A stretch of DNA of 64,000 bases from the IMG/VR virus record IMGVR_UViG_3300020472_000022; one strand, 5' to 3'. The notes beneath the pieces were generated by a model. It searched no databases. It was not told where the DNA came from and saw nothing but the letters and a program-made list of their open reading frames with translations. Position numbers and translations under genes: made by a program. Below are positions 1 through 64,000 of this stretch, in pieces. The stretch's first letter is position 1; every line of letters starts with the position of its first letter. The DNA comes from an uncultured virus (IMG/VR IMGVR_UViG_3300020472_000022). Taxonomy: Duplodnaviria; Heunggongvirae; Uroviricota; Caudoviricetes.

Positions 1-43
1 CGCATTAACATTTTTGTTAAGTCTTCAAAATCTTTTAGGTTAC

Positions 44-439
44 TCATTTATTTTTTCCAAATGATGTTACTGCCCATCTAATGCCCATTGAAGCACCAAT
101 AGCTCCTAAGAAAGCATAGGTGTACCAATCAGGAGCGTGTTGCTGAAGATGTTGCCATCCAATGGCAACATATTCTTGTGTTTGAGGTAAAAAAGAACCA
201 ATGAAAGGTAATAAAATAACAATTAAAGCAACTTCATCTTTCCAAGAATATTGAGTTTGTCTTAAAGCTTCTAAGTCGTAGTCTGCTTCTATGTTTTGTT
301 CATTTTCTAAACGCCTTATTTGAGCATCTACTTTAGCTTTTTGTAAATCTGATGTAAGTTTATTTTTTTGTGCTTTATTTTCTAAATATTGTTTACCAAC
401 ACTTGAAACCGCATTAACAACACTTCCAAATATGTTCAT
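44..439 (-). CDS. Holin-like membrane protein (3TM holin type)
   Basis: N-terminal coiled coil, SWKDE motif followed by hydrophobic helices, basic C-terminus. Confidence 0.55.
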   Translation of the reverse strand: MNIFGSVVNAVSSVGKQYLENKAQKNKLTSDLQKAKVDAQIRRLENEQNIEADYDLEALRQTQYSWKDEVALIVILLPFIGSFLPQTQEYVAIGWQHLQQHAPDWYTYAFLGAIGASMGIRWAVTSFGKNK

Positions 440-597
440 CTACCAGTTATTCCCTTAATTGTTTCTGTCTCCCAAATACGAATACCAGTCCAAAGAATTG
501 TAAATAAAGCGGCTAATGGTGGGAGTACTCCCAATAACGCTCCAAATGCTGTTGAGACACTAATAATGTCTAAAGCAATTTCTGTTTCATTTTCCAT
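436..597 (-). CDS. Small membrane protein, 53 aa (below ORF-track cutoff)
   Basis: MENETEIALDIISVSTAFGALLGVLPPLAALFTILWTGIRIWETETIKGITGR; close homologue at 50194-50367. Confidence 0.75.
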   Translation of the reverse strand: MENETEIALDIISVSTAFGALLGVLPPLAALFTILWTGIRIWETETIKGITGR

Positions 598-599
598 TT

Positions 600-830
600 T
601 TATTTGACTACCTCTATTTTAGATTTTGCATCAGTATTGACTGATGCAATAAGTTGATCGGTAAATAAGTTATATGCAGCCTGTCTTTGATCTGATTGCA
701 TTTTTAATGTATTAAGCTGTACTTCTAAATCTCTTACTTGAGCGAGTAAATATTTTTGTTCATCGTTAAACTCAGATTCTTTATACTCAGTTCCGTTAAT
801 ACTAACTATGTTTTCTTGATTTTTATCCAT
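600..830 (-). CDS. Hypothetical phage protein (coiled-coil, tail-associated type)
   Basis: 76-aa ORF with AGGAGG RBS. Confidence 0.7.
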   Translation of the reverse strand: MDKNQENIVSINGTEYKESEFNDEQKYLLAQVRDLEVQLNTLKMQSDQRQAAYNLFTDQLIASVNTDAKSKIEVVK

Positions 831-866
831 TGGTTTCCTCCTATTATAGTTTTAAGTTATCTGCCT

Positions 867-1112
867 TTATGGGGTATAAGCTTTTGCTTTGGTAATAGCT
901 GCATTAATTGCAGTAAAATCTTCGCTTCCCCAATCATCTAATCCAACACCATATTCTAAATAACCACAAGTTCGTAAAACGCGGGCTTGTTTTTCAGCGT
1001 TGGTCATATCTTTACAAAAGTCATTGCTGTCGTCTAGACAGTTATCAATAACAGTAATCATACCTACCATAGCATTATACATTTGTGCTTTTTCATCTGA
1101 TGTTCTTGCCAT
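867..1112 (-). CDS. Hypothetical protein downstream of tail fibre (copy 1)
   Basis: 81 aa, AAGGAG RBS; two substitutions relative to copy 2. Confidence 0.8.
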   Translation of the reverse strand: MARTSDEKAQMYNAMVGMITVIDNCLDDSNDFCKDMTNAEKQARVLRTCGYLEYGVGLDDWGSEDFTAINAAITKAKAYTP

Positions 1113-1124
1113 TTATTTTACTCC

Positions 1125-1584
1125 TTACATTTACATTTATTGTTTTTTTCTTTTAAATATTTTCCAATCTTTAGAACGCCTTCCATTTTTAATAAGAGTT
1201 CCTTTTTGTTCTAGTTCTCCATTCTCATAGAAAATTTCACATAGTCCATTAGGAATACCATCTTTATGCATAGTTTTTCGTTGTATGTTTCCGTTTTCCC
1301 AATACCAAGTTGCTAATCCAATTCTATATCCTGCTCTATTATTTGGTAAATTTCCTTGTACAACTCTATTAGAAGGTCTATTTTTTGGATCACCAGTTTC
1401 ATACTCTTCTGGAAAAATTTTAGTTCCTATTGGTTTATTAATAAATTCTTTTGGCATCTCTACATAGTAACCAGTAAATTTTAATGTTTTATTATCTTCT
1501 TGGAATCTTTCAATAAACACTACTTCTTCCGATATTTTTGTTAATATAATTTTAATTATTTTTTACATTTACATTTATTGTTTT
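1125..1584. repeat. 22-bp direct repeats flanking the MORN gene (1125-1146 and 1563-1584)
   Basis: ttacatttacatttattgtttt at both positions; same arrangement in copy 2. Confidence 0.9.
1137..1520 (-). CDS. MORN-repeat (YwqK-like) protein (copy 1)
   Basis: GLATWYWENGN / GLCEIFYENGEL MORN-variant repeats; GTG start without a clear SD. Confidence 0.65.
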   Translation of the reverse strand: MFIERFQEDNKTLKFTGYYVEMPKEFINKPIGTKIFPEEYETGDPKNRPSNRVVQGNLPNNRAGYRIGLATWYWENGNIQRKTMHKDGIPNGLCEIFYENGELEQKGTLIKNGRRSKDWKIFKRKKQ

Positions 1585-4500
1585 CTAACTCTTCAACTTT
1601 AGCAGACAGTTCTTGGACTGACTTAACTAACATAGGTACAAATTTACTATAGATTAAACCATACTGATTACCATCATTACTAAGGGTAGTTGTAAGGTTT
1701 GTTTTATCAGCTATATTATAACCATACTCAGATTCTAATTTTTCTACATCTTGAGCTAAGAACCCAGTATCTAACCAATCTTCTTTGTGAGTACCATCAG
1801 TAATTAAGTCTTTAAAGTCTTTGCCTTGTTCAACATATTTACTTCTTTTGTCCCATCTATAAGTAACAGGTTCTAACTTATTAACAAAGTCTAAACCCAT
1901 TTCCATTGGTGTTACATCTGTTTTATCACGCTTATCAGAAGCTATTGACCAAGCTACTTGAACATTTGCACTAGTAATAGAGGCATGACCAAGACATATA
2001 TGATTACTGTCTGTTGTTATATTTCCACCCGGATTTCCTGTTCTACCTGCATCAGTACCTAAAAATATATTATTAGCACCGCTTGACACCGCAAAACCTG
2101 ATCCTTGACCCAATGCAACATTATAATTACCTGTAATTGTACCTCCACCCATAGCATCAGTTCCGATTGCTGTGCTACCATTACCTGTGGTTTGAGCATC
2201 AGCAGCTCTAGCACCAATCATAGTATTTGATACGCCTGTGCTTAAAATTTTTCCTGCTTCATAACCCAAAGCCGTATTATAATTAGAAGTTGCTGAATCA
2301 AAGTCTTGTGTTTGTAAAGCTCCATAACCTACAGCAGTTGCACCACTTCCTAACTGATCTCCTGTTAAAGCATTTGCTCCTACAGCAACATTATAATCAG
2401 CATCTTCTAGAGCATCACCTGCTGAATGACCTATAAAAGTATTATAAACTCCTACAGTCATACCATATCCTGCATTAGCACCTACTGCTGTATTTCGTGT
2501 AGTTGTAACTGATGTAAAGTTTTGTACTCCTAAAGCTGCATATCCTATAGCAGTACTCTGATCTCCTTTAGTGTCTGATCCTAAAGATGAAACACCTATA
2601 GCAGTATTAAAATCAGCATCCGAAAGAGCATCACCTGCAAATGCACCCATAATTGTATTGTTAGTTCCTGTACTTATTGTAGTACCAGCATTATATCCAA
2701 CGGCTGTATTATCATTATTAGCATCATTATTTTGTGTGCTTAGTGTCCCATAACCAACAGCCGTTGATCTACTACCTGTATCTTCTGCGTCTAAAGCTGC
2801 ATAACCTATGGCTACATTGTTATCTCCAGTCGTTAAAGCCGTACCAGCTTCATCACCAATAACAGTATTATAATTACCGCCAGAGGCTATGCTATTACCT
2901 GCATTTACACCTGCTCTAAAGTTACTTGTTCCTGCTGAAGTAGTTATTATATCTGAGGCGACTGATAATTTACCAGCAACAGAAGTTACAGAAGAAGTAC
3001 CAGAAGCAATAGTTACATCTATTTCGTCTTCAGCATCACCATCAACAAGTGCAAGACCATTTTGTAGTTCTCCATCGTGGGTTGCAACTTGTATTGCATA
3101 CTTTCCACCTTCTGCTCCATCCGAAGCATCCGAAACCTCTGCAATTACCTTAACATATTCAATTAATTCTTGAGCATCATTATCTCCCTGATAAGTTATA
3201 GAACCAAGATCATCTCCATCAGCTCCGGCAGCACCTTTGTCTTTTAGAAAATAAAGTCTTGCTCCAACTGCATCATTGGTTGTATTTAGGATTTTAATAA
3301 AGGGGTCTTGAGAATTTGCAGACTGGAAAGTAACAGTATCACTAGTTGCTGTAAGATCACCTACAATATTTGTAACATCAAGGTTGGTTGTTCCATCAAC
3401 ATCTAAATCACCATTAAAGTCTGCATTACCAGCTAGTGTTAGTGTCGTTGCCATATCAACAGCACCATCAATGTCTACTACATCTAAGTTAGTAGTTCCA
3501 TCTATATCTGCATTGCCTGATATATCTAAAGTTGTAGCATCTAACTCACCTGCTACTGTTAAAACACCATCAGCAAGAGTCATTAAATCTGTATCAGAAG
3601 TATGACCTATTGTTGTACCATTAACAATTACATTATCAACTGTAAGTGTTGTAAGAGTTCCTAAACTTGTAATGTTTGATTGGGCTGCACCTGTTACTGT
3701 AGCTGCTGTACCCGAAGCATTTCCTGTTACATTACCTGTTAATGCTCCTGCAAAAGCTGTAGCAGTTAGTGTTCCTGAACTTGGATTATAAGTTAAGTTA
3801 CCATCTGACTCTAAACCTAAGTTACCACCATCTACATCTCCACCTGCTGTAAATATAACAGCATTTTCTTCGTTTGTACTTTCATTGTCTGTTATAGTAA
3901 CTGTAGTTGCAATAGCAGCAGTACCTGTAGTATCTTGGTTTAATGTTCCAACTGTAAAGTCTAATGTATTATCTGCATCTTGGTAAGCTACTGTAATACC
4001 TGATTCAGTATTAGAACCTACCATAGCACCTACAGTATCAGCAATAGTTTCAGCTAAAGTTGTTCCATTGATAGTTAGTGCATCAGTTTCTAAAGTACCA
4101 TCTACATCTACATCTCCTGAGATATCTAAGTTTGTAAATACAGAAGTTCCAACAGCAGTAATCATGTCATTAAATGTTGCAGCACCTGCAGCAGACATAT
4201 CAAGTGTTAAAGCTGTTATTGCAGAACCACCATCATCACCTTTAAATATAATATCTTTATCTTGAACACTAGATGTTATAACTGCATCACTAGAACTATT
4301 ACTAATATCTAAAATAGATGTTCCACCTGATTTAAAGGTTACATTATTTCCAGCAGCATCAAGTATAATATCAGCCGCTGCATCTACAGTTAAATTATTT
4401 GCAGAAATAGTTAAATCAGTTCCGTCACCTTCTATTTTCTCTGAAGCTCCTCCAAATTGAATACCTACATTATTAGGTATAACAACATCAGCGGTAGCTG

Positions 4501-5641
4501 TTAGATTTATATTATTACCACTAATTGTAAGGTCTGTTCCGTCTCCTTCTATCTTCTCACCATCGTTACCAAAAGTAACACCGATGTCAGCAGGAATATT
4601 AATATCACCACCAGAACCAACACTAATTGAAATGTCTGTACCATCTGATTCTATCTTCTCATTTCCTGAACCATCAAGTACTAATCCTGTATTAGCTGCT
4701 AAAACAACATCAGCAGTTGCAGTAAGTTTAATATTATTACCTGTAATAGTTAGATCAGTTCCATCACCTTCTATCTTTTCGCCATCATCACCAAATGTTA
4801 ATCCTATACTAGCAGGTATGTTTATATCAGCTCCTGATACAATATGTAAATCTGTACCATCACCATAGATATACTCACCACCTTTATCAAAGAAGTATAG
4901 TCTTCTATCATCAGCTATACGAACAACTTCATTACCATCATATTGTTGAAATACTAAATCATCAGTATCTACACCAAGCTTAACAATCTGTACGCCTGAA
5001 GTACCATCCATATCTAAAGATAATTGAAGTGTTCCAGCATCTTTAAATTCTATATTACCACCTTCAGCATCTATTACAATATCATTACTAGAATCTAAAG
5101 TTATATCTGTGCCATCATTTGTTATTGAGTCTAGAGCAATACTTCCTACATTAGTTATGTTAGCATCACCAAAACTTGTATTACCTGCAACAGTTAATGT
5201 ACCGGAGACATCTACATTACCATTGATATCAACAGTTGTGGCTGCTATTTGTATTTCTGTATCAGCTACTAAATCTAATTGACCATCAGCACTAGAATTA
5301 ATATAAATAGCTGTATCTCTAAACTGTACTTTTTCTGTTGTTGTAAGTAATAAGTCATCTGAAAATTGAAAGTAATCTTCATCTTCCATCCATGTTAATA
5401 CACCATCAGCAGTATTAGCATTAAAAGTTACAACAATATCTGTATCTGCATTTGTACCAAAACTAATAGCATTACTAAAAAGAGTAGATAAAGGACCGCC
5501 ATCACCTGTGGTTGAACCATCATGTGTATGTCCTGTACTTACATGGAATGCTGCTAATAATTGGTTAAATTCATTATTAAATAAAGCTGCTGTTATTGTA
5601 TCGCCATCTGCGAATGAGCTTTGTCGTGTATATACTGCCAT
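1556..5641 (-). CDS. Tail fibre / receptor-binding protein with C-terminal peptidase S74 chaperone (phage A)
   Basis: N-terminal anchor MAVYTRQSSFADGD, EKIEGDGTDLTI repeats, many NTAVG-type beta-roll repeats, SDKRDK chaperone cleavage motif followed by a coiled coil. Confidence 0.85.
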   Translation of the reverse strand: MAVYTRQSSFADGDTITAALFNNEFNQLLAAFHVSTGHTHDGSTTGDGGPLSTLFSNAISFGTNADTDIVVTFNANTADGVLTWMEDEDYFQFSDDLLLTTTEKVQFRDTAIYINSSADGQLDLVADTEIQIAATTVDINGNVDVSGTLTVAGNTSFGDANITNVGSIALDSITNDGTDITLDSSNDIVIDAEGGNIEFKDAGTLQLSLDMDGTSGVQIVKLGVDTDDLVFQQYDGNEVVRIADDRRLYFFDKGGEYIYGDGTDLHIVSGADINIPASIGLTFGDDGEKIEGDGTDLTITGNNIKLTATADVVLAANTGLVLDGSGNEKIESDGTDISISVGSGGDINIPADIGVTFGNDGEKIEGDGTDLTISGNNINLTATADVVIPNNVGIQFGGASEKIEGDGTDLTISANNLTVDAAADIILDAAGNNVTFKSGGTSILDISNSSSDAVITSSVQDKDIIFKGDDGGSAITALTLDMSAAGAATFNDMITAVGTSVFTNLDISGDVDVDGTLETDALTINGTTLAETIADTVGAMVGSNTESGITVAYQDADNTLDFTVGTLNQDTTGTAAIATTVTITDNESTNEENAVIFTAGGDVDGGNLGLESDGNLTYNPSSGTLTATAFAGALTGNVTGNASGTAATVTGAAQSNITSLGTLTTLTVDNVIVNGTTIGHTSDTDLMTLADGVLTVAGELDATTLDISGNADIDGTTNLDVVDIDGAVDMATTLTLAGNADFNGDLDVDGTTNLDVTNIVGDLTATSDTVTFQSANSQDPFIKILNTTNDAVGARLYFLKDKGAAGADGDDLGSITYQGDNDAQELIEYVKVIAEVSDASDGAEGGKYAIQVATHDGELQNGLALVDGDAEDEIDVTIASGTSSVTSVAGKLSVASDIITTSAGTSNFRAGVNAGNSIASGGNYNTVIGDEAGTALTTGDNNVAIGYAALDAEDTGSRSTAVGYGTLSTQNNDANNDNTAVGYNAGTTISTGTNNTIMGAFAGDALSDADFNTAIGVSSLGSDTKGDQSTAIGYAALGVQNFTSVTTTRNTAVGANAGYGMTVGVYNTFIGHSAGDALEDADYNVAVGANALTGDQLGSGATAVGYGALQTQDFDSATSNYNTALGYEAGKILSTGVSNTMIGARAADAQTTGNGSTAIGTDAMGGGTITGNYNVALGQGSGFAVSSGANNIFLGTDAGRTGNPGGNITTDSNHICLGHASITSANVQVAWSIASDKRDKTDVTPMEMGLDFVNKLEPVTYRWDKRSKYVEQGKDFKDLITDGTHKEDWLDTGFLAQDVEKLESEYGYNIADKTNLTTTLSNDGNQYGLIYSKFVPMLVKSVQELSAKVEELENNKCKCKK

Positions 5642-7257
5642 TATCCTTGTCTCCCTGAAGGTCTGTAACTGACATAGAGTCCGTTTATTGTATAAGGGGC
5701 TTTCCTGTCGTCACTAAATATCTTAAACAAATTACTAAACCCGCTTCCTGTTAATGTTGTTCTAACTAATGGTTGCTCTTGCGCACCAAAAATACTTGTT
5801 CCAAATAATGCATCAGAGTTTCCGAATATAGAGGGTTTTGATGCTACAATACTTGAGTCTGTTGGTTGTGTTCTATCTGTACTATCATAGTCAAATCTAG
5901 TTCTTACTGAAGGCTCACATGCACCTTCTGGAAATAAAGAAATCTTTACATATTCTAAAGTTTTTAAAGTTCCAAAATCTCCATAATCAAAATCAGGAGA
6001 TTCATATATGGCTGATATATTTGTAGCAGTACCAGCAGGATTAAAATCACTTCCTGTATCATGGTTATAAACATACCCTTCTCTATCACCATGAAATGTA
6101 TCTTCTAGTCCATTATAAAGAAATCCAGAGGTAACAGCAGGAGCTTGTATTCCTTCTATTTGTGACCACTCAAAACCTCTTGAAGTAAGTGTTCCTATAA
6201 TTCCTTCTGAAGCTCCAGTTGCAGTTCCATCTTGACTATAATAACATCTATATTGAGATTTCTTTCTTAGTACTACACTACTAAATTCAAGATTATTTAA
6301 CGATCCCATTATGGTATCTATAACAGGCTGTATCTTTTTACTGATAACTCCTAATTCTATATCACCAATTCTTGCAGTACCGGCAACAGTTCTAAATCCA
6401 TCCGGTGCTAAAAATATTAGATCACCACCAAATTCTTGAATTGTCTTACCATCTACACAGCCTACATTTTTTGTAACAGGTACTACTGCTATATTACTAG
6501 CGTCATTTATGTTTTGTAACTTATAAATTGAGTTTTTACAAAATATAAATAACTCATTACGAAATGATTTAAGACCAACTACTTGGTCATCTAGTACAAT
6601 GCTACCTGAACCTGAAGATGTAAAGTCATCTATGTCACTTGTACCACTATAAAATATAGTATTTAAAGCTGTAGCAGCTCCAGCAACTACTAAGTGCTTA
6701 TCATGTATAACACAAAATTTAGGGTAATGTGTTCCACTAACTGTTATCTCTTTTGCAAAATAAGTTCTGCCAGTTAATACTCCAGTACCTGTCATTTTAA
6801 AATAGAAAGGTTTAGCTCCAGAGCCTTCATCAGTAACAATTAGTTCTCCATAAATACTATCACCTTCAAAGACTGCAAAGTGTGCTTTACTTTGAGAAGT
6901 TCTAGCTGCAGCACTTCTTCCAGTAAAAGTACTATAGTTATCTCCACTTCCAGATACACTTGCTCTATTTATTTGTAACCAACTATCTCCATCTAGGCTA
7001 AAATAAATATTAGTTCCTGAACAAGCTACAACACCATCTGCATAAATTTTTAAGCCTTCTATGTCATTAGAGCTATTAGGTCTTGTACCATCTCCAAATT
7101 GACTATAGCCATTAATTCGTCTATAGCCTCCTTGTGTAGAGACTTCAAAGTTTACTAATTTTGTAGCAGAACCGGGAGTTTTTAAAAGTTCTAAAGTAGT
7201 AGAAGCTTTATCTAATCCACCCTGTAATGATACAGAATAGGGTTGTGCTGCTGCCAT
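5641..7257 (-). CDS. Tail tubular/nozzle protein (gp12-like)
   Basis: Beta-rich 538 aa between adaptor and tail fibre genes. Confidence 0.6.
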   Translation of the reverse strand: MAAAQPYSVSLQGGLDKASTTLELLKTPGSATKLVNFEVSTQGGYRRINGYSQFGDGTRPNSSNDIEGLKIYADGVVACSGTNIYFSLDGDSWLQINRASVSGSGDNYSTFTGRSAAARTSQSKAHFAVFEGDSIYGELIVTDEGSGAKPFYFKMTGTGVLTGRTYFAKEITVSGTHYPKFCVIHDKHLVVAGAATALNTIFYSGTSDIDDFTSSGSGSIVLDDQVVGLKSFRNELFIFCKNSIYKLQNINDASNIAVVPVTKNVGCVDGKTIQEFGGDLIFLAPDGFRTVAGTARIGDIELGVISKKIQPVIDTIMGSLNNLEFSSVVLRKKSQYRCYYSQDGTATGASEGIIGTLTSRGFEWSQIEGIQAPAVTSGFLYNGLEDTFHGDREGYVYNHDTGSDFNPAGTATNISAIYESPDFDYGDFGTLKTLEYVKISLFPEGACEPSVRTRFDYDSTDRTQPTDSSIVASKPSIFGNSDALFGTSIFGAQEQPLVRTTLTGSGFSNLFKIFSDDRKAPYTINGLYVSYRPSGRQG

Positions 7258-8024
7258 TAGAAGTATGTCCTATCATCTGTCATTCTTACTGGATCTGGAT
7301 TAACAAGATTATTTTTCATATGCCTCATACCTTTTTTATAATCATCCATAGCAAAAGCTGCTTGTTGTAATTGTTCTTTAAATTGATGTACATAGTATCT
7401 TGTCTTTGCAGTTATTACTGGACCATATTGATCAGGTAGTACCATTGCATCACTATGAGAAGAAAGAGCTGTTGGTGTTGAATAAGCATAAAAATGAACA
7501 TTATATACTTTATCAGGTATAGGACTTAAACCAAACTTTCTATGATCAGGACTACGAAGAACATATCTAGGTTCTCCATATGCTTGTGTATCTGCATCAT
7601 CTGCATTCTCAGAATCTCTAAGGTGTCTTCTCCAATCTGTTAATCCTAAATAATGTAAGCTTCTAGATACAAAAGGAGCTGACTCACCTGACACATTTAT
7701 AGTTGTCAGATAAAAATCATCCCAATCTATAGAGGAATAATCTGTAGTTATACTAGAACTACCAGATTTTAAAGTATACCATCTTTGTCCTGCTACACTA
7801 GCTACAGTTACATTTCCATAAAAAGGATCTGTACCTCCACTAGCTGCTGCAGCAAAGAAAGGTAATTGAGGTTCTTCGTTAGCTATATCAAATAAGGATC
7901 TATTAATAGCTTCTTTTACAAATGCTTGAATACCTATCGCACCTGCAAAAGTTCCAGATGTTAATTGTATTTCATTTATTTCTCTTAAAACTTCATTAGT
8001 AAGATTTAAGTATGTCGTAGCCAT
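7257..8024 (-). CDS. Head-tail adaptor / tail tubular protein A-like
   Basis: MATTYLNLTNEVLRE N-terminus, FGLSPIPDKVY motif, synteny. Confidence 0.65.
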   Translation of the reverse strand: MATTYLNLTNEVLREINEIQLTSGTFAGAIGIQAFVKEAINRSLFDIANEEPQLPFFAAAASGGTDPFYGNVTVASVAGQRWYTLKSGSSSITTDYSSIDWDDFYLTTINVSGESAPFVSRSLHYLGLTDWRRHLRDSENADDADTQAYGEPRYVLRSPDHRKFGLSPIPDKVYNVHFYAYSTPTALSSHSDAMVLPDQYGPVITAKTRYYVHQFKEQLQQAAFAMDDYKKGMRHMKNNLVNPDPVRMTDDRTYF

Positions 8025-8191
8025 TACTTATCTCCTTTTTGCTTTTTAAATATCCTGTCATAGTTTTTTTCATAGTTCTCTTTACTAGAACCAGAATACC
8101 TTCTACCTAATAACCCTAAGACTCTGGTGCTTTTATTTCCACCAGAGCCGTTTAGGATCACCGGGTTCTTATCACTACCTATCATTGGCAT
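8024..8191 (-). CDS. Small hypothetical protein, 55 aa
   Basis: MPMIGSDKNPVILNG...YEKNYDRIFKKQKGDK fills the gap and abuts the next start. Confidence 0.55.
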   Translation of the reverse strand: MPMIGSDKNPVILNGSGGNKSTRVLGLLGRRYSGSSKENYEKNYDRIFKKQKGDK

Positions 8192-8204
8192 AAGTTATAC
8201 ACCA

Positions 8205-8792
8205 TTAATCAGGTAAAGTTCCTAAATGTAGGAAGCAAACTAAGTAAGTTACAGTTGTAGCAGCAGTTGCTAAATCAGCTCCGATTGGAGTTAATCTTGC
8301 ATGTAAAGTTCTTGCTGAAGCAGTATACAAAGTAGCTGCAATAGCAATAGCTTCTGAAGTTGCTGGACCACCTACAACACCCGCTGTAGTTGATGTACCT
8401 ACAAATTGGTTAGCTGCATGACCATGTGAATTTTGTATAATATACAAAGGTGCATTAGCTGTCCAAGTTACTGCTGATCCTCCATCATCGAGAATAGCCT
8501 CAGTTGCAATAAGTTGAGTTCCACCTGCTGAAGTTCCAAGTGAAAAGTCTACATCATTACCACTTCCCCCTGCTGTAACAATGTTACCTGCTGGTATGGC
8601 TATAAGATCCCTAATAATAGTGTCGGCAGGTTGTGTAAAACTTACATCTGTATTAGTATCATCAGTTACTGCAATAGTTCCTGTTGTTACTGATGTCCAT
8701 GATTGGACAACATGATCTGCAAGTTCTTGTACATCTGCGGCTCTTGCTGAGTTTCTTCCTGTATCTCTAATCTTAAATACTGGATTCGCCAT
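8205..8792 (-). CDS. Probable virion (capsid decoration-type) protein
   Basis: Ala/Thr/Gly-rich beta protein immediately after MCP; AGGAG RBS. Confidence 0.5.
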   Translation of the reverse strand: MANPVFKIRDTGRNSARAADVQELADHVVQSWTSVTTGTIAVTDDTNTDVSFTQPADTIIRDLIAIPAGNIVTAGGSGNDVDFSLGTSAGGTQLIATEAILDDGGSAVTWTANAPLYIIQNSHGHAANQFVGTSTTAGVVGGPATSEAIAIAATLYTASARTLHARLTPIGADLATAATTVTYLVCFLHLGTLPD

Positions 8793-8814
8793 TATTTTTC
8801 TCCTAAGTTAATAA

Positions 8815-8845
8815 TAAAGAAAAGGGGAGCTAAGAATAACTCCCC
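8815..8845 (-). terminator. Intrinsic terminator after MCP
   Basis: GGGGAGTTA-TTCT-TAGCTCCCC hairpin followed by TTTTCTTT on the minus strand. Confidence 0.75.
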
Positions 8846-8860
8846 AAATCGTTTTAGTTT

Positions 8861-9850
8861 TTAGTCAATTCCGTAGAACGCACCTACTAAAGCTTCGTCT
8901 CTAAGTACTTTAGCTCCATATACATGAAGTCCTCGTACTATATCTCCGAAGGAATCAGGGTCGCGTAATACTTCAGTACTGGTAATAGTCTGAGCAGTTG
9001 CTGTAGAACTAATATGACCAGCTAAACATTTTCCGGCAGCATTTGATGTGTCGGCAATGTTATTAGTCTTGTACATACTAAATCCACGCAATTTTCCAGA
9101 AGATACTAAACCATTTCTGATTGAACCTTGACCTGCATTGTAGTCAACTGACAAAAGTTTTGATGAACTTGAAGCAAGAACTTCATAGAAATCAGGAGAT
9201 GCTAAAAACCATCTTCCTTCTTCTGGTACATTTTGCTCATCTAAAAGACGAGCCATATGTGACAGAACATCTATTGGGTCATGCTCACTAGCTCCAAAGC
9301 CAATGTCAAGATTACCTGTGCCATCAAATGTGCCAGCAGCTAAGTCTGTAGCGTTATCTGAACCTAGCACATGATTAGGGCTAGAAGCAGAAAGTCCTGC
9401 AAACATAACGGCTATTACGCCTGAGTCAAAGGCATCTCTCAATGCATAAGCTGCAGAAGAAGAAGCTACCTCTCTCCAATTAACATGAGACATATTTGCT
9501 TCTATGTCGTCAACGATAAATTTGAAAGCATTAGCTGTATCAACAACTAGGTTGATTTCTGCATCTGTTAGTTTAGTTGCCGTAGCATCAGCACCTCTTT
9601 CGTACTGATCTACAGATATGACAGGTTCTTTGATAATCTTTACTGAGTCTCCATAAGCTGTAATCTCACCAGCATAGTCGGTGTTTGTAATAGCTTCAGC
9701 TACCGAAGCCTTTCTAAAGAAGCTTAAAACCTTTTTAGAGTAGACTGCAGGTAGGAAGTAACTATTAGTTTGTGTGCTTACGGAGTTAGCAAAGTTAGCA
9801 TTAGTATCTGTACTTGGCTCAAAATATTGATCCGATGTATTGCTTGCCAT
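8861..9850 (-). CDS. Major capsid protein (phage A)
   Basis: YSKKVL...AITNTDYAGEI...GDSVKIIKEP and FGDIVRGLHVYG motifs typical of marine podovirus coat proteins; follows the scaffold gene. Confidence 0.85.
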   Translation of the reverse strand: MASNTSDQYFEPSTDTNANFANSVSTQTNSYFLPAVYSKKVLSFFRKASVAEAITNTDYAGEITAYGDSVKIIKEPVISVDQYERGADATATKLTDAEINLVVDTANAFKFIVDDIEANMSHVNWREVASSSAAYALRDAFDSGVIAVMFAGLSASSPNHVLGSDNATDLAAGTFDGTGNLDIGFGASEHDPIDVLSHMARLLDEQNVPEEGRWFLASPDFYEVLASSSSKLLSVDYNAGQGSIRNGLVSSGKLRGFSMYKTNNIADTSNAAGKCLAGHISSTATAQTITSTEVLRDPDSFGDIVRGLHVYGAKVLRDEALVGAFYGID

Positions 9851-9881
9851 TGTGTTATCCTCGTAAAATAAAAGTTAATAA

Positions 9882-10724
9882 TTATCTTGCGATTCTGCCC
9901 TCGGTGATAGCATTGTTAATTTCTTCTTCATACCTATCAAATTCATCCGTAGACATTCTCGCAATCTCCTTTTCTGACCAGATCTTTGCTTCTTTAGGTT
10001 CAACAGCAGTTGTTTTAGTTGAAACCATATCAGCAGCAGATTTAGTCTTTCTAGAAGTTGACCTAGTTTTCTTCTGAGGAACATCTAATCCATTATCACG
10101 CTTATATAAATCTAAAGCTCTACTAGCTAAATCAGCATCACTACTATTCTTATAAATCCAATCCTGAATTGATTGTGGTTGAGATTTTGCCCAACCATGG
10201 AAATCATCACTATTTTTGATATTATCGAAATCTGGATGTTTTTCCATTAATCTTTTTTCTGCATCTCTGTGTATTAATTCAGATTCTCTTTTTTGTAGTG
10301 CAGATAGACGCTCTTCTAAATTTTTTGTCTTCTCTGAACTCTGCATATGAGCAACTGTTTCTACTACTTCGTATACATCAGGATATTCTTTTTTAAACTT
10401 ATCTAAGTCTTCAGTAGATTTTGGAGCTTTATATTGAGGTTTCTCTTTTATTAACTCTGCTTCTCTAGCCTTAAACTCTTCAAGCTTAGAATCGTAATGT
10501 GCTTTTAAATCATCATATCTTTTTTTGTAATTCGATCCTTGTTTGTTAGAAGGTTTCGCTTGCGATACTACTTCTGTTTCAACTTTCTCGTCATTACTAT
10601 CACTAACTTCAGGTTCTTTAAAGAACACATTATCAGCGGATACAAATTGACTTTCTTTAACATTATGCCATGATTTATTAGCATTATATGGATTTGCTTT
10701 TTCTTCTTTCTGTACTTTAGTCAT
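9882..10724 (-). CDS. Capsid scaffolding protein
   Basis: Charged coiled coil, YKKRYDDLK motif, C-terminal AITEGRI, directly before MCP. Confidence 0.75.
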   Translation of the reverse strand: MTKVQKEEKANPYNANKSWHNVKESQFVSADNVFFKEPEVSDSNDEKVETEVVSQAKPSNKQGSNYKKRYDDLKAHYDSKLEEFKAREAELIKEKPQYKAPKSTEDLDKFKKEYPDVYEVVETVAHMQSSEKTKNLEERLSALQKRESELIHRDAEKRLMEKHPDFDNIKNSDDFHGWAKSQPQSIQDWIYKNSSDADLASRALDLYKRDNGLDVPQKKTRSTSRKTKSAADMVSTKTTAVEPKEAKIWSEKEIARMSTDEFDRYEEEINNAITEGRIAR

Positions 10725-10740
10725 CTTCTTTACTCCTACT

Positions 10741-10859
10741 CAGGGCTTTCTTAACAAGGTAGCTGCTATAATTTGCGCGTGTCGCAGGGCTTGTCTTGAC
10801 AAGGTAGCCTTTCGGTTATTTAAAATTGATAGAGGGCTTAATTAAAAGGTAGCTCTATC
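10741..10859 (-). promoter_or_regulatory. Triplicated structured RNA motif in scaffold leader
   Basis: Three copies of G-CUAC-CUU..AAG-CC-CU hairpins, the last just before the AGGAG RBS. Confidence 0.6.
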
Positions 10860-10863
10860 CCTA

Positions 10864-11589
10864 TTACGCAAGTCGTGGATTAGCACTTAACATGGCTTTC
10901 TTAATTTCTTCGTCTTTATCAGACTCCATAATTGGTCTACCATATGTATCTTTCTCTTCTTCGGCTTTTCCACCTTCTTGCATGTTTTGTCTTCCTGCAG
11001 AGTCAGCTTGCATTTCAGCATCTTCCATCATACGCTGTAATCTGTCAGCGCCAATTTGCTGTGCTGCTTTTGCAGTAAAGACAAACTCACCATCCGATAA
11101 CCTTGCGGGTATGGAATCGGAGACTGCTGAACCCGGTCCTTCAACTGGACCAGATCCTGCAAATTCTGAAGCAGTTTCTAGAACTTTGTCAAATATTGTA
11201 CTAAGTTCTGGATTGCTTTCTAATTCTTTCATTAACATTTCTTGTTCATCGTTATTTAGTGACTGAGAAACTACAAAGTCTATGTAGTCATCTTCCATAA
11301 CACTATCTGATTTCATTTCTTTATTATCTTCTGGCATCATTTCTTTTTCAACAACTACAGGTGATACAGAAATAGCTAAACCTTCCATTTGGTCTTTCAT
11401 AGAACCATTTCTTTTTCCAGCTTCACCACCTTCTTGATAAGCATATTTTAGATCCATAACATCTTTCTTAGCTTTACCACCTTTTTGTTTTTTTTGTCTA
11501 AGTAGTACAAAGTCTTGTTCAGATATTTTACCATCCTTATTAGCATCTATTTTTGCTTGACCACCTTTAAGTTTTTGATTTCTTGCCAT
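10864..11589 (-). CDS. Late/virion-associated protein with GPGS..SDSIPARLSDGEFV domain and repeated xxGG motifs
   Basis: Motifs read directly from the translation. Confidence 0.65.
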   Translation of the reverse strand: MARNQKLKGGQAKIDANKDGKISEQDFVLLRQKKQKGGKAKKDVMDLKYAYQEGGEAGKRNGSMKDQMEGLAISVSPVVVEKEMMPEDNKEMKSDSVMEDDYIDFVVSQSLNNDEQEMLMKELESNPELSTIFDKVLETASEFAGSGPVEGPGSAVSDSIPARLSDGEFVFTAKAAQQIGADRLQRMMEDAEMQADSAGRQNMQEGGKAEEEKDTYGRPIMESDKDEEIKKAMLSANPRLA

Positions 11590-11598
11590 ATCTAATTC

Positions 11599-11826
11599 CT
11601 ATAATTCTTCGTTTCTATTAAGAACTTCATTAACCCGCTCCTTCAGCTCCTCTAAGTGTACCAGAGAACTGATCTTCCCCTGCAACCGGTACATTTCCTG
11701 TTCCGATGTTGCCACCGCCAGTTCCTGTAGTGCCAAGTTCTTGCGGTCCTGTAGGTACTCCTTCAGCTTCTCCCATTGGGGATTGTTGACCACCGGGTTG
11801 AGGTTCTTCGCCTGTAGTTTGAGCAT
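11599..11826 (-). CDS. Small helical protein overlapping the portal 3' end
   Basis: W..LKEYL..R and MYRLQG pattern typical of small post-portal genes; true start uncertain. Confidence 0.55.
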   Translation of the reverse strand: MLKLQAKNLNPVVNNPQWEKLKEYLQDRKNLALQELAVATSEQEMYRLQGKISSLVHLEELKERVNEVLNRNEEL

Positions 11827-13828
11827 TTTGCATTCCTATTATTTGAGCCATAATAGCTGCTTCTTCAGGATCATTCAAAATCTCATCAGGATCTAAATCT
11901 AAGCTATAGGCTAGTTCACTTATTAATTTAGAAATTTTAACAAAAGGAGCAATAGCTGGACTTTGTGCAGTTTGTAAGAACATAGTCAATCTTTGACTTC
12001 GTACTTCTTTCTGCATTAAGCTATTTGTTCCAGATGCTTTAATTTCTAAATCACCTTTGACATCCATATCACCTTCAAAGAACTGCATGTTCCATTGAAA
12101 GTATGACTCCCCTAATGGCTTTAATAAAAAGTCATCAAGATTCTTGACAACTGTTTTAATATTTAAACTTGCAGCACCTAGTAACATTGACATACCTGAT
12201 GCTGTTCTTGTCATACTCTGAACTCCTGTTTGTCCATGAGAATAACTTGGAATACCTGTTTGCTCATCTGCAAGTTGTCTAAACCTATCAAACATCATCA
12301 TGTTCTCAGGAGCAGTATTTGGAAACTTCAAACCATTTATAGCTGTTCCGGGATTTCCAGTTTGTCTTCTGAATATCTTACCCGGATATATTTCCATAGA
12401 TTGACCGCCAACTAAAGCAGTTTCATCTACATCAAATACTAACGAACCAGCTAGTGCTAAGTTATCAATAGCCATTCTTGCGTGACCATTCATGACTTGT
12501 TGTGAGTCATTCATGTTTTCTGCAACACCTATACCAAAGAAATTATAGGGATTCCTTTCGTATGGGAATGCATGATAAGGTATCCTATAAGGTGTAAAAG
12601 GATTAATTACTGCTCGTAGTATTTTATTACCACATACCCAAGCATTAACTTGTACCTCATCCAAATCATCTACTTCTTCGCCTAACTCAATGCCAACTTC
12701 TCTAGCATATTCTGCATCCATGATTCCCCAATATTCAAGGACTTCAAAGTTATTATTAGCGTAATCTTCACCGCTATAATCATCTACTAGTTGAGATTCA
12801 AAATCTTTTTCAACATAGTTAGGACCATCTTGTATAGCTTCTCTTATCTTTTCTTCATCAAAGTAAGGCATGTTTCTAAGTTGCCTTAATTGACTTCTAT
12901 TTAGTTTGTGCCTATGAATAACATATTCACACTCTTCAATAGCTGTAGCTGATGGGTCTGGATAAAAATCCCAACAACTAACAAACTCTATTCTAGGTAC
13001 TCTAACTTCTAAAGGCTTATAAGTTCTCTCACCTTCTTCATTGTCTTCCCATTTATGTAACTTTTTATTAAAGTTAAAAGGTCCTTTAACAATTCCTGTT
13101 CCTAATAAAGCTGATTCTAATAAAGCATTTCTAATTTCAGAAGATCCGTTAGACTCTTCAATTTGATCATGGATTAACTTTTCCATTCTTCTTGCAGCTC
13201 TTTGTGCTGGATTTATTTCTGTTGTTTGTGGATTAGGATCAGATCCTTGAACTAACATATCCTCAACTTCATCTTCTAGTGTTTCTTCAAATATTCCTTT
13301 ACTAAAAGTTGCACCAGCTTTTAAAGTTCTACCATCACCTTCATAACCAATATCATAAGGATTACCTTGTGGTTCATCTTCCATTCTATTACCAATATTA
13401 TCTGGTATAGAAGTTTCTATTTCAGGAGAAGGATTTTCAATATCTAAATGGGCTTGTCCTAACTCACCTTCTGGTACTTTAGTTTCTGTAACTCCAATAG
13501 GAAACTTTCCAGTTCCAAAGATTACATCAACTAACTGACCAAAAGCAGCAAGTACTTTTGTTTTAGTAACTTTAATAAATACTCTAGACTTTTCAGATGA
13601 TCTAAACTTTACCCCTTTACTATAAAGACCTCTATAGTTTTCATAAGAAGAAAGCCATCTTTTTTCATCTAAATCTTTTTTATCTTCTGCGGCAGCAAAA
13701 CGAGATTTAATCAAACCTACAAAATTAGATATTTGAGAAAATTCTAAATTTAAAGTTTTACCTGTTTCACCTTCAACATCTTCGTAGATATTGTCAGCAC
13801 TTAAAAAAGTATTGTCTTGTTCAGCCAT
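11630..13828 (-). CDS. Portal protein (phage A)
   Basis: 732 aa; WDFYPDP, GIGVAE and RTASGMSML motifs; position between TerL and scaffold. Confidence 0.85.
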   Translation of the reverse strand: MAEQDNTFLSADNIYEDVEGETGKTLNLEFSQISNFVGLIKSRFAAAEDKKDLDEKRWLSSYENYRGLYSKGVKFRSSEKSRVFIKVTKTKVLAAFGQLVDVIFGTGKFPIGVTETKVPEGELGQAHLDIENPSPEIETSIPDNIGNRMEDEPQGNPYDIGYEGDGRTLKAGATFSKGIFEETLEDEVEDMLVQGSDPNPQTTEINPAQRAARRMEKLIHDQIEESNGSSEIRNALLESALLGTGIVKGPFNFNKKLHKWEDNEEGERTYKPLEVRVPRIEFVSCWDFYPDPSATAIEECEYVIHRHKLNRSQLRQLRNMPYFDEEKIREAIQDGPNYVEKDFESQLVDDYSGEDYANNNFEVLEYWGIMDAEYAREVGIELGEEVDDLDEVQVNAWVCGNKILRAVINPFTPYRIPYHAFPYERNPYNFFGIGVAENMNDSQQVMNGHARMAIDNLALAGSLVFDVDETALVGGQSMEIYPGKIFRRQTGNPGTAINGLKFPNTAPENMMMFDRFRQLADEQTGIPSYSHGQTGVQSMTRTASGMSMLLGAASLNIKTVVKNLDDFLLKPLGESYFQWNMQFFEGDMDVKGDLEIKASGTNSLMQKEVRSQRLTMFLQTAQSPAIAPFVKISKLISELAYSLDLDPDEILNDPEEAAIMAQIIGMQNAQTTGEEPQPGGQQSPMGEAEGVPTGPQELGTTGTGGGNIGTGNVPVAGEDQFSGTLRGAEGAG

Positions 13829-13863
13829 TATAACTCCTTATATCTGAAACTTGTACAGAGGAA

Positions 13864-14388
13864 TTAATATTCTACGCCAAGTACTAGCTCTATATCTCCA
13901 ACTGAAAAATCAGGCGTTACATCTGTTCCTGAAATAAATGCAAAACAAAAAACACTTGTAGTTCCTGAAGCCGCTTGTAATAAAACAGGGAATCTTGCTT
14001 TAGCTATATGATCTCCATCAGTTGATCCAGCACTTTCTAAATTATTATCAAACCTAAAGACTCTACCTCCACCATAATTATAATCATCGGCAGATCCATC
14101 TAGTGTTAAACTTCCCATTACTTTTGCAGTAGCAAAATCAGCATCAGATACATTTCTTTCAGCATTTACAGTACCTACAGATTGATTCACTTGACAAAAG
14201 AATATTTCTGCATCAAATACAGAATTAGATTTAGAAATAATCATAGCAGATACAAGCTTAGAACATTCTCCCTTTTTACCTACTGCTAAAGGTATTTCTG
14301 TTGTATCGAATAATATATCATTATTAGCATAAGTAACTCCTGTAATAGTAGGTGTTACTCTAATGACTCGTCTAGCATGTTGATTCAT
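13864..14388 (-). CDS. Hypothetical protein (possibly structural)
   Basis: 174-aa ORF with AGGAG RBS. Confidence 0.6.
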   Translation of the reverse strand: MNQHARRVIRVTPTITGVTYANNDILFDTTEIPLAVGKKGECSKLVSAMIISKSNSVFDAEIFFCQVNQSVGTVNAERNVSDADFATAKVMGSLTLDGSADDYNYGGGRVFRFDNNLESAGSTDGDHIAKARFPVLLQAASGTTSVFCFAFISGTDVTPDFSVGDIELVLGVEY

Positions 14389-14402
14389 TTCTGTATTTCT
14401 CC

Positions 14403-16085
14403 TTAATATCCAAAAGTTTTATCCGAAGGATTAAACATTTCTGTTTTAAGTTGTCTCATCCTTTGAAAAGTATTCATTAATCGTGGTCTACTCATAATTA
14501 AATATCGTAGAGCATCATAAGCATGATCTGCTGCATGAGTATCTACATCTTCTGGATTAGTTTTAGATAACGGAATACTTTGCAATTCTTTTATTAAATT
14601 AGGGCAACTATTAAATATTTGTAATTTAGGTCTACCTGCATCTGTAGTTTTTAAATATTCGTGTATTTGAATTTTTCCTTGTATTCTATTTTTATCTGCT
14701 CGTCTTAACTTATGTCCAGCCTTTATTAATGATTCTCCTACAGTTGGACCAGTTGTTCCTGTTCTTGCCCAAGCTGCAGTATCTAATACACCACTAACAG
14801 AAAATGGATCTTCCATTTCCATATCTGATATTATACCACCTAATTCCTCTCCTGTCAAGCCTTTTCGGTATAATTCTCGATAAATTATTAAAGTATGGTC
14901 GTTAATGTCTATTATTCCCCATAAACAACAGGATTCTGCAGCGTAGCCATAGTCTACAGCCTTGACTCTTTCCCAATGTAAAGGTAGCTCAAAAGGAGTA
15001 ATAACATGCATACTTGGATCAAACTCAGTAAAAGCCGCACCTTCCGCAACATCCCAGTTTCCTTCAAGTAGTTGTTTTCGTTGAGTAGGAGGAAGAGATG
15101 CAAGCATTTTTTCATAAACGCCATCCTCAGAAAGATAAGGATTATCCGCTAATTTCGCAGGAATAAATTTACGGGTTAATCCATCTGTACCTTCAAAACT
15201 TTGATTAGGTTCATGTGCATCTACATATCTTTTCTTAACCCATTGAGAACCAACACCTCCGGGATTAGCTGTACATCGTAGGTAAGTTTCAATGCTTGAA
15301 TCAGTTGTGCGCAAACGAGAAGCTAAATAGTTCCATGCAAATTCAGTAGGTAGGTGAGTTATTTCATCAAACCCTATCCAGCTATATGCTTGTCCTTGAT
15401 AACGATAAACATCTGCATCTCTTTCAAGGAAACCAAACTCTACCTTTGCACCACTTGGAAAGTTCCAAAGTTTTTCTACTTCTCTAAACTTAGCACCGGG
15501 AAAAGCTTGTGGATATAGTTCTCTTGATTTATCTATTAGTTCTCGTAGTTCGGGCATAGATCGTCTAAGAATTAAAGCCCTGTGATTTTTCTTATGGGCA
15601 TATCTTAAAGGATCAACAAGCATGGCATAAGATTTACCTCCACCTGCAGCACCACCATAGAGAACATCTTTCTCTGCAGCAGCTAAAAATTCTGTTTGAG
15701 GTCCATCATTAGGATGAAACAATACATCAGAAGAATTTAATTTTTCTCTGATTGTATCTGGTAATTCATCTATTGCATCTTGTGTTAAAACTTGATCTTC
15801 ATCATTGTCAAGTTTTCCAAGTGTTTCTTTTTGTTTCTTGTAAGATTTACGAGAGTTGTTAAGTTTCTCTTCTAGTTTTTTTATATTCTTTTCTTTACGA
15901 AGAATACTTTTCTTAGCAGAAACTTTAGCTTTTTGTTCATCAGAATAAGATAGCTCATTTACTGAACCTTTAGGTCTACCACCTTTTTTTCTTGGAGTAC
16001 CATCCTTTTTTAAAATAAAGTTTCCTACTTTATCTTGCAAGTAAAGATGTGGGTTCGTCTCCCAATCGTATGTCTGATTTGCCAT
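14403..16085 (-). CDS. terL: Terminase large subunit (phage A)
   Basis: Walker A YGGAAGGGKS, Walker B IGFDE, nuclease DYG and DHAYDALRY; basic N-terminal extension (TPRKKGGRPKGS). Confidence 0.92.
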   Translation of the reverse strand: MANQTYDWETNPHLYLQDKVGNFILKKDGTPRKKGGRPKGSVNELSYSDEQKAKVSAKKSILRKEKNIKKLEEKLNNSRKSYKKQKETLGKLDNDEDQVLTQDAIDELPDTIREKLNSSDVLFHPNDGPQTEFLAAAEKDVLYGGAAGGGKSYAMLVDPLRYAHKKNHRALILRRSMPELRELIDKSRELYPQAFPGAKFREVEKLWNFPSGAKVEFGFLERDADVYRYQGQAYSWIGFDEITHLPTEFAWNYLASRLRTTDSSIETYLRCTANPGGVGSQWVKKRYVDAHEPNQSFEGTDGLTRKFIPAKLADNPYLSEDGVYEKMLASLPPTQRKQLLEGNWDVAEGAAFTEFDPSMHVITPFELPLHWERVKAVDYGYAAESCCLWGIIDINDHTLIIYRELYRKGLTGEELGGIISDMEMEDPFSVSGVLDTAAWARTGTTGPTVGESLIKAGHKLRRADKNRIQGKIQIHEYLKTTDAGRPKLQIFNSCPNLIKELQSIPLSKTNPEDVDTHAADHAYDALRYLIMSRPRLMNTFQRMRQLKTEMFNPSDKTFGY

Positions 16086-16323
16086 GCTTTGTATCTATAT
16101 GTTTTTTTAATCCAGCTTTAGTTAAGCTCCTACCTGTTTTATATTCTAACCAATCACATCCTTCTTGTAATGATGCTTCTTTATTTTTAATCATAGAAAC
16201 AACTAATGATAGATTATCAATCTGATCATCAACAGGTTGTAAGTATCCCTCTATATCTGATAGCTCATAACCAAAAGGAATAGTTGATGTAACTCTTTTA
16301 ATATAACTATCAGGAACTACCAT
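16030..16323 (-). CDS. Small protein with PFGY motif (possible DNA-binding)
   Basis: IPFGYEL...LEYKTGRSLTKAGLKK. Confidence 0.55.
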   Translation of the reverse strand: MVVPDSYIKRVTSTIPFGYELSDIEGYLQPVDDQIDNLSLVVSMIKNKEASLQEGCDWLEYKTGRSLTKAGLKKHIDTKHGKSDIRLGDEPTSLLAR

Positions 16324-16607
16324 TTTACTTTGTCAGCCCAAAAAGCTGCTGACATTTTACCCTTTGCTATATTCTTACCATGTCTAGCTTTGAAAGATTT
16401 CCTTCTAGCTTTCTGCCTAGCTGACTCACCTGCTTTAGGCTTACCAGCAGTCTTAACACCTTGTTGACCAAAACGAATAGTCTTAACTTTATCACCCTCT
16501 TTAGCCACAACAACATGCGACTTCTTAGGATGATTAGGTGTTCTCTTAGGTTTATTAAATCCAGAGACTCCAGCTCGTTTGAGTCTAGGATCTCTTTCAC
16601 TAGCCAT
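16317..16607 (-). CDS. Small highly basic phage protein
   Basis: KSHVV..IRFGQQG..ARRKSFKARH..KMSAAFW; homologue at 60260-60559. Confidence 0.8.
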   Translation of the reverse strand: MASERDPRLKRAGVSGFNKPKRTPNHPKKSHVVVAKEGDKVKTIRFGQQGVKTAGKPKAGESARQKARRKSFKARHGKNIAKGKMSAAFWADKVKW

Positions 16608-16609
16608 TT

Positions 16610-16795
16610 TTAATTAGCAGATGCTTTCGGCATTTCACCAGCACCATAAGAAGGTTGAGCGCTTCCACCCATTGCCATCTTCTTTCTTTTGGCTGAATCC
16701 ATACCCATCTTACTATCGCCACCATGCATCATGTTCTTTCTTTTCATTCCAGAACCTCCATACATCATGCCTTTTCTTTTATCATTATTCATCAT
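16610..16795 (-). CDS. Small Met/Lys/Gly-rich protein with three MxxGG repeats
   Basis: AAGGAG RBS before ATG at 16795; RKGMMYGG, RKNMMHGG, RKKMAMGG. Confidence 0.7.
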   Translation of the reverse strand: MMNNDKRKGMMYGGSGMKRKNMMHGGDSKMGMDSAKRKKMAMGGSAQPSYGAGEMPKASAN

Positions 16796-16811
16796 TGTAC
16801 TTATCTCCTTG

Positions 16812-16958
16812 TTAAAAAAAATACCCAACTAAAAGAGTCAATATAACACCCTCTAGAAAGGCAAACCATAATAAAGTGTAATTGTTCCATCCTGTAAGGT
16901 TTTTAAACCACTTTATTGAGCTTCTATGCCATTCAATAAATTTTTTTAATTTACGCAT
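16812..16958 (-). CDS. Small membrane protein, 48 aa
   Basis: MRKLKKFIEWH...LLWFAFLEGVILTLLVGYFF. Confidence 0.55.
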   Translation of the reverse strand: MRKLKKFIEWHRSSIKWFKNLTGWNNYTLLWFAFLEGVILTLLVGYFF

Positions 16959-16961
16959 AGA

Positions 16962-17141
16962 TTAGCCTTTATCTTTTGCTTTACCTATGTTTAGTGCAAA
17001 AGTATCTAAAATTTTATATAGCTTTCCGATTAACTCATCATCTTTAGGTGTTGGAGTCATTGAACAAATCAATGCTGCTCCTGATATAACCCAAGGTGCT
17101 ATTTTAAAAATTGCTATTAATATATTAATTAATTCTAACAT
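16962..17141 (-). CDS. Small membrane protein, 59 aa (TPTPKDD motif)
   Basis: MLELINILIAIFKIAPWVISGAALICSMTPTPKDDELIGKLYKILDTFALNIGKAKDKG. Confidence 0.65.
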   Translation of the reverse strand: MLELINILIAIFKIAPWVISGAALICSMTPTPKDDELIGKLYKILDTFALNIGKAKDKG

Positions 17142-17153
17142 TTGTATTTTCCC

Positions 17154-17402
17154 CTATCTTTGTTTTCTATATCTTCTAGTGGCAGCAGCAATCTTCTTAG
17201 GTTGTTTTGAATGTTGCTTACCTCTAGCCTTATCTTTTCTTTTCTTTGCTGTCGTTGCAGCATACTCTTTAGCTGATAAAGCCTTTATAGCTTTTTCTGG
17301 AAGATATCTTTCTCCAGTCTCAGAAGACTTCTTACCACTTTTGGTTCTCCACTTCTGTTTGGTCCAGCTCTTTAGACTCTTCTGACTTTTCTTTAAAACC
17401 AT
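17154..17402 (-). CDS. Small basic protein (DUF5872-like C-terminal half)
   Basis: SQKSLKSWTKQKWRT..GERYLP motif; family recognised from memory. Confidence 0.65.
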   Translation of the reverse strand: MVLKKSQKSLKSWTKQKWRTKSGKKSSETGERYLPEKAIKALSAKEYAATTAKKRKDKARGKQHSKQPKKIAAATRRYRKQR

Positions 17403-17554
17403 TACTTCGTAGCTTTATGAACTTTCTGGACTTCAAAGTTTGCACTAAGACTAGCGCCCTTATGAGCTTTAAAAGTTCCTGTGTGTTTCATAAGTTTAAA
17501 TGAACCATTTTTCTGTTTCATCCAATGAAATCCTTTAGGTGCTTTTACTTTCAT
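17402..17554 (-). CDS. Small basic protein, 50 aa
   Basis: MKVKAPKGFHWMKQKNGSFKLMKHTGTFKAHKGASLSANFEVQKVHKATK; AGGAG RBS. Confidence 0.65.
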   Translation of the reverse strand: MKVKAPKGFHWMKQKNGSFKLMKHTGTFKAHKGASLSANFEVQKVHKATK

Positions 17555-17649
17555 TTATAAATTACTCCTGCAATAAAAATAATAGAAAGTATTATATATA
17601 CAAATAAAATACCTCTATCTATCTTTTTTGCTTGTTTATCAAAATCCAT
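17551..17649 (-). CDS. Small single-TM protein, 32 aa
   Basis: MDFDKQAKKIDRGILFVYIILSIIFIAGVIYK; ATGA overlap with the next gene. Confidence 0.45.
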   Translation of the reverse strand: MDFDKQAKKIDRGILFVYIILSIIFIAGVIYK

Positions 17650-17651
17650 GG

Positions 17652-17834
17652 CTATTTATAGCCTCCACCAGCTTTCTTATATTCTCTTGCCAACATCTGA
17701 GCTTTACGACCTGACCATTGACCAGCATTGCCACCTTTAGTTCCAGCTTTTATTTTATTAAAAAGCCTTTTACGCATTGTAGGCTTTGTATAGTTTCCAG
17801 CTTTATTGACTGTACTCTTCCGTTTTTTCTTCAT
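17652..17834 (-). CDS. Small basic protein (DUF5872-like N-terminal half)
   Basis: YTKPTMRKRL..IKAGTKGGNAGQWSGRKAQMLAREYKKAGGGY. Confidence 0.65.
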   Translation of the reverse strand: MKKKRKSTVNKAGNYTKPTMRKRLFNKIKAGTKGGNAGQWSGRKAQMLAREYKKAGGGYK

Positions 17835-18231
17835 AATCCGTTATATCTATAGTTTGTTTTTCTGGTAAAATAAAGATACCACCTTTTACATTATGATCTA
17901 CCTGAACTCTATCTGTTTTAGCTACACCTACTCTATCTAATATAGTTTGGGCTGCGCTTAACTTATTCGTTGCTTGAGGAACAGGTCTTTCGGAAGACAT
18001 GATTTCAATCAGCTTAAACGCTGCTTGTGGCGCGGAACGAGCGAGTACATCGGAGGCTAAATCCACCACTTCTTCTCTAAGGCTTTTTAAAACTTGATAG
18101 TGATTGCCTGAGTATCCTGCTAGTTCTGCAGCTTTTTTGAAATCACCTTGCGTTGTTACAAGGTTGTCTAGGAAAGACTGTTGTTTCTCTGTTAATTTTC
18201 TATTGTCTTTCTTTTCAGGTAAATAGTTCAT
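17803..18231 (-). CDS. Probable terminase small subunit
   Basis: LTEKQQSFL..AAELAGYS HTH, AAQTILDR, C-terminal IFILPEK; first gene of the late cluster. Confidence 0.65.
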   Translation of the reverse strand: MNYLPEKKDNRKLTEKQQSFLDNLVTTQGDFKKAAELAGYSGNHYQVLKSLREEVVDLASDVLARSAPQAAFKLIEIMSSERPVPQATNKLSAAQTILDRVGVAKTDRVQVDHNVKGGIFILPEKQTIDITDYEEKTEEYSQ

Positions 18232-18258
18232 AATATTATTTTACTATTAATAACCTCC

Positions 18259-18287
18259 ATTATACTGTTTTTTACTCATCTTGTCAA
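18259..18287 (-). promoter_or_regulatory. Consensus sigma70 promoter for the late/packaging cluster
   Basis: TTGACA-17-TATAAT on the minus strand, followed by GGAGG. Confidence 0.75.
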
Positions 18288-18356
18288 GTATTTTCACATA
18301 TTACTTTTAGTTATATAGATATAATTAATAATCATAGATATATTTTCATAGTAGAC

Positions 18357-18385
18357 TTGACAAATGGCTTTAAAATTTGTATAAT
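18357..18385 (+). promoter_or_regulatory. Consensus sigma70 promoter (rightward)
   Basis: TTGACA-17-TATAAT. Confidence 0.75.
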
Positions 18386-18542
18386 AGAATTGTAACTCCG
18401 TTACTATATCTAACATCACCCCTCCAATAATGATAATAGATTATCTTCTATCTATTATAACTCTATAGAATATCATATTCAATATTTATATAAATCTTAT
18501 AGCGCTTTTTAAAGTGTAGGGGCGACTAGTATACACCTCAAA

Positions 18543-18914
18543 ACTTTGTAAAATGTATGAGATTTAGATATATATATAGGTACCACCCCTGTACATCCTG
18601 CACCCCCTACTTTACAAAGTTTTCCAAGCCCTCTCAATACTTTATAGCACTTTGTAAAGTTTATCAATCTCCTTACCTCATTTTATAAAACTTTACAAAG
18701 TTTGTCAAGTATTATTTAGTTGTATTTTACCAACACTAGTAAACGAGATTTGTAAAATCTTTTAAAGTTTGTAAAGTATATCTTTATTCCTAAAAGTTAT
18801 ATTAAAAACTTTACAAAGTCTTTACAATATTTCAAAAGCATGGTAGGCTATTACCATATACTAAAAGATTATATAGTATATAACAAAAAGATATATTGAA
18901 ATACTTTACAAAGT
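18543..18914. repeat. Array of interrupted palindromes ACTTT(AC/GT)AAAGT at the probable genome end
   Basis: Perfect copies at 18609, 18649, 18690, 18808, 18903; one-mismatch copies at 18543 and 18766. Confidence 0.85.
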
Positions 18915-18969
18915 TTTTAAAATATGTTTCAATAGTTACATCATTAATCTAACTGGAGGGCTAGAAAAA

Positions 18970-19146
18970 ATGAAAGATAATATTAAAAGAAAATTAAGGC
19001 GCTTTGCAATAAGGTGGATATTATTCTATCCTTCACCTGATAAGCTTGAAGGCGTTGACAATTCTACTATAGCAATCTACTCAATGGTTGTTACTATGAT
19101 AGTGGGTTGGATTATTTTTGGAGTTATCATTTTATCTAGCATGTAA
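18970..19146 (+). CDS. Small early membrane protein, 58 aa
   Basis: GGAGGG RBS; MKDNIKRKL...C-terminal TM helix. Confidence 0.55.
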   Translation: MKDNIKRKLRRFAIRWILFYPSPDKLEGVDNSTIAIYSMVVTMIVGWIIFGVIILSSM

Positions 19147-19163
19147 ATAAGGAGGGTTAAATT

Positions 19164-19538
19164 ATGAATAAAAAAGAAACTGTAAAATTAGCTGAGTTAA
19201 ACGCAAAAGCTAGAGGAAATATACATTTAACAAGTGAAGAAATAAAACTTTGGAATGAGTTAGAATTTAAAAGGAATAAAGAAAATATTCATTTTAGATT
19301 GTCAGGATATGATAAATATTATAATGCTCATCAATGTTGGGACTTTACAAAATACATTTTAAAGAATGGATATGGTAGATATAAAGCTTCAGACATAGAA
19401 AGTATTTATTTTTCTAATCATAGTATAACTATTAGGCTACATTCTACTGCTGAAGATGATATTAAAAGATTTAATGCTAAACAGGAATTGCTAGGCTTTG
19501 TTATTGGCTTCAATGCTTGTTTACAAGAGGTGGCATAA
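19164..19538 (+). CDS. Early hypothetical protein
   Basis: AGGAGGG RBS, 124 aa. Confidence 0.7.
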   Translation: MNKKETVKLAELNAKARGNIHLTSEEIKLWNELEFKRNKENIHFRLSGYDKYYNAHQCWDFTKYILKNGYGRYKASDIESIYFSNHSITIRLHSTAEDDIKRFNAKQELLGFVIGFNACLQEVA

Positions 19539-19688
19539 TATAGGAGGGTTAAAAGTGAAAGACACAGCTAATAAAAATAAAAGAAGAATAGAAAAAACTA
19601 ATAAGAAATATCCATTGATTAGGGGGTGCTAGACCATAGGGTAGGTTAAAATAAGGCGATAGAGAGCCATACAGGAGGGCAAAAAAAT

Positions 19689-19904
19689 ATGAAAACGAAT
19701 ATATCGGTGGAATTAACAGACGAACAGCGCCTAGTTTTAGGTAAGGCGTGGCATGGTAAAGCGAAACCAATAGCAAGGAAAGAATTAATTATCCTTGTTA
19801 GGGGGTTACTTAACCACTTAGCTAATAAAAATTATGGGGGCGTTGATGGAAGCGTTGGCTGGGTATTAAACTTCTATCCTAAGTCTTTAAAAATAAAGAA
19901 ATAA
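19689..19904 (+). CDS. Early hypothetical protein
   Basis: AGGAGGG RBS. Confidence 0.65.
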   Translation: MKTNISVELTDEQRLVLGKAWHGKAKPIARKELIILVRGLLNHLANKNYGGVDGSVGWVLNFYPKSLKIKK

Positions 19905-19943
19905 ATGCTATGATATTCAATAAGATAAATGGAGGGTATTAAT

Positions 19944-20174
19944 ATGAAGATGACTATAGAAACAAGAGGAATAGACAAGCTATTCTATACTTGGAGTATC
20001 AAACAACTAAATAATTTTATCCGTACTTCTAGTAATAGTCGCCTAGTTACTAAGGCTAAATATTATAAGAAGGACAAGCAAAGGTTTCTGGACTTGGTGA
20101 AACCTAAAGTAGTAACACATTGGAGCTACGATGCTAATGGTTCACCTATTGAGGAGGAAGTTAATGAGCAATAA
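19944..20174 (+). CDS. Early hypothetical protein
   Basis: GGAGGG RBS before ATG at 19944. Confidence 0.65.
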   Translation: MKMTIETRGIDKLFYTWSIKQLNNFIRTSSNSRLVTKAKYYKKDKQRFLDLVKPKVVTHWSYDANGSPIEEEVNEQ

Positions 20175-20493
20175 ACAAAATGATGAGATCATAGAAAAAC
20201 AAAAATATACCTATACAGTCACGGAGCAGTCCGTGGATGAGAGGACAACTGAAATCTCATCTACAGTCAAATTGACTTGGGATGAAATACAAAGTATATA
20301 TCTTGAAGCTTTTGATGATGATAAAAAAGTCGTTAAAGGTTTGGAGGGATATGTTGAGTGGAGTGATGAGAGATTTACGGATGATGAAATCTTGAACAAA
20401 ATCAAAATAGAGGGTTCTTATCAAGGAATTGACTATGGCGAGAATTGTGAACTTTATATCAATGGAGATATTGAGGAGGTGTCAGATGAGTAA
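20164..20493 (+). CDS. Early acidic hypothetical protein (starts MSNKQNDEI)
   Basis: GAGGAGG RBS. Confidence 0.7.
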   Translation: MSNKQNDEIIEKQKYTYTVTEQSVDERTTEISSTVKLTWDEIQSIYLEAFDDDKKVVKGLEGYVEWSDERFTDDEILNKIKIEGSYQGIDYGENCELYINGDIEEVSDE

Positions 20494-20746
20494 TAAACAA
20501 AATGATGAGATCATGGATGCTATAGAAGATGAAGTAGATGAGTTCTGGTTCTTATATGATAGGCTAGACTTGAGAGCTGACCTATGCCAAGATATATACA
20601 AGGGAATCTATGGTGAAATACCTACAGCTACAGTCTTAAAAGATTATGTAAAAGATAAAGCAATAGTGTTTTTTCAGAAAAAATGTACCAATAGTATGTC
20701 AGACCAAGATTATGTTAAGATGGGTAGGCAACATGGGTACATATAA
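20486..20746 (+). CDS. Early hypothetical protein (starts MSNKQNDEI)
   Basis: GAGGAGG RBS; start cassette duplicated from the previous gene. Confidence 0.7.
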   Translation: MSNKQNDEIMDAIEDEVDEFWFLYDRLDLRADLCQDIYKGIYGEIPTATVLKDYVKDKAIVFFQKKCTNSMSDQDYVKMGRQHGYI

Positions 20747-20764
20747 TAATAAAGGAGGAAGCTA

Positions 20765-21046
20765 ATGATAGTTAAGTTATACGATTGGGAAATAAAACAA
20801 GCGATTGCCGAGTACATCAAAAGAGATTACGGCATGGATTTTGATACTGAGAATATAGAACATTCAGTATTGAAATATTATGAAGTGGAGAAAGTTTATC
20901 AAAAGCACAAGAATGGAAGGCTTATTAAAGACAAACACGGATTTCCTAAGGTAGATTGGGAAAACTCACCAAGAGTTACTAAGCATGCTGACTTTGACGA
21001 AGGTTCCTCAGTAACTTTTTGGCTACTTAATTCAGAGGGGGAATGA
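20765..21046 (+). CDS. Early hypothetical protein
   Basis: AGGAGG RBS. Confidence 0.7.
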   Translation: MIVKLYDWEIKQAIAEYIKRDYGMDFDTENIEHSVLKYYEVEKVYQKHKNGRLIKDKHGFPKVDWENSPRVTKHADFDEGSSVTFWLLNSEGE

Positions 21047-21292
21047 ATGAGTATATATAAGCATATAAATCTATGGGACATAACTTTTTGTAAGCTTGAT
21101 GATGATGGTAATTATCTTACAAATGAAGATGGAACTGTAAAATTATTTCATGCTCCTGATAAAGACTTTTCTCATGTAGTTGAATATGTAGAGTTAAAAG
21201 ATTTAGAGGAAGTGATAGAACAACTAGATGAGACTAGGGAGAAGAACGATAAACAAATAGATCATGAGAAGAAAGTATTTGGAGGATGCTAA
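21047..21292 (+). CDS. Early hypothetical protein
   Basis: ORF abutting its neighbours. Confidence 0.65.
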   Translation: MSIYKHINLWDITFCKLDDDGNYLTNEDGTVKLFHAPDKDFSHVVEYVELKDLEEVIEQLDETREKNDKQIDHEKKVFGGC

Positions 21293-21507
21293 TGGATAAT
21301 ACTATACTAACCAACGCAGAGTTAGCTCACTATGAGATACGAACTATGTTAAACTATATTGATCTTAGAATAAAAGATGGTCAAAACTTTAGTGTATTTG
21401 ATATGCAGTATCTAGAGAAAAGACTTAGAGATATTGATAAGAATATTAAAAATATATTAACAAAGGAGATGATAAGTGAACACAACAAAAGTAGTGATAG
21501 AACTTGA
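21286..21507 (+). CDS. Early hypothetical protein
   Basis: GGAGG RBS. Confidence 0.6.
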   Translation: MLMDNTILTNAELAHYEIRTMLNYIDLRIKDGQNFSVFDMQYLEKRLRDIDKNIKNILTKEMISEHNKSSDRT

Positions 21508-21632
21508 GTTTGAAAGTGTGTATGATGCAACACACCAAAATGTTAAGCATCAGTTGCTTGAAGATATTCATAGTAATAATCTTAACTGGTACATATCTAA
21601 TCCAGTAATAGGAGATGATGAGCTTGAGTAAT

Positions 21633-21791
21633 ATGAACTGTTGGCATTGTAACGAACAATTAATATGGGGCGCAGACCATGATATAGAAGAAGAAAACGA
21701 AGATTATATGATGGAAACTAATTTAAGTTGTCCTAAATGTAACTCATTTGTAATGGTATATTTACCAAAAAATACAGGAGGAGAAGCATGA
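21633..21791 (+). CDS. Small zinc-ribbon protein, 52 aa
   Basis: MNCWHC...LIWGADHD...LSCPKC. Confidence 0.65.
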   Translation: MNCWHCNEQLIWGADHDIEEENEDYMMETNLSCPKCNSFVMVYLPKNTGGEA

Positions 21792-21976
21792 AGAAACTAT
21801 ATATGTTTAGTAACACAGTTACTGTTACTGAGGAAACTCAAGTTGAAGCTAAATCTTATGACGAAGCGGTTGATATATTTTTATCAGGCGGTGGAGTTAC
21901 AGATGAAGTTGATGCTAATGGTGGAGACTGGGAATGTATTGATAATCCTGATGAACTAGAAGAGGAGGAAGCATGA
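21788..21976 (+). CDS. Small acidic hypothetical protein
   Basis: AGGAGG RBS; VEAKSYDEA motif. Confidence 0.65.
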   Translation: MKKLYMFSNTVTVTEETQVEAKSYDEAVDIFLSGGGVTDEVDANGGDWECIDNPDELEEEEA

Positions 21977-22476
21977 ACATATTTTATTTTGATGATAGCC
22001 CTGTTACATCAGCAGAAGCACAGCCTGATAAGATGCTAGTGAAGATGCCATTAGAAACAGCTCAGATGTTGTGTACTGCACACCGAGAGTTAGATGGTGA
22101 TGAGTATGCAGATAGTGTAGGATTGTACAAACGAGCATACTGGAATCATCCTTGTACGATATGGGCTAGAGAATGTAATGAAAATTACTCGTGGTTGTAT
22201 GCTCATTTTCTAGCACTAGGAATGGAATACACTTACAGATATGGTAAGGAACATGCAAGTATTACTAAGTTGGCTAAACCTTTAATGCATTTTCCTAAAA
22301 ATATAAAGAGTGGTAAGATGACAACAGTTGCACAAGCTATGCCAGATCAATACAAGAATAAAGATCCTATCAAAGCATACAGAGCCTATTGTATAAATGA
22401 AAAGACCTATGCACAATGGAATAAGAATAGAGCTAAACCTATATGGTGGAAGGATGTTGCATTACATGGAACTTAA
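21973..22476 (+). CDS. Pyrimidine-dimer DNA glycosylase-like protein
   Basis: MNIFY..DKMLVKMPLETAQML..HPCTIWAR..YTYRYGKEH family motifs. Confidence 0.7.
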   Translation: MNIFYFDDSPVTSAEAQPDKMLVKMPLETAQMLCTAHRELDGDEYADSVGLYKRAYWNHPCTIWARECNENYSWLYAHFLALGMEYTYRYGKEHASITKLAKPLMHFPKNIKSGKMTTVAQAMPDQYKNKDPIKAYRAYCINEKTYAQWNKNRAKPIWWKDVALHGT

Positions 22477-22666
22477 TGAGAAAAACTTTACAAAGGTGTT
22501 GAAATTTATAGGACACCATTGGTACTCTAAGTATGGTATATTTAAAGATGGTGATAATCTTCACCATGTTTTTAAAGATGCTATAAATATATTAGAAAAC
22601 AATGACATACAAGTTGTTAGAAAACAACAAGGGGAGGATGTATCAAATGATAATAATACCATGTGA
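22466..22666 (+). CDS. Hypothetical protein
   Basis: Likely start MELNEKNF. Confidence 0.5.
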   Translation: MELNEKNFTKVLKFIGHHWYSKYGIFKDGDNLHHVFKDAINILENNDIQVVRKQQGEDVSNDNNTM

Positions 22667-22800
22667 TTGCTGTGGGAAAGCTACATCTGTTGTATATGTT
22701 ACGCATAAGCAAAATACAGCACCTCCTAGTGAAAGTCGTACTAATTTTTGCGCTACTTGCTATATGGAAACTTATCATATAAAAAAAGTAAAATAATTAT

Positions 22801-22830
22801 TTGACAAAGGGTATTGTAATATGTTATAAT
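22801..22830 (+). promoter_or_regulatory. Sigma70 promoter for the replication cluster
   Basis: TTGACA-18-TATAAT with extended -10 TG. Confidence 0.7.
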
Positions 22831-22928
22831 ACTTTATAATATGTTAAAACACTTTATAGAATAATTATTATTAATTATATTAAAAGATATTATAATACTT
22901 TATAATACTTTATAAGGGAGATAAAAGA

Positions 22929-23456
22929 TTGAGACTACTTGCTCTAACTTTATTATTGTTATTTTTTACTCTATGGTTATTTTCACCTAGAGTTAATTCT
23001 CAAGATCAGGTCTTACAGAATGAAGTTGTTTGGTTAGATACATCATCACAAAGAAATTGTTTAGCAAAGAATATTTATTTTGAATCAGCTAATCAGCCTC
23101 TAGTAGGTAGAGTAGCAGTTGCTAATGTTACCTTGAACAGAGTTAATGATGATCAATTTCCTAATGATATATGTAGTGTTGTTTATCAAGCTAGGTTAAG
23201 AACTAATTGGAAGGATGAGTTAGTACCTATCATAGGTCAATGTCAGTTTAGTTGGTACTGTGATGGTAAGTCAGATAGACCAACAGATTCTAAGACTTGG
23301 GTGGAGGCAGTAAAATTAGCGGGACAAGTTATCTCAGGTTTCTATCCAGACTTAACAGAAGGCGCGCTGTGGTATCATGCAGACTACATTAGCCCTAACT
23401 GGTCACAATATCTTGAACGGACTGTGACGATAGAGAATCATTTGTTTTACAGGTAA
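22929..23456 (+). CDS. Cell wall hydrolase (SleB / Hydrolase_2 family)
   Basis: Signal anchor, CLAKNIYFES, VANVTLNRV, CQFSW, WYHA, HLFY. Confidence 0.85.
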   Translation: MRLLALTLLLLFFTLWLFSPRVNSQDQVLQNEVVWLDTSSQRNCLAKNIYFESANQPLVGRVAVANVTLNRVNDDQFPNDICSVVYQARLRTNWKDELVPIIGQCQFSWYCDGKSDRPTDSKTWVEAVKLAGQVISGFYPDLTEGALWYHADYISPNWSQYLERTVTIENHLFYR

Positions 23457-23468
23457 AGGAGTAAGAAG

Positions 23469-23675
23469 ATGGAATATAAAATAATGGTGAATAGATTAAT
23501 AAAATACTATGAAGGTAATATGGAAGCACACCTTGCAAATGTAGAAGATTTATTATATAATTCTGTAGGTGTAGCAGAACATCCAGATAAAGTTGCTACA
23601 ATTACAGAGGAATTAAAAAAGGTTGTAGAATATAGAGAGTTACTTGAAGAAGTTAAGAGGCATTTCTTGGTATGA
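23469..23675 (+). CDS. Hypothetical protein (SVGVAEH motif)
   Basis: AAGGAG RBS; distant homologue at 60629-60838. Confidence 0.7.
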   Translation: MEYKIMVNRLIKYYEGNMEAHLANVEDLLYNSVGVAEHPDKVATITEELKKVVEYRELLEEVKRHFLV

Positions 23676-23822
23676 TAACACTAACCCCTAATTATTTGGT
23701 AAGGTCTAGCCCTCAAACTTTTCTTATATACCTTACCTATGTTATCATTCTCTTGGCGAGAGTAAGTTTTGGGTCTTACACCGATAAAACCCACCAGTTT
23801 TTTAACAAAGGAGGCATTAAAG

Positions 23823-24257
23823 ATGTATGAGTATGTATCAGGGAAGGCTATGTGGGCGTATATTTCTTCGCCTAATACAAGGTTTAGTCCCGCTAAGTAT
23901 GGTATTACAGTATTAACAGATCCAGAAACCGCTAATAAGTTGGAAGGAGAGTTTGGACTATCACAAGTAAAGGATAAAAGTGGTGGCTCTAAATACGAAG
24001 AACCTGCTTTTAGTTTTAATAGGACTACTGAATTTAAAACAAAGAAAGGAGACATTGAAAGAAGGTCAGCACCTAAGCTCTATGATGGAGATGGTAATTC
24101 TTTAGATGTAACAGTAGGTAATGGTTCAAAGGTTACTGTAAAAATAAAACCTTATTCTAATAACTTTGGTAAATTTGCTGAACTAATAGCAGTTAGAGTT
24201 GACGAACTTGCCGAGTATGATGGTGGTTCAGAAGATTTAGATAACGAGGAGTTTTAA
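23823..24257 (+). CDS. ssb: Single-stranded DNA-binding protein (T7 gp2.5-like)
   Basis: GKAMWA, VGNGSKV, acidic tail ending in F (EDLDNEEF); AAGGAGG RBS before ATG 23823. Confidence 0.8.
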   Translation: MYEYVSGKAMWAYISSPNTRFSPAKYGITVLTDPETANKLEGEFGLSQVKDKSGGSKYEEPAFSFNRTTEFKTKKGDIERRSAPKLYDGDGNSLDVTVGNGSKVTVKIKPYSNNFGKFAELIAVRVDELAEYDGGSEDLDNEEF

Positions 24258-24482
24258 ATGATAGTTAGTATAAAGAAAGATGATGATGTTCTCGATTATG
24301 ACTTATCTAAAATTAAAGATGATGATGCAAAAAGAGACGCTAGTATTATTGTTACAAAAGTAGGAAACTTAGAAACACATAGCGAGGCAATTAGGTTTGC
24401 TATTGATGGACACAGACTACAATTAGAAAAAATATTAGGTGATTGCTCAGAAGCATTAATGACAGAAAAAAAGAAAAAATAG
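24258..24482 (+). CDS. Hypothetical protein
   Basis: ORF abutting ssb. Confidence 0.65.
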   Translation: MIVSIKKDDDVLDYDLSKIKDDDAKRDASIIVTKVGNLETHSEAIRFAIDGHRLQLEKILGDCSEALMTEKKKK

Positions 24483-24572
24483 TAGCCAATCGTTACAACT
24501 TGGACTAAGGTTTTCTTCATTCCCTTAGTTCAGGTTGTGACTTCATAATAATTTATTAGGAGGGAAATAAAC

Positions 24573-26237
24573 ATGAGGGCAGAAGAAGCAACTAAAGAGG
24601 GGTTTGTTAAGATACATCAACCTTGTCCTACTTGTAATAGTAGCGATGCTAGAGGTATAAATAGCAATGGTTCAGCTTATTGTTTTAGCTGTGGTCTTTA
24701 TACTAAAGATGCAGAATCACCAGAGGAGAACAACATACAAATAGAACCACAATTAAAAGACTTAGAAGAGGGAGACTTTCTTAACCTTACAGATAGAAAA
24801 ATTTCTATGGATACTGCAAAGAAGTATGGTGTTAAAGCAGTACAAGATAAGCAGGGTAAGATAATTAAACATCTATATCCCTACTATAATGGACATGAAT
24901 TAGCAGGTACTAAAGTTAGATCCGTACCAGATAAAATGTTTTACGCTAGAGGAAGTATCCGAGATGGTGGATTATTTGGACAACAGTTATTCAAATCAGG
25001 TAAGTATGTCACCATAACTGAGGGTGAGTGTGATGCTATGTCCGCCTACGAATTACTAGGTAGTAAGTGGGCAGTAGTATCTATAAAGAATGGCGCTCAG
25101 TCAGCAGTTAGAGACATCAAAGATAACTTAGAATTTTTTGATAATTTTGAAAATGTTGTTATTGCTTTTGATAATGACAAGGCAGGAAAGAAAGCAAGTA
25201 AAGAAGTAGCAAGATTATTTAAACCATCTAAGGCAAAAATATTAGCATTGCCTGAAGGATGGAACGATGCTAATGATATGTTGCGAGGCAATAGACATAA
25301 AGATTTTGTTGAAGCTTGGTGGAGTGCAAAAGTTTATACACCTTCTGGCGTTATAAATGTTTCAGAACAAAGAGAAAAGTTCCATGCTAGAGAGAAAAAA
25401 GATTCCATACCTTATCCATACAAAGGATTAAACGATAAACTTTATGGACTAAGACAAGGAGAGTTAGTTACTTTAACTGGTGGTACAGGACTAGGTAAGT
25501 CTTCAGTCACTAGAGAACTAGAACATCATCTAATTACACAGACAAAGGATAATGTAGGAGTCATAGCTTTAGAAGAAGATTGGAGAAGAACCATTGATGG
25601 TATTATTTCTATCGAAGCTAATGCAAGATTATATATAGATCAAGTTAGAGATAGCTATTCTAAAGAAGAAATAGATAAATTTTTTGACATACTTTATGAT
25701 GGTGAAAATAAAAATAGAGTCTGGGTTCATGCTCACTTTGGAACAAATAGTATTGATGAGATATTCTCTAAACTTAGATTTATGATAATAGGTTGTGAAT
25801 GTAAGTGGGTAGTCATAGATCATCTTCATATGCTAGTTAGTGCAGTATCAGAGGGCGATGAGCGTAGAGCTATTGATAGTATTATGACAAGGCTAAGAAG
25901 TATTGTTGAAGAAACAGGAGCAGGACTAATATTAGTTTCTCATTTACGAAGAGTAGATGGTAACAAAGGACATGAGAATGGTATTGAAGTTAGCCTCAGT
26001 CATCTACGAGGCTCACAAAGTATCGCTCAACTATCCGATTGTGTATTAGCTTTAGAAAGAAACCAGCAATCAGATGATATCCAAGAAGCACAGACAACAA
26101 AAGTTAGAGTGTTAAAATCAAGGTATACAGGAGATGTTGGTTTAGCTTGTCATTTACTTTACAATAAAGAAACAGGAAGACTACAAGAATTAAAAGATTC
26201 AGAACTAGAAATAGATAACGATACAGAGGGTTTTTAA
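24573..26237 (+). CDS. DNA primase-helicase (T7 gp4-like)
   Basis: CPTC..CFSC zinc finger, TOPRIM EGECD and FDND, Walker A GGTGLGKS, DHLH, LRGS. Confidence 0.92.
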   Translation: MRAEEATKEGFVKIHQPCPTCNSSDARGINSNGSAYCFSCGLYTKDAESPEENNIQIEPQLKDLEEGDFLNLTDRKISMDTAKKYGVKAVQDKQGKIIKHLYPYYNGHELAGTKVRSVPDKMFYARGSIRDGGLFGQQLFKSGKYVTITEGECDAMSAYELLGSKWAVVSIKNGAQSAVRDIKDNLEFFDNFENVVIAFDNDKAGKKASKEVARLFKPSKAKILALPEGWNDANDMLRGNRHKDFVEAWWSAKVYTPSGVINVSEQREKFHAREKKDSIPYPYKGLNDKLYGLRQGELVTLTGGTGLGKSSVTRELEHHLITQTKDNVGVIALEEDWRRTIDGIISIEANARLYIDQVRDSYSKEEIDKFFDILYDGENKNRVWVHAHFGTNSIDEIFSKLRFMIIGCECKWVVIDHLHMLVSAVSEGDERRAIDSIMTRLRSIVEETGAGLILVSHLRRVDGNKGHENGIEVSLSHLRGSQSIAQLSDCVLALERNQQSDDIQEAQTTKVRVLKSRYTGDVGLACHLLYNKETGRLQELKDSELEIDNDTEGF

Positions 26238-26239
26238 AT

Positions 26240-27997
26240 ATGGATTTAGTATTTGATATTGAAACAGATGATCTTAAAGCTACAAAAATTCATTGTATAG
26301 TTGCTCAAGATATTGATTCAGGAGAAATATTTAAGTTTACACCAAAGAATCTAGAAGAAGGATATAATTTTCTAACAACTGCAGATAAATTAATTGGTCA
26401 TAATATTATTGGTTTTGATATTCCTATGGTAGAAAAGTTTGGTAAGGTTGATCTATCAAAAATTCCTGTAATAGATACTTTAGTTCTCTCTAGATTATTT
26501 AATCCAACTAGAGAAGGAGGACATAGTTTAGAAAGATGGGGGTATAAATTAGGAACTAATAAAATAGAGTTTGAAGATTTTAAAAATTATTCTAAGACTA
26601 TGCTAGATTATTGTGTTAGAGATGTACAATTAAATGCTATGTTATTCAAAGCACTAAGACAAGAAAGTAAAGGATTCTCTAAGCAATCTATTGAGTTAGA
26701 ACAACAAGTCGCAAAGATAATGAAGAAGCAAGAAGTAGATGGTTTCAAACTGGATGAAAAGAAATCACTACTACTACTAGCTGAACTGAGAGAAAAGAAA
26801 AAAATTATTGAAGAAGAAGTACAAGAAACATTTAAACCTATAACGGAAGAAATAAAGATTGAACCTCTCTTTCTTCAAACTGGTAAAATGGCTAAGAAAG
26901 GATTTAATACTACGACTAGAAAGAATACCATATTAACTGAAGAAGAGTATAAGAAACTAGATTCAGGAGCTTCTGTAGTGACAAGATACTTAACTACTGA
27001 GTTTAATTTAGGAAGTAGGCAACAGATAGGAGAAAGATTAATAGAGGCAGGATGGAAGCCAGAAAGACTTACACCTACTGGTCAGCCTGTAGCAGATGAA
27101 AAAACTTTATCTAAAATTAAACATATACATGAAGCTAAATTAATTTCTGAATTTTTATTATTACAAAAAAGAATAGCTCAAGTCAGTTCATGGGTTGATG
27201 CTATAGAAAAGGATGGTCGAGTACATGGCTTTGTCATTCCTAATGGTGCAATAACAGGTAGGATGACACATAGATCACCGAACATGGCACAAGTACCTGC
27301 TGTTTCTTCTTCTTATGGTAAAGAGTGTAGGTCTTGTTGGATAGTAGAGGAAGGTAATGTATTGGTTGGTATTGATGCAAGTGGATTAGAATTAAGAATG
27401 CTTGCACACTACCTAAACGATGAGGAGTTTACTTATGAAATCACTAACGGAGATATTCACACCGCTAATCAAAGACTTGCAAATCTTAAATCAAGAGATA
27501 AGGCGAAAACATTCATCTATGCACTCTTGTACGGAGCAAGAGATAAAAAACTTGGCAAAGTGGTCGGAGGAACTGAAGCAGATGGTCGGAGAGCTAGACA
27601 ACATTTCTTTGATAATAAACCAGCATTCAAGCTTCTTAGAGATAGAGTTGAAAGAGCGTCTAAGAAAGGATACCTAAAAGGATTAGATGGTAGAAAGATA
27701 TATATAAGAACTGCTCATGCTTCTTTGAATAGTTTATTACAAGGAGCAGGTGCTGTCATTATGAAAAAGGCTCTATGTTTATTAGACAATTATATTAGGG
27801 ATAATAATTTAGAAGCTAAGTTTGTTGCTAACATACATGATGAATGGCAGATAGAAGCAGAATCTACTAAAGAGAATGCTACTGCTGTAGGTGAGTTTGG
27901 AATAAAAGCTATACAAGAAGCAGGAGAGCATTTTGTATTACGCTGTCCTTTAACTGGTGAATATAAAATAGGGGAGGACTGGAGTGAAACCCATTAA
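26240..27997 (+). CDS. polA: DNA polymerase, family A (T7-like, Tyr762 type)
   Basis: DIETD exonuclease motif, DASGLELR, KTFIYALLYG, HDE. Confidence 0.93.
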   Translation: MDLVFDIETDDLKATKIHCIVAQDIDSGEIFKFTPKNLEEGYNFLTTADKLIGHNIIGFDIPMVEKFGKVDLSKIPVIDTLVLSRLFNPTREGGHSLERWGYKLGTNKIEFEDFKNYSKTMLDYCVRDVQLNAMLFKALRQESKGFSKQSIELEQQVAKIMKKQEVDGFKLDEKKSLLLLAELREKKKIIEEEVQETFKPITEEIKIEPLFLQTGKMAKKGFNTTTRKNTILTEEEYKKLDSGASVVTRYLTTEFNLGSRQQIGERLIEAGWKPERLTPTGQPVADEKTLSKIKHIHEAKLISEFLLLQKRIAQVSSWVDAIEKDGRVHGFVIPNGAITGRMTHRSPNMAQVPAVSSSYGKECRSCWIVEEGNVLVGIDASGLELRMLAHYLNDEEFTYEITNGDIHTANQRLANLKSRDKAKTFIYALLYGARDKKLGKVVGGTEADGRRARQHFFDNKPAFKLLRDRVERASKKGYLKGLDGRKIYIRTAHASLNSLLQGAGAVIMKKALCLLDNYIRDNNLEAKFVANIHDEWQIEAESTKENATAVGEFGIKAIQEAGEHFVLRCPLTGEYKIGEDWSETH

Positions 27998-28008
27998 GGA
28001 GATTAACT

Positions 28009-28563
28009 ATGACTGAAGTAGCTCTATTCAAAAATGGAACTAGAGTTACACCTCTAAATGAATCTGCCGCTAGAGTGGGGAGACGAATTGAATTTAAAGC
28101 ATTTGACTGGCTAGAGACAAAAGGATGGGAAGTTTTCCCTTGTAGATATCCTACCGGTCCTGTTGATTGCGTAGTAGTTAATCTTAAAACAGGAACTAAA
28201 CTATTACTAGATGTTAAATGTGGAGGAACTGGTAAAGCTAAAGCACGCAGAACACACGAACAACAAATTCTAGGAGTTGATATTTTAAGGTATAAGAAAA
28301 AAGACAATACATTTTATTTTGTTAATCACAATATAGAAAATAAGACTAAACCTATAACAATAAACGGAGTTACTTATAAAAATAAAAAACATGCTCATAA
28401 TAAACTTAAACCGAGTGTAAACTATAGGGCAGTTCTTACTAGGATGCAGTATTATGGTTGGACCATAGAAGAAGCATATGAAGTGTTTCCAAAAGCACAT
28501 ATACCTAGACAAATATTGGCGAAAGGACAAAGACCAATACGAAAAAAACCAGACATACTATAA
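28009..28563 (+). CDS. PD-(D/E)XK nuclease with C-terminal NUMOD/HTH-like domain, probable free-standing homing endonuclease
   Basis: E..A..WL..GW.V..GPVD..LLDVK plus PITINGVTY...RM..GWTIEEA. Confidence 0.6.
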   Translation: MTEVALFKNGTRVTPLNESAARVGRRIEFKAFDWLETKGWEVFPCRYPTGPVDCVVVNLKTGTKLLLDVKCGGTGKAKARRTHEQQILGVDILRYKKKDNTFYFVNHNIENKTKPITINGVTYKNKKHAHNKLKPSVNYRAVLTRMQYYGWTIEEAYEVFPKAHIPRQILAKGQRPIRKKPDIL

Positions 28564-28577
28564 AGGGAGAAAAATAA

Positions 28578-28883
28578 ATGAACTTAAAGATAACAGAAAA
28601 GAGTAGGAAAGGAGACTTCGCTGAACTATATGCTATAACATGGTTATGGGATAACGGCTATGAAGTTTTTAAGAATGTAGGATGTACTGGTATTGTAGAT
28701 TTAATAGCTATGAAAAACGGAGAGACAAAACTAATAGATGTTAAAACAGAAACCACAGATAATAAACGAGGATTAAAAAGAAATAAATCTTGTAGAAGCA
28801 AAGAACAAATAGAAAAAGGAGTACAGTTAGTAATGTTTAATCCTGATTATAGATCACTTAGATTTGTAGCTCATAAACAATGA
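28578..28883 (+). CDS. Small PD-(D/E)XK endonuclease
   Basis: KGDFAE..GYEVF..VDLI..LIDVKT. Confidence 0.7.
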   Translation: MNLKITEKSRKGDFAELYAITWLWDNGYEVFKNVGCTGIVDLIAMKNGETKLIDVKTETTDNKRGLKRNKSCRSKEQIEKGVQLVMFNPDYRSLRFVAHKQ

Positions 28884-29746
28884 AATATAAATTAGACAAT
28901 GTTGTTGATGATATTTATAAAAAGCTATCAGTCTTAGGAAAAGGAAAGCAATTAAAAATATCTGAAGACGAGATACAAAATTTTGGTGAAGCCATGAAAG
29001 ATAGTTTAAGATCATGGTGCAAGCCACACGCACATAATAGATCTCCATCTTTAAGAATGTCTAACATAGGTAAAAAACCTAGACAGTTATGGTTTGATAT
29101 GAACTCACCAAAAGATAAACAAGAAGCATTACCTCCTTCTCTTTTTATTAAGTTTCTTTATGGTCACTTATTAGAAGAAGTTATGTTATTCTTAGTAAAG
29201 TTATCAGGACATAAAGTAACAGGAGAACAGAAAGAAGTATCTGTAGATGGAATAAAAGGACACATGGACTGCATTATAGATGGAGAAGTTGTTGACATAA
29301 AAACAACATCAGGTTTTTCATTTAGTAAATTTAAAGATGGAACTCTAGCTGAACAAGATACCTTTGGTTATATGTCTCAATTAGCAGGATACGAAGAAGC
29401 TGAAGGTACAAAAGATGGTGGCTTCTTAGCAATTAATAAAGAGACAGGAGAGTTGGCATTATTTAAACCATCTACATTTGATAAACCTAATATTAAAGAG
29501 AAGATTAAAAAATTAAAAAGTTATATGAAGAAAAAAACTCCTCCTGAATTTTGTTATACTCCTGTACCAGATGGAGTATCAGGCAATATGAAATTACCTA
29601 GAGAGTGTGAATGGTGTAGACATAAGTTTGAATGTCACAAAGACACTAACGAAGGTAAGGGATTAAGAGTATTTCAATATGCAGGTAACAAAAGGAAATA
29701 CTTAACACAGACACCTAAATTACCTAGAGTACCAGAGATAACATAA
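28880..29746 (+). CDS. PD-(D/E)XK exonuclease (Cas4/RecB-like phage exonuclease)
   Basis: LRMSNIG, GHMD..DIK, QLAGY, C-terminal CEWC..C. Confidence 0.75.
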   Translation: MKYKLDNVVDDIYKKLSVLGKGKQLKISEDEIQNFGEAMKDSLRSWCKPHAHNRSPSLRMSNIGKKPRQLWFDMNSPKDKQEALPPSLFIKFLYGHLLEEVMLFLVKLSGHKVTGEQKEVSVDGIKGHMDCIIDGEVVDIKTTSGFSFSKFKDGTLAEQDTFGYMSQLAGYEEAEGTKDGGFLAINKETGELALFKPSTFDKPNIKEKIKKLKSYMKKKTPPEFCYTPVPDGVSGNMKLPRECEWCRHKFECHKDTNEGKGLRVFQYAGNKRKYLTQTPKLPRVPEIT

Positions 29747-30042
29747 TGAGTGAAAAAAAATCAAGAGAGCTTAGAAAAAAAAGTAAGTTATTTTTTATGG
29801 AGTGGATTAAAACTATTCTACCTGATGAAGAAGATACTTCTAAATTAACTTTAAAAAATATGCATGAGTTATTACCTGACGATACTCACTACTTTGCAAA
29901 TGGTAGAGTATGGTTAAGTGCGTACACACCAAGATGGTTTAATAAAAAACTAAAGAAAAATCCTAACTTAACAGTAGAAGAGATCATAAATGAAACTGAA
30001 AGTTCAGCACAGAAAACAGGTAACGATGGATTAATTTTATAA
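29746..30042 (+). CDS. Hypothetical protein
   Basis: Translationally coupled ORF. Confidence 0.65.
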   Translation: MSEKKSRELRKKSKLFFMEWIKTILPDEEDTSKLTLKNMHELLPDDTHYFANGRVWLSAYTPRWFNKKLKKNPNLTVEEIINETESSAQKTGNDGLIL

Positions 30043-30467
30043 TGGTAGCTAGAAAGAAAAGAAAAGTTAGACCTAAAGATCCCAAAGCCCCAAAAGGTTT
30101 TGATAGTCTATGGGAATATAATCTATATGAAGAGACATTAAAGTCTTGGAAGCACCATGCACAATGTATAGATTATATTATTGAGAAAAGCTACGAGCCT
30201 GACTTCGTTAAAGTAATAGATGGTAAAACTATTTTACTTGAAGCTAAAGGTAGGTTCTGGGATTATCCAGAGTATAGTAAATATGTTTGGCTTAGAAAAG
30301 CTTTGAAGAAGAATGTAGAGCTAGTGTTTTTATTTCAGAAACCTTTCTCTCCAATGCCGGGAGCTAGAGTAAGAAGAGATGGAACTAAAAGGACTCATGC
30401 AGAATGGGCTGAGAAGAATAATTTTTTATGGTATAGTGAAGATACACTACCAGAGGATTGGAAATGA
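30042..30467 (+). CDS. Endonuclease I-like (T7 gp3-like)
   Basis: DSLWE, YEPDF, EAKG, WAEKNNF. Confidence 0.8.
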   Translation: MVARKKRKVRPKDPKAPKGFDSLWEYNLYEETLKSWKHHAQCIDYIIEKSYEPDFVKVIDGKTILLEAKGRFWDYPEYSKYVWLRKALKKNVELVFLFQKPFSPMPGARVRRDGTKRTHAEWAEKNNFLWYSEDTLPEDWK

Positions 30468-30772
30468 GTAATAGAATAATTAAATATAAATACTTAGAAG
30501 ATGAGATACTAGAACAAGTAAAAAAACATATTGATGGTACATATAATCAACACTATGCTGAAGGAAAGTATCAAGCAACAGATGTAATTATAGATACAGG
30601 ACATGGAGAGGGTTTCTGTATGGGTAACATACTAAAGTATGCTATGAGGTATGGCAAAAAGAATGGTAAGAACAAGGATGACTTACTAAAATTGATACAT
30701 TATGCTATCATTGCAATAAGTGTAGATATAGATCCGTCAGAAAAAATAACATTTAAAAGAAGGAGTGATTAG
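30458..30772 (+). CDS. DUF3310-like protein
   Basis: HY, GFCMGNILKYAMRYGKK, DLLKLIHY. Confidence 0.75.
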   Translation: MEMSNRIIKYKYLEDEILEQVKKHIDGTYNQHYAEGKYQATDVIIDTGHGEGFCMGNILKYAMRYGKKNGKNKDDLLKLIHYAIIAISVDIDPSEKITFKRRSD

Positions 30773-32709
30773 TGACAACAAAACTACCAACACAATACCA
30801 AGAGTTTATTCATCTCAGTAGATATGCTAGATGGAATGAAGACAAACAAAGAAGAGAGACTTGGGAAGAGACTGTCAAGAGATATTTTGACTTTTTTGAA
30901 AAACATTTACAAGAGAATAATAGCTATAAATTGACAGCCAATATGCGCAAACAATTAGAACAGGCTGTATTAAACCTAGAAATAATGCCAAGCATGAGAG
31001 CTTTAATGTCTGCAGGTTTAGCTTTAGAACAGGATAATGTAGCAGGATTTAACTGTAGTTACCTTGCTGTTGATACACCAAGAGCATTTGATGAAACACT
31101 TTACATACTTATGTGCGGTACAGGTGTAGGCTTTAGTGTTGAACGACAGTATGTTAATAAACTTCCAGAGCTACCTGAATCGTTGTTTGATACTGATACT
31201 GTTATTAAAGTTGCAGATTCAAAGATAGGTTGGTCTAAAGCTTATAAAGAATTAATATCTTTACTATACTCAGGACAGATACCTAAGTGGGATGTATCAG
31301 GTGTAAGACCTTATGGTGCTAGATTAAAAACATTTGGTGGTAGAGCTAGTGGACCAGATCCATTAGAAGATTTATTTCAGTTTACGATTAATATATTTAA
31401 AGATGCAATCTCGGCAGGACAAAATAAATTAGTGTCAATTAACTGCCATGATTTAATGTGTAAGGTTGCAGAAGTTGTGGTGGTTGGTGGTGTTAGGAGG
31501 TCTGCTCTTATTTCTTTGTCTAATCTATCTGATGATAGAATGAGAGTAGCCAAAAGCGGGTCATGGTGGGAAACTAACCAACAAAGAGCATTATCCAACA
31601 ACTCTGTAGCCTACACAGACACTCCAGACATGGGTACTTTTATGAAAGAATGGCTATCTCTTTATGAAAGTAAGAGTGGTGAGAGAGGGATGTTTAATAG
31701 ACAATCTGCTGAGAAACAATCCCTGAAGAATGGAAGAAGAGAAGAGTATAAAGACTTTGGCACTAATCCTTGTAGTGAAATTATTTTAAGGAACAAACAG
31801 TTCTGTAACTTAACTGAAGTAGTTGTTAGAGAAAATGATACTGATGAAACTTTAAAAAGAAAAGTAGAACTGGCTACAATCTTAGGAACTTTCCAAGCTA
31901 CCTTAACTAACTTTAGATATCTAGGAAGTAAGTGGAGACAGAATACTGAAGAAGAATCTTTACTAGGTGTATCTCTTACTGGCATCATGGATAATAAGAA
32001 CATGGTTATGAAATCTTTATATCCTAGTAGTTATCATGATGAAGTTGATCTAGATACTTTAAAGAACACAGCTATTGATGTAAATAAAAAGTGGAGTAAA
32101 ACATTAGGGATCACACAATCAGCCGCTATTACTTGTGTTAAGCCTAGTGGAACTGTTAGTCAATTAGTAGATAGTGCTTCAGGTATTCATACAAGACATA
32201 GCCCATACTATCTAAGAACTATTAGAGCTGATAAGAAAGATCCTCTAGCTAAGTTAATGGTAGATCAAGGTGTGTATTATGAAGATGATGTAACTAAACC
32301 TGAACATACTTATGTGTTTTACTTTCCAATTAAAGCACCAGAGAGTGCCTTTACAAGAAATGACATCACAGCTATACAACATTTAAAAGTATGGATGAAG
32401 TATCAACAGGAATGGTGTGAACATAAACCTTCAGTTACTGTATCAGTTAAAGAGAATGAATGGTTAGATGTAGGAGCTTGGGTTAAAAATAACTTTGAAA
32501 ATATTTCAGGTATATCATTTCTACCACATGCTGATCACTCATATAGACAAGCACCTTATCAAGAGATAACTGAGAAGGAATATAAAAAGTGGTTAAAGAA
32601 AACAACAGATCATGTAGATTGGTCTTTACTATCACAATTTGAAACAGAAGATATGACTGAGAACACTAAAGAATTAGCTTGTACTTCAGGCACTTGTGAG
32701 ATTATCTAG
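30772..32709 (+). CDS. nrdJ: Ribonucleotide reductase class II (B12-dependent, RTPR type)
   Basis: NCS, GGVRRSA, TNPCSE, TCVKPSGT, C-terminal CTSGTC; no class I beta subunit nearby. Confidence 0.88.
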   Translation: MTTKLPTQYQEFIHLSRYARWNEDKQRRETWEETVKRYFDFFEKHLQENNSYKLTANMRKQLEQAVLNLEIMPSMRALMSAGLALEQDNVAGFNCSYLAVDTPRAFDETLYILMCGTGVGFSVERQYVNKLPELPESLFDTDTVIKVADSKIGWSKAYKELISLLYSGQIPKWDVSGVRPYGARLKTFGGRASGPDPLEDLFQFTINIFKDAISAGQNKLVSINCHDLMCKVAEVVVVGGVRRSALISLSNLSDDRMRVAKSGSWWETNQQRALSNNSVAYTDTPDMGTFMKEWLSLYESKSGERGMFNRQSAEKQSLKNGRREEYKDFGTNPCSEIILRNKQFCNLTEVVVRENDTDETLKRKVELATILGTFQATLTNFRYLGSKWRQNTEEESLLGVSLTGIMDNKNMVMKSLYPSSYHDEVDLDTLKNTAIDVNKKWSKTLGITQSAAITCVKPSGTVSQLVDSASGIHTRHSPYYLRTIRADKKDPLAKLMVDQGVYYEDDVTKPEHTYVFYFPIKAPESAFTRNDITAIQHLKVWMKYQQEWCEHKPSVTVSVKENEWLDVGAWVKNNFENISGISFLPHADHSYRQAPYQEITEKEYKKWLKKTTDHVDWSLLSQFETEDMTENTKELACTSGTCEII

Positions 32710-32954
32710 TGGAGATTGTAGAAGTTAAATGGGATGATGCTTGGATTGATACAGATGATTATCTCAAGAAGGATTCTGAGAAATTAAAACCGATTAGAAG
32801 AACTACAGTAGGATTTTTAATAGCTGATAGAGAAGATGCTATTGTAATGTGTACAGATATCTATGAGAAAGATAGTAAACACATAAATGCCCCAATGGTT
32901 ATACCAAAAGGAATGGTAGTTAACTATTGGATTTGGGAACAACAAAAGGACTAA
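32709..32954 (+). CDS. Hypothetical protein (WxDA motif)
   Basis: VKWDDAW..TVGFL..IPKGMV. Confidence 0.65.
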   Translation: MEIVEVKWDDAWIDTDDYLKKDSEKLKPIRRTTVGFLIADREDAIVMCTDIYEKDSKHINAPMVIPKGMVVNYWIWEQQKD

Positions 32955-32955
32955 G

Positions 32956-33117
32956 ATGAATTTATTAGATAGACTAATAACAAAGAGAGCGGGTAATAAT
33001 ACTGACCAAGAGATCTATGCATCTCGTTGGGTATGGTATCATACGATTCTTTGTTTTTTATTATTTAATACTAATATTTTACTTCTTGCTATACTAGTGG
33101 TACTAATATTGAAATGA
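32956..33117 (+). CDS. Small membrane protein, 53 aa
   Basis: AAGGA RBS; RWVWYHTIL followed by a TM helix. Confidence 0.55.
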   Translation: MNLLDRLITKRAGNNTDQEIYASRWVWYHTILCFLLFNTNILLLAILVVLILK

Positions 33118-33338
33118 AAAAAAAGAATACTAAAGATGCAAACTTAGTAAGTTTTAAAATATTATTAACAAAAGAAAATGAAATAGTTACAGAACTAAGT
33201 TCGTTACCTGAAAAAGAAGTAGATAATATTTTTTATGAAAGCGAAAGAGATATTGTCAGATTTATTCTAAGAAAAGGCAAAGAAAAATTAATTGGATTAC
33301 ATAGCCTTTTACAAAAAGATTTAAACTCTAGGGGGTAG
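33114..33338 (+). CDS. Hypothetical protein
   Basis: Last gene of the rightward unit. Confidence 0.6.
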   Translation: MKKKNTKDANLVSFKILLTKENEIVTELSSLPEKEVDNIFYESERDIVRFILRKGKEKLIGLHSLLQKDLNSRG

Positions 33339-35061
33339 TGTAAACTTTTAAAGACTTAGACTTGCCTTTTACATTTATTTCTTTTATAAAGGTAGTTTTT
33401 ATTGTTGAATGTTTAGCAGTAGCTTCGCTAATTAGAAGATTAATACCTACATTTTTTGTAGCTGACTCTAACCTAGCACCAGTATTTACTGCATCTCCGA
33501 TGGCGGTGTAATCGAAGCGTGTGTCACTCCCCATGTTTCCTATGATTGCATCGCCTGAAGATATACCTACGCCTATTTCTACACCTAAGTCAGCTTCCTT
33601 TATCTTTTGAAGCATCTGTTGTCCTGCTAATATAGCTCTGTTCTCATGATCCGTTAAGTCTAATGGTGCATTAAAGATAGCCATCATAGCATCACCAATA
33701 TACTTATCTACCATACCACCTAGATCTTGAACTATAGATGATTGTATAGTTAATGCTTTGTTCATAATCTCTGTTACTTCTTGTGGTTCTAGCTTCTCTG
33801 ATAAAGCTGTAAAGCCTCTGACATCTGTAAATAAGAAGGTACAGTATCTTTTTTCACCACCTAATCTAAGTAGAGAAGGATCATCTTGTAGTTGTTTGAC
33901 TTGTCTTGGGTCTAGATAATGCTCAAATTGTTTCTTAATCTGTTGCCTTAACTTGAATTGTATTCTAAAGTTTAGCCAGAATTGTTGTGTAGATACAAGT
34001 ATCATAGATATCATACTCCAAGTCACATCTATGAGTAAATTAGACTGTATCGTGTAAGCTCCTCCAAAGCCTGTTAAGACTATTAAACCTAAAGCCGATG
34101 CCATTCCGATGGTAACACCAAGAAAGTTGATTACAAGGGCAACCAGAAGCCCTGAGATAGCAAATAAAGATAACTCTAGGACTAATCTGTAGTCTGGTAT
34201 TTTAGGACTCTCCATTAGTATACTTTCAGCTAGTGCAACTTGTATTTTATGAGGCTCTAATAGTCCTACTGGAGTAGATAATTGGGGCATAATACCTTTA
34301 GCTGTAACACCTACGAAGACAAAGGTATCCTGTACATTCATCTCCTCTAGTGTAGTCTGTGGTGTATCAACCCAACTAATCCACTTTCTTCCTAGACTGT
34401 CTGTTGAAATGGGAGGTAGCCCTTTTACTCTGATTTGCTCTATACCATTTATGTTTGTTCTTATTTGATATGTCTGACCACCTCCTAATATTTTTAATAC
34501 TTGTGTACCAAATGAGGCTACCCACCCACCTTCTGTTTGTTGTAATAATGGAATCTGACGCACCAATCCATCAACATCTATAGGAGCTGTTAATACTCCT
34601 TGAGTAGCAGAGTCTTTTAATACTGGTGTATTTTCTAGGAAACCTTTTGCTTTAGGTAGATTTACATCTTCACCTACTATAACTGTACCATGTGTCTCAG
34701 GATAGATACCATTATCAACTTCTGGCATACCTATAACACTTGGCAAACTTTGTAAAGCTATACTAAACTCTTCATCTCCTCCAAACCTATCAGGTTCTGG
34801 AAAGAGCATTACCCATCCAACACCTATAGCACCTTTGTCAAGTAACTCGTATTGAATTTCAGCAAGTCTTTGTCTTGGAAAAGGATAGCCACCTTCTCTT
34901 TGCACATCTTCATCAGTTATGTTCAAAGTTGTAAAGTATCCTGTAGGTTCAGGAGTTTCTATGAAGGCATCAAAGGTTTTAAGTCTAAGGATCTCTAATG
35001 GCTTTGCATTAAATATTAGAGGCAATGATAGTATAGTTAAAAGAAGTACAGCCCAACGCAT
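33328..35061 (-). CDS. CHASE2-domain class III adenylyl cyclase
   Basis: N-terminal TM, CHASE2-like region (YPFPR, F.EPDR, DVDGLVRQIP), 3 TM helices, FTDVRGFT, DKYIGD, YTAIGDAVNTGARLE, VKGK. Confidence 0.9.
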   Translation of the reverse strand: MRWAVLLLTILSLPLIFNAKPLEILRLKTFDAFIETPEPTGYFTTLNITDEDVQREGGYPFPRQRLAEIQYELLDKGAIGVGWVMLFPEPDRFGGDEEFSIALQSLPSVIGMPEVDNGIYPETHGTVIVGEDVNLPKAKGFLENTPVLKDSATQGVLTAPIDVDGLVRQIPLLQQTEGGWVASFGTQVLKILGGGQTYQIRTNINGIEQIRVKGLPPISTDSLGRKWISWVDTPQTTLEEMNVQDTFVFVGVTAKGIMPQLSTPVGLLEPHKIQVALAESILMESPKIPDYRLVLELSLFAISGLLVALVINFLGVTIGMASALGLIVLTGFGGAYTIQSNLLIDVTWSMISMILVSTQQFWLNFRIQFKLRQQIKKQFEHYLDPRQVKQLQDDPSLLRLGGEKRYCTFLFTDVRGFTALSEKLEPQEVTEIMNKALTIQSSIVQDLGGMVDKYIGDAMMAIFNAPLDLTDHENRAILAGQQMLQKIKEADLGVEIGVGISSGDAIIGNMGSDTRFDYTAIGDAVNTGARLESATKNVGINLLISEATAKHSTIKTTFIKEINVKGKSKSLKVYTTP

Positions 35062-36201
35062 TTAACCTCCCTGTTTGATTGTTATAGTAGAGGAAGTGCC
35101 ACCATTAACTGATAGCGGTGTCCTCTTACCATCTTGTTCTAAGACAACAGAAGATGATCCTGATTTATCAAGATTGATTCTGGAAGTATCTGAGACTTGT
35201 CTAAGGAATGTAACATCATTATCTGTTACGAAGGTATTAATTTGTGTGTTAGGATCAAAGCCTACTGCAGTACCTTTAATAGCTGTATCAGTAGTTAATC
35301 CAGATTTAGATTTATCTAGCTCATCAACATCTTCTATTATGTCTAATAAGTCTTCTAAGAAGTTTACATCTAAATAGTTAATGTCTAGTTCAGTATATTC
35401 TAGCTCGTCTTCTTCTAACGAATCTACCTCTAGTTCATTAAACTCTAAGTAATCTACATCTAATATATTATCACTTGAGCCTGTACTGTCTTCAGAGCCT
35501 TCAATGCTTTGTTCATCAGGAGGAGTTACTATAAGCATGTTATCTATTAGCTCTAATGTAATGTCTAATATAACAGGAGAAGAAGGAGTAGCTTCAAACA
35601 TAGATACAGTTGTAGCCTGATATGGCTGATTCAATGTAACTTGTCCTAGAGCTGACGATACAATCACTTCTCCGCTAGATAATCCGTTCTCATCGGGCAA
35701 TAATATGACTAAAGACCTACCAAGCTCATCTACAGTCACAGTAAAGTCTGTGCCTCTAATACCTATTGTAGCGGTAGGTGTCTTTATTGATATGTTTTCT
35801 TTATTTATTCTGGATAAACCACCAGATATAAAACGAGCAGTACCGCTAGCAAACTGAAGTGCCATCTTGGAATTACTTGGATTAGCATCATAGATAAACT
35901 CATCTATAAGAAGCTTAGAATGCTCAGTTAGTCTTACTTTACTATCATCAACAAATGTAATAGCTACTCTACCTTTAGCAGTCTGTACATTATCATAACT
36001 ATTGATAGAAAAAGCTAACTCAGCTTCATAATCTCTATCTCGTACTACTCTACCTAGCCCATTAAGCTCGGTAATACTTCCTATATCAGCAACCGACTGC
36101 TGTGCCTCCGTCATCCTGCTGGACACACACAGTACCATTGTTGCCAGAAGAAGTAATTTTAAGCCAATCGTTGTCAAGTGTACTATGTTGGTCAACATCA
36201 A
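35062..36201 (-). CDS. Exported FecR-domain protein
   Basis: Signal-like N-terminus, VQT..GRVAITFVDDSKVRL, IKTPTATIGIRGT; true start probably downstream of 36201. Confidence 0.8.
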   Translation of the reverse strand: MMLTNIVHLTTIGLKLLLLATMVLCVSSRMTEAQQSVADIGSITELNGLGRVVRDRDYEAELAFSINSYDNVQTAKGRVAITFVDDSKVRLTEHSKLLIDEFIYDANPSNSKMALQFASGTARFISGGLSRINKENISIKTPTATIGIRGTDFTVTVDELGRSLVILLPDENGLSSGEVIVSSALGQVTLNQPYQATTVSMFEATPSSPVILDITLELIDNMLIVTPPDEQSIEGSEDSTGSSDNILDVDYLEFNELEVDSLEEDELEYTELDINYLDVNFLEDLLDIIEDVDELDKSKSGLTTDTAIKGTAVGFDPNTQINTFVTDNDVTFLRQVSDTSRINLDKSGSSSVVLEQDGKRTPLSVNGGTSSTITIKQGG

Positions 36202-36802
36202 AACTCCTTGAGTTACCTGTATGATCTAGATAGAAATAGCCTTGTGCATATCCATCACCATCAAAATCAACAGCATTTGAATCACCATCTATATCCATAA
36301 AGTTAGTACCTTCATCATAATCTATATCGGCATCAATAGTATTACTATCGCCTTGTACTATCCAATCTAGATCAGTTGTACCAGCTAATGCATTAGTAGC
36401 TAAGTCTAGTGTAAATGTGTTACTAGAACCTGTTGTTTGTACATTTAAGTTTGAGTTATCAGCACCATAGGTGTTTGTAGGATCAACTTGAATAGTAAAC
36501 TGATTAGTATTACCATCAAATTGAAACATACCAACAACTGTATCAGCGTTTATATCTCCTAAGAATTTATTTGCATCACCTATTTGATTGACATCTAAAG
36601 TCATAGTAGCTCCGTCTAAGTCAAAAGCAGTTAGATTTCCTGCAGTTGAATTTAATCCGCCTATCATGTTACCAGTACCCATTTGTTCTAAATCTATACT
36701 TGCAGATGCGCCTACTTGATCAACAAAGATTTCATTATCAGCCGCGAATGCCGATACACCCGTCATCATTGCAACTAGGAACATTAATTTTAGTTTGTTC
36801 AT
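36086..36802 (-). CDS. Curlin-like (CsgA/CsgB-like) repeat protein
   Basis: Signal peptide ..SAFA; repeated x-Q-x-G-x-x-N units (DQVG, EQMGTGN, NQIGDAN, QGDSN); directly after csgG. Confidence 0.65.
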   Translation of the reverse strand: MNKLKLMFLVAMMTGVSAFAADNEIFVDQVGASASIDLEQMGTGNMIGGLNSTAGNLTAFDLDGATMTLDVNQIGDANKFLGDINADTVVGMFQFDGNTNQFTIQVDPTNTYGADNSNLNVQTTGSSNTFTLDLATNALAGTTDLDWIVQGDSNTIDADIDYDEGTNFMDIDGDSNAVDFDGDGYAQGYFYLDHTGNSRSFDVDQHSTLDNDWLKITSSGNNGTVCVQQDDGGTAVGC

Positions 36803-37607
36803 ATTCCCAATATCCCCTATCTATACCTATGTTAATAATATTTAAAACTGCTTCTTCAATAGCTTTTTGTAAAGCAATAGAAACACTTTCATTCTCCGTT
36901 ACTCCCCCTTCTACTTCTACTAGCTCTGTACCTTCCTCCAAGAATCTAAATAGATCTTGTGTTAATCCAACAGATAATATAGACTTTGAAGTCATTACTT
37001 CCATTAGAATCTCTCCCGTTGATACAGATACTAATCTTACAGATACACTAACGCTATCCTCTCTGTATTGTTTACTGCTTCCAATACCTAAATATCTTGC
37101 CCCCAATCCCCCACTAAATGTATTAGTGTCGTAGCTGATTACACCACCCTGTATTAGTAATCCAGCAAACAATAAAGGCTGTAATGTACTGTCCTCTTCA
37201 AAGCTCTCTCTAGTGCTTCTAATTAGTTGTCTCTCTTTAGTTAAGCTATCTAAGCCTACCCTTTCAACAACTTTAAAGAACTTGCCATTAGAGGCGTGTT
37301 TTAAAGCTCTAATAAGAAATGCTTCTGGAGCTTGAGTAATAGCTGTACTAAATAAAGCAAACTGACTATTACTTCTTCTAGCCCCTGTTAAGTCTTGAAA
37401 GCTATCTGCGTATACAGCTATAACTGGCTGTTGTGCAGATGGAGTAACATTCTTTAATTGTTTAGATTGTAAATCAAGTAGAGAAGCATCCTTCATAGAA
37501 GTGTAAGGAATACCTCCCGGACTTAATAAATAACTTGTATCTATTGCACAACTAGAAAGTAAAACTGCCAATAGGCACACTAATAACTGTCGTGTTACCT
37601 TCCGCAT
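36738..37607 (-). CDS. csgG: Curli secretion channel CsgG-like lipoprotein
   Basis: Lipobox LSSC; QDLTG..FSTAITQ..VERVGLDSLTKERQLIR..GGLGARYLGIG..QYR.D. Confidence 0.88.
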   Translation of the reverse strand: MRKVTRQLLVCLLAVLLSSCAIDTSYLLSPGGIPYTSMKDASLLDLQSKQLKNVTPSAQQPVIAVYADSFQDLTGARRSNSQFALFSTAITQAPEAFLIRALKHASNGKFFKVVERVGLDSLTKERQLIRSTRESFEEDSTLQPLLFAGLLIQGGVISYDTNTFSGGLGARYLGIGSSKQYREDSVSVSVRLVSVSTGEILMEVMTSKSILSVGLTQDLFRFLEEGTELVEVEGGVTENESVSIALQKAIEEAVLNIINIGIDRGYWEYEQTKINVPSCNDDGCIGIRG

Positions 37608-38007
37608 CAACAACAGTAAGGGTAATGATATCTCCATCAACCAAGTATTCAATAGTATTTCCCTCTAAAGTTATAGTACCTGATTCACTAGGCACTTCTC
37701 CAAATATGTTATCAACTAACTGTCTAGATAACTGTGCATAAACTCTACTTTCTAAGTTCCTAATAAACCTAGCTAGTGTTGTATTGTTAGCATCTCTTGC
37801 TAATTCTTCTTTATAAGCATCAATCTCTTCTTGTATTGCTTGCTTCCTTGTAAACTCTTGATTCTGTATAGTTAAGTAATGAGAGCTAGTATTGATACCA
37901 GAAAAGCTTGGACTGTTAAATCCAAACACCATCTCATCTCCATCAGCAGGAGAGTTTATTAAAAAAATAATAAGTAATACTGCAAAGACACTAATCTTTT
38001 TTATCAT
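37552..38007 (-). CDS. csgF: Curli assembly factor CsgF-like
   Basis: Signal peptide then EMVFGFNSPSFSG (compare CsgF MTFQFRNPNFGG); directly upstream of csgG. Confidence 0.8.
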   Translation of the reverse strand: MIKKISVFAVLLIIFLINSPADGDEMVFGFNSPSFSGINTSSHYLTIQNQEFTRKQAIQEEIDAYKEELARDANNTTLARFIRNLESRVYAQLSRQLVDNIFGEVPSESGTITLEGNTIEYLVDGDIITLTVVDAEGNTTVISVPIGSFTF

Positions 38008-38242
38008 TTTTCTGTTGTTCCCTTAACTCTATAACAGTATCTAGTTTTTGTTGTAGTCTAATGATGTCATTATCTAACATCCTAATTCGATCTATTAACG
38101 CTATTAAAGTTACTGTTGTTTCTCCTAACTTTGCTTTAATATTATTAGTAATAAATCCCCATATAAAATATATCATATATAAAAGACCTACAGTAGCTAC
38201 AATGGGAAAGCCATAATCGCTTATTAAAGTTGCTACATCCAT
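37991..38242 (-). CDS. Small single-TM coiled-coil protein (GFPI motif)
   Basis: ISDYGFPI + TM + DRIRMLDND; paralogue of the adjacent gene. Confidence 0.7.
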   Translation of the reverse strand: MDVATLISDYGFPIVATVGLLYMIYFIWGFITNNIKAKLGETTVTLIALIDRIRMLDNDIIRLQQKLDTVIELREQQKNDKKD

Positions 38243-38523
38243 TAGTCTTTTCTAGCATCTTCTTTGCCATCAGCCCTAGCTATTCTTTCTAGATCAGGTC
38301 TAATGCCTAGAACACTACAAAGTGTTGCATCCATTCTAATCATGTCATGGTTCATTGTTTTAACTCTATTGTCTAATCCCATTACAATACCATGTATATT
38401 ATTTACCTGACCTATAACACTTTCTAAAATATATTTTATAGTAAGAAATATAAAGAACCCACCTATCAAAGACATCGCGATAGGAAAACCTACCTCTGCT
38501 ATCAATAGGAATATTTCATTCAT
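38242..38523 (-). CDS. Small single-TM coiled-coil protein (GFPI motif)
   Basis: IAEVGFPI + TM + NRVKTMNHD. Confidence 0.7.
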   Translation of the reverse strand: MNEIFLLIAEVGFPIAMSLIGGFFIFLTIKYILESVIGQVNNIHGIVMGLDNRVKTMNHDMIRMDATLCSVLGIRPDLERIARADGKEDARKD

Positions 38524-38831
38524 TCCTCTTCGCCCTTAAACTTTTTACTTTGTCCGTTAGTCCCAGCATATATTCCAAATACTGCCGCCATTGCACCTAC
38601 AATAATAGAAACTAATCCAGCTTGTTCCATATTAGGTTCTTCAATAGTCATGAACCATATTACTACTTCATACAATAAGTAGATATATACACCAACAAAA
38701 ACTCTAGGAAAAATACGCCAAGCATCTATAGTCTTAGCTAAATGTATCCACTTTTGAAAAGGATTTATTCCTATGTTATTTGGTGTTACTTCTAACTCAA
38801 TATCTACTTTCTTTTTAATTGGCTCATCCAT
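38520..38831 (-). CDS. Two-TM membrane protein, possible holin
   Basis: DAWRIFPR plus two TM helices, in the lysis cassette. Confidence 0.55.
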   Translation of the reverse strand: MDEPIKKKVDIELEVTPNNIGINPFQKWIHLAKTIDAWRIFPRVFVGVYIYLLYEVVIWFMTIEEPNMEQAGLVSIIVGAMAAVFGIYAGTNGQSKKFKGEEE

Positions 38832-38833
38832 TA

Positions 38834-39229
38834 CTATTCCTCCACTTGTTCATCTATAGTTGGATCATTATCTCTATAATACTTTATAATGTTTAAACTC
38901 TGTCTAATATACCTTCTAATATCAGCAAGATTATTTGCTAAATTTTCATAAGCTTGTGAAGTAAGACCATAATAAGCAACTGCAGGAGCATTACCTTCAT
39001 CATAATTTTCAATATACTCTCGCATTATATCTGGACTTAGAACTACAAACTCTATCTCAGCAGGACTAACTGCTTCAGGTAACGGAGGATGATACATAGG
39101 AGCTGGCTTCATAACTGTAACTATCTCAACTGGAGCTACTTGAGGAACTGCAGGAGCGCTATTGAATAGCCCACCAAAACTAGAACATCCACTTAATAAT
39201 ATAAAACTACTCAGTAATAGGTACTTCAT
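38834..39229 (-). CDS. Probable o-spanin (lipoprotein)
   Basis: MKYLLLSSFILLSGC lipobox, Pro-rich, overlaps the i-spanin 3' end. Confidence 0.65.
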   Translation of the reverse strand: MKYLLLSSFILLSGCSSFGGLFNSAPAVPQVAPVEIVTVMKPAPMYHPPLPEAVSPAEIEFVVLSPDIMREYIENYDEGNAPAVAYYGLTSQAYENLANNLADIRRYIRQSLNIIKYYRDNDPTIDEQVEE

Positions 39230-39626
39230 CGAACTGCCTTGGATCTGTAAGATCAATAAATTGTTGGAGAACTTGTGCTGTACCTCTATTAACAATACCT
39301 TCAATTAGACCGGGTTTAGCTATAGCAAGATTATTAAGATCATGTCTAGCAAAAGTATTTCTCATTTCAGATACTTCCTCTCTAGCTTGATCATTAGCTT
39401 CTGTTAAAGCTGTTATCCTTTCTTGGTTTTGTCTTTGAGTTTCTAGCTGTACCTCTAGCTCATTATTTTGTTGAGTGATAGTACTCTCAAGAACTGCTTG
39501 ATTATTAACTGCTGTTTGAAGCTCAACTTGAAGCTGACTTATCTGAGCCTTCTGCATATTGATATAGAAGTAGCTACCTCCAACAGTAGTAATTAATAAA
39601 AAACCTAGCATGATGTTAAGCTTCAT
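39207..39626 (-). CDS. Probable i-spanin
   Basis: N-terminal TM followed by a long coiled coil, after the endolysin. Confidence 0.65.
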   Translation of the reverse strand: MKLNIMLGFLLITTVGGSYFYINMQKAQISQLQVELQTAVNNQAVLESTITQQNNELEVQLETQRQNQERITALTEANDQAREEVSEMRNTFARHDLNNLAIAKPGLIEGIVNRGTAQVLQQFIDLTDPRQFDEVPITE

Positions 39627-39629
39627 CAG

Positions 39630-39878
39630 TTACTCTTCTTCAAAGTCTATTTCAAACTCTAATGTTTTTTGAATTTCTGCACTTAACCACTCTGATATCT
39701 GTGGGTAAATAACTTTTTCAGTTAGGTCATTCATAGATTTATTAAGATAGACTTCTAAAAGTTCTTCATAAACACCCCTAAATTCTTCAAGTTTTATCCA
39801 AGGTAATGTTTGTTTAGCTCTTTCTTTACAATCTATTCTATAAGCTTCTTCAAGTTGTTTTTCTGTATAGAGAATCAT
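39630..39878 (-). CDS. Hypothetical protein
   Basis: MILYTEKQLEEAY; ATGA overlap with the lysozyme gene. Confidence 0.65.
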   Translation of the reverse strand: MILYTEKQLEEAYRIDCKERAKQTLPWIKLEEFRGVYEELLEVYLNKSMNDLTEKVIYPQISEWLSAEIQKTLEFEIDFEEE

Positions 39879-40327
39879 TTACAAGCTAAAACCATTTCTT
39901 TGAGTTCGATGCTTCTTAAACCTACTTGTCCAAACCAACGACTATCTTCCATCTGAACAGCCATTTCATCCCAGTTATGTTCTCTACAAGCCTTTAACAT
40001 ATTTTTAAACTTAGAAAGCCTAGTTCCTCCTAAGTTAAAACACATATTAACTAATACTCTCTGTATATTTTCAGGCAACTTTGCAAAGTCTTCTTCATTT
40101 CCAAAGATATGTATAGCTTCTTTGTAATGCTTTTCAAAGTCTATTTCAAAATATTGATTAACTACTTCCTCAGAAACTTCTCGACCTACTTCCCAATTAG
40201 CTTCAGGATCTGTAGCTTGACATAAATGACCTATGCCTAAAGTTTTATAACCTAAACTATCTTGATAAATTTTTAATACTCTACCTTCATGTTGAGTAAT
40301 TTCTGTTTTACATTTTTCAATATCCAT
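39875..40327 (-). CDS. Endolysin, T4-lysozyme/GH24-like
   Basis: HEG..IYQDSLGYKTLGIGHL, NMCFNLG, DSRW..QV..R. Confidence 0.88.
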   Translation of the reverse strand: MDIEKCKTEITQHEGRVLKIYQDSLGYKTLGIGHLCQATDPEANWEVGREVSEEVVNQYFEIDFEKHYKEAIHIFGNEEDFAKLPENIQRVLVNMCFNLGGTRLSKFKNMLKACREHNWDEMAVQMEDSRWFGQVGLRSIELKEMVLACK

Positions 40328-40328
40328 T

Positions 40329-43300
40329 TTAATATCCTCTCATTTGTCTACTTTCTTTTGGTGTATAGAATAAAGCTTGATTAGATTCGATTAACCTATC
40401 AGCTTCCTTTATAGCATCCTCTCTAGTTTCAATGCTATCTGGAAAAGTATACCCTAATTGGTTATTAAATTCATCCATTTTTCTACCGCGTGGATCTATA
40501 AACTCTCTAGCTTTTATACCTAAACTAGCAACTCTAGGACTAGGAGATTGTTTAGCTAACCATCCTAATAAAATATGCCGTTTAGCATCCCCTTTACCAT
40601 CTAATTCTTGTGCTGCTCCATAAGCTTTTCCTTGCTCTTTAGCCCAAGAAATATCATCTGTCTTTAGACCTGCTAATTCAGAAAACTTTCCTTCTAAATA
40701 TCTGTAAATGCTTCCACCTAATGCAAATCTATCTCTAGGTTCTTTAACAGGTTCTTCCATAAAGTCTACACCTTCTGTATAAGACTGTCCTGTATAAGGA
40801 TTTATTCTATCAGCAGGATTATCTTTAGTATAAGGTACATTGTCTTCACCTTTAACTAAACCACCTTTTGCCTTACCTTCTCTTTTCATTTCTAGATCTT
40901 TGGGATCTACTATTATATCTAATTGAGCAAACTCTTCACTTTGTAATCTTATTTTATTTATTGCTTTATATAATTCTGCTGTATCAGAAAGAATTGTCTT
41001 GTCCTGCATGTGTCTTATCATGCTATCTGTAAGTTTTATAGGAACAAACTTCCTACCTAGCGAAGAAAAAGCTGTTATATCTAGGTTACTAAAACCATTT
41101 ATTTCATCCATAAGTTTAGCAGTATTTATGTCTAAATTATTAACTTTTTCATTTAGATTATAAAAATCTTTAGCAAGTTCATAATATTTTCTATTTTCTT
41201 TTAAGAATATTTCTGCAAGTTGATCTGCTGTTGTTGTATCTAATATACTGCGATATATAGTTGATTCATGTTTATTCCTTTCTGTTAAAAACTCTCTAGC
41301 TTTAAAGTTGTATGATACTTCCAAACTTTCTTTGTTTTTAATTGTACTGTCAAAGCCTGTAAGTAATCTTATAATATCTAAACCCGGATCTATTTTTTCT
41401 TCATATTCAGTAAAGTCTCCCCTACTTTTCCTATCTAAATATCTTTCTAGATCTCTATATGATCCCGGTTTTAAAATGTCAATTAGATTAGCAGTTAAAA
41501 GATAGAGATTATCAGGATTAAACTGAGCAGGAAAAACATCACTAGCCTGTTTAGTTTGATATCTAATTAGAGGATTATTAGGCATACTCATCAGCCTACC
41601 ATTTTCATCTGCGCCATCATTAAAAACATAATTATTTATGACTTCAAAAGGTAGTGAAGTACCTAAGAAAGGTTCAAATAATTCCGTTATTGTATTTGAT
41701 AAGTATTTTTTTCTTTCGTTATCAGTTATCTCTCTTTTTAACTCTAATACCTCATGCAAACCAAACAATAATGAAGTAAAGGTTTTTCTTGGAAAATCAA
41801 AAGCATCCCATGATGATATATTAGTAACAATAGGATCGCCATCTTCATTATATGTATATAATAAATTATCATTTTGCTGGTAATCAGGTAGTAAAGGTTT
41901 TAAATTATCAAGCGTATCTTGAGAAACACCAGCAGCAGCGTTGCCTATTGAAGATAATGAATCAGCAGCTAACTTACCGCCTCCTACACCAAAAAATCCG
42001 TAACCTGTAAGTCTCTTCATTGCTCTGTTACGAACATAATTACTGGCTTTGTCTGCTCCTGCTTGTTTTAATTTATAAGCTAAACCAAGCTCGTTAAATC
42101 CTAGTGTAGGAATTGTCATTGCTAATCTGACTGACTCTGAAGCAAAAGAAAAGAACTTCCCTATCAGAGGAACAACTCTTAGACCTTTCATATTATCAGG
42201 AATTAAAGCATAATTAGGTAAACTATCACGAGTTTTCCTACCTGCTTCATTCTGAATTTGCTCAGTTGACATTCTAAAAGAATCAAATTGATCACCTTTA
42301 GGTAATAAACTATTATATTTTACTAAGTTTTCTTTCTCAGTATTGTACATATATACTTTAAAAATATCATCTTCAAACATATATAAATCTAGAACCTTTT
42401 CATCACCTTTTAGCAAACCTCTAGCTATCGGAGTATTTTTTATATATTCAATCGGTTTAGAATAAAGTATTCTTTCCATAGTTTTAGATTTTGATCCTTC
42501 ATCCATCAGTAATCTTAAATCTCCTAAAACAGCATTCTTATTTAGAATACCCTGTTTTGAGTATTCTTGAAATTTTAATTGTAGTTCTTGATTTGTCTTT
42601 GGTGTTAATGCACGAAAAGAACTAGTAATTTTTTTAATATTAAATGGATTAATACCACTAGCTGCAGTAAGAGTTGTATTACCAATAACATTTTTAAGAT
42701 GAGTAGGAAGTCTTCTTACTGTTGCAGATCTCTGTGATTGAGCTTTTAAAAATAATGCTACTCTCCAAGGTTCGGATAAGAATCCTGATTTTTCTACTAA
42801 AGAAGCTAATCCTGTTTGACCCTCAAAGTAGTTTCTTAATTGTGGAGTTGTGTATTTCCCAGTTAATTCTCCATACCCTTTTCCTATTCTCGCATTGAAA
42901 CCAACCGGCTTAGTTTTCTTTGTATAAAAATAAATATTCTGACCATCTCTCCATGCATCTCTATAAAATTTATTATCTTCCACAAATTTAGCTATCTTTT
43001 TTGTTGATAAAACAATTCGATCTATTGGATTATCTACTTTACTATAGTATGCTTTAATTTCATCAGGTATTGTTTTTCTTTTCTTTAACAGTCCTTTTCC
43101 TGTTTTATTGAAACCTACTCCGTCATCTATAAGTCCAGCATACTCACCTTTTCCTCCAGCTAAATCCTCCATAGTTGCATTAACCCTAGAATTAACTTCT
43201 ATATTTGAAAGAGTAGGATCTTTTCTTACAATTTCTGATCTTATAAAATTTCTAGCATCTTCATCGACTTTCGTTGTAGGTATATATTTATTATCCTCAA

Positions 43301-44726
43301 ATAAACGATAACTTTCTCTTGTATAAACACCTAATCCATCTTCTATTATTTCTTTCGCTTCTGCTGGTACATTATTATCTTGAAGTAATAAACGAGATAA
43401 ACGATCTTGTAGATCTCTAGCTTTCTTTATTGCTTCCCTAGTTGCCCTAGGATATTTAGTAAGTCCTTTGTTAAAAGTTACAGACTGAGATACAGGAGGA
43501 ACATAACCTTTCGAAGTTATAATTCCGAATAATCTACGATCATCAAATAACAGATTACTTATTTCATCTAATAATTCTTTTTTATTTTTATTTGGTCCTA
43601 AACTTCTATAAATATCGTTTATAGATTTTTCAAAATTATCTCCTGTGTGAGTTATGAGGGCATTCCACTCATCTATTGCATTATCTCGTTGTAATTTTCG
43701 GTTAAATAAATTATAAGATAATCCGCCTCTACTTGTAAAAGTTTGACCTAATAAAGTAGCTGCGTTTCTAACATAATTATTAGTACTAAATTTTGCACTA
43801 TCCATTATTGAATTTAAAGCATCTATGTCTCCAGTTTCAATAGTTGCTTTTCCGTCAGCAGTAGTAATAACTCTTCTACTTAATTTTTGTTCTGCTATGT
43901 TTCTAAGATCTCTATCTGCTGAAATAGTTGAAGCTTCTCTAACTGCATTAATAAAAGATTTACTTACATCTGCTCCTTTACTTGCAATAGCTCTCATACT
44001 ATTTATTAAAGGTCTTGTTGCTTTAGAGGTTACTTCTTTAACTGAAGGATTACTGGCTACTGAACCAGCAACACCGAATACACCTGCCAAGGCAGCTCCT
44101 TCACCTAATAAAGCTATTCTATTTTCTAATTCAGTTTTTTCTTCGCTAGACTTTAAAGGATCTAAAAAATATTCTTCAAGAACATTTAAGTAATCTCCTC
44201 TATCATCATCAATCATACTACCTAGAACATTAGCTAAATTTTCTTCATACGGATTCATGGATAACTGAGCTGCTGCTTCACCTTTAGCAAACAATTTAGT
44301 AAAACCTGTAGTTTTAGGAGCGACAGCTGTAAATTTCTTAATAGCTTTTAAACCTTCTATAGGCTTAGTAACTTTCCCAACACCTAAAAAACTACCAGTA
44401 AAAGCTCCTATATCTCTTACAAATGAAGCTGCTGCATTTTCAGGTTCAGCTATCTCGGTTACTTCTTCCTCACCTCTCATAATTTTTACTACATTTTCAG
44501 AACCTACAACATGAGTGTATAAATTTTTTAAAAATTCTTCTGTCTTTTCCCTTTCAGAAGCTGTTGGTTTTTTTATCATATTATAAAAATCTAAAGTACC
44601 ACGAACCACATCACTAGCTCCGCCCGCTACTATTCTTTTAGTGTCTTGACCACTAAAGGATGTTGTTACTTCTAACTCAGAGAGTTTAGATTGTTGTTCT
44701 GGTGTAAGAAAAGAATATCTATCCAT
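40329..44726 (-). CDS. Large internal virion / ejection protein
   Basis: 1465 aa, helical, last of a run of ejection-type genes; distinct C-terminal domain. Confidence 0.65.
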   Translation of the reverse strand: MDRYSFLTPEQQSKLSELEVTTSFSGQDTKRIVAGGASDVVRGTLDFYNMIKKPTASEREKTEEFLKNLYTHVVGSENVVKIMRGEEEVTEIAEPENAAASFVRDIGAFTGSFLGVGKVTKPIEGLKAIKKFTAVAPKTTGFTKLFAKGEAAAQLSMNPYEENLANVLGSMIDDDRGDYLNVLEEYFLDPLKSSEEKTELENRIALLGEGAALAGVFGVAGSVASNPSVKEVTSKATRPLINSMRAIASKGADVSKSFINAVREASTISADRDLRNIAEQKLSRRVITTADGKATIETGDIDALNSIMDSAKFSTNNYVRNAATLLGQTFTSRGGLSYNLFNRKLQRDNAIDEWNALITHTGDNFEKSINDIYRSLGPNKNKKELLDEISNLLFDDRRLFGIITSKGYVPPVSQSVTFNKGLTKYPRATREAIKKARDLQDRLSRLLLQDNNVPAEAKEIIEDGLGVYTRESYRLFEDNKYIPTTKVDEDARNFIRSEIVRKDPTLSNIEVNSRVNATMEDLAGGKGEYAGLIDDGVGFNKTGKGLLKKRKTIPDEIKAYYSKVDNPIDRIVLSTKKIAKFVEDNKFYRDAWRDGQNIYFYTKKTKPVGFNARIGKGYGELTGKYTTPQLRNYFEGQTGLASLVEKSGFLSEPWRVALFLKAQSQRSATVRRLPTHLKNVIGNTTLTAASGINPFNIKKITSSFRALTPKTNQELQLKFQEYSKQGILNKNAVLGDLRLLMDEGSKSKTMERILYSKPIEYIKNTPIARGLLKGDEKVLDLYMFEDDIFKVYMYNTEKENLVKYNSLLPKGDQFDSFRMSTEQIQNEAGRKTRDSLPNYALIPDNMKGLRVVPLIGKFFSFASESVRLAMTIPTLGFNELGLAYKLKQAGADKASNYVRNRAMKRLTGYGFFGVGGGKLAADSLSSIGNAAAGVSQDTLDNLKPLLPDYQQNDNLLYTYNEDGDPIVTNISSWDAFDFPRKTFTSLLFGLHEVLELKREITDNERKKYLSNTITELFEPFLGTSLPFEVINNYVFNDGADENGRLMSMPNNPLIRYQTKQASDVFPAQFNPDNLYLLTANLIDILKPGSYRDLERYLDRKSRGDFTEYEEKIDPGLDIIRLLTGFDSTIKNKESLEVSYNFKAREFLTERNKHESTIYRSILDTTTADQLAEIFLKENRKYYELAKDFYNLNEKVNNLDINTAKLMDEINGFSNLDITAFSSLGRKFVPIKLTDSMIRHMQDKTILSDTAELYKAINKIRLQSEEFAQLDIIVDPKDLEMKREGKAKGGLVKGEDNVPYTKDNPADRINPYTGQSYTEGVDFMEEPVKEPRDRFALGGSIYRYLEGKFSELAGLKTDDISWAKEQGKAYGAAQELDGKGDAKRHILLGWLAKQSPSPRVASLGIKAREFIDPRGRKMDEFNNQLGYTFPDSIETREDAIKEADRLIESNQALFYTPKESRQMRGY

Positions 44727-44784
44727 CTATATTTTTCCTATAATTATAATTAGTGTTGGTTGTAAAGGCTAAGAGTATTTATCA

Positions 44785-46158
44785 CTATAAAGGTAGGTAA
44801 TCTAGTACTGATCTCATATTGTGTAACTGTTCCTGTACATATTCAGCTTTAGTAATGTCTCTACTCTCAAGCATTGATATTATTGCGGGATTAGATAGAG
44901 TAGGTATAAGACTAGCAATAACAGAGTTTTCTATTAGTTCTAACCTGTCAGCACCTTCTAAATCTTGTAGTTGCTTTTGAGCTACCTTTAATCGAGATCT
45001 CTCAGTAGCGGTTAATGAGTCTTGTTCCCGTAAAGTACTTATTGTATTTACAAGCCCTGCTATTGTATAGTTGGTAGGATCTACCTGAAATACATTAATA
45101 GCTAGATATTCATCAAGCTGTGATTTATACTCAGGAGATGTCCTATCAATGTCATTTACAGATGAAAGTTCAGTATTTGTCCTAACCAATCTAGCCTCAA
45201 ATACTCTAGTTCCATCTTCTACTGATTTGTCAATCTCATCCTTATTTGCTGGATTCAATATTTTTCCAGTTAAAGCCAAATCAAAAATATCTTCATTCCT
45301 AAAACCAATAGAATTAGGTTGGCTTTCTATAAGGCTATATATATCATCAGCAGTATTAGTATCTATATCTTGTTGTATTATAATATCTTCAACTCTTTGT
45401 AGAGCTTCCTCTTTTGTAAATATTTGTTCTTGTCTAGGAGGCATAAGTTGTCTTTCTTCTTGAGCTTTAACTATATCTCTAGCACCTGTTCTATCTTTAT
45501 TTTCTAAAGCATATTCTAATTCAGCTTCTTTCTGATCAAAAGCCTTAGGAAATATTTTATTAACTGCTGCTCTTAATACAGATGTTTTAGTAGGATCATC
45601 TTCAATTTGTGATAAAGCAGCTTTATATTCATTATAGTATGCTTTATTATAATCTTGAAAACTAGATGAACTATACAAAGGATTATCTTTGAGAATATCA
45701 AACTCCCTTTGTGCCTTATTTCTTAATGATTGATAAAACTCTTCGTCTATTTTCCTAGTTTCTTCATCAGGTATTAAACTTCTATTATTAAAAGTCATGT
45801 TTCTTTTTGTATTCAGATCAGACTCATTATAATATTGTCTAGCTAAATCTGTTATAGCTTTATCTGGATCTGAATTATAAGCTGTTAATCTATCTCTATT
45901 AGTTTTATTTAATTCACTATTGTAAAGTTCTTGTCTACCTAAATGAGAGATATTATAGCTTTCTTTTAAATCATCAGTAGCATCTATTATCTTTCTTTTC
46001 TGATTATTCTGTAAAGCTCCAAAACCTGATAGAATAGCGGAAGCTATTAAAGCTCTCTCTGCTCTTTTCTTATCTTCTCTTCGTCTACCTGCTAATAAAC
46101 TACCAGCAAGTTGTCCGTATTGTTGACCAGCACCTTCGAAAAAATCTTCAATAGCCAT
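44785..46158 (-). CDS. Probable internal virion protein
   Basis: Synteny, helical composition. Confidence 0.5.
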   Translation of the reverse strand: MAIEDFFEGAGQQYGQLAGSLLAGRRREDKKRAERALIASAILSGFGALQNNQKRKIIDATDDLKESYNISHLGRQELYNSELNKTNRDRLTAYNSDPDKAITDLARQYYNESDLNTKRNMTFNNRSLIPDEETRKIDEEFYQSLRNKAQREFDILKDNPLYSSSSFQDYNKAYYNEYKAALSQIEDDPTKTSVLRAAVNKIFPKAFDQKEAELEYALENKDRTGARDIVKAQEERQLMPPRQEQIFTKEEALQRVEDIIIQQDIDTNTADDIYSLIESQPNSIGFRNEDIFDLALTGKILNPANKDEIDKSVEDGTRVFEARLVRTNTELSSVNDIDRTSPEYKSQLDEYLAINVFQVDPTNYTIAGLVNTISTLREQDSLTATERSRLKVAQKQLQDLEGADRLELIENSVIASLIPTLSNPAIISMLESRDITKAEYVQEQLHNMRSVLDYLPL

Positions 46159-46889
46159 TATTCATCTCCTTTACTTAATAAACTTCTTATTTCTGGACCT
46201 TGTGTTTTAACCTGAGCAAGAATACTCTGAGGTACAGCATTTGTATCAACTTTAGAAGTGTCCATATTTTTTAAAGTTCCATTCTTAATATCTGTAAAAA
46301 CATTTCTAAAGTTATCTATGTTTGCTTTTACTTCATCTTCATCTTCAACATTATCATCAAACTCATCTGCATCATCTTTTTCAATGTTATATTGGATATT
46401 AGCTTCTTCTCCAATAGCCATGATTGTATACATAACAGGTTCTGCTAATAACATCATAGTATCTGCAGTTATTTTACCCTCTGTAAATTTAGTATAAAGT
46501 ATTGCATTAGCTATATCAGAAACAGCAGCGCCTTTGGCAAGTGCTGGAACTAAATTTTTTATAGCTTCAGGTTGTAATATAGAAGCTGTTATATCATCTA
46601 AAGCTTCTCTAGGATTAGCAAACTCAGGAGGCTTTTCCCAAGCATAAGGCTGTTCTGGATCATTAGTTAAAGACTGACCCGGAATAGCTGCACCTTGACT
46701 TGTTAAATTAATAAGCTCATCAAAACTTTCTTGATTAAACTTACCTTTAGCTCGAAGTTTTGGTCCAGTATCAGGAGCAATTTCTTCTATATCAAATCCT
46801 GCATCTAAACCATCAGCAACTAGTTGAGCTGCTGCTTCGCCTATGTTATCAGAAATTATTGATTTAACTTGTCGTTTTTCTTTTGCCAT
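46158..46889 (-). CDS. Probable virion protein
   Basis: IPGQSLT..PYAWEKPP motif, synteny. Confidence 0.55.
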   Translation of the reverse strand: MAKEKRQVKSIISDNIGEAAAQLVADGLDAGFDIEEIAPDTGPKLRAKGKFNQESFDELINLTSQGAAIPGQSLTNDPEQPYAWEKPPEFANPREALDDITASILQPEAIKNLVPALAKGAAVSDIANAILYTKFTEGKITADTMMLLAEPVMYTIMAIGEEANIQYNIEKDDADEFDDNVEDEDEVKANIDNFRNVFTDIKNGTLKNMDTSKVDTNAVPQSILAQVKTQGPEIRSLLSKGDE

Positions 46890-47807
46890 TTACGCCACCT
46901 GAAAAGTTTGTTGTTTAAATAAATCATTACCATACATAGTGCTTGGATCAGAGTTACCATATAATAAATGAGAATATATATCATTTGTATTAATATTATT
47001 TGAAGATGCATAAACTCTTAAAGGATCAAAATTACTTGCACCTTCATAAGCAGCTCCTGCCATAGCTCCTTGTGTTGCTGGATCACCTGCAATATAATTA
47101 GCTGCAACTCCAGATAGAGTTGAACCTAATACAGTTGTTCCTACAGCTTGTGTAACTTGACCTGCAGTAGTATCAAAAAATCCTTGTGTTGCGGCTACTG
47201 CTTCACCAGTTGCAGGATCTATAAGAGACTCTGGACTTAGTTTTACAACATTACCAGCAGCATCAATCATTGTTCCTGTTCCATGTATTGTATCTGTGCT
47301 TCCTTTAAGCTGTGCTAATGTTCTTCCATCCATAGTAGTTTTAGAAGGGTCTACTACAAACTCACCGACATTTGATGGCTCTACGACTCCTCCTCCAAGA
47401 GGCTGTATTTGCGTATATCCTGCTCTAGAAGCTTCTGAAGTAAGTCCTGTAAGATCAGTAAGTTTTCCTGCTGTTCCACCTATAAACTTACCTGCTGTGG
47501 CGAGAGGTTTGAAAACTGCACCAACATTTAATCCTCCAACAGTAAATCCAGTTATTGTATTACTGGCAGCCATCATCCAACTACCAAAACCAGAAGTAGC
47601 TAAAGATCCTCCAAACGCACCAATGGCTGCACCTCCTGTAACTATTACAGCAGCAGCGATTGCTAAAGCTTTTAATACTTTACTTTTTCTAAGTTTTTTT
47701 CCTGCTTTTGTTAAACCTCTACCTACTCTTTTAACAGTCTTTTTAATTCGTTTTCCAATACCATTAAAAAAACCTTTTATTCCACCTTTGATACCTAAAA
47801 AAGCCAT
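46890..47807 (-). CDS. Probable ejection protein with cationic amphipathic N-terminus and TM helix
   Basis: GFFNGIGKRIKKTVKRVGRGL..ALAIAAAVIVTGG. Confidence 0.5.
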   Translation of the reverse strand: MAFLGIKGGIKGFFNGIGKRIKKTVKRVGRGLTKAGKKLRKSKVLKALAIAAAVIVTGGAAIGAFGGSLATSGFGSWMMAASNTITGFTVGGLNVGAVFKPLATAGKFIGGTAGKLTDLTGLTSEASRAGYTQIQPLGGGVVEPSNVGEFVVDPSKTTMDGRTLAQLKGSTDTIHGTGTMIDAAGNVVKLSPESLIDPATGEAVAATQGFFDTTAGQVTQAVGTTVLGSTLSGVAANYIAGDPATQGAMAGAAYEGASNFDPLRVYASSNNINTNDIYSHLLYGNSDPSTMYGNDLFKQQTFQVA

Positions 47808-47824
47808 TTACTTTCTCCTCTCTA

Positions 47825-50191
47825 TTAACCACTTAAATCAGTAGCTATTGCTCCGATTAATGCTTGGATACTTTCTACGCTTGCACCATATTTGTCAGGG
47901 TCTGAAGCTATTGCAGTATTGACAAGTTGTGCAATCCTATTTCGATTATTCTCAGCATTTCTAAAATCATAATCTGCTTGATCTCTTAATTGTTGCCACA
48001 AGAAGGCTTGTCCTGTTTGTGACATTGCAAAAGCATTTGATGCATTCTGCATATTGATTTGATTTTGCATTGCTGTATTAACTGTATTAACATTTCTACG
48101 CCATTGAACATTAGATTGTTCTACAGCTGCAGTATTTTGTGCGTTCCATTGATTACGAGCAAAATCTTGATTTGCATTGAACTGTTCTACTTGAGTTGAA
48201 AGTTGTGCATTAAATCTATCAACATCAGCAGCTCTACCAGCATCTCTTGCAGCAGCAGCATTAGTTGATGTAACATTAAACTGCTCCATTGTATTTTTCT
48301 GAGAAACATTAAATTGTTCTACTTGAGCATTTAAACTAGCCATAAATTGCTGTGTTTGATTTTCACTAGTTGAATTGAATTGTTTAGCAGCATTACTTGC
48401 AGATTGATTAGATAACATTCTTTGCTGTGTTTGTTGAGCTTTTAACATATTGGATTGTTGTCTATTACTAAGATTTGCCATATCTGTTTGTAAGAATGCT
48501 TGAGCATTTTGTATTTGCGCTCTTTGATAAAAATCAGCTTCTGCTAAGTTTGCTTGTGATGTTAAAACTGCATTTTGAATAGCAGCTTGTTGATCATTAC
48601 TAGCTTCTGTTAAAGAAACAGTCTGTAAAAATTTACTATTAGACAAAGCAATTTGTTGGTCAGAACTAAACTGAGCCATATCTAAATTAAATACTTTATC
48701 AGCATTTGACAAAGCTACTTGTTGTCTTCTCTGTGCATTAGCTTCTTCAGCTTGAGCCTCTATATTTTTTTGTTGAGAAACACTTTGTTGTATAGCTTGT
48801 GCATTGCTTTGAGCAATAGGTAAAGCACTTTGTATAATAGCATTAAATAAATTATCTCTACCAACTGAAGATGCTGATAGTCCTCGTCTTGCTAACATAG
48901 CTTCAACATTTGCTACTGCTGGAGCAGCCCATGCAGGAATCTCACCTTCTTCAATACCTGTTAGTAATCCATCAATTTGAGTAGATACTAAAGCTTCTTC
49001 AGGTAATCCTTCAATAATTCCTCTTTCTTCTTCAGTAAAATCAGCTAGTCTATCTTCTAAAGCTTCTGGATCATTTCCTATTGATTGAATATCTTCATCA
49101 GATAATCCTGCTTTACTTAGTTGTTTTTTAGCTCTTGTAATTCTAGATAAACTTGTTCCAGCATTTTGAGCTGCTTTAGCTTTTGCTTCAGGACTAAGAG
49201 TTCCTACAACTCTGTCTGTTAATGCACCTTCAGGAATTTCAACATCAGCTCCCTCTACTGGTGCTACTCTGTCGACTTTAGCAGCTTCAGCTAAAGAATC
49301 ATCTCCTACTTCTCCTTGAGCAGTATCAACTGTGACATCTTCATCTACAAGAGTTGGATCATATGTTTTAGTATCTATTTGATCTGGGGTTGTTACAGTA
49401 TCTGCAGTTCCTTTAGTTACTGTTTCTGGATCAACTCCTTCAGCCCTTGTACCGGTTACAGGTGTAGTAGCATCCATTCTTGTTTGTCTTTGATCAACTC
49501 CTTCTTGAAGTGGAACAGCCTCAGGAACTCTAACATTTTCTGGAAGAACACCTGCTGCAGCTTCTTCTGGTGTAGGAGGAACATCGCCAACTTTATATTT
49601 TTGAGTAGGCGTAGGAGGAGCTGGAGGAGGAGGAGGAGTTGCAGAAGCAAAAGTTGTAGTATCTTTTAATGCATCTAAATCTAGTTTCTCTCCGGGTTTT
49701 AATGCCGAACCAAAGCCAGTACCAAAGCCACTTGGCATTGGTCTAGTAGATCCTCCCGGTGGAGCTGTTGCAGCCGTTTGAGAAACAGGTTGTCCTTGTT
49801 GTTGTACAGGTTGTCCTGCAGGTACTGGTGTAAATTGAGGTTGTTGTGTAATAGGAGGCTGTGTAGGTGTCGTTATAGGTGTAGATTGTTGTGTTATACC
49901 GCCTACATTTCCACCAGTTTGTATTGCTTCTGAAGCACCACCACCTGTAGGTTGTTGTACAGGTCCTTGAGTTGGAAGATCCTTTCCTCCAGAACTACCA
50001 AGAAAAGGGGTTAAATCTAATCCTCCTTCTCTTTCGGCTTTCTGAGATTCTGCCCACTCTTTATAATCCATACTGTATTCTCTACCGGAATCATAATCTT
50101 TCCGTAATGGCATTGGTCCACCAGCTTGATAACTAACCCTACCGCCTTTGCGATAGTCCTGTCTCTTTTTATATTGTCTTTTACGAGCCAT
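47825..50191 (-). CDS. Internal virion protein, Q/N/A-rich
   Basis: Pro/Gln-rich N-terminus, GLSASSVG, repeated QFN units. Confidence 0.6.
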   Translation of the reverse strand: MARKRQYKKRQDYRKGGRVSYQAGGPMPLRKDYDSGREYSMDYKEWAESQKAEREGGLDLTPFLGSSGGKDLPTQGPVQQPTGGGASEAIQTGGNVGGITQQSTPITTPTQPPITQQPQFTPVPAGQPVQQQGQPVSQTAATAPPGGSTRPMPSGFGTGFGSALKPGEKLDLDALKDTTTFASATPPPPPAPPTPTQKYKVGDVPPTPEEAAAGVLPENVRVPEAVPLQEGVDQRQTRMDATTPVTGTRAEGVDPETVTKGTADTVTTPDQIDTKTYDPTLVDEDVTVDTAQGEVGDDSLAEAAKVDRVAPVEGADVEIPEGALTDRVVGTLSPEAKAKAAQNAGTSLSRITRAKKQLSKAGLSDEDIQSIGNDPEALEDRLADFTEEERGIIEGLPEEALVSTQIDGLLTGIEEGEIPAWAAPAVANVEAMLARRGLSASSVGRDNLFNAIIQSALPIAQSNAQAIQQSVSQQKNIEAQAEEANAQRRQQVALSNADKVFNLDMAQFSSDQQIALSNSKFLQTVSLTEASNDQQAAIQNAVLTSQANLAEADFYQRAQIQNAQAFLQTDMANLSNRQQSNMLKAQQTQQRMLSNQSASNAAKQFNSTSENQTQQFMASLNAQVEQFNVSQKNTMEQFNVTSTNAAAARDAGRAADVDRFNAQLSTQVEQFNANQDFARNQWNAQNTAAVEQSNVQWRRNVNTVNTAMQNQINMQNASNAFAMSQTGQAFLWQQLRDQADYDFRNAENNRNRIAQLVNTAIASDPDKYGASVESIQALIGAIATDLSG

Positions 50192-50193
50192 AA

Positions 50194-50367
50194 TTATTTC
50201 ATCCTATTAGTAAGTTCTTTAACAGTATCAGTTTCCCATATCCTGATACCAGTCCATATCAATGTAAACAAAGCAGCTAGAGGAGGCAGCCATCCCATTA
50301 AAGCACCAGCAGTTCCTGATACAGCTATTACATCTACTACTGTTTTTAATTCTTCATCAAGCGGCAT
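50194..50367 (-). CDS. Small membrane protein, 57 aa
   Basis: LPPLAALFTLIWTGIRIWET shared with 436-597. Confidence 0.75.
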   Translation of the reverse strand: MPLDEELKTVVDVIAVSGTAGALMGWLPPLAALFTLIWTGIRIWETDTVKELTNRMK

Positions 50368-50424
50368 TAAACCTTCTCCTGTTCTTTTAATATCTTTATA
50401 TTGTGTGTATTTTATATTCCATAC

Positions 50425-50670
50425 TTATGGAGTATAAGCTTTTGCTTTGGTAATAGCTGCATTAATTGCAGTAAAATCTTCGCTTCCCCAATCATCTAAT
50501 GCGACACCATATTCTAAATAACCACAAGTTCGTAATACGCGGGCTTGTTTTTCAGCGTTGGTCATATCGTTACAAAAGTCATTGCTGTCGTCTAGACAGT
50601 TATCAATAACAGTAATCATACCTACCATAGCATTATACATTTGTGCTTTTTCATCTGATGTTCTTGCCAT
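50425..50670 (-). CDS. Hypothetical protein (copy 2)
   Basis: Near-identical to 867-1112. Confidence 0.8.
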   Translation of the reverse strand: MARTSDEKAQMYNAMVGMITVIDNCLDDSNDFCNDMTNAEKQARVLRTCGYLEYGVALDDWGSEDFTAINAAITKAKAYTP

Positions 50671-50694
50671 TTATTTTACTCCTTACATTTACAT

Positions 50695-51078
50695 TTATTG
50701 TTTTTTTCTTTTAAATATTTTCCAATCTTTAGAACGCCTTCCATTTTTAATAAGAGTTCCTTTTTGTTCTAGTTCTCCATTCTCATAGAAAATTTCACAT
50801 AGTCCATTAGGAATACCATCTTTATGCATAGTTTTTCGTTGTATGTTTCCGTTTTCCCAATACCAAGTTGCTAATCCAATTCTATATCCTGCTCTATTAT
50901 TTGGTAAATTTCCTTGTACAACTCTATTAGAAGGTCTATTTTTTGGATCACCAGTTTCATACTCTTCTGGAAAAATTTTAGTTCCTATTGGTTTATTAAT
51001 AAATTCTTTTGGCATCTCTACATAGTAACCAGTAAATTTTAATGTTTTATTATCTTCTTGGAATCTTTCAATAAACAC
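50695..51078 (-). CDS. MORN-repeat protein (copy 2)
   Basis: Identical translation to 1137-1520. Confidence 0.65.
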   Translation of the reverse strand: MFIERFQEDNKTLKFTGYYVEMPKEFINKPIGTKIFPEEYETGDPKNRPSNRVVQGNLPNNRAGYRIGLATWYWENGNIQRKTMHKDGIPNGLCEIFYENGELEQKGTLIKNGRRSKDWKIFKRKKQ

Positions 51079-51113
51079 TACTTCTTCCGATATTTTTGTT
51101 AATATAATTTTAA

Positions 51114-52979
51114 TTATTTTTTACATTTACATTTATTGTTTTCTAACTCTTCAACTTTAGCAGACAGTTCTTGGACTGACTTAACTAACATAGGTACAAA
51201 TTTACTATAGATTAAACCATACTGATTACCATCATTACTAAGGGTAGTTGTAAGGTTTGTTTTATCAGCTATATTATAACCATACTCAGATTCTAATTTT
51301 TCTACATCTTGAGCTAAGAACCCAGTATCTAACCAATCTTCTTTGTGAGTACCATCAGTAATTAAGTCTTTAAAGTCTTTGCCTTGTTCAACATATTTAC
51401 TTCTTTTGTCCCATCTATAAGTAACAGGTTCTAACTTATTAACAAAGTCTAAACCCATTTCCATTGGTGTTACATCTGTTTTATCACGCTTATCAGAAGC
51501 TATTGACCAAGCTACTTGAACATTTGCACTAGTAATAGAGGCATGACCAAGACATATATGATTACTGTCTGTTGTTATATTTCCACCCGGATTTCCTGTT
51601 CTACCTGCATCAGTACCTAAAAATATATTATTAGCACCGCTTGACACCGCAAAACCTGATCCTTGACCCAATGCAACATTATAATTACCTGTAATTGTAC
51701 CTCCACCCATAGCATCAGTTCCGATTGCTGTGCTACCATTACCTGTGGTTTGAGCATCAGCAGCTCTAGCACCAATCATAGTATTTGATACGCCTGTGCT
51801 TAAAATTTTTCCTGCTTCATAACCCAAAGCCGTATTATAATTAGAAGTTGCTGAATCAAAGTCTTGTGTTTGTAAAGCTCCATAACCTACAGCAGTTGCA
51901 CCACTTCCTAACTGATCTCCTGTTAAAGCATTTGCTCCTACAGCAACATTATAATCAGCATCTTCTAGAGCATCACCTGCTGAATGACCTATAAAAGTAT
52001 TATAAACTCCTACAGTCATACCATATCCTGCATTAGCACCTACTGCTGTATTTCGTGTAGTTGTAACTGATGTAAAGTTTTGTACTCCTAAAGCTGCATA
52101 TCCTATAGCAGTACTCTGATCTCCTTTAGTGTCTGATCCTAAAGATGAAACACCTATAGCAGTATTAAAATCAGCATCCGAAAGAGCATCACCTGCAAAT
52201 GCACCCATAATTGTATTGTTAGTTCCTGTACTTATTGTAGTACCAGCATTATATCCAACGGCTGTATTATCATTATTAGCATCATTATTTTGTGTGCTTA
52301 GTGTCCCATAACCAACAGCCGTTGATCTACTACCTGTATCTTCTGCGTCTAAAGCTGCATAACCTATGGCTACATTGTTATCCCCTGTCGTTAAAGCCGT
52401 ACCAGCTTCATCACCAATAACAGTATTATAATTACCGCCACTTGCAATGCTGTTACCTGCATTAACACCTGCTCTAAAGTTACTTGTTCCTGCTGAAGCT
52501 GTGATTATATCTGCACCATCTGAAAATGTTGTATCTCCAGCAATAGAAAGGGTTCCTGCCAAACTTAAATCTGTAAACGCATCATAAACAACCGCTCCAG
52601 AGCCACCTCCATCCGTTGCTATTACTTTTACCTGACCTGCCAAAACAGCGACATTAGCTCCTGATCCTTGAGAAAAAGTAAGCGTATAGGATGTTGCATT
52701 TTCAATAAACCAAACTTTACTAACAGTATTTGGAGCTAGAGTAACAGTACAAGCTTGACCTCCTCCTGTGCATTTTAAATACAAACTTCTGGCTTCATCG
52801 GCAGTTCCATCAGCCATTGTGATAGTATGTGTCGAAGCATCTGCTATGGCTTCTGAGCCATAGCTAAAGGCAGAAGCAATTTGTTCGATGCTGGCATTAA
52901 GTTTTGTTCCCCAGTCACCACTATTCTCTCCAGTAGTTTGTTCTTCAATCCTAAGATCATTTACATAAGTGCTTGCCAT
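51114..52979 (-). CDS. Tail fibre with S74 chaperone (phage B)
   Basis: Different ~155-aa N-terminus (GENSGDWG) fused to the same C-terminal ~460 aa as 1556-5641. Confidence 0.85.
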   Translation of the reverse strand: MASTYVNDLRIEEQTTGENSGDWGTKLNASIEQIASAFSYGSEAIADASTHTITMADGTADEARSLYLKCTGGGQACTVTLAPNTVSKVWFIENATSYTLTFSQGSGANVAVLAGQVKVIATDGGGSGAVVYDAFTDLSLAGTLSIAGDTTFSDGADIITASAGTSNFRAGVNAGNSIASGGNYNTVIGDEAGTALTTGDNNVAIGYAALDAEDTGSRSTAVGYGTLSTQNNDANNDNTAVGYNAGTTISTGTNNTIMGAFAGDALSDADFNTAIGVSSLGSDTKGDQSTAIGYAALGVQNFTSVTTTRNTAVGANAGYGMTVGVYNTFIGHSAGDALEDADYNVAVGANALTGDQLGSGATAVGYGALQTQDFDSATSNYNTALGYEAGKILSTGVSNTMIGARAADAQTTGNGSTAIGTDAMGGGTITGNYNVALGQGSGFAVSSGANNIFLGTDAGRTGNPGGNITTDSNHICLGHASITSANVQVAWSIASDKRDKTDVTPMEMGLDFVNKLEPVTYRWDKRSKYVEQGKDFKDLITDGTHKEDWLDTGFLAQDVEKLESEYGYNIADKTNLTTTLSNDGNQYGLIYSKFVPMLVKSVQELSAKVEELENNKCKCKK

Positions 52980-52993
52980 ATTCTATTCCTCTA

Positions 52994-53689
52994 TTAAGCT
53001 GCTTCTTTCCATGTTGTCGATGCAGCAGATTGTTCTGTCCATGTAGTATCAGCCTCTCCTTGTTCGTTCCAAGAAGTTGACACATTCGTTTCTTTACCCC
53101 ATATAAAAGGGATACCAATGGAGCCTGTCATTGCTAAACCTTCTAATGTAATTGATGAGTTTCCAGTTGTTGTGACACTACCAAGCGAGCCAGTAGATGA
53201 AACACCTGTTACTGAAATGGTACTTGCAGTTGATATTACAACTGATCCTAATGAACCAGTAATGCTGATTCCAGTAGGAGAAATAATGGCTCCTCCTATT
53301 GCTGTTACAGATCCAATGCTTCCACTTGATGCATTACCAGTTACACTGGTATTTGCATCAGCAGAAATAGTTACGCTACCTAAAGCACTTGTACCAACAT
53401 TGCCAGTAGGTGATACAACAGCTGTACCTGTAGCTGTAATACTTCCTAATCCGCTTGTGCCAACATTACCTGTTGCAGATACATCGGCATTTGCTGAAAC
53501 GCTAACACTACCTAATGAAGTTGTGCCAGCTAATCCCGTTACAGAAAAACTTGCTCCTGCACTGATTGTTACTGATCCTAAAGCTGAAGTAAGGCCAGTG
53601 ATTGCTTGTTCAGCATCACCATAAGTTAACTCTCCAAAATATATATTAGATGAGTTCCAGCCTTGATATGCAACTTTGGTATCAGCCAT
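52994..53689 (-). CDS. Gly/Ser/Thr-repeat structural protein
   Basis: ~21-aa repeats ending LGSV. Confidence 0.6.
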   Translation of the reverse strand: MADTKVAYQGWNSSNIYFGELTYGDAEQAITGLTSALGSVTISAGASFSVTGLAGTTSLGSVSVSANADVSATGNVGTSGLGSITATGTAVVSPTGNVGTSALGSVTISADANTSVTGNASSGSIGSVTAIGGAIISPTGISITGSLGSVVISTASTISVTGVSSTGSLGSVTTTGNSSITLEGLAMTGSIGIPFIWGKETNVSTSWNEQGEADTTWTEQSAASTTWKEAA

Positions 53690-53693
53690 TTTG

Positions 53694-54125
53694 TTAAGCT
53701 ATCCTGATAATTGCATTTGAAGCATCTGCTGTTGGAAAAGCTATTGAAAATGTACCAGCTGTCGAAGTCTTATCTCCACCAAAATCTAAAATAGCTACTG
53801 CTGGATCACCAGAAGCACTATCATTAAAAATCATAGCTCCTCGTGCGGTTATTGTCGCTGTTGACCAAGAAGTATCTGAAAAATCTGTCAAAGCGGTAGT
53901 TGAACTTGTTGTTGGATCAACTCTAGTGAGTGTATTTCCTTTTGCTGTATATCCAGTTCCAGAAACTTCATTGCTTGTAGTATATGCTGTAGTAGCAGCT
54001 CCAAGACTTGCACTAGATGTATACAAAGCAATTTGAAAGGTGCTGCCACCTGAGTTTTTAAAATTGTGTACGCCTTCTAACAGTTCTTGTTTAAAACTGG
54101 TACACATTGCTTGTGATATTGCCAT
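53694..54125 (-). CDS. Conserved virion structural protein
   Basis: MAISQAMCTSFKQELL..NEVSGTGY..LDFGGDKTST. Confidence 0.65.
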   Translation of the reverse strand: MAISQAMCTSFKQELLEGVHNFKNSGGSTFQIALYTSSASLGAATTAYTTSNEVSGTGYTAKGNTLTRVDPTTSSTTALTDFSDTSWSTATITARGAMIFNDSASGDPAVAILDFGGDKTSTAGTFSIAFPTADASNAIIRIA

Positions 54126-54407
54126 TTATAATCTCTCCAAAATTAAAGCCATATCTTTATGACCTTGTTCTCTTAATTTATTAGCTAAAGTTGTTTTGTC
54201 ATTTACAATCGCTTCTTTCATTGCATGAACAATAATATGAAAGATGCGTGTCTTAAACGCTCTAGCTTGCTCTTTTATTTTTGGATCGGCAGTGTCAGCT
54301 ATGCTAAGGATCTGGTATACTGTTCTTTCCGCTATTTCTTCTGGTGTAAAACCACGATGGTCTGTGGTACTTACTTTTACTGTTCCAGGCTGTATAAAGG
54401 ACAGCAT
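54126..54407 (-). CDS. Hypothetical protein
   Basis: Translationally coupled ORF. Confidence 0.65.
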   Translation of the reverse strand: MLSFIQPGTVKVSTTDHRGFTPEEIAERTVYQILSIADTADPKIKEQARAFKTRIFHIIVHAMKEAIVNDKTTLANKLREQGHKDMALILERL

Positions 54408-55024
54408 TATTGCAAAGGCTTAAAAGCCATTCGCATTGATACTTGTCCTTGTGATCTTTCATTGCTGATGTTCATATCAGCAATGGCTTTTTCGTAAAGA
54501 CCAAAAAATGTTCCTAGTCTTTCATCATTCTGTAAATATGGTGCGCTTTGAATAAGCGCTCCATATAAATAAATATCTGGTGATAAAGATAAAAGCCAAT
54601 TACTTGTATTGCTATCTGATAAAGCTTCTACTTTTCCATAATAAACAACTTCTGCTGTATAGCTTGCATCTGGAGATGGATATACTTCAAACTCGGTTCC
54701 TACCATCGTAAAATATTTTGGTCTACCTGATGCACTAGAAGCATGTCTTTTTTCATTAATTTGTTCTTGTGTAATATATTCAAGTGGCTCTATTGGATCA
54801 GTCTGTAGATTTAAAGCTACTGTCTGCATCCAGTCAGTAGGTGTAGCACTATATCTTTCAGATATAGTTGCTGTTGATCTTGTTACCATTTTTCTATGTC
54901 TAATAGAACGATTAAACTGAGCTTCAGCTAAAGTAATAAAATCTGGTATCACTGAAGATAAATCTGAACGATTTAACCAATCTCCAACGCTACTTTGTAA
55001 TTCACTATAAGTAGTAATTGCCAT
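54407..55024 (-). CDS. Head-tail adaptor-like protein (phage B)
   Basis: MAITTYSEL..DWLNRSDL..FITLAE, YPSPD, PDIYLYGAL. Confidence 0.7.
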   Translation of the reverse strand: MAITTYSELQSSVGDWLNRSDLSSVIPDFITLAEAQFNRSIRHRKMVTRSTATISERYSATPTDWMQTVALNLQTDPIEPLEYITQEQINEKRHASSASGRPKYFTMVGTEFEVYPSPDASYTAEVVYYGKVEALSDSNTSNWLLSLSPDIYLYGALIQSAPYLQNDERLGTFFGLYEKAIADMNISNERSQGQVSMRMAFKPLQ

Positions 55025-55356
55025 TAAATCCTACCGCCTCTTGTTTTAAAATATTTATTGTCTGGATCATTAAGCCACTTTTTCATTGCAGCTTGATCGT
55101 TAGTAATTCCTTTTTTCTTTAGTTCGTAATAAATACTCATAGGAATAGAAGCTACTTTGCTCCATTCCCCATATTTTTGATGCTTGTCTATTTCATTTGC
55201 TTGTATCTTGTTATGTTTAATTATTGACGAAACATCTTGTACTGTTTGTATGACGATTGAATCATCACTTTCTCTACCGCTACTTGATTCTTCATATTGA
55301 AAATTAGTTGTTGTACTTGTAGCTAAATCTTTATCAATTATTCTTTTCATAACCAT
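55024..55356 (-). CDS. Conserved hypothetical protein after MCP
   Basis: QDVS.II, KVASIP, KKWLNDPDN. Confidence 0.7.
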   Translation of the reverse strand: MVMKRIIDKDLATSTTTNFQYEESSSGRESDDSIVIQTVQDVSSIIKHNKIQANEIDKHQKYGEWSKVASIPMSIYYELKKKGITNDQAAMKKWLNDPDNKYFKTRGGRI

Positions 55357-55400
55357 ATATATGTTTTTCTATACATTATTTTATCATTTTCTAAAGATCA

Positions 55401-55420
55401 GGAGAGGGTTGCCCCTCTCC
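55401..55420 (-). terminator. Hairpin after phage B MCP
   Basis: GGAGAGGG-GCAA-CCCTCTCC; weak U tract. Confidence 0.55.
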
Positions 55421-55441
55421 TTCACTTTACTTTTTACTCGA

Positions 55442-56644
55442 TTAAGAAACGCTTAAGTCGTAAGCAGCTCCCAAACCTTTTTCATTTCTAACTTCTAATC
55501 CACCTTCAAAGATCAGCATGCTTTTCTCAGCATCACCAGTCTTAGCCAGTTTTACTTCCTGAATAGGTCGCAGTGTTGCTACTGCTGCTAACTCAGGATC
55601 AAGAACATAAGCATCTCTTGATCTTGAGAATCTATTAGGTACGATTGAAACAGAACCGAAGTCACTCACATAACAATTTTCTTCAAAATAAGTCGCTAAC
55701 TTATTCCCGTTATTAACTGCTCCATGTCGCCATGAAGTTGAGACTATATCATCATCCGTTCTGGATGGATGGCGCTTCCGCTCGCTTGAGCGTACTCCTT
55801 TCGGATAGTCGTTGCACCTTCCCTTTCGGGCTTGGCTCAATATTGTCTTTGTACTAAAGAGTTTCATTGAATTCACCATCTTATTGCCTGCGTATCCCTA
55901 CGCAGCGATGCTTAACATTGAGTCAACATCAGCAGCCCCTACGATCACCGTTGGACCATCACTCGGAGCAAGATACCTGTTCGCAGCTATACCTGAAAAT
56001 CCTGATACAACTGTCTTTACATGTGCCCCGACCATCAGCATTTGCGGATCACCGCCACTATTCCAAGTGCTTTGTAAAACAGCTTTTAAAATAGTTTCAG
56101 TAATTGCTCGTGGTGTTCCATCAGTACATTGAGTGCCATCGCCAGGTGAAGAACCACCAGAACCATGAGAGACATTAGTTGCTACCCATGAGGAAAGTGA
56201 ACCTGTCTCTCTAGCAGTGGAAGTGCCCCCACTAACCTTCGAATTATTCACCCCACAAAAATTTAACTCAATATCTCGTTTTAGCTCACGGCCAGCTTTC
56301 ACTAATTGATAAGCATGTTCTGATTTTCTACCTGCTTCATTAATTACTTCTAAGTTGTCAGCAATGATAAAAGTCTTACGCATAATTTGTGAAAAATTAG
56401 TACGAAGAGTTGTTGCTGCAACCGCAGAAAAAGATGAAACATCATCACCATCAAGTTGTGCATTTGCTGCTGCATTTGCAAGTTGGTCTTGTTGCCAACT
56501 AAAGGTTGTGTTAGTTATTTTTCTTTTACCGATATTCGAAACGAATGGAGTGTCTTGAGGAGATACATTCCAAATTACATTGGATAAATCCTCTCTCATT
56601 CCAACGGCTGAATACCTTGTAAAAGTATTAGTTACAATTGCCAT
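55442..56644 (-). CDS. Major capsid protein (phage B), spliced: exons 56644-55926 and 55673-55442, 316 aa
   Basis: REDLSNVI..SP.DTPF N-terminus; splicing restores AADV-YVSDFG and the LAKTGDAEK C-terminus. Confidence 0.85.
55674..55925 (-). ncRNA. Group I self-splicing intron (252 nt, no ORF, IA2-like)
   Basis: P1 with U.G wobble, P3 GAUGGUG/CGCCAUC, P4 UUCAAU/AUUGAG, P7 GACUA/UAGUC, P7.1/P7.2, P8, P9, terminal G. Confidence 0.92.
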
Positions 56645-56656
56645 TTTTATTTACCT

Positions 56657-57694
56657 CTATATCATGTTTTTAATAAGATCTACCGCATCACCGAAGCGGC
56701 CACTTTTTTGTAACTTCTGTTGAGATTGCTTGACCATTCTATTTTGTGCATTAGGTGTGCTTTTACTAGAACCAGGTCTAACAGTTTTTTTACTGTTAGA
56801 CTGTTTTGTTCGAGCTTTAGACACTCTCTTAACACCTTTATCATATAACCATGCCTTTCTGAGTAATTTGACATGATCTGCTTTGATAAGTTGTTGCATT
56901 TCTTCGTTGGTAATTCCTTGATCTAGTAACCACTCTCGTAGTTGACCTTTCTCATTACCAGCTACCTTATTGTCTTTCCATTCTGGAATCACTTCAGTAA
57001 GCTTTGCATTTTCTACAGTTATGACTGATTGAAGATAATTAGCGTGTTCCTTTTCGTTTGTTTGCCTGATTCTTTCTTGCTCTTGCTGTATAGCTTCGAG
57101 CTTTTTCGTTCTGGCCTCTTCTTGGGTTCGCCATTGTCTTTCTTGTCTTGCTGCTTCTATTGGATTAGCTTTATATAAAGCATCCCAATCGGGTTGACTT
57201 TGAGGTGTATCTGCTTGTAGTTGTTGTTCAAGCTGCCCAATTAATTGAGCATATTGTTGTCTCTCTTGAGTTACATTCGCAAGTTCAGAATCATAAGCTT
57301 TACGCTGTTCAGCTAGCTCTTGCGATTTTCTAGTGTAAGAGGCTTGACGAGAATAGCCTTTTTTAAGTTCATCAAGGGATACCTGCTCTTCTTGACCATC
57401 TACTTTGATGTCAAAAGATTCAGGTTCCTCTATAACTTCTTCTTGCTCTTCTGCTGTCTCACTTTCTTCGGCAGAAACATCGTCTAGTTCGAGTTCTTCA
57501 GACTCCTCTAAAGCTTGCTCTTCTAGTTGTTCACTCTCTGCCTCGCCTTCAGCTAATGCTTCAGACTCATTATTAGCCGCTAAATCTTGGCTTTCACTCT
57601 CAGGTTGCTCGTTTGAGTCCTGGTCAAAAAGATCTTCCATAATTTGTTTGGCTTCACTTAAATTGATCGGACCAGTTGGTTTTGTATCTGCCAT
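56657..57694 (-). CDS. Scaffolding protein (phage B)
   Basis: Acidic N-terminus, KVDG.E..VSLDELKKGYSRQASYTRK motif. Confidence 0.8.
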   Translation of the reverse strand: MADTKPTGPINLSEAKQIMEDLFDQDSNEQPESESQDLAANNESEALAEGEAESEQLEEQALEESEELELDDVSAEESETAEEQEEVIEEPESFDIKVDGQEEQVSLDELKKGYSRQASYTRKSQELAEQRKAYDSELANVTQERQQYAQLIGQLEQQLQADTPQSQPDWDALYKANPIEAARQERQWRTQEEARTKKLEAIQQEQERIRQTNEKEHANYLQSVITVENAKLTEVIPEWKDNKVAGNEKGQLREWLLDQGITNEEMQQLIKADHVKLLRKAWLYDKGVKRVSKARTKQSNSKKTVRPGSSKSTPNAQNRMVKQSQQKLQKSGRFGDAVDLIKNMI

Positions 57695-57939
57695 TATTGC
57701 TCCTTGTTTATTTTACTTTTTAAAAAAATTGCATCATCTACTGATGCTTTCATTCTTGCAAAAAATCTATTTGCTCCAAGCATTTCTGCATGGATCTCTT
57801 CTCTTTGCTTTTCATTCTTTGACGATACCCATTCGTCAAAGAGATCGGTTTCAAGAATGTTTATGATTTCTTGCAGCAATGGATCATTTACTAATTTTGC
57901 TACTTCATCTCCAAATTTAATATCATCTTGGTCTGCCAT
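57694..57939 (-). CDS. Small post-portal protein
   Basis: Helical 81 aa between portal and scaffold. Confidence 0.6.
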   Translation of the reverse strand: MADQDDIKFGDEVAKLVNDPLLQEIINILETDLFDEWVSSKNEKQREEIHAEMLGANRFFARMKASVDDAIFLKSKINKEQ

Positions 57940-60037
57940 TGTTTATATTCCCCACTGGTTGTAAATTAGCTTGTTTAATAACTTCTCTATCTCTATCGGC
58001 TAAAGCCTTTATAGAAGCGACATCAACTTGAGCACCGAACTTTGCTTGAAGCTCTGCTGCTTTTAATAACCAATTAGCCTCATCATCATCTCTTTGCCTA
58101 TCATCATCACGCATCATCTTTTCTCTATCGAGTTCAAGTTGTGCTGCTTTCTTTTGTATGTCAGCTTGTATCTGTTGCATTTGTACCTGGATTAATTGTT
58201 CATTAATATCAGGTTTAGGTTGTTGCGGTGGTGGTGGTTGATAATTAGCTGGATCACTAACAAAATTATTAACATCTTTAAAGCCTGATAGTTGCACTAT
58301 CTGGCTTAAAGTATTGTAATACTGTTGCATGTTTACTAATGGATTTTCAGGACCTAATTGCTGAAGTAGTTGTTCTTGTTTTTGTAAAATGGTTTGCAAG
58401 AAAGCTAATCGTTCTTCATCAGATCCTTTTCCTAAAGCAACATTAACAATGACATCCATATCTGAGTTCCAAATTCTAGGATCAATTGGAACAAATTTAT
58501 TAGTTAATCTAACCATTCTTTCTTGATCTTGATGAGTAATGATTAAATCAAAAATACCTTTAAATAATTGCTTCATACCTGTTGTTGCAAAATTTCTAGC
58601 AATTAATTCAGTTCTTTGTTGAGCTGCATTAATAGTTTGTGCAACTGCTAATTTAGTTGAAGATTGTAATGCTGATGGATCAAGACCATCAGCAGCTCTT
58701 GAGACTCCTGTTCTGTTTTCTCTAACTAAATCTAAATACTCAAGCATTGGAAATGCTTCCTTACCAATGTAAGGCATTGAGAACGGAATAACACTGCCTG
58801 GATTTCTCATTCTAATAATACCGCCAACTTCAGTATTTAAAACATCATCCATTGATGCTTGTCCTTCAACAACACCAACTCTAGGATGTGTTGATAAAGC
58901 TAACGAATCTAAAGAAGATCTTAAAACCATAGATTTAATTTTTTGAACATCCATTGTGATATCTGCAATAGATAAACCAAAGAATTGATGTGGTTCTGGA
59001 TCTGGCATGAAAGTAGCAAAAGGAATATGTATTGCTGGCTCATTTAACAAAATATCGTAATTTTCACCAATAGAACAAATCCTTCTTCTTTCAGCTATTC
59101 CATCACCATCCATATCAGCATAAATATACGATTCAACATATAAAGCCCTTCTCATTGAAGGATCACTTGAATCATCATCAAAACTATTTAAGTCTTGGTT
59201 ACGAGCTACGCTTTCTTGGTTGAAATCAAAATCTGTTTCGTTAGTAGCATAGCTACTTACTTCATCTTCTGAGTAACCCATGCTAACTAATTCTGAAATA
59301 GTTAAATACCTACGATGAGCTACAATATCAGCATCCTCTAAAGTTCTTGCATTTCTATTTATTAAAAACTCTTCAGGAGGCACGCTTTCTATTCGTACTC
59401 TCCCATTGGGGATAGTACGAATAACCCTTACATTGTGAGAGTTAATTGGATTGCCCAGTTCGTCAACATTATCTGATGACTGAACAGTTTCTAAAATTTC
59501 AATTTCTATTCTTGGATCTGAAGTTAATGTCGTTAAAGAAATATCATCAATATTTTCTAATTCATAAGTTTCAACTTCGCTTTGATCATCCCAATAGAAT
59601 TTAACAATTCCGCATTTCTTTATTAGAGCATCTTTAAAAGCTGATAATAAAACTGAGTAGCCATCATTATCATTTTGAAAAACATAATTACAGTAATCAG
59701 TTGCTTGTTTAGCAAGAGGAACATCTTCTGGTCCTATTGGAACAAACTCAACTACATTTGATCCACCATGAAAGATCCTCATTAACGATGGTAGTATTGC
59801 TTGAACAACATCTCTAACATCCATTGATACTGCTTGTGATCTACCGCTTTCTTCATTGCCAAAGGGCCTACCTAAATAATACTCTTCAGACTCAGCTCTA
59901 ATAGGGCTTATCGTATTGTCGATAAAATCAATCGCATCATCTATTTCACTTTTTAAAATAGATTGTAATAACTCATCAGACATTCTTTCAGGTTCGATAA
60001 GAACATCTTCTAATTCTTCTTCGTAATCTTTTTCCAT
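57923..60037 (-). CDS. Portal protein (phage B)
   Basis: YYLG.PFGNE..GRS, VPPEEFLI, position after TerL. Confidence 0.85.
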   Translation of the reverse strand: MEKDYEEELEDVLIEPERMSDELLQSILKSEIDDAIDFIDNTISPIRAESEEYYLGRPFGNEESGRSQAVSMDVRDVVQAILPSLMRIFHGGSNVVEFVPIGPEDVPLAKQATDYCNYVFQNDNDGYSVLLSAFKDALIKKCGIVKFYWDDQSEVETYELENIDDISLTTLTSDPRIEIEILETVQSSDNVDELGNPINSHNVRVIRTIPNGRVRIESVPPEEFLINRNARTLEDADIVAHRRYLTISELVSMGYSEDEVSSYATNETDFDFNQESVARNQDLNSFDDDSSDPSMRRALYVESYIYADMDGDGIAERRRICSIGENYDILLNEPAIHIPFATFMPDPEPHQFFGLSIADITMDVQKIKSMVLRSSLDSLALSTHPRVGVVEGQASMDDVLNTEVGGIIRMRNPGSVIPFSMPYIGKEAFPMLEYLDLVRENRTGVSRAADGLDPSALQSSTKLAVAQTINAAQQRTELIARNFATTGMKQLFKGIFDLIITHQDQERMVRLTNKFVPIDPRIWNSDMDVIVNVALGKGSDEERLAFLQTILQKQEQLLQQLGPENPLVNMQQYYNTLSQIVQLSGFKDVNNFVSDPANYQPPPPQQPKPDINEQLIQVQMQQIQADIQKKAAQLELDREKMMRDDDRQRDDDEANWLLKAAELQAKFGAQVDVASIKALADRDREVIKQANLQPVGNINNGRPR

Positions 60038-60130
60038 GTAAACCCTATATATAGATTATTCGTCTATATATTTTACAACATTTTTGTATTGCATTTGTTT
60101 ACATTGTCTTGTTTAGATAAACTAATAGTA

Positions 60131-60241
60131 CCAGAAACCCCACATCTGGATACTACTCACTAACCCCTGAGTAGGATTTTGTCGCAATGACAATTACGCT
60201 GCTAGGCAGCAATGAGGAGGTCAGTCTCCTATCTGGCCTCC
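60131..60241 (+). ncRNA. Candidate five-hairpin small RNA or leader
   Basis: Five consecutive stem-loops downstream of TTGTTT-17-TAAACT (60095-60123). Confidence 0.5.
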
Positions 60242-60259
60242 GACTTTAAAGGATAAGTT

Positions 60260-60559
60260 ATGGCACATGAAAATAGAAAAAAAAGTTTGATGAACAAACA
60301 TAATCTTAAAGGCGTAAATAAGCCTAAAAGAACACCTGGACATAAAACAAAATCACACATGGTTTTAGCTCAGGATGGCCATGATTTAAAGCTTATTCGT
60401 TTTGGTCAGCAAGGAGTTAAGACTGCTGGTAAACCTAAAATGAATGAATCTGAAACGCAAAAGGCTAGAAGAAGAAGCTTTAAAGCTCGTCATGCTAAAA
60501 ACATTGCTAAGGGCAAAATGTCAGCTGCTTACTGGTCAGACAAAGTAAGGTGGAGTTAG
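60260..60559 (+). CDS. Small highly basic protein (homologue of 16317-16607)
   Basis: IRFGQQGVKTAGKPK..ARRRSFKARH..KMSAAYW. Confidence 0.8.
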   Translation: MAHENRKKSLMNKHNLKGVNKPKRTPGHKTKSHMVLAQDGHDLKLIRFGQQGVKTAGKPKMNESETQKARRRSFKARHAKNIAKGKMSAAYWSDKVRWS

Positions 60560-60628
60560 TAAAAAAAACCTCTTCACAGAATCGCTTCTACGGCACGATC
60601 TCGTCTTAACTAATATCCTAGATACCCC

Positions 60629-60838
60629 CTAAATTAGCTTATTTTTGTATTTTTCTAAGCTATTGATGTTCTCTTCTGCCTGGGATAAAAGATCTGTCCA
60701 TTTATGAATCTCAGTTAATATCTCAGTATGTTCGCCAATTCCAACGCTTTTTGTAAATAGCATCCTCAAGGTCGCTATAGCTTTTAGCCTTTCTGATTGC
60801 CAATGAGCTATGGCTGCTTTATAAAAGTTATCATCCAT
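60629..60838 (-). CDS. Hypothetical protein (SVGIGEH motif)
   Basis: AAGGA RBS, abuts terL. Confidence 0.7.
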   Translation of the reverse strand: MDDNFYKAAIAHWQSERLKAIATLRMLFTKSVGIGEHTEILTEIHKWTDLLSQAEENINSLEKYKNKLI

Positions 60839-62242
60839 TTATACAATTCCTTTTAGTTGTCTTTTAATGGGTTTCTTCCAGTTGGCAAACCCTGTTTGCC
60901 CTCCAGCGGTTGCTGCATTGCTAGCAAAAGTCAGGCAAACAGCATCAGCTAGATCAGGAGAAGCAATTCCTCTTTTCTTCATTTGGTCCTTGCTTTCAAT
61001 AATCATCTTCCCAGAAGAGGAGAATTTATAACGAGGTGAGACTAATTCAGCTAATAAATGCTCATTTTTTGGGATTCTTACATCCCTTTGTTCTAGCCAG
61101 GCTTTTACCTTAAACCACAATTCAGCCCTTAAATTCTGATAAGTTTTACTTAGAGCTGGAGCTTCAGAAGTGTTGATCCCAATACAAGGCAAGCCAAGCT
61201 CTCTTAAACGATCAACTACCCCTCCTCCAACTCCAATACTATCAACTAAGATCTCTACTGGTTTTAGATCATTATCAAATAAAGCATCATATTCAGCTTT
61301 AATTGCACCACATAACCTCATGGTATCTAAGCCTTTCCAACTCTTAATGTCCTTTATAACGCGACCTTGCCTAATAGCAAGGGCGCTAGAATTGCTTCCA
61401 AATCGTGCTACATCTAATCCCCAAATAACATTGGCTTTTTTATCTAGTTGAATATCCCTATTTTGAGCATCCACCACTAAACTTAAAGGAATGACAGTAT
61501 CATCTTCTGATGCTGGAAATTCCCCTAAAACCCTTACTCTATAAGCATTGCTCTCTTCTCCATATCTGATCTTCATCTCCTCAATGTATTCCTTAGAAAC
61601 TCTAGGAGAGTTGATACAACTAACTTTTCTAGTCCACCAAGAGTCAGCCATTCTATGATGCGTATCAAAGAAGAAACCGCTTGATCTGGTTGGATTTCCT
61701 AGCAATATGGTCGTTGCATTATCTCCAGACATAGAGCCAGCAGCACTTTCAAAAACAGATTCGGGTATTCCTGATGCTTCATCTGCGATGAGCATCACAT
61801 TCTCACTATGTACGCCTTGCAAAGCTTCTGGTGTTTCTGCTCTTGAAGTTCTACAACTGATAAAAGCCTCTGTTGGAGAGGCTTTTAGAAAGATACGATC
61901 AGTCTTGGTTTCAAGCAATTCAGACAGCACTTTTGGTAATTCTTTAAGCCATCGTTTAGATTCAGCAAATAAAGCATCGAATAACTGAGCGCTGGTTGGA
62001 GCAGTAACGACTACCTTACAAGGATACCTGGTCAGTATGAACCACAACATACCCCAGGATGCAGCAGTAGACTTTCCAGTTCCATGTCCTGATCTGACCG
62101 AGATTCTTCTTTCTCCTTTAGCGATTGCTTGAAGAAATTCAGCTTGCCACTCGTCAGGCTCTACTTTAAGAATGTTTTTAACAAATGCAGTTGGATTATT
62201 GCGATATGCTTTAACGAAATCTAAAAATGGATTATCAGCCAT
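60839..62242 (-). CDS. terL: Terminase large subunit (phage B)
   Basis: RSGHGTGKS, IADEASG, GNPTR, DVARFG, SPDLADA. Confidence 0.92.
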   Translation of the reverse strand: MADNPFLDFVKAYRNNPTAFVKNILKVEPDEWQAEFLQAIAKGERRISVRSGHGTGKSTAASWGMLWFILTRYPCKVVVTAPTSAQLFDALFAESKRWLKELPKVLSELLETKTDRIFLKASPTEAFISCRTSRAETPEALQGVHSENVMLIADEASGIPESVFESAAGSMSGDNATTILLGNPTRSSGFFFDTHHRMADSWWTRKVSCINSPRVSKEYIEEMKIRYGEESNAYRVRVLGEFPASEDDTVIPLSLVVDAQNRDIQLDKKANVIWGLDVARFGSNSSALAIRQGRVIKDIKSWKGLDTMRLCGAIKAEYDALFDNDLKPVEILVDSIGVGGGVVDRLRELGLPCIGINTSEAPALSKTYQNLRAELWFKVKAWLEQRDVRIPKNEHLLAELVSPRYKFSSSGKMIIESKDQMKKRGIASPDLADAVCLTFASNAATAGGQTGFANWKKPIKRQLKGIV

Positions 62243-62504
62243 CTGTTTGTTCGTCAGTCTTTTCTTCAGTTAAAAGTCTATTAGATTCTTCTGAACATGA
62301 TGGGAAGTTGATAATGCAATGAGCTTTCCAGGCATTAAGAGAACATCCCCAGTCATCGCCCTTGCCTCGATAATGTAATGGGTAGTTTAATATTTCTTCT
62401 TTTAACAGAATCAACTCTTGTTGGTGGGATACTGTTGTGTATACACCAACTGCCGTTCCTGAAAAGAAAATCATAAATACGATTAGAATATATTTAACGC
62501 TCAT
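62235..62504 (-). CDS. Hypothetical membrane/secreted protein
   Basis: N-terminal hydrophobic helix, AAGGAG RBS. Confidence 0.55.
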   Translation of the reverse strand: MSVKYILIVFMIFFSGTAVGVYTTVSHQQELILLKEEILNYPLHYRGKGDDWGCSLNAWKAHCIINFPSCSEESNRLLTEEKTDEQTDG

Positions 62505-62615
62505 TCTTCTTCTCCTTTTTTTTATCTTTTTTAAAGCATGAATAAGTTGCTCTACATCTTTGACAAATACCTTTTTCTAAACGAGCGTCATTACCACAAA
62601 AATCACATTTAGCAA

Positions 62616-63311
62616 TTAAGAAGCCCAATTTTCCTTCTTGCCACAATGGCGCATGATTGTTGAAGGAGAACAAGGAAAAAACTTACTTGTAATTTCATCA
62701 GCAATTTTTCTAAAAGGAACATGATCAGATCTTCTTTGTCTCATAAGCTTGTCAGCTTCCGTCTTGTGTTTAGATTCAATTAAAAATGATTCCTTACCAT
62801 TGCCCTTCAATTCCCATCCAAAGGGAATAGGACCGCCTGTATAGCCTTTAGATTTGATGTTAGGTAAAGACATTGCAGCTTTAGATTCTTTGCCTTTAGT
62901 AATACGATCTTTAATCATTAATCTTTCGTAATCTGCAAAAGAAGCCATGATGTTAATCATTAGTTGAGCTACGATATTTTTATCATCAGTTAGATCACCT
63001 AAATCTTTAGTAATAACTCTTACACCTAATGATTTAAGTTTTTCTATGTCATTTAAGCAATTCCTAAGATGTCTCGTAAAGCGATCTAGTTTAGCAACGA
63101 TGATTACATCTCCTGATTTGAGTTCAATATCTTTCATAGATGGTCTTTCAAAGAAATTAGTAGAACCTGAAACGCCCACATCTTTTAAAATTTTTTTTAT
63201 TTTTAGGTTCTCTATCATTGCTAGACCAGCAACTTGTCGTTCCTGGTCAGCAATGCTGGTGTTATCAGCTTGGCTAAGTGTAGAAACTCTTGCATATCCA
63301 TAAACTGTCAT
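62616..63311 (-). CDS. Serine recombinase (resolvase family)
   Basis: YGYARVST..Q, D.GVSG, AKLDRFTR, A.YER..I, C-terminal HTH. Confidence 0.88.
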   Translation of the reverse strand: MTVYGYARVSTLSQADNTSIADQERQVAGLAMIENLKIKKILKDVGVSGSTNFFERPSMKDIELKSGDVIIVAKLDRFTRHLRNCLNDIEKLKSLGVRVITKDLGDLTDDKNIVAQLMINIMASFADYERLMIKDRITKGKESKAAMSLPNIKSKGYTGGPIPFGWELKGNGKESFLIESKHKTEADKLMRQRRSDHVPFRKIADEITSKFFPCSPSTIMRHCGKKENWAS

Positions 63312-63335
63312 ATCGCTCTCCTATAGTTTTTATTT

Positions 63336-63364
63336 AATATACCCTGTCTTGTTTAAGGTGACAA
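63336..63364 (-). promoter_or_regulatory. Promoter for the recombinase
   Basis: TTGTCA-17-TATATT. Confidence 0.55.
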
Positions 63365-63513
63365 GTGTTTTATTTTATATTTTTTTAAAAATTTTTTTGT
63401 GCGTCAGGACTTAGTCATTATCATCACCCGAAAACTATTTAAGGGGGGGTCGATTGATTTTTTATCTTCCAGAAAAAAACTCAACGAAAAAATGATAAAA
63501 ATATACTTAATTG

Positions 63514-63526
63514 TAAGTTATTGATT
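63514..63526. promoter_or_regulatory. IHF-type binding site
   Basis: TAAGTTATTGATT matches YAANNNNTTGATW. Confidence 0.45.
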
Positions 63527-63685
63527 ATAAAGGCTTTGCGCTGTTTCATTTCATTGTTGTAACACAGACGCAAATAATAATAATACTATATTTATCATTT
63601 TAGCTTAGATGCTAGCTTTTAAAATTCCTACATGCGTATTCTTTAACATATCTTAATGTCTTTTTAATTAGTTGTACTGTTAAAC

Positions 63686-63714
63686 TTGACACCATAAAGG
63701 TGACAGACGATAAT
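63686..63714 (+). promoter_or_regulatory. Early promoter of phage B
   Basis: TTGACA-17-GATAAT. Confidence 0.6.
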
Positions 63715-63766
63715 GGTACTTAATAACAATGATAGTTTAATTATTAATAGAGGAGGTTTCAGAAGC

Positions 63767-63958
63767 ATGAGCAAGCTAACATTAAAACAAATACAAACAA
63801 AAATAAATGATATTGAAAGTAAATATTACAAGGGTTGGAGACAATCAGAGGAATGGTGGCGAGTAAGTGGTGATGTTCACCCGATAGACAGAGGATTATG
63901 GTCAAGGTATACGAAGTTACTTACTACAAGAAAAGAGGAGGAGGAAGCTAATGAATAA
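63767..63958 (+). CDS. Early hypothetical protein (phage B)
   Basis: GGAGG RBS before MSKLTLKQ. Confidence 0.6.
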   Translation: MSKLTLKQIQTKINDIESKYYKGWRQSEEWWRVSGDVHPIDRGLWSRYTKLLTTRKEEEEANE

Positions 63959-64000
63959 TATACTTTATCGACTCCATCAAGTCTCAAAAGGCCAGAAAAT

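Follow-up and report, generated by a model that had tools for sequence, protein, structure and literature searches.

Group I introns that share the catalytic core, the P7.1 and P7.2 hairpins and the P9 extensions of the intron described here interrupt td, nrdB and nrdD of phage T4, orf142 and nrdE of phage Twort, and genes of the Bastillevirinae (PMC11878797, PMC3984707). T4-like phages and Twort also returned BLAST matches to our intron. The hairpins P7.1 and P7.2 and an extended P9 domain (P9.0, P9.1 and P9.2) are traits of subgroup IA2 (PMC4227781), which has been reported to be heterogeneous (PMC11878797) and to make up more than half of viral group I introns (PMC11835236). Splicing by the standard group I route is established for the family (PMC3984707). 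Unlike the intron described here, the phage IA2 introns named above lie mostly in genes of nucleotide or DNA metabolism and mostly carry an endonuclease (PMC11878797, PMC3984707), as do 32 of 45 introns in the Bastillevirinae (PMC11878797). The bias of phage group I introns toward nucleotide and DNA metabolism genes was called unexplained in 2025 (PMC12350094, PMC11878797). Virion genes can be hosts as well: three introns interrupt Twort orf142, a virion gene (PMC11878797), and the introns in the tape-measure gene of ICP1 include an empty one (PMC10448857).

Capsid genes have also been found to be interrupted. Splicing of the capsid-gene intron of mycobacteriophage LittleE was demonstrated by RT-PCR and by N-terminal protein sequencing across the junction, and a capsid-gene intron in the lactococcal phage Tuc2009 is cited in the same report (PMC3706429). 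LittleE resembles the present case in that a major capsid gene of a temperate phage is split, with a U at the end of the exon and a G at the end of the intron, but its intron is 819 bp long, contains a putative LAGLIDADG gene and lies in an HK97-like capsid gene (PMC3706429). The 265-bp intron in a tail gene of phages BAKA and Optimus is short, like the 252-nt intron described here (PMC3706429). In crAss-like phages, likewise known from metagenomes, several group I introns may occupy one major capsid protein gene; those introns were found through endonuclease domains in intron-rich genomes (PMC7886860, PMC10136315), whereas those of SU10 capsid genes contain no ORF and lie nowhere but in the capsid gene of the records that were examined. 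The Jug phages have short introns (mean about 206 nt) with metatranscriptome support, but they are jumbo gut phages whose genomes each carry about 18 introns and many free-standing endonucleases, and the host genes named in the available part of that report are terL, nrdD and DNA polymerase, the capsid gene not being named there (PMC12880540).

A capsid-gene location is thus not new, and the rarity of such introns implied by the initial annotation of this locus is not supported, given the published cases of LittleE and the crAss-like phages and the dozens of introns that the SU10 capsid family holds. What we add is a family-level pattern of ORF-less introns in SU10 capsid genes, a large set of which the intron described here is one. 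In the literature searched, no paper was found on introns in SU10 (DUF5309) capsid genes or on a capsid intron hotspot, although subscription papers or supplements may contain one. The supplement of PMC12350094 contains neither 'capsid' nor 'head', and no record covering 80% of our intron was found among 50,697 annotated phages.

A group I intron in an SU10-type capsid gene

The window, by which we mean the whole 64-kb stretch of DNA that was analyzed, holds sequence of two phages, A and B, and the interrupted gene belongs to phage B. Both exon 1 (55926..56644, 719 nt) and exon 2 (55442..55673, 232 nt including the stop codon), on the minus strand, match PF17236 above its cut-off (E 1.7e-56 and E 1.1e-21, respectively) and phrog_1328. 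On the same strand, the gene is preceded by a scaffolding protein gene (56657..57694, phrog_3927) and followed by a terminator-like hairpin (55402..55417), recognized as a consensus match, and by a gene for a 110-aa protein (55024..55356, phrog_3982) with no assigned function and no nuclease match. The matches on both exons and the gene order, which is terminase, portal, scaffold, capsid and adaptor, identify the product as an SU10-type major capsid protein. Its relatives with solved structures are 9ny2 and 7z45, and the nearest capsid protein of a cultured phage is at most 53% identical.

Between the exons lie 252 nt (55925-55674, minus strand) with a GC content of 44%, compared with about 36-38% in the surrounding DNA. 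The initial proposal that a group I intron splits the capsid gene was borne out by a covariance-model search, in which RF00028 matched 55935-55720 over model positions 1-253 with 86.6 bits (E 1.1e-20), above the gathering threshold of 50 bits; this is the sole Rfam match anywhere in the window. The fold of the intron has a z-score of -2.82 against 200 shuffles. The terminal base of exon 1 is a U and that of the intron a G. When the reading frames were recomputed, the joined exons gave an open frame of 316 aa and the unspliced frame terminated at 248 aa, as had been claimed. The only in-frame stop, a TAG, sits in the P2 hairpin (55888..55905, minus strand), so that full-length capsid protein requires splicing and, as first stated, capsid output must pass through this step. 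The intron itself encodes no endonuclease; its sole long frame is the open frame that enters exon 2 and matches the capsid family only. Recoding of the stop codon was considered as a bypass of the intron and was ruled out, because the scaffolding protein gene ends in TAG and TAG is therefore a genuine stop in phage B.

All helices lie on the minus strand. P1 (55907..55930) pairs the last five exon bases with the internal guide, placing a U.G at the 5' splice site, and the guide also offers P10 with exon 2. P2 is followed by the catalytic core P3-P8 (55742..55880), which is supported by the RF00028 match, by pairing and by covariation, and which includes P7 (55810-55806 with 55746-55742), P7.1 (55805-55796) and P7.2 (55792-55779). 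The 3' domain (55685..55737) comprises P9 (55737-55720), P9.1 (55717-55709) and P9.2 (55707-55685). Every helix of the initial annotation was found at its given position, and P6, P9.1 and P9.2 had to be added to its list. P10, proposed there as UAA paired with UUA, is present but has just 3 bp, and a second duplex is predicted between intron nt 3-7 and exon-2 nt 6-10 (-5.7 kcal/mol). The description of the intron as "minimal" was too strong, as P2, P7.1, P7.2, P9.1 and P9.2 are all retained and 252 nt is an ordinary size within the family range of 234-308 nt. The gap from P9.2 to the terminal G is only 11 nt, and no IS200/IS605 or IS607 element of the kind expected in an IStron was found downstream of P9.2.

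Protein similarity alone is insufficient to place the splice site: in one comparison the true site scored 169 and an alternative 5 nt downstream 170, and in another the true site was ahead. P1 has 5 bp, including the U.G, at the true site and 2 bp at the alternative. The site is decided by P1 together with the intronless allele L003 and the joint in RNA-library contigs, both described below, and the splice sites first proposed proved exact.

Over 17 capsid-gene introns, 96.6% of cells are paired as predicted compared with 35-41% in slid controls, a comparison that favors the model because its structure comes from a sequence within the alignment. Changes on both sides occur in 52 of the 67 pairs, among them all 7 pairs of P2 and 8 of the 9 pairs of P9.2. 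P3 and P7 are fully paired in all 17 sequences, and the first P7 pair is an invariant G-C. The defining elements of a group I core are present, namely the P3-P7 pseudoknot, the P4-P6 domain and the G-binding pair in P7. The IA2-type features P7.1 and P7.2, to which the initial annotation had pointed, were confirmed along with P9.1 and P9.2; all four covary, P9.0 was recognized by eye only, and the class is assigned by features, the general Rfam model being the only one scored.

Taken as a whole, the account of an active, compact IA2-type group I ribozyme is in our view very probable, and its mobility part is much less sure. In the late mRNA of an SU10-capsid phage, the ribozyme would occupy a conserved part of the message that encodes the major capsid protein. 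Free guanosine would attack at the P1 U.G pair, after which exon 1 would attack behind the terminal G, with P10 aligning, and the 316-aa capsid protein would be restored. Such splicing would be autocatalytic and GTP-dependent, the guanosine dependence being expected by analogy with the intron family.

Intronless alleles, joined RNA and mobility

In the following, L denotes contig loci, G genome records and X metatranscriptome runs. A search of viral contigs with exon 1 returned four loci (L001-L004). The intron is identical letter for letter in L001 and L002, L004 is cut short, and L003, which is collinear with exon 1, has no intron and continues across the predicted junction. L148 is a second close intronless allele and is likewise continuous over the junction, so that the search for intronless alleles suggested in the initial annotation was successful. 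Compared with the exons of the window, L003 differs at 49+10 sites and L148 at 8+8 sites in its available part, and alleles with and without the intron are 93-97% identical. G001 is identical to the window over the region and may come from the same sample; neither G001 nor L001 was counted as independent. A protein cluster of 59 members contains both 248-aa and 316-aa forms among the 15 members listed, where six 316-aa members differ from the product of the window's exons by 8-12 aa.

Four marine metatranscriptome runs provide the RNA evidence, which consists of assembled contigs, not reads, and has no paired DNA run. Exactly 252 nt are skipped at the predicted place in contigs of X1, X2 and X3, no joint was seen in the contigs of X8, and the intron is covered in the contigs of none of the four runs. 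The junction check that had been suggested was therefore positive in three runs, at the level of contigs; X2 and X3, with identical contigs and depths, probably represent a single data set, so the joined runs amount to at most two independent ones. Over its 922 nt, the X1 contig agrees with the window's exons at every base; it ends at 55422, just short of the terminator-like hairpin. The X2 contig has one difference from these exons, and it is common to the intron-bearing L002. On the simplest reading, the joined form would be the spliced mRNA of the intron-bearing allele. The contigs are strongly suggestive, and not proof, of removal of the intron in vivo, as the same joint could come from an intronless allele with identical exons or from DNA carried over into a library.

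The intron could in principle be a dead relic, or the joined RNA could derive from a co-occurring intronless phage, leaving the intron-bearing allele with no working capsid protein or dependent on reading through the TAG. Read-through would suit an intron whose length is divisible by three and whose frame holds just one stop, two properties that the window's intron shares with all 9 members of its clade. We consider this explanation highly improbable, as the core is intact with compensatory changes, the exact 248-aa product is present on 30 contigs, the scaffolding protein gene ends in the same codon TAG, and the RNA contig matches the exons of the intron allele. Moreover, the other SU10 introns have 2-10 in-frame stops. 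The locus is a clean natural test case, with alleles that carry and lack the intron, RNA support and an easily assayed ribozyme of 252 nt.

Between the window and L002, exon 1 differs at 26 of 719 sites and yet the intron is 100% identical, and the 248-aa members of the protein cluster carry several exon-1 haplotypes (among the 15 of 59 listed). An identical intron on diverged alleles fits recent lateral spread and fits ordinary recombination too. As these genomes are about 97% identical overall, with patchy differences, recombination explains the identical intron as well as homing does.

The 252-nt intron lacks the homing endonuclease gene of a mobile intron, and no HNH, GIY-YIG or LAGLIDADG domain was matched in the 71 ORFs of the window and 32 neighbor ORFs (Pfam). 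No endonuclease adjoins the capsid gene in G001, G003 and G006 (PHROGs, 86 ORFs), and the ORFs scanned in G003, a record with two introns that is 79% complete, include no homing endonuclease. The intronless relative G002 has one endonuclease-VII/HNH-like gene in its replication region, and G006 has one weak homing-endonuclease match, neither of them near the capsid gene. The scaffold and phrog_3982 genes flank the capsid gene in both allele types, which is not the arrangement expected of collaborative homing. PDDEXK and Cas4-like genes (28578-29746) belong to phage A. The nuclease search covers about 14.7 kb of phage B; about 60% of this phage lies outside the window, where a distant trans-acting nuclease may be encoded. 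As no endonuclease was found in the examined part of phage B, in the 71 window ORFs or in G003, an endonuclease history is unproven.

Most likely, the intron would have arrived a single time together with a homing endonuclease, since lost, or by way of a trans-acting one during co-infection, and its present spread in the phage population would reflect recombination or trans-homing. It would now be a near-neutral passenger, retained because only exact deletion is tolerated at an invariant, essential site.

Related introns in SU10 capsid genes and beyond

Seven of the 120 best homologues of the capsid protein (57-64% identical) end right after the same motif as the unspliced product of the window, and their DNA contains a related 258-nt intron at the same nucleotide position; the motif GAAD[VIL]Y is uninterrupted in 112 of the 120. 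This constitutes an annotation trap, in which databases hold truncated 'capsid proteins' of 248-258 aa. Core-pattern scans and a capsid-based metagenome scan yielded 43 distinct introns in SU10 capsid genes, some of them near-identical, at about 16 codon/phase positions and with up to 4 introns per gene; this count omits gaps in L019/L038 and L221 (2 and 3 core motifs) and the third intron of L015/L051. None of the 43 is long enough for a homing endonuclease. Three boundaries were set by hand: those of the window's intron and of L062, where similarity is ambiguous, and that of one L010 intron, where it is wrong by P1 criteria. The positions cluster at residues 111-120 and 237-244, and the stretches in which they lie are conserved (p=0.001 for 15 positions and p=0.04 for 6 clusters).

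Several genes combine 3-4 introns with exons down to about 78 nt (L010:337-2314, L221:544-1412, L154 and L190), and these short exons are candidates for exon skipping. The clade of the window's intron, drawn from the window and from loci among L052-L062, L094 and L141, has 9 introns, all with a length divisible by three and a single in-frame TAG, and in this clade 74-77 codons are open into exon 2 (55442-55897, minus strand, in the window). For one sequence the chance of both properties is about 0.03 by base shuffling, and their occurrence throughout the clade may reflect inheritance and chance. In two unrelated introns, one in L055 and one in L141, the exon-2 frame is likewise open, for 88 and 83 codons, and in the remaining SU10 introns it is not.

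The introns might have spread between sites and capsid families with no endonuclease. The intron RNA would reverse-splice into the very abundant capsid mRNA, and the product would then be reverse transcribed and recombined. Such a route would explain both the pile-up in capsid genes and the ORF-less state. The 43 introns resolved in SU10 capsid genes all measure 234-308 nt, and P1 has been re-matched to the local exon sequence at each different site. Close relatives of the window's intron (L094, L141) lie 6 nt downstream of its site, sister introns in the tree occupy distant sites, and the capsid gene contains all 12 RF00028 matches of records G003-G006 (4.9-27.8 kb, 12-79% complete). We nevertheless consider the route unlikely. 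Direct evidence for it is lacking (PMC3984707), and endonuclease homing would itself lead to a preference for conserved codons, homing elements having been reported to prefer conserved sites (PMC2814812). Relatives that carry an endonuclease are known from other genes and from a single further capsid family (the LAGLIDADG-like case of L021), search patterns with limited loop lengths favor short introns, and the deep support of the tree is weak.

Selection might instead maintain the intron as an adaptive switch that ties capsid synthesis to GTP or energy status, or that blocks leaky capsid expression from a prophage. A 'molecular on-switch' has been proposed for phage introns (PMC11878797), one gene has been occupied repeatedly and independently by up to 4 introns, and the relatives look temperate. 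Near-identical phages nonetheless do without the intron, and the best 80 related metagenome loci, retrieved with a query that favored intron-bearing lineages, comprise 71 with an intact gene, 6 with an intron and 3 that are cut. The missing intron cover in RNA contigs fits fast, unregulated splicing and proves nothing, and we regard such a switch as quite improbable. Reverse splicing and adaptive maintenance both concern origin or upkeep and are compatible with an active intron.

A scan with an intron-core pattern found at least 120 loci, and the 80 with DNA were assigned by PHROGs and a capsid profile and tallied by hand. Capsid genes account for 31 of these 80 loci (18 SU10 capsid and 13 other capsid families). 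The others fall in genes for DNA polymerase (18), ribonucleotide reductase (8), tail or virion proteins (5), RNA polymerase (3) and terminase, helicase or recombinase (3), with an endonuclease only at 8 loci and no assignment at 4; the tally includes a few duplicates and one uncertain capsid call. The scan is biased and not a census, because the pattern was built from capsid introns and its limited loop lengths favor short introns.

Related introns were seen in at least seven other capsid families. They occur in capsid genes of phrog_3437 (L005, L013, L014, L025, L037, L163, L187), where they are 75-77% like the window's intron over about 215 nt, of phrog_1357 (L006, L018, L024, L043, L047, L161, L189), of phrog_10 (L020, L172, L198) and of phrog_283 (L030, L034, L185, L217), and in further families at L039 and L203 and at L162 and L186. 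At L021:2700-3224 (minus strand), a LAGLIDADG-like ORF lies at a related intron that adjoins a phrog_9953 capsid frame, a possible endonuclease-bearing capsid intron. Prokaryote genomes gave 5 pattern matches, one of them (L276) in an SU10 capsid gene. This gene (L276:788-2327) has an intron and a wide gap and is found in a bacterial genome bin, and it probably represents a prophage or a binned phage contig.

A broader reading, which we find doubtful, is that capsid genes are the main and overlooked home of compact ORF-less IA2 introns in environmental phages, and that they reach new sites although they encode no endonuclease, with the most abundant late mRNA as a possible target of reverse splicing. 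They would have been overlooked because they offer no protein to detect. If true, this reading would overturn the stated nucleotide-metabolism bias of phage introns and would provide a natural, testable case of endonuclease-free intron transposition. Should an unbiased census confirm the concentration in capsid genes, the question of bias would change form and the travel of ORF-less introns would become directly testable.

Two phages in the window

The window contains a direct repeat of 2,089 bp (867-2955 and 50425-52513, 99.2% identical) that spans the end of a tailspike gene and a MORN-repeat gene. G001 (14.7 kb) matches 64000-50425 and then 2955-1, omitting the 47 kb between. Since G001 joins the repeat copies directly, a circle of phage A appears to have been looped into a fragment of phage B, either by chimeric assembly or by recombination (a cointegrate). 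The window holds only about 14.7 kb of phage B. The repeat looks like a tail cassette common to two unrelated phages. G002, the close intronless relative, has an integrase and a repressor, and phage B is probably a marine, temperate phage.

Two further gene arrangements were observed. In phage A, csgF, csgG, a FecR-domain gene and a gene with CHASE2 and adenylate/guanylate cyclase domains stand in a row (33328-38007, minus strand), which by gene content may be a curli-export-like and signaling cluster. A serine recombinase/resolvase gene (62616-63311, minus strand) lies just upstream of the terminase region of phage B.
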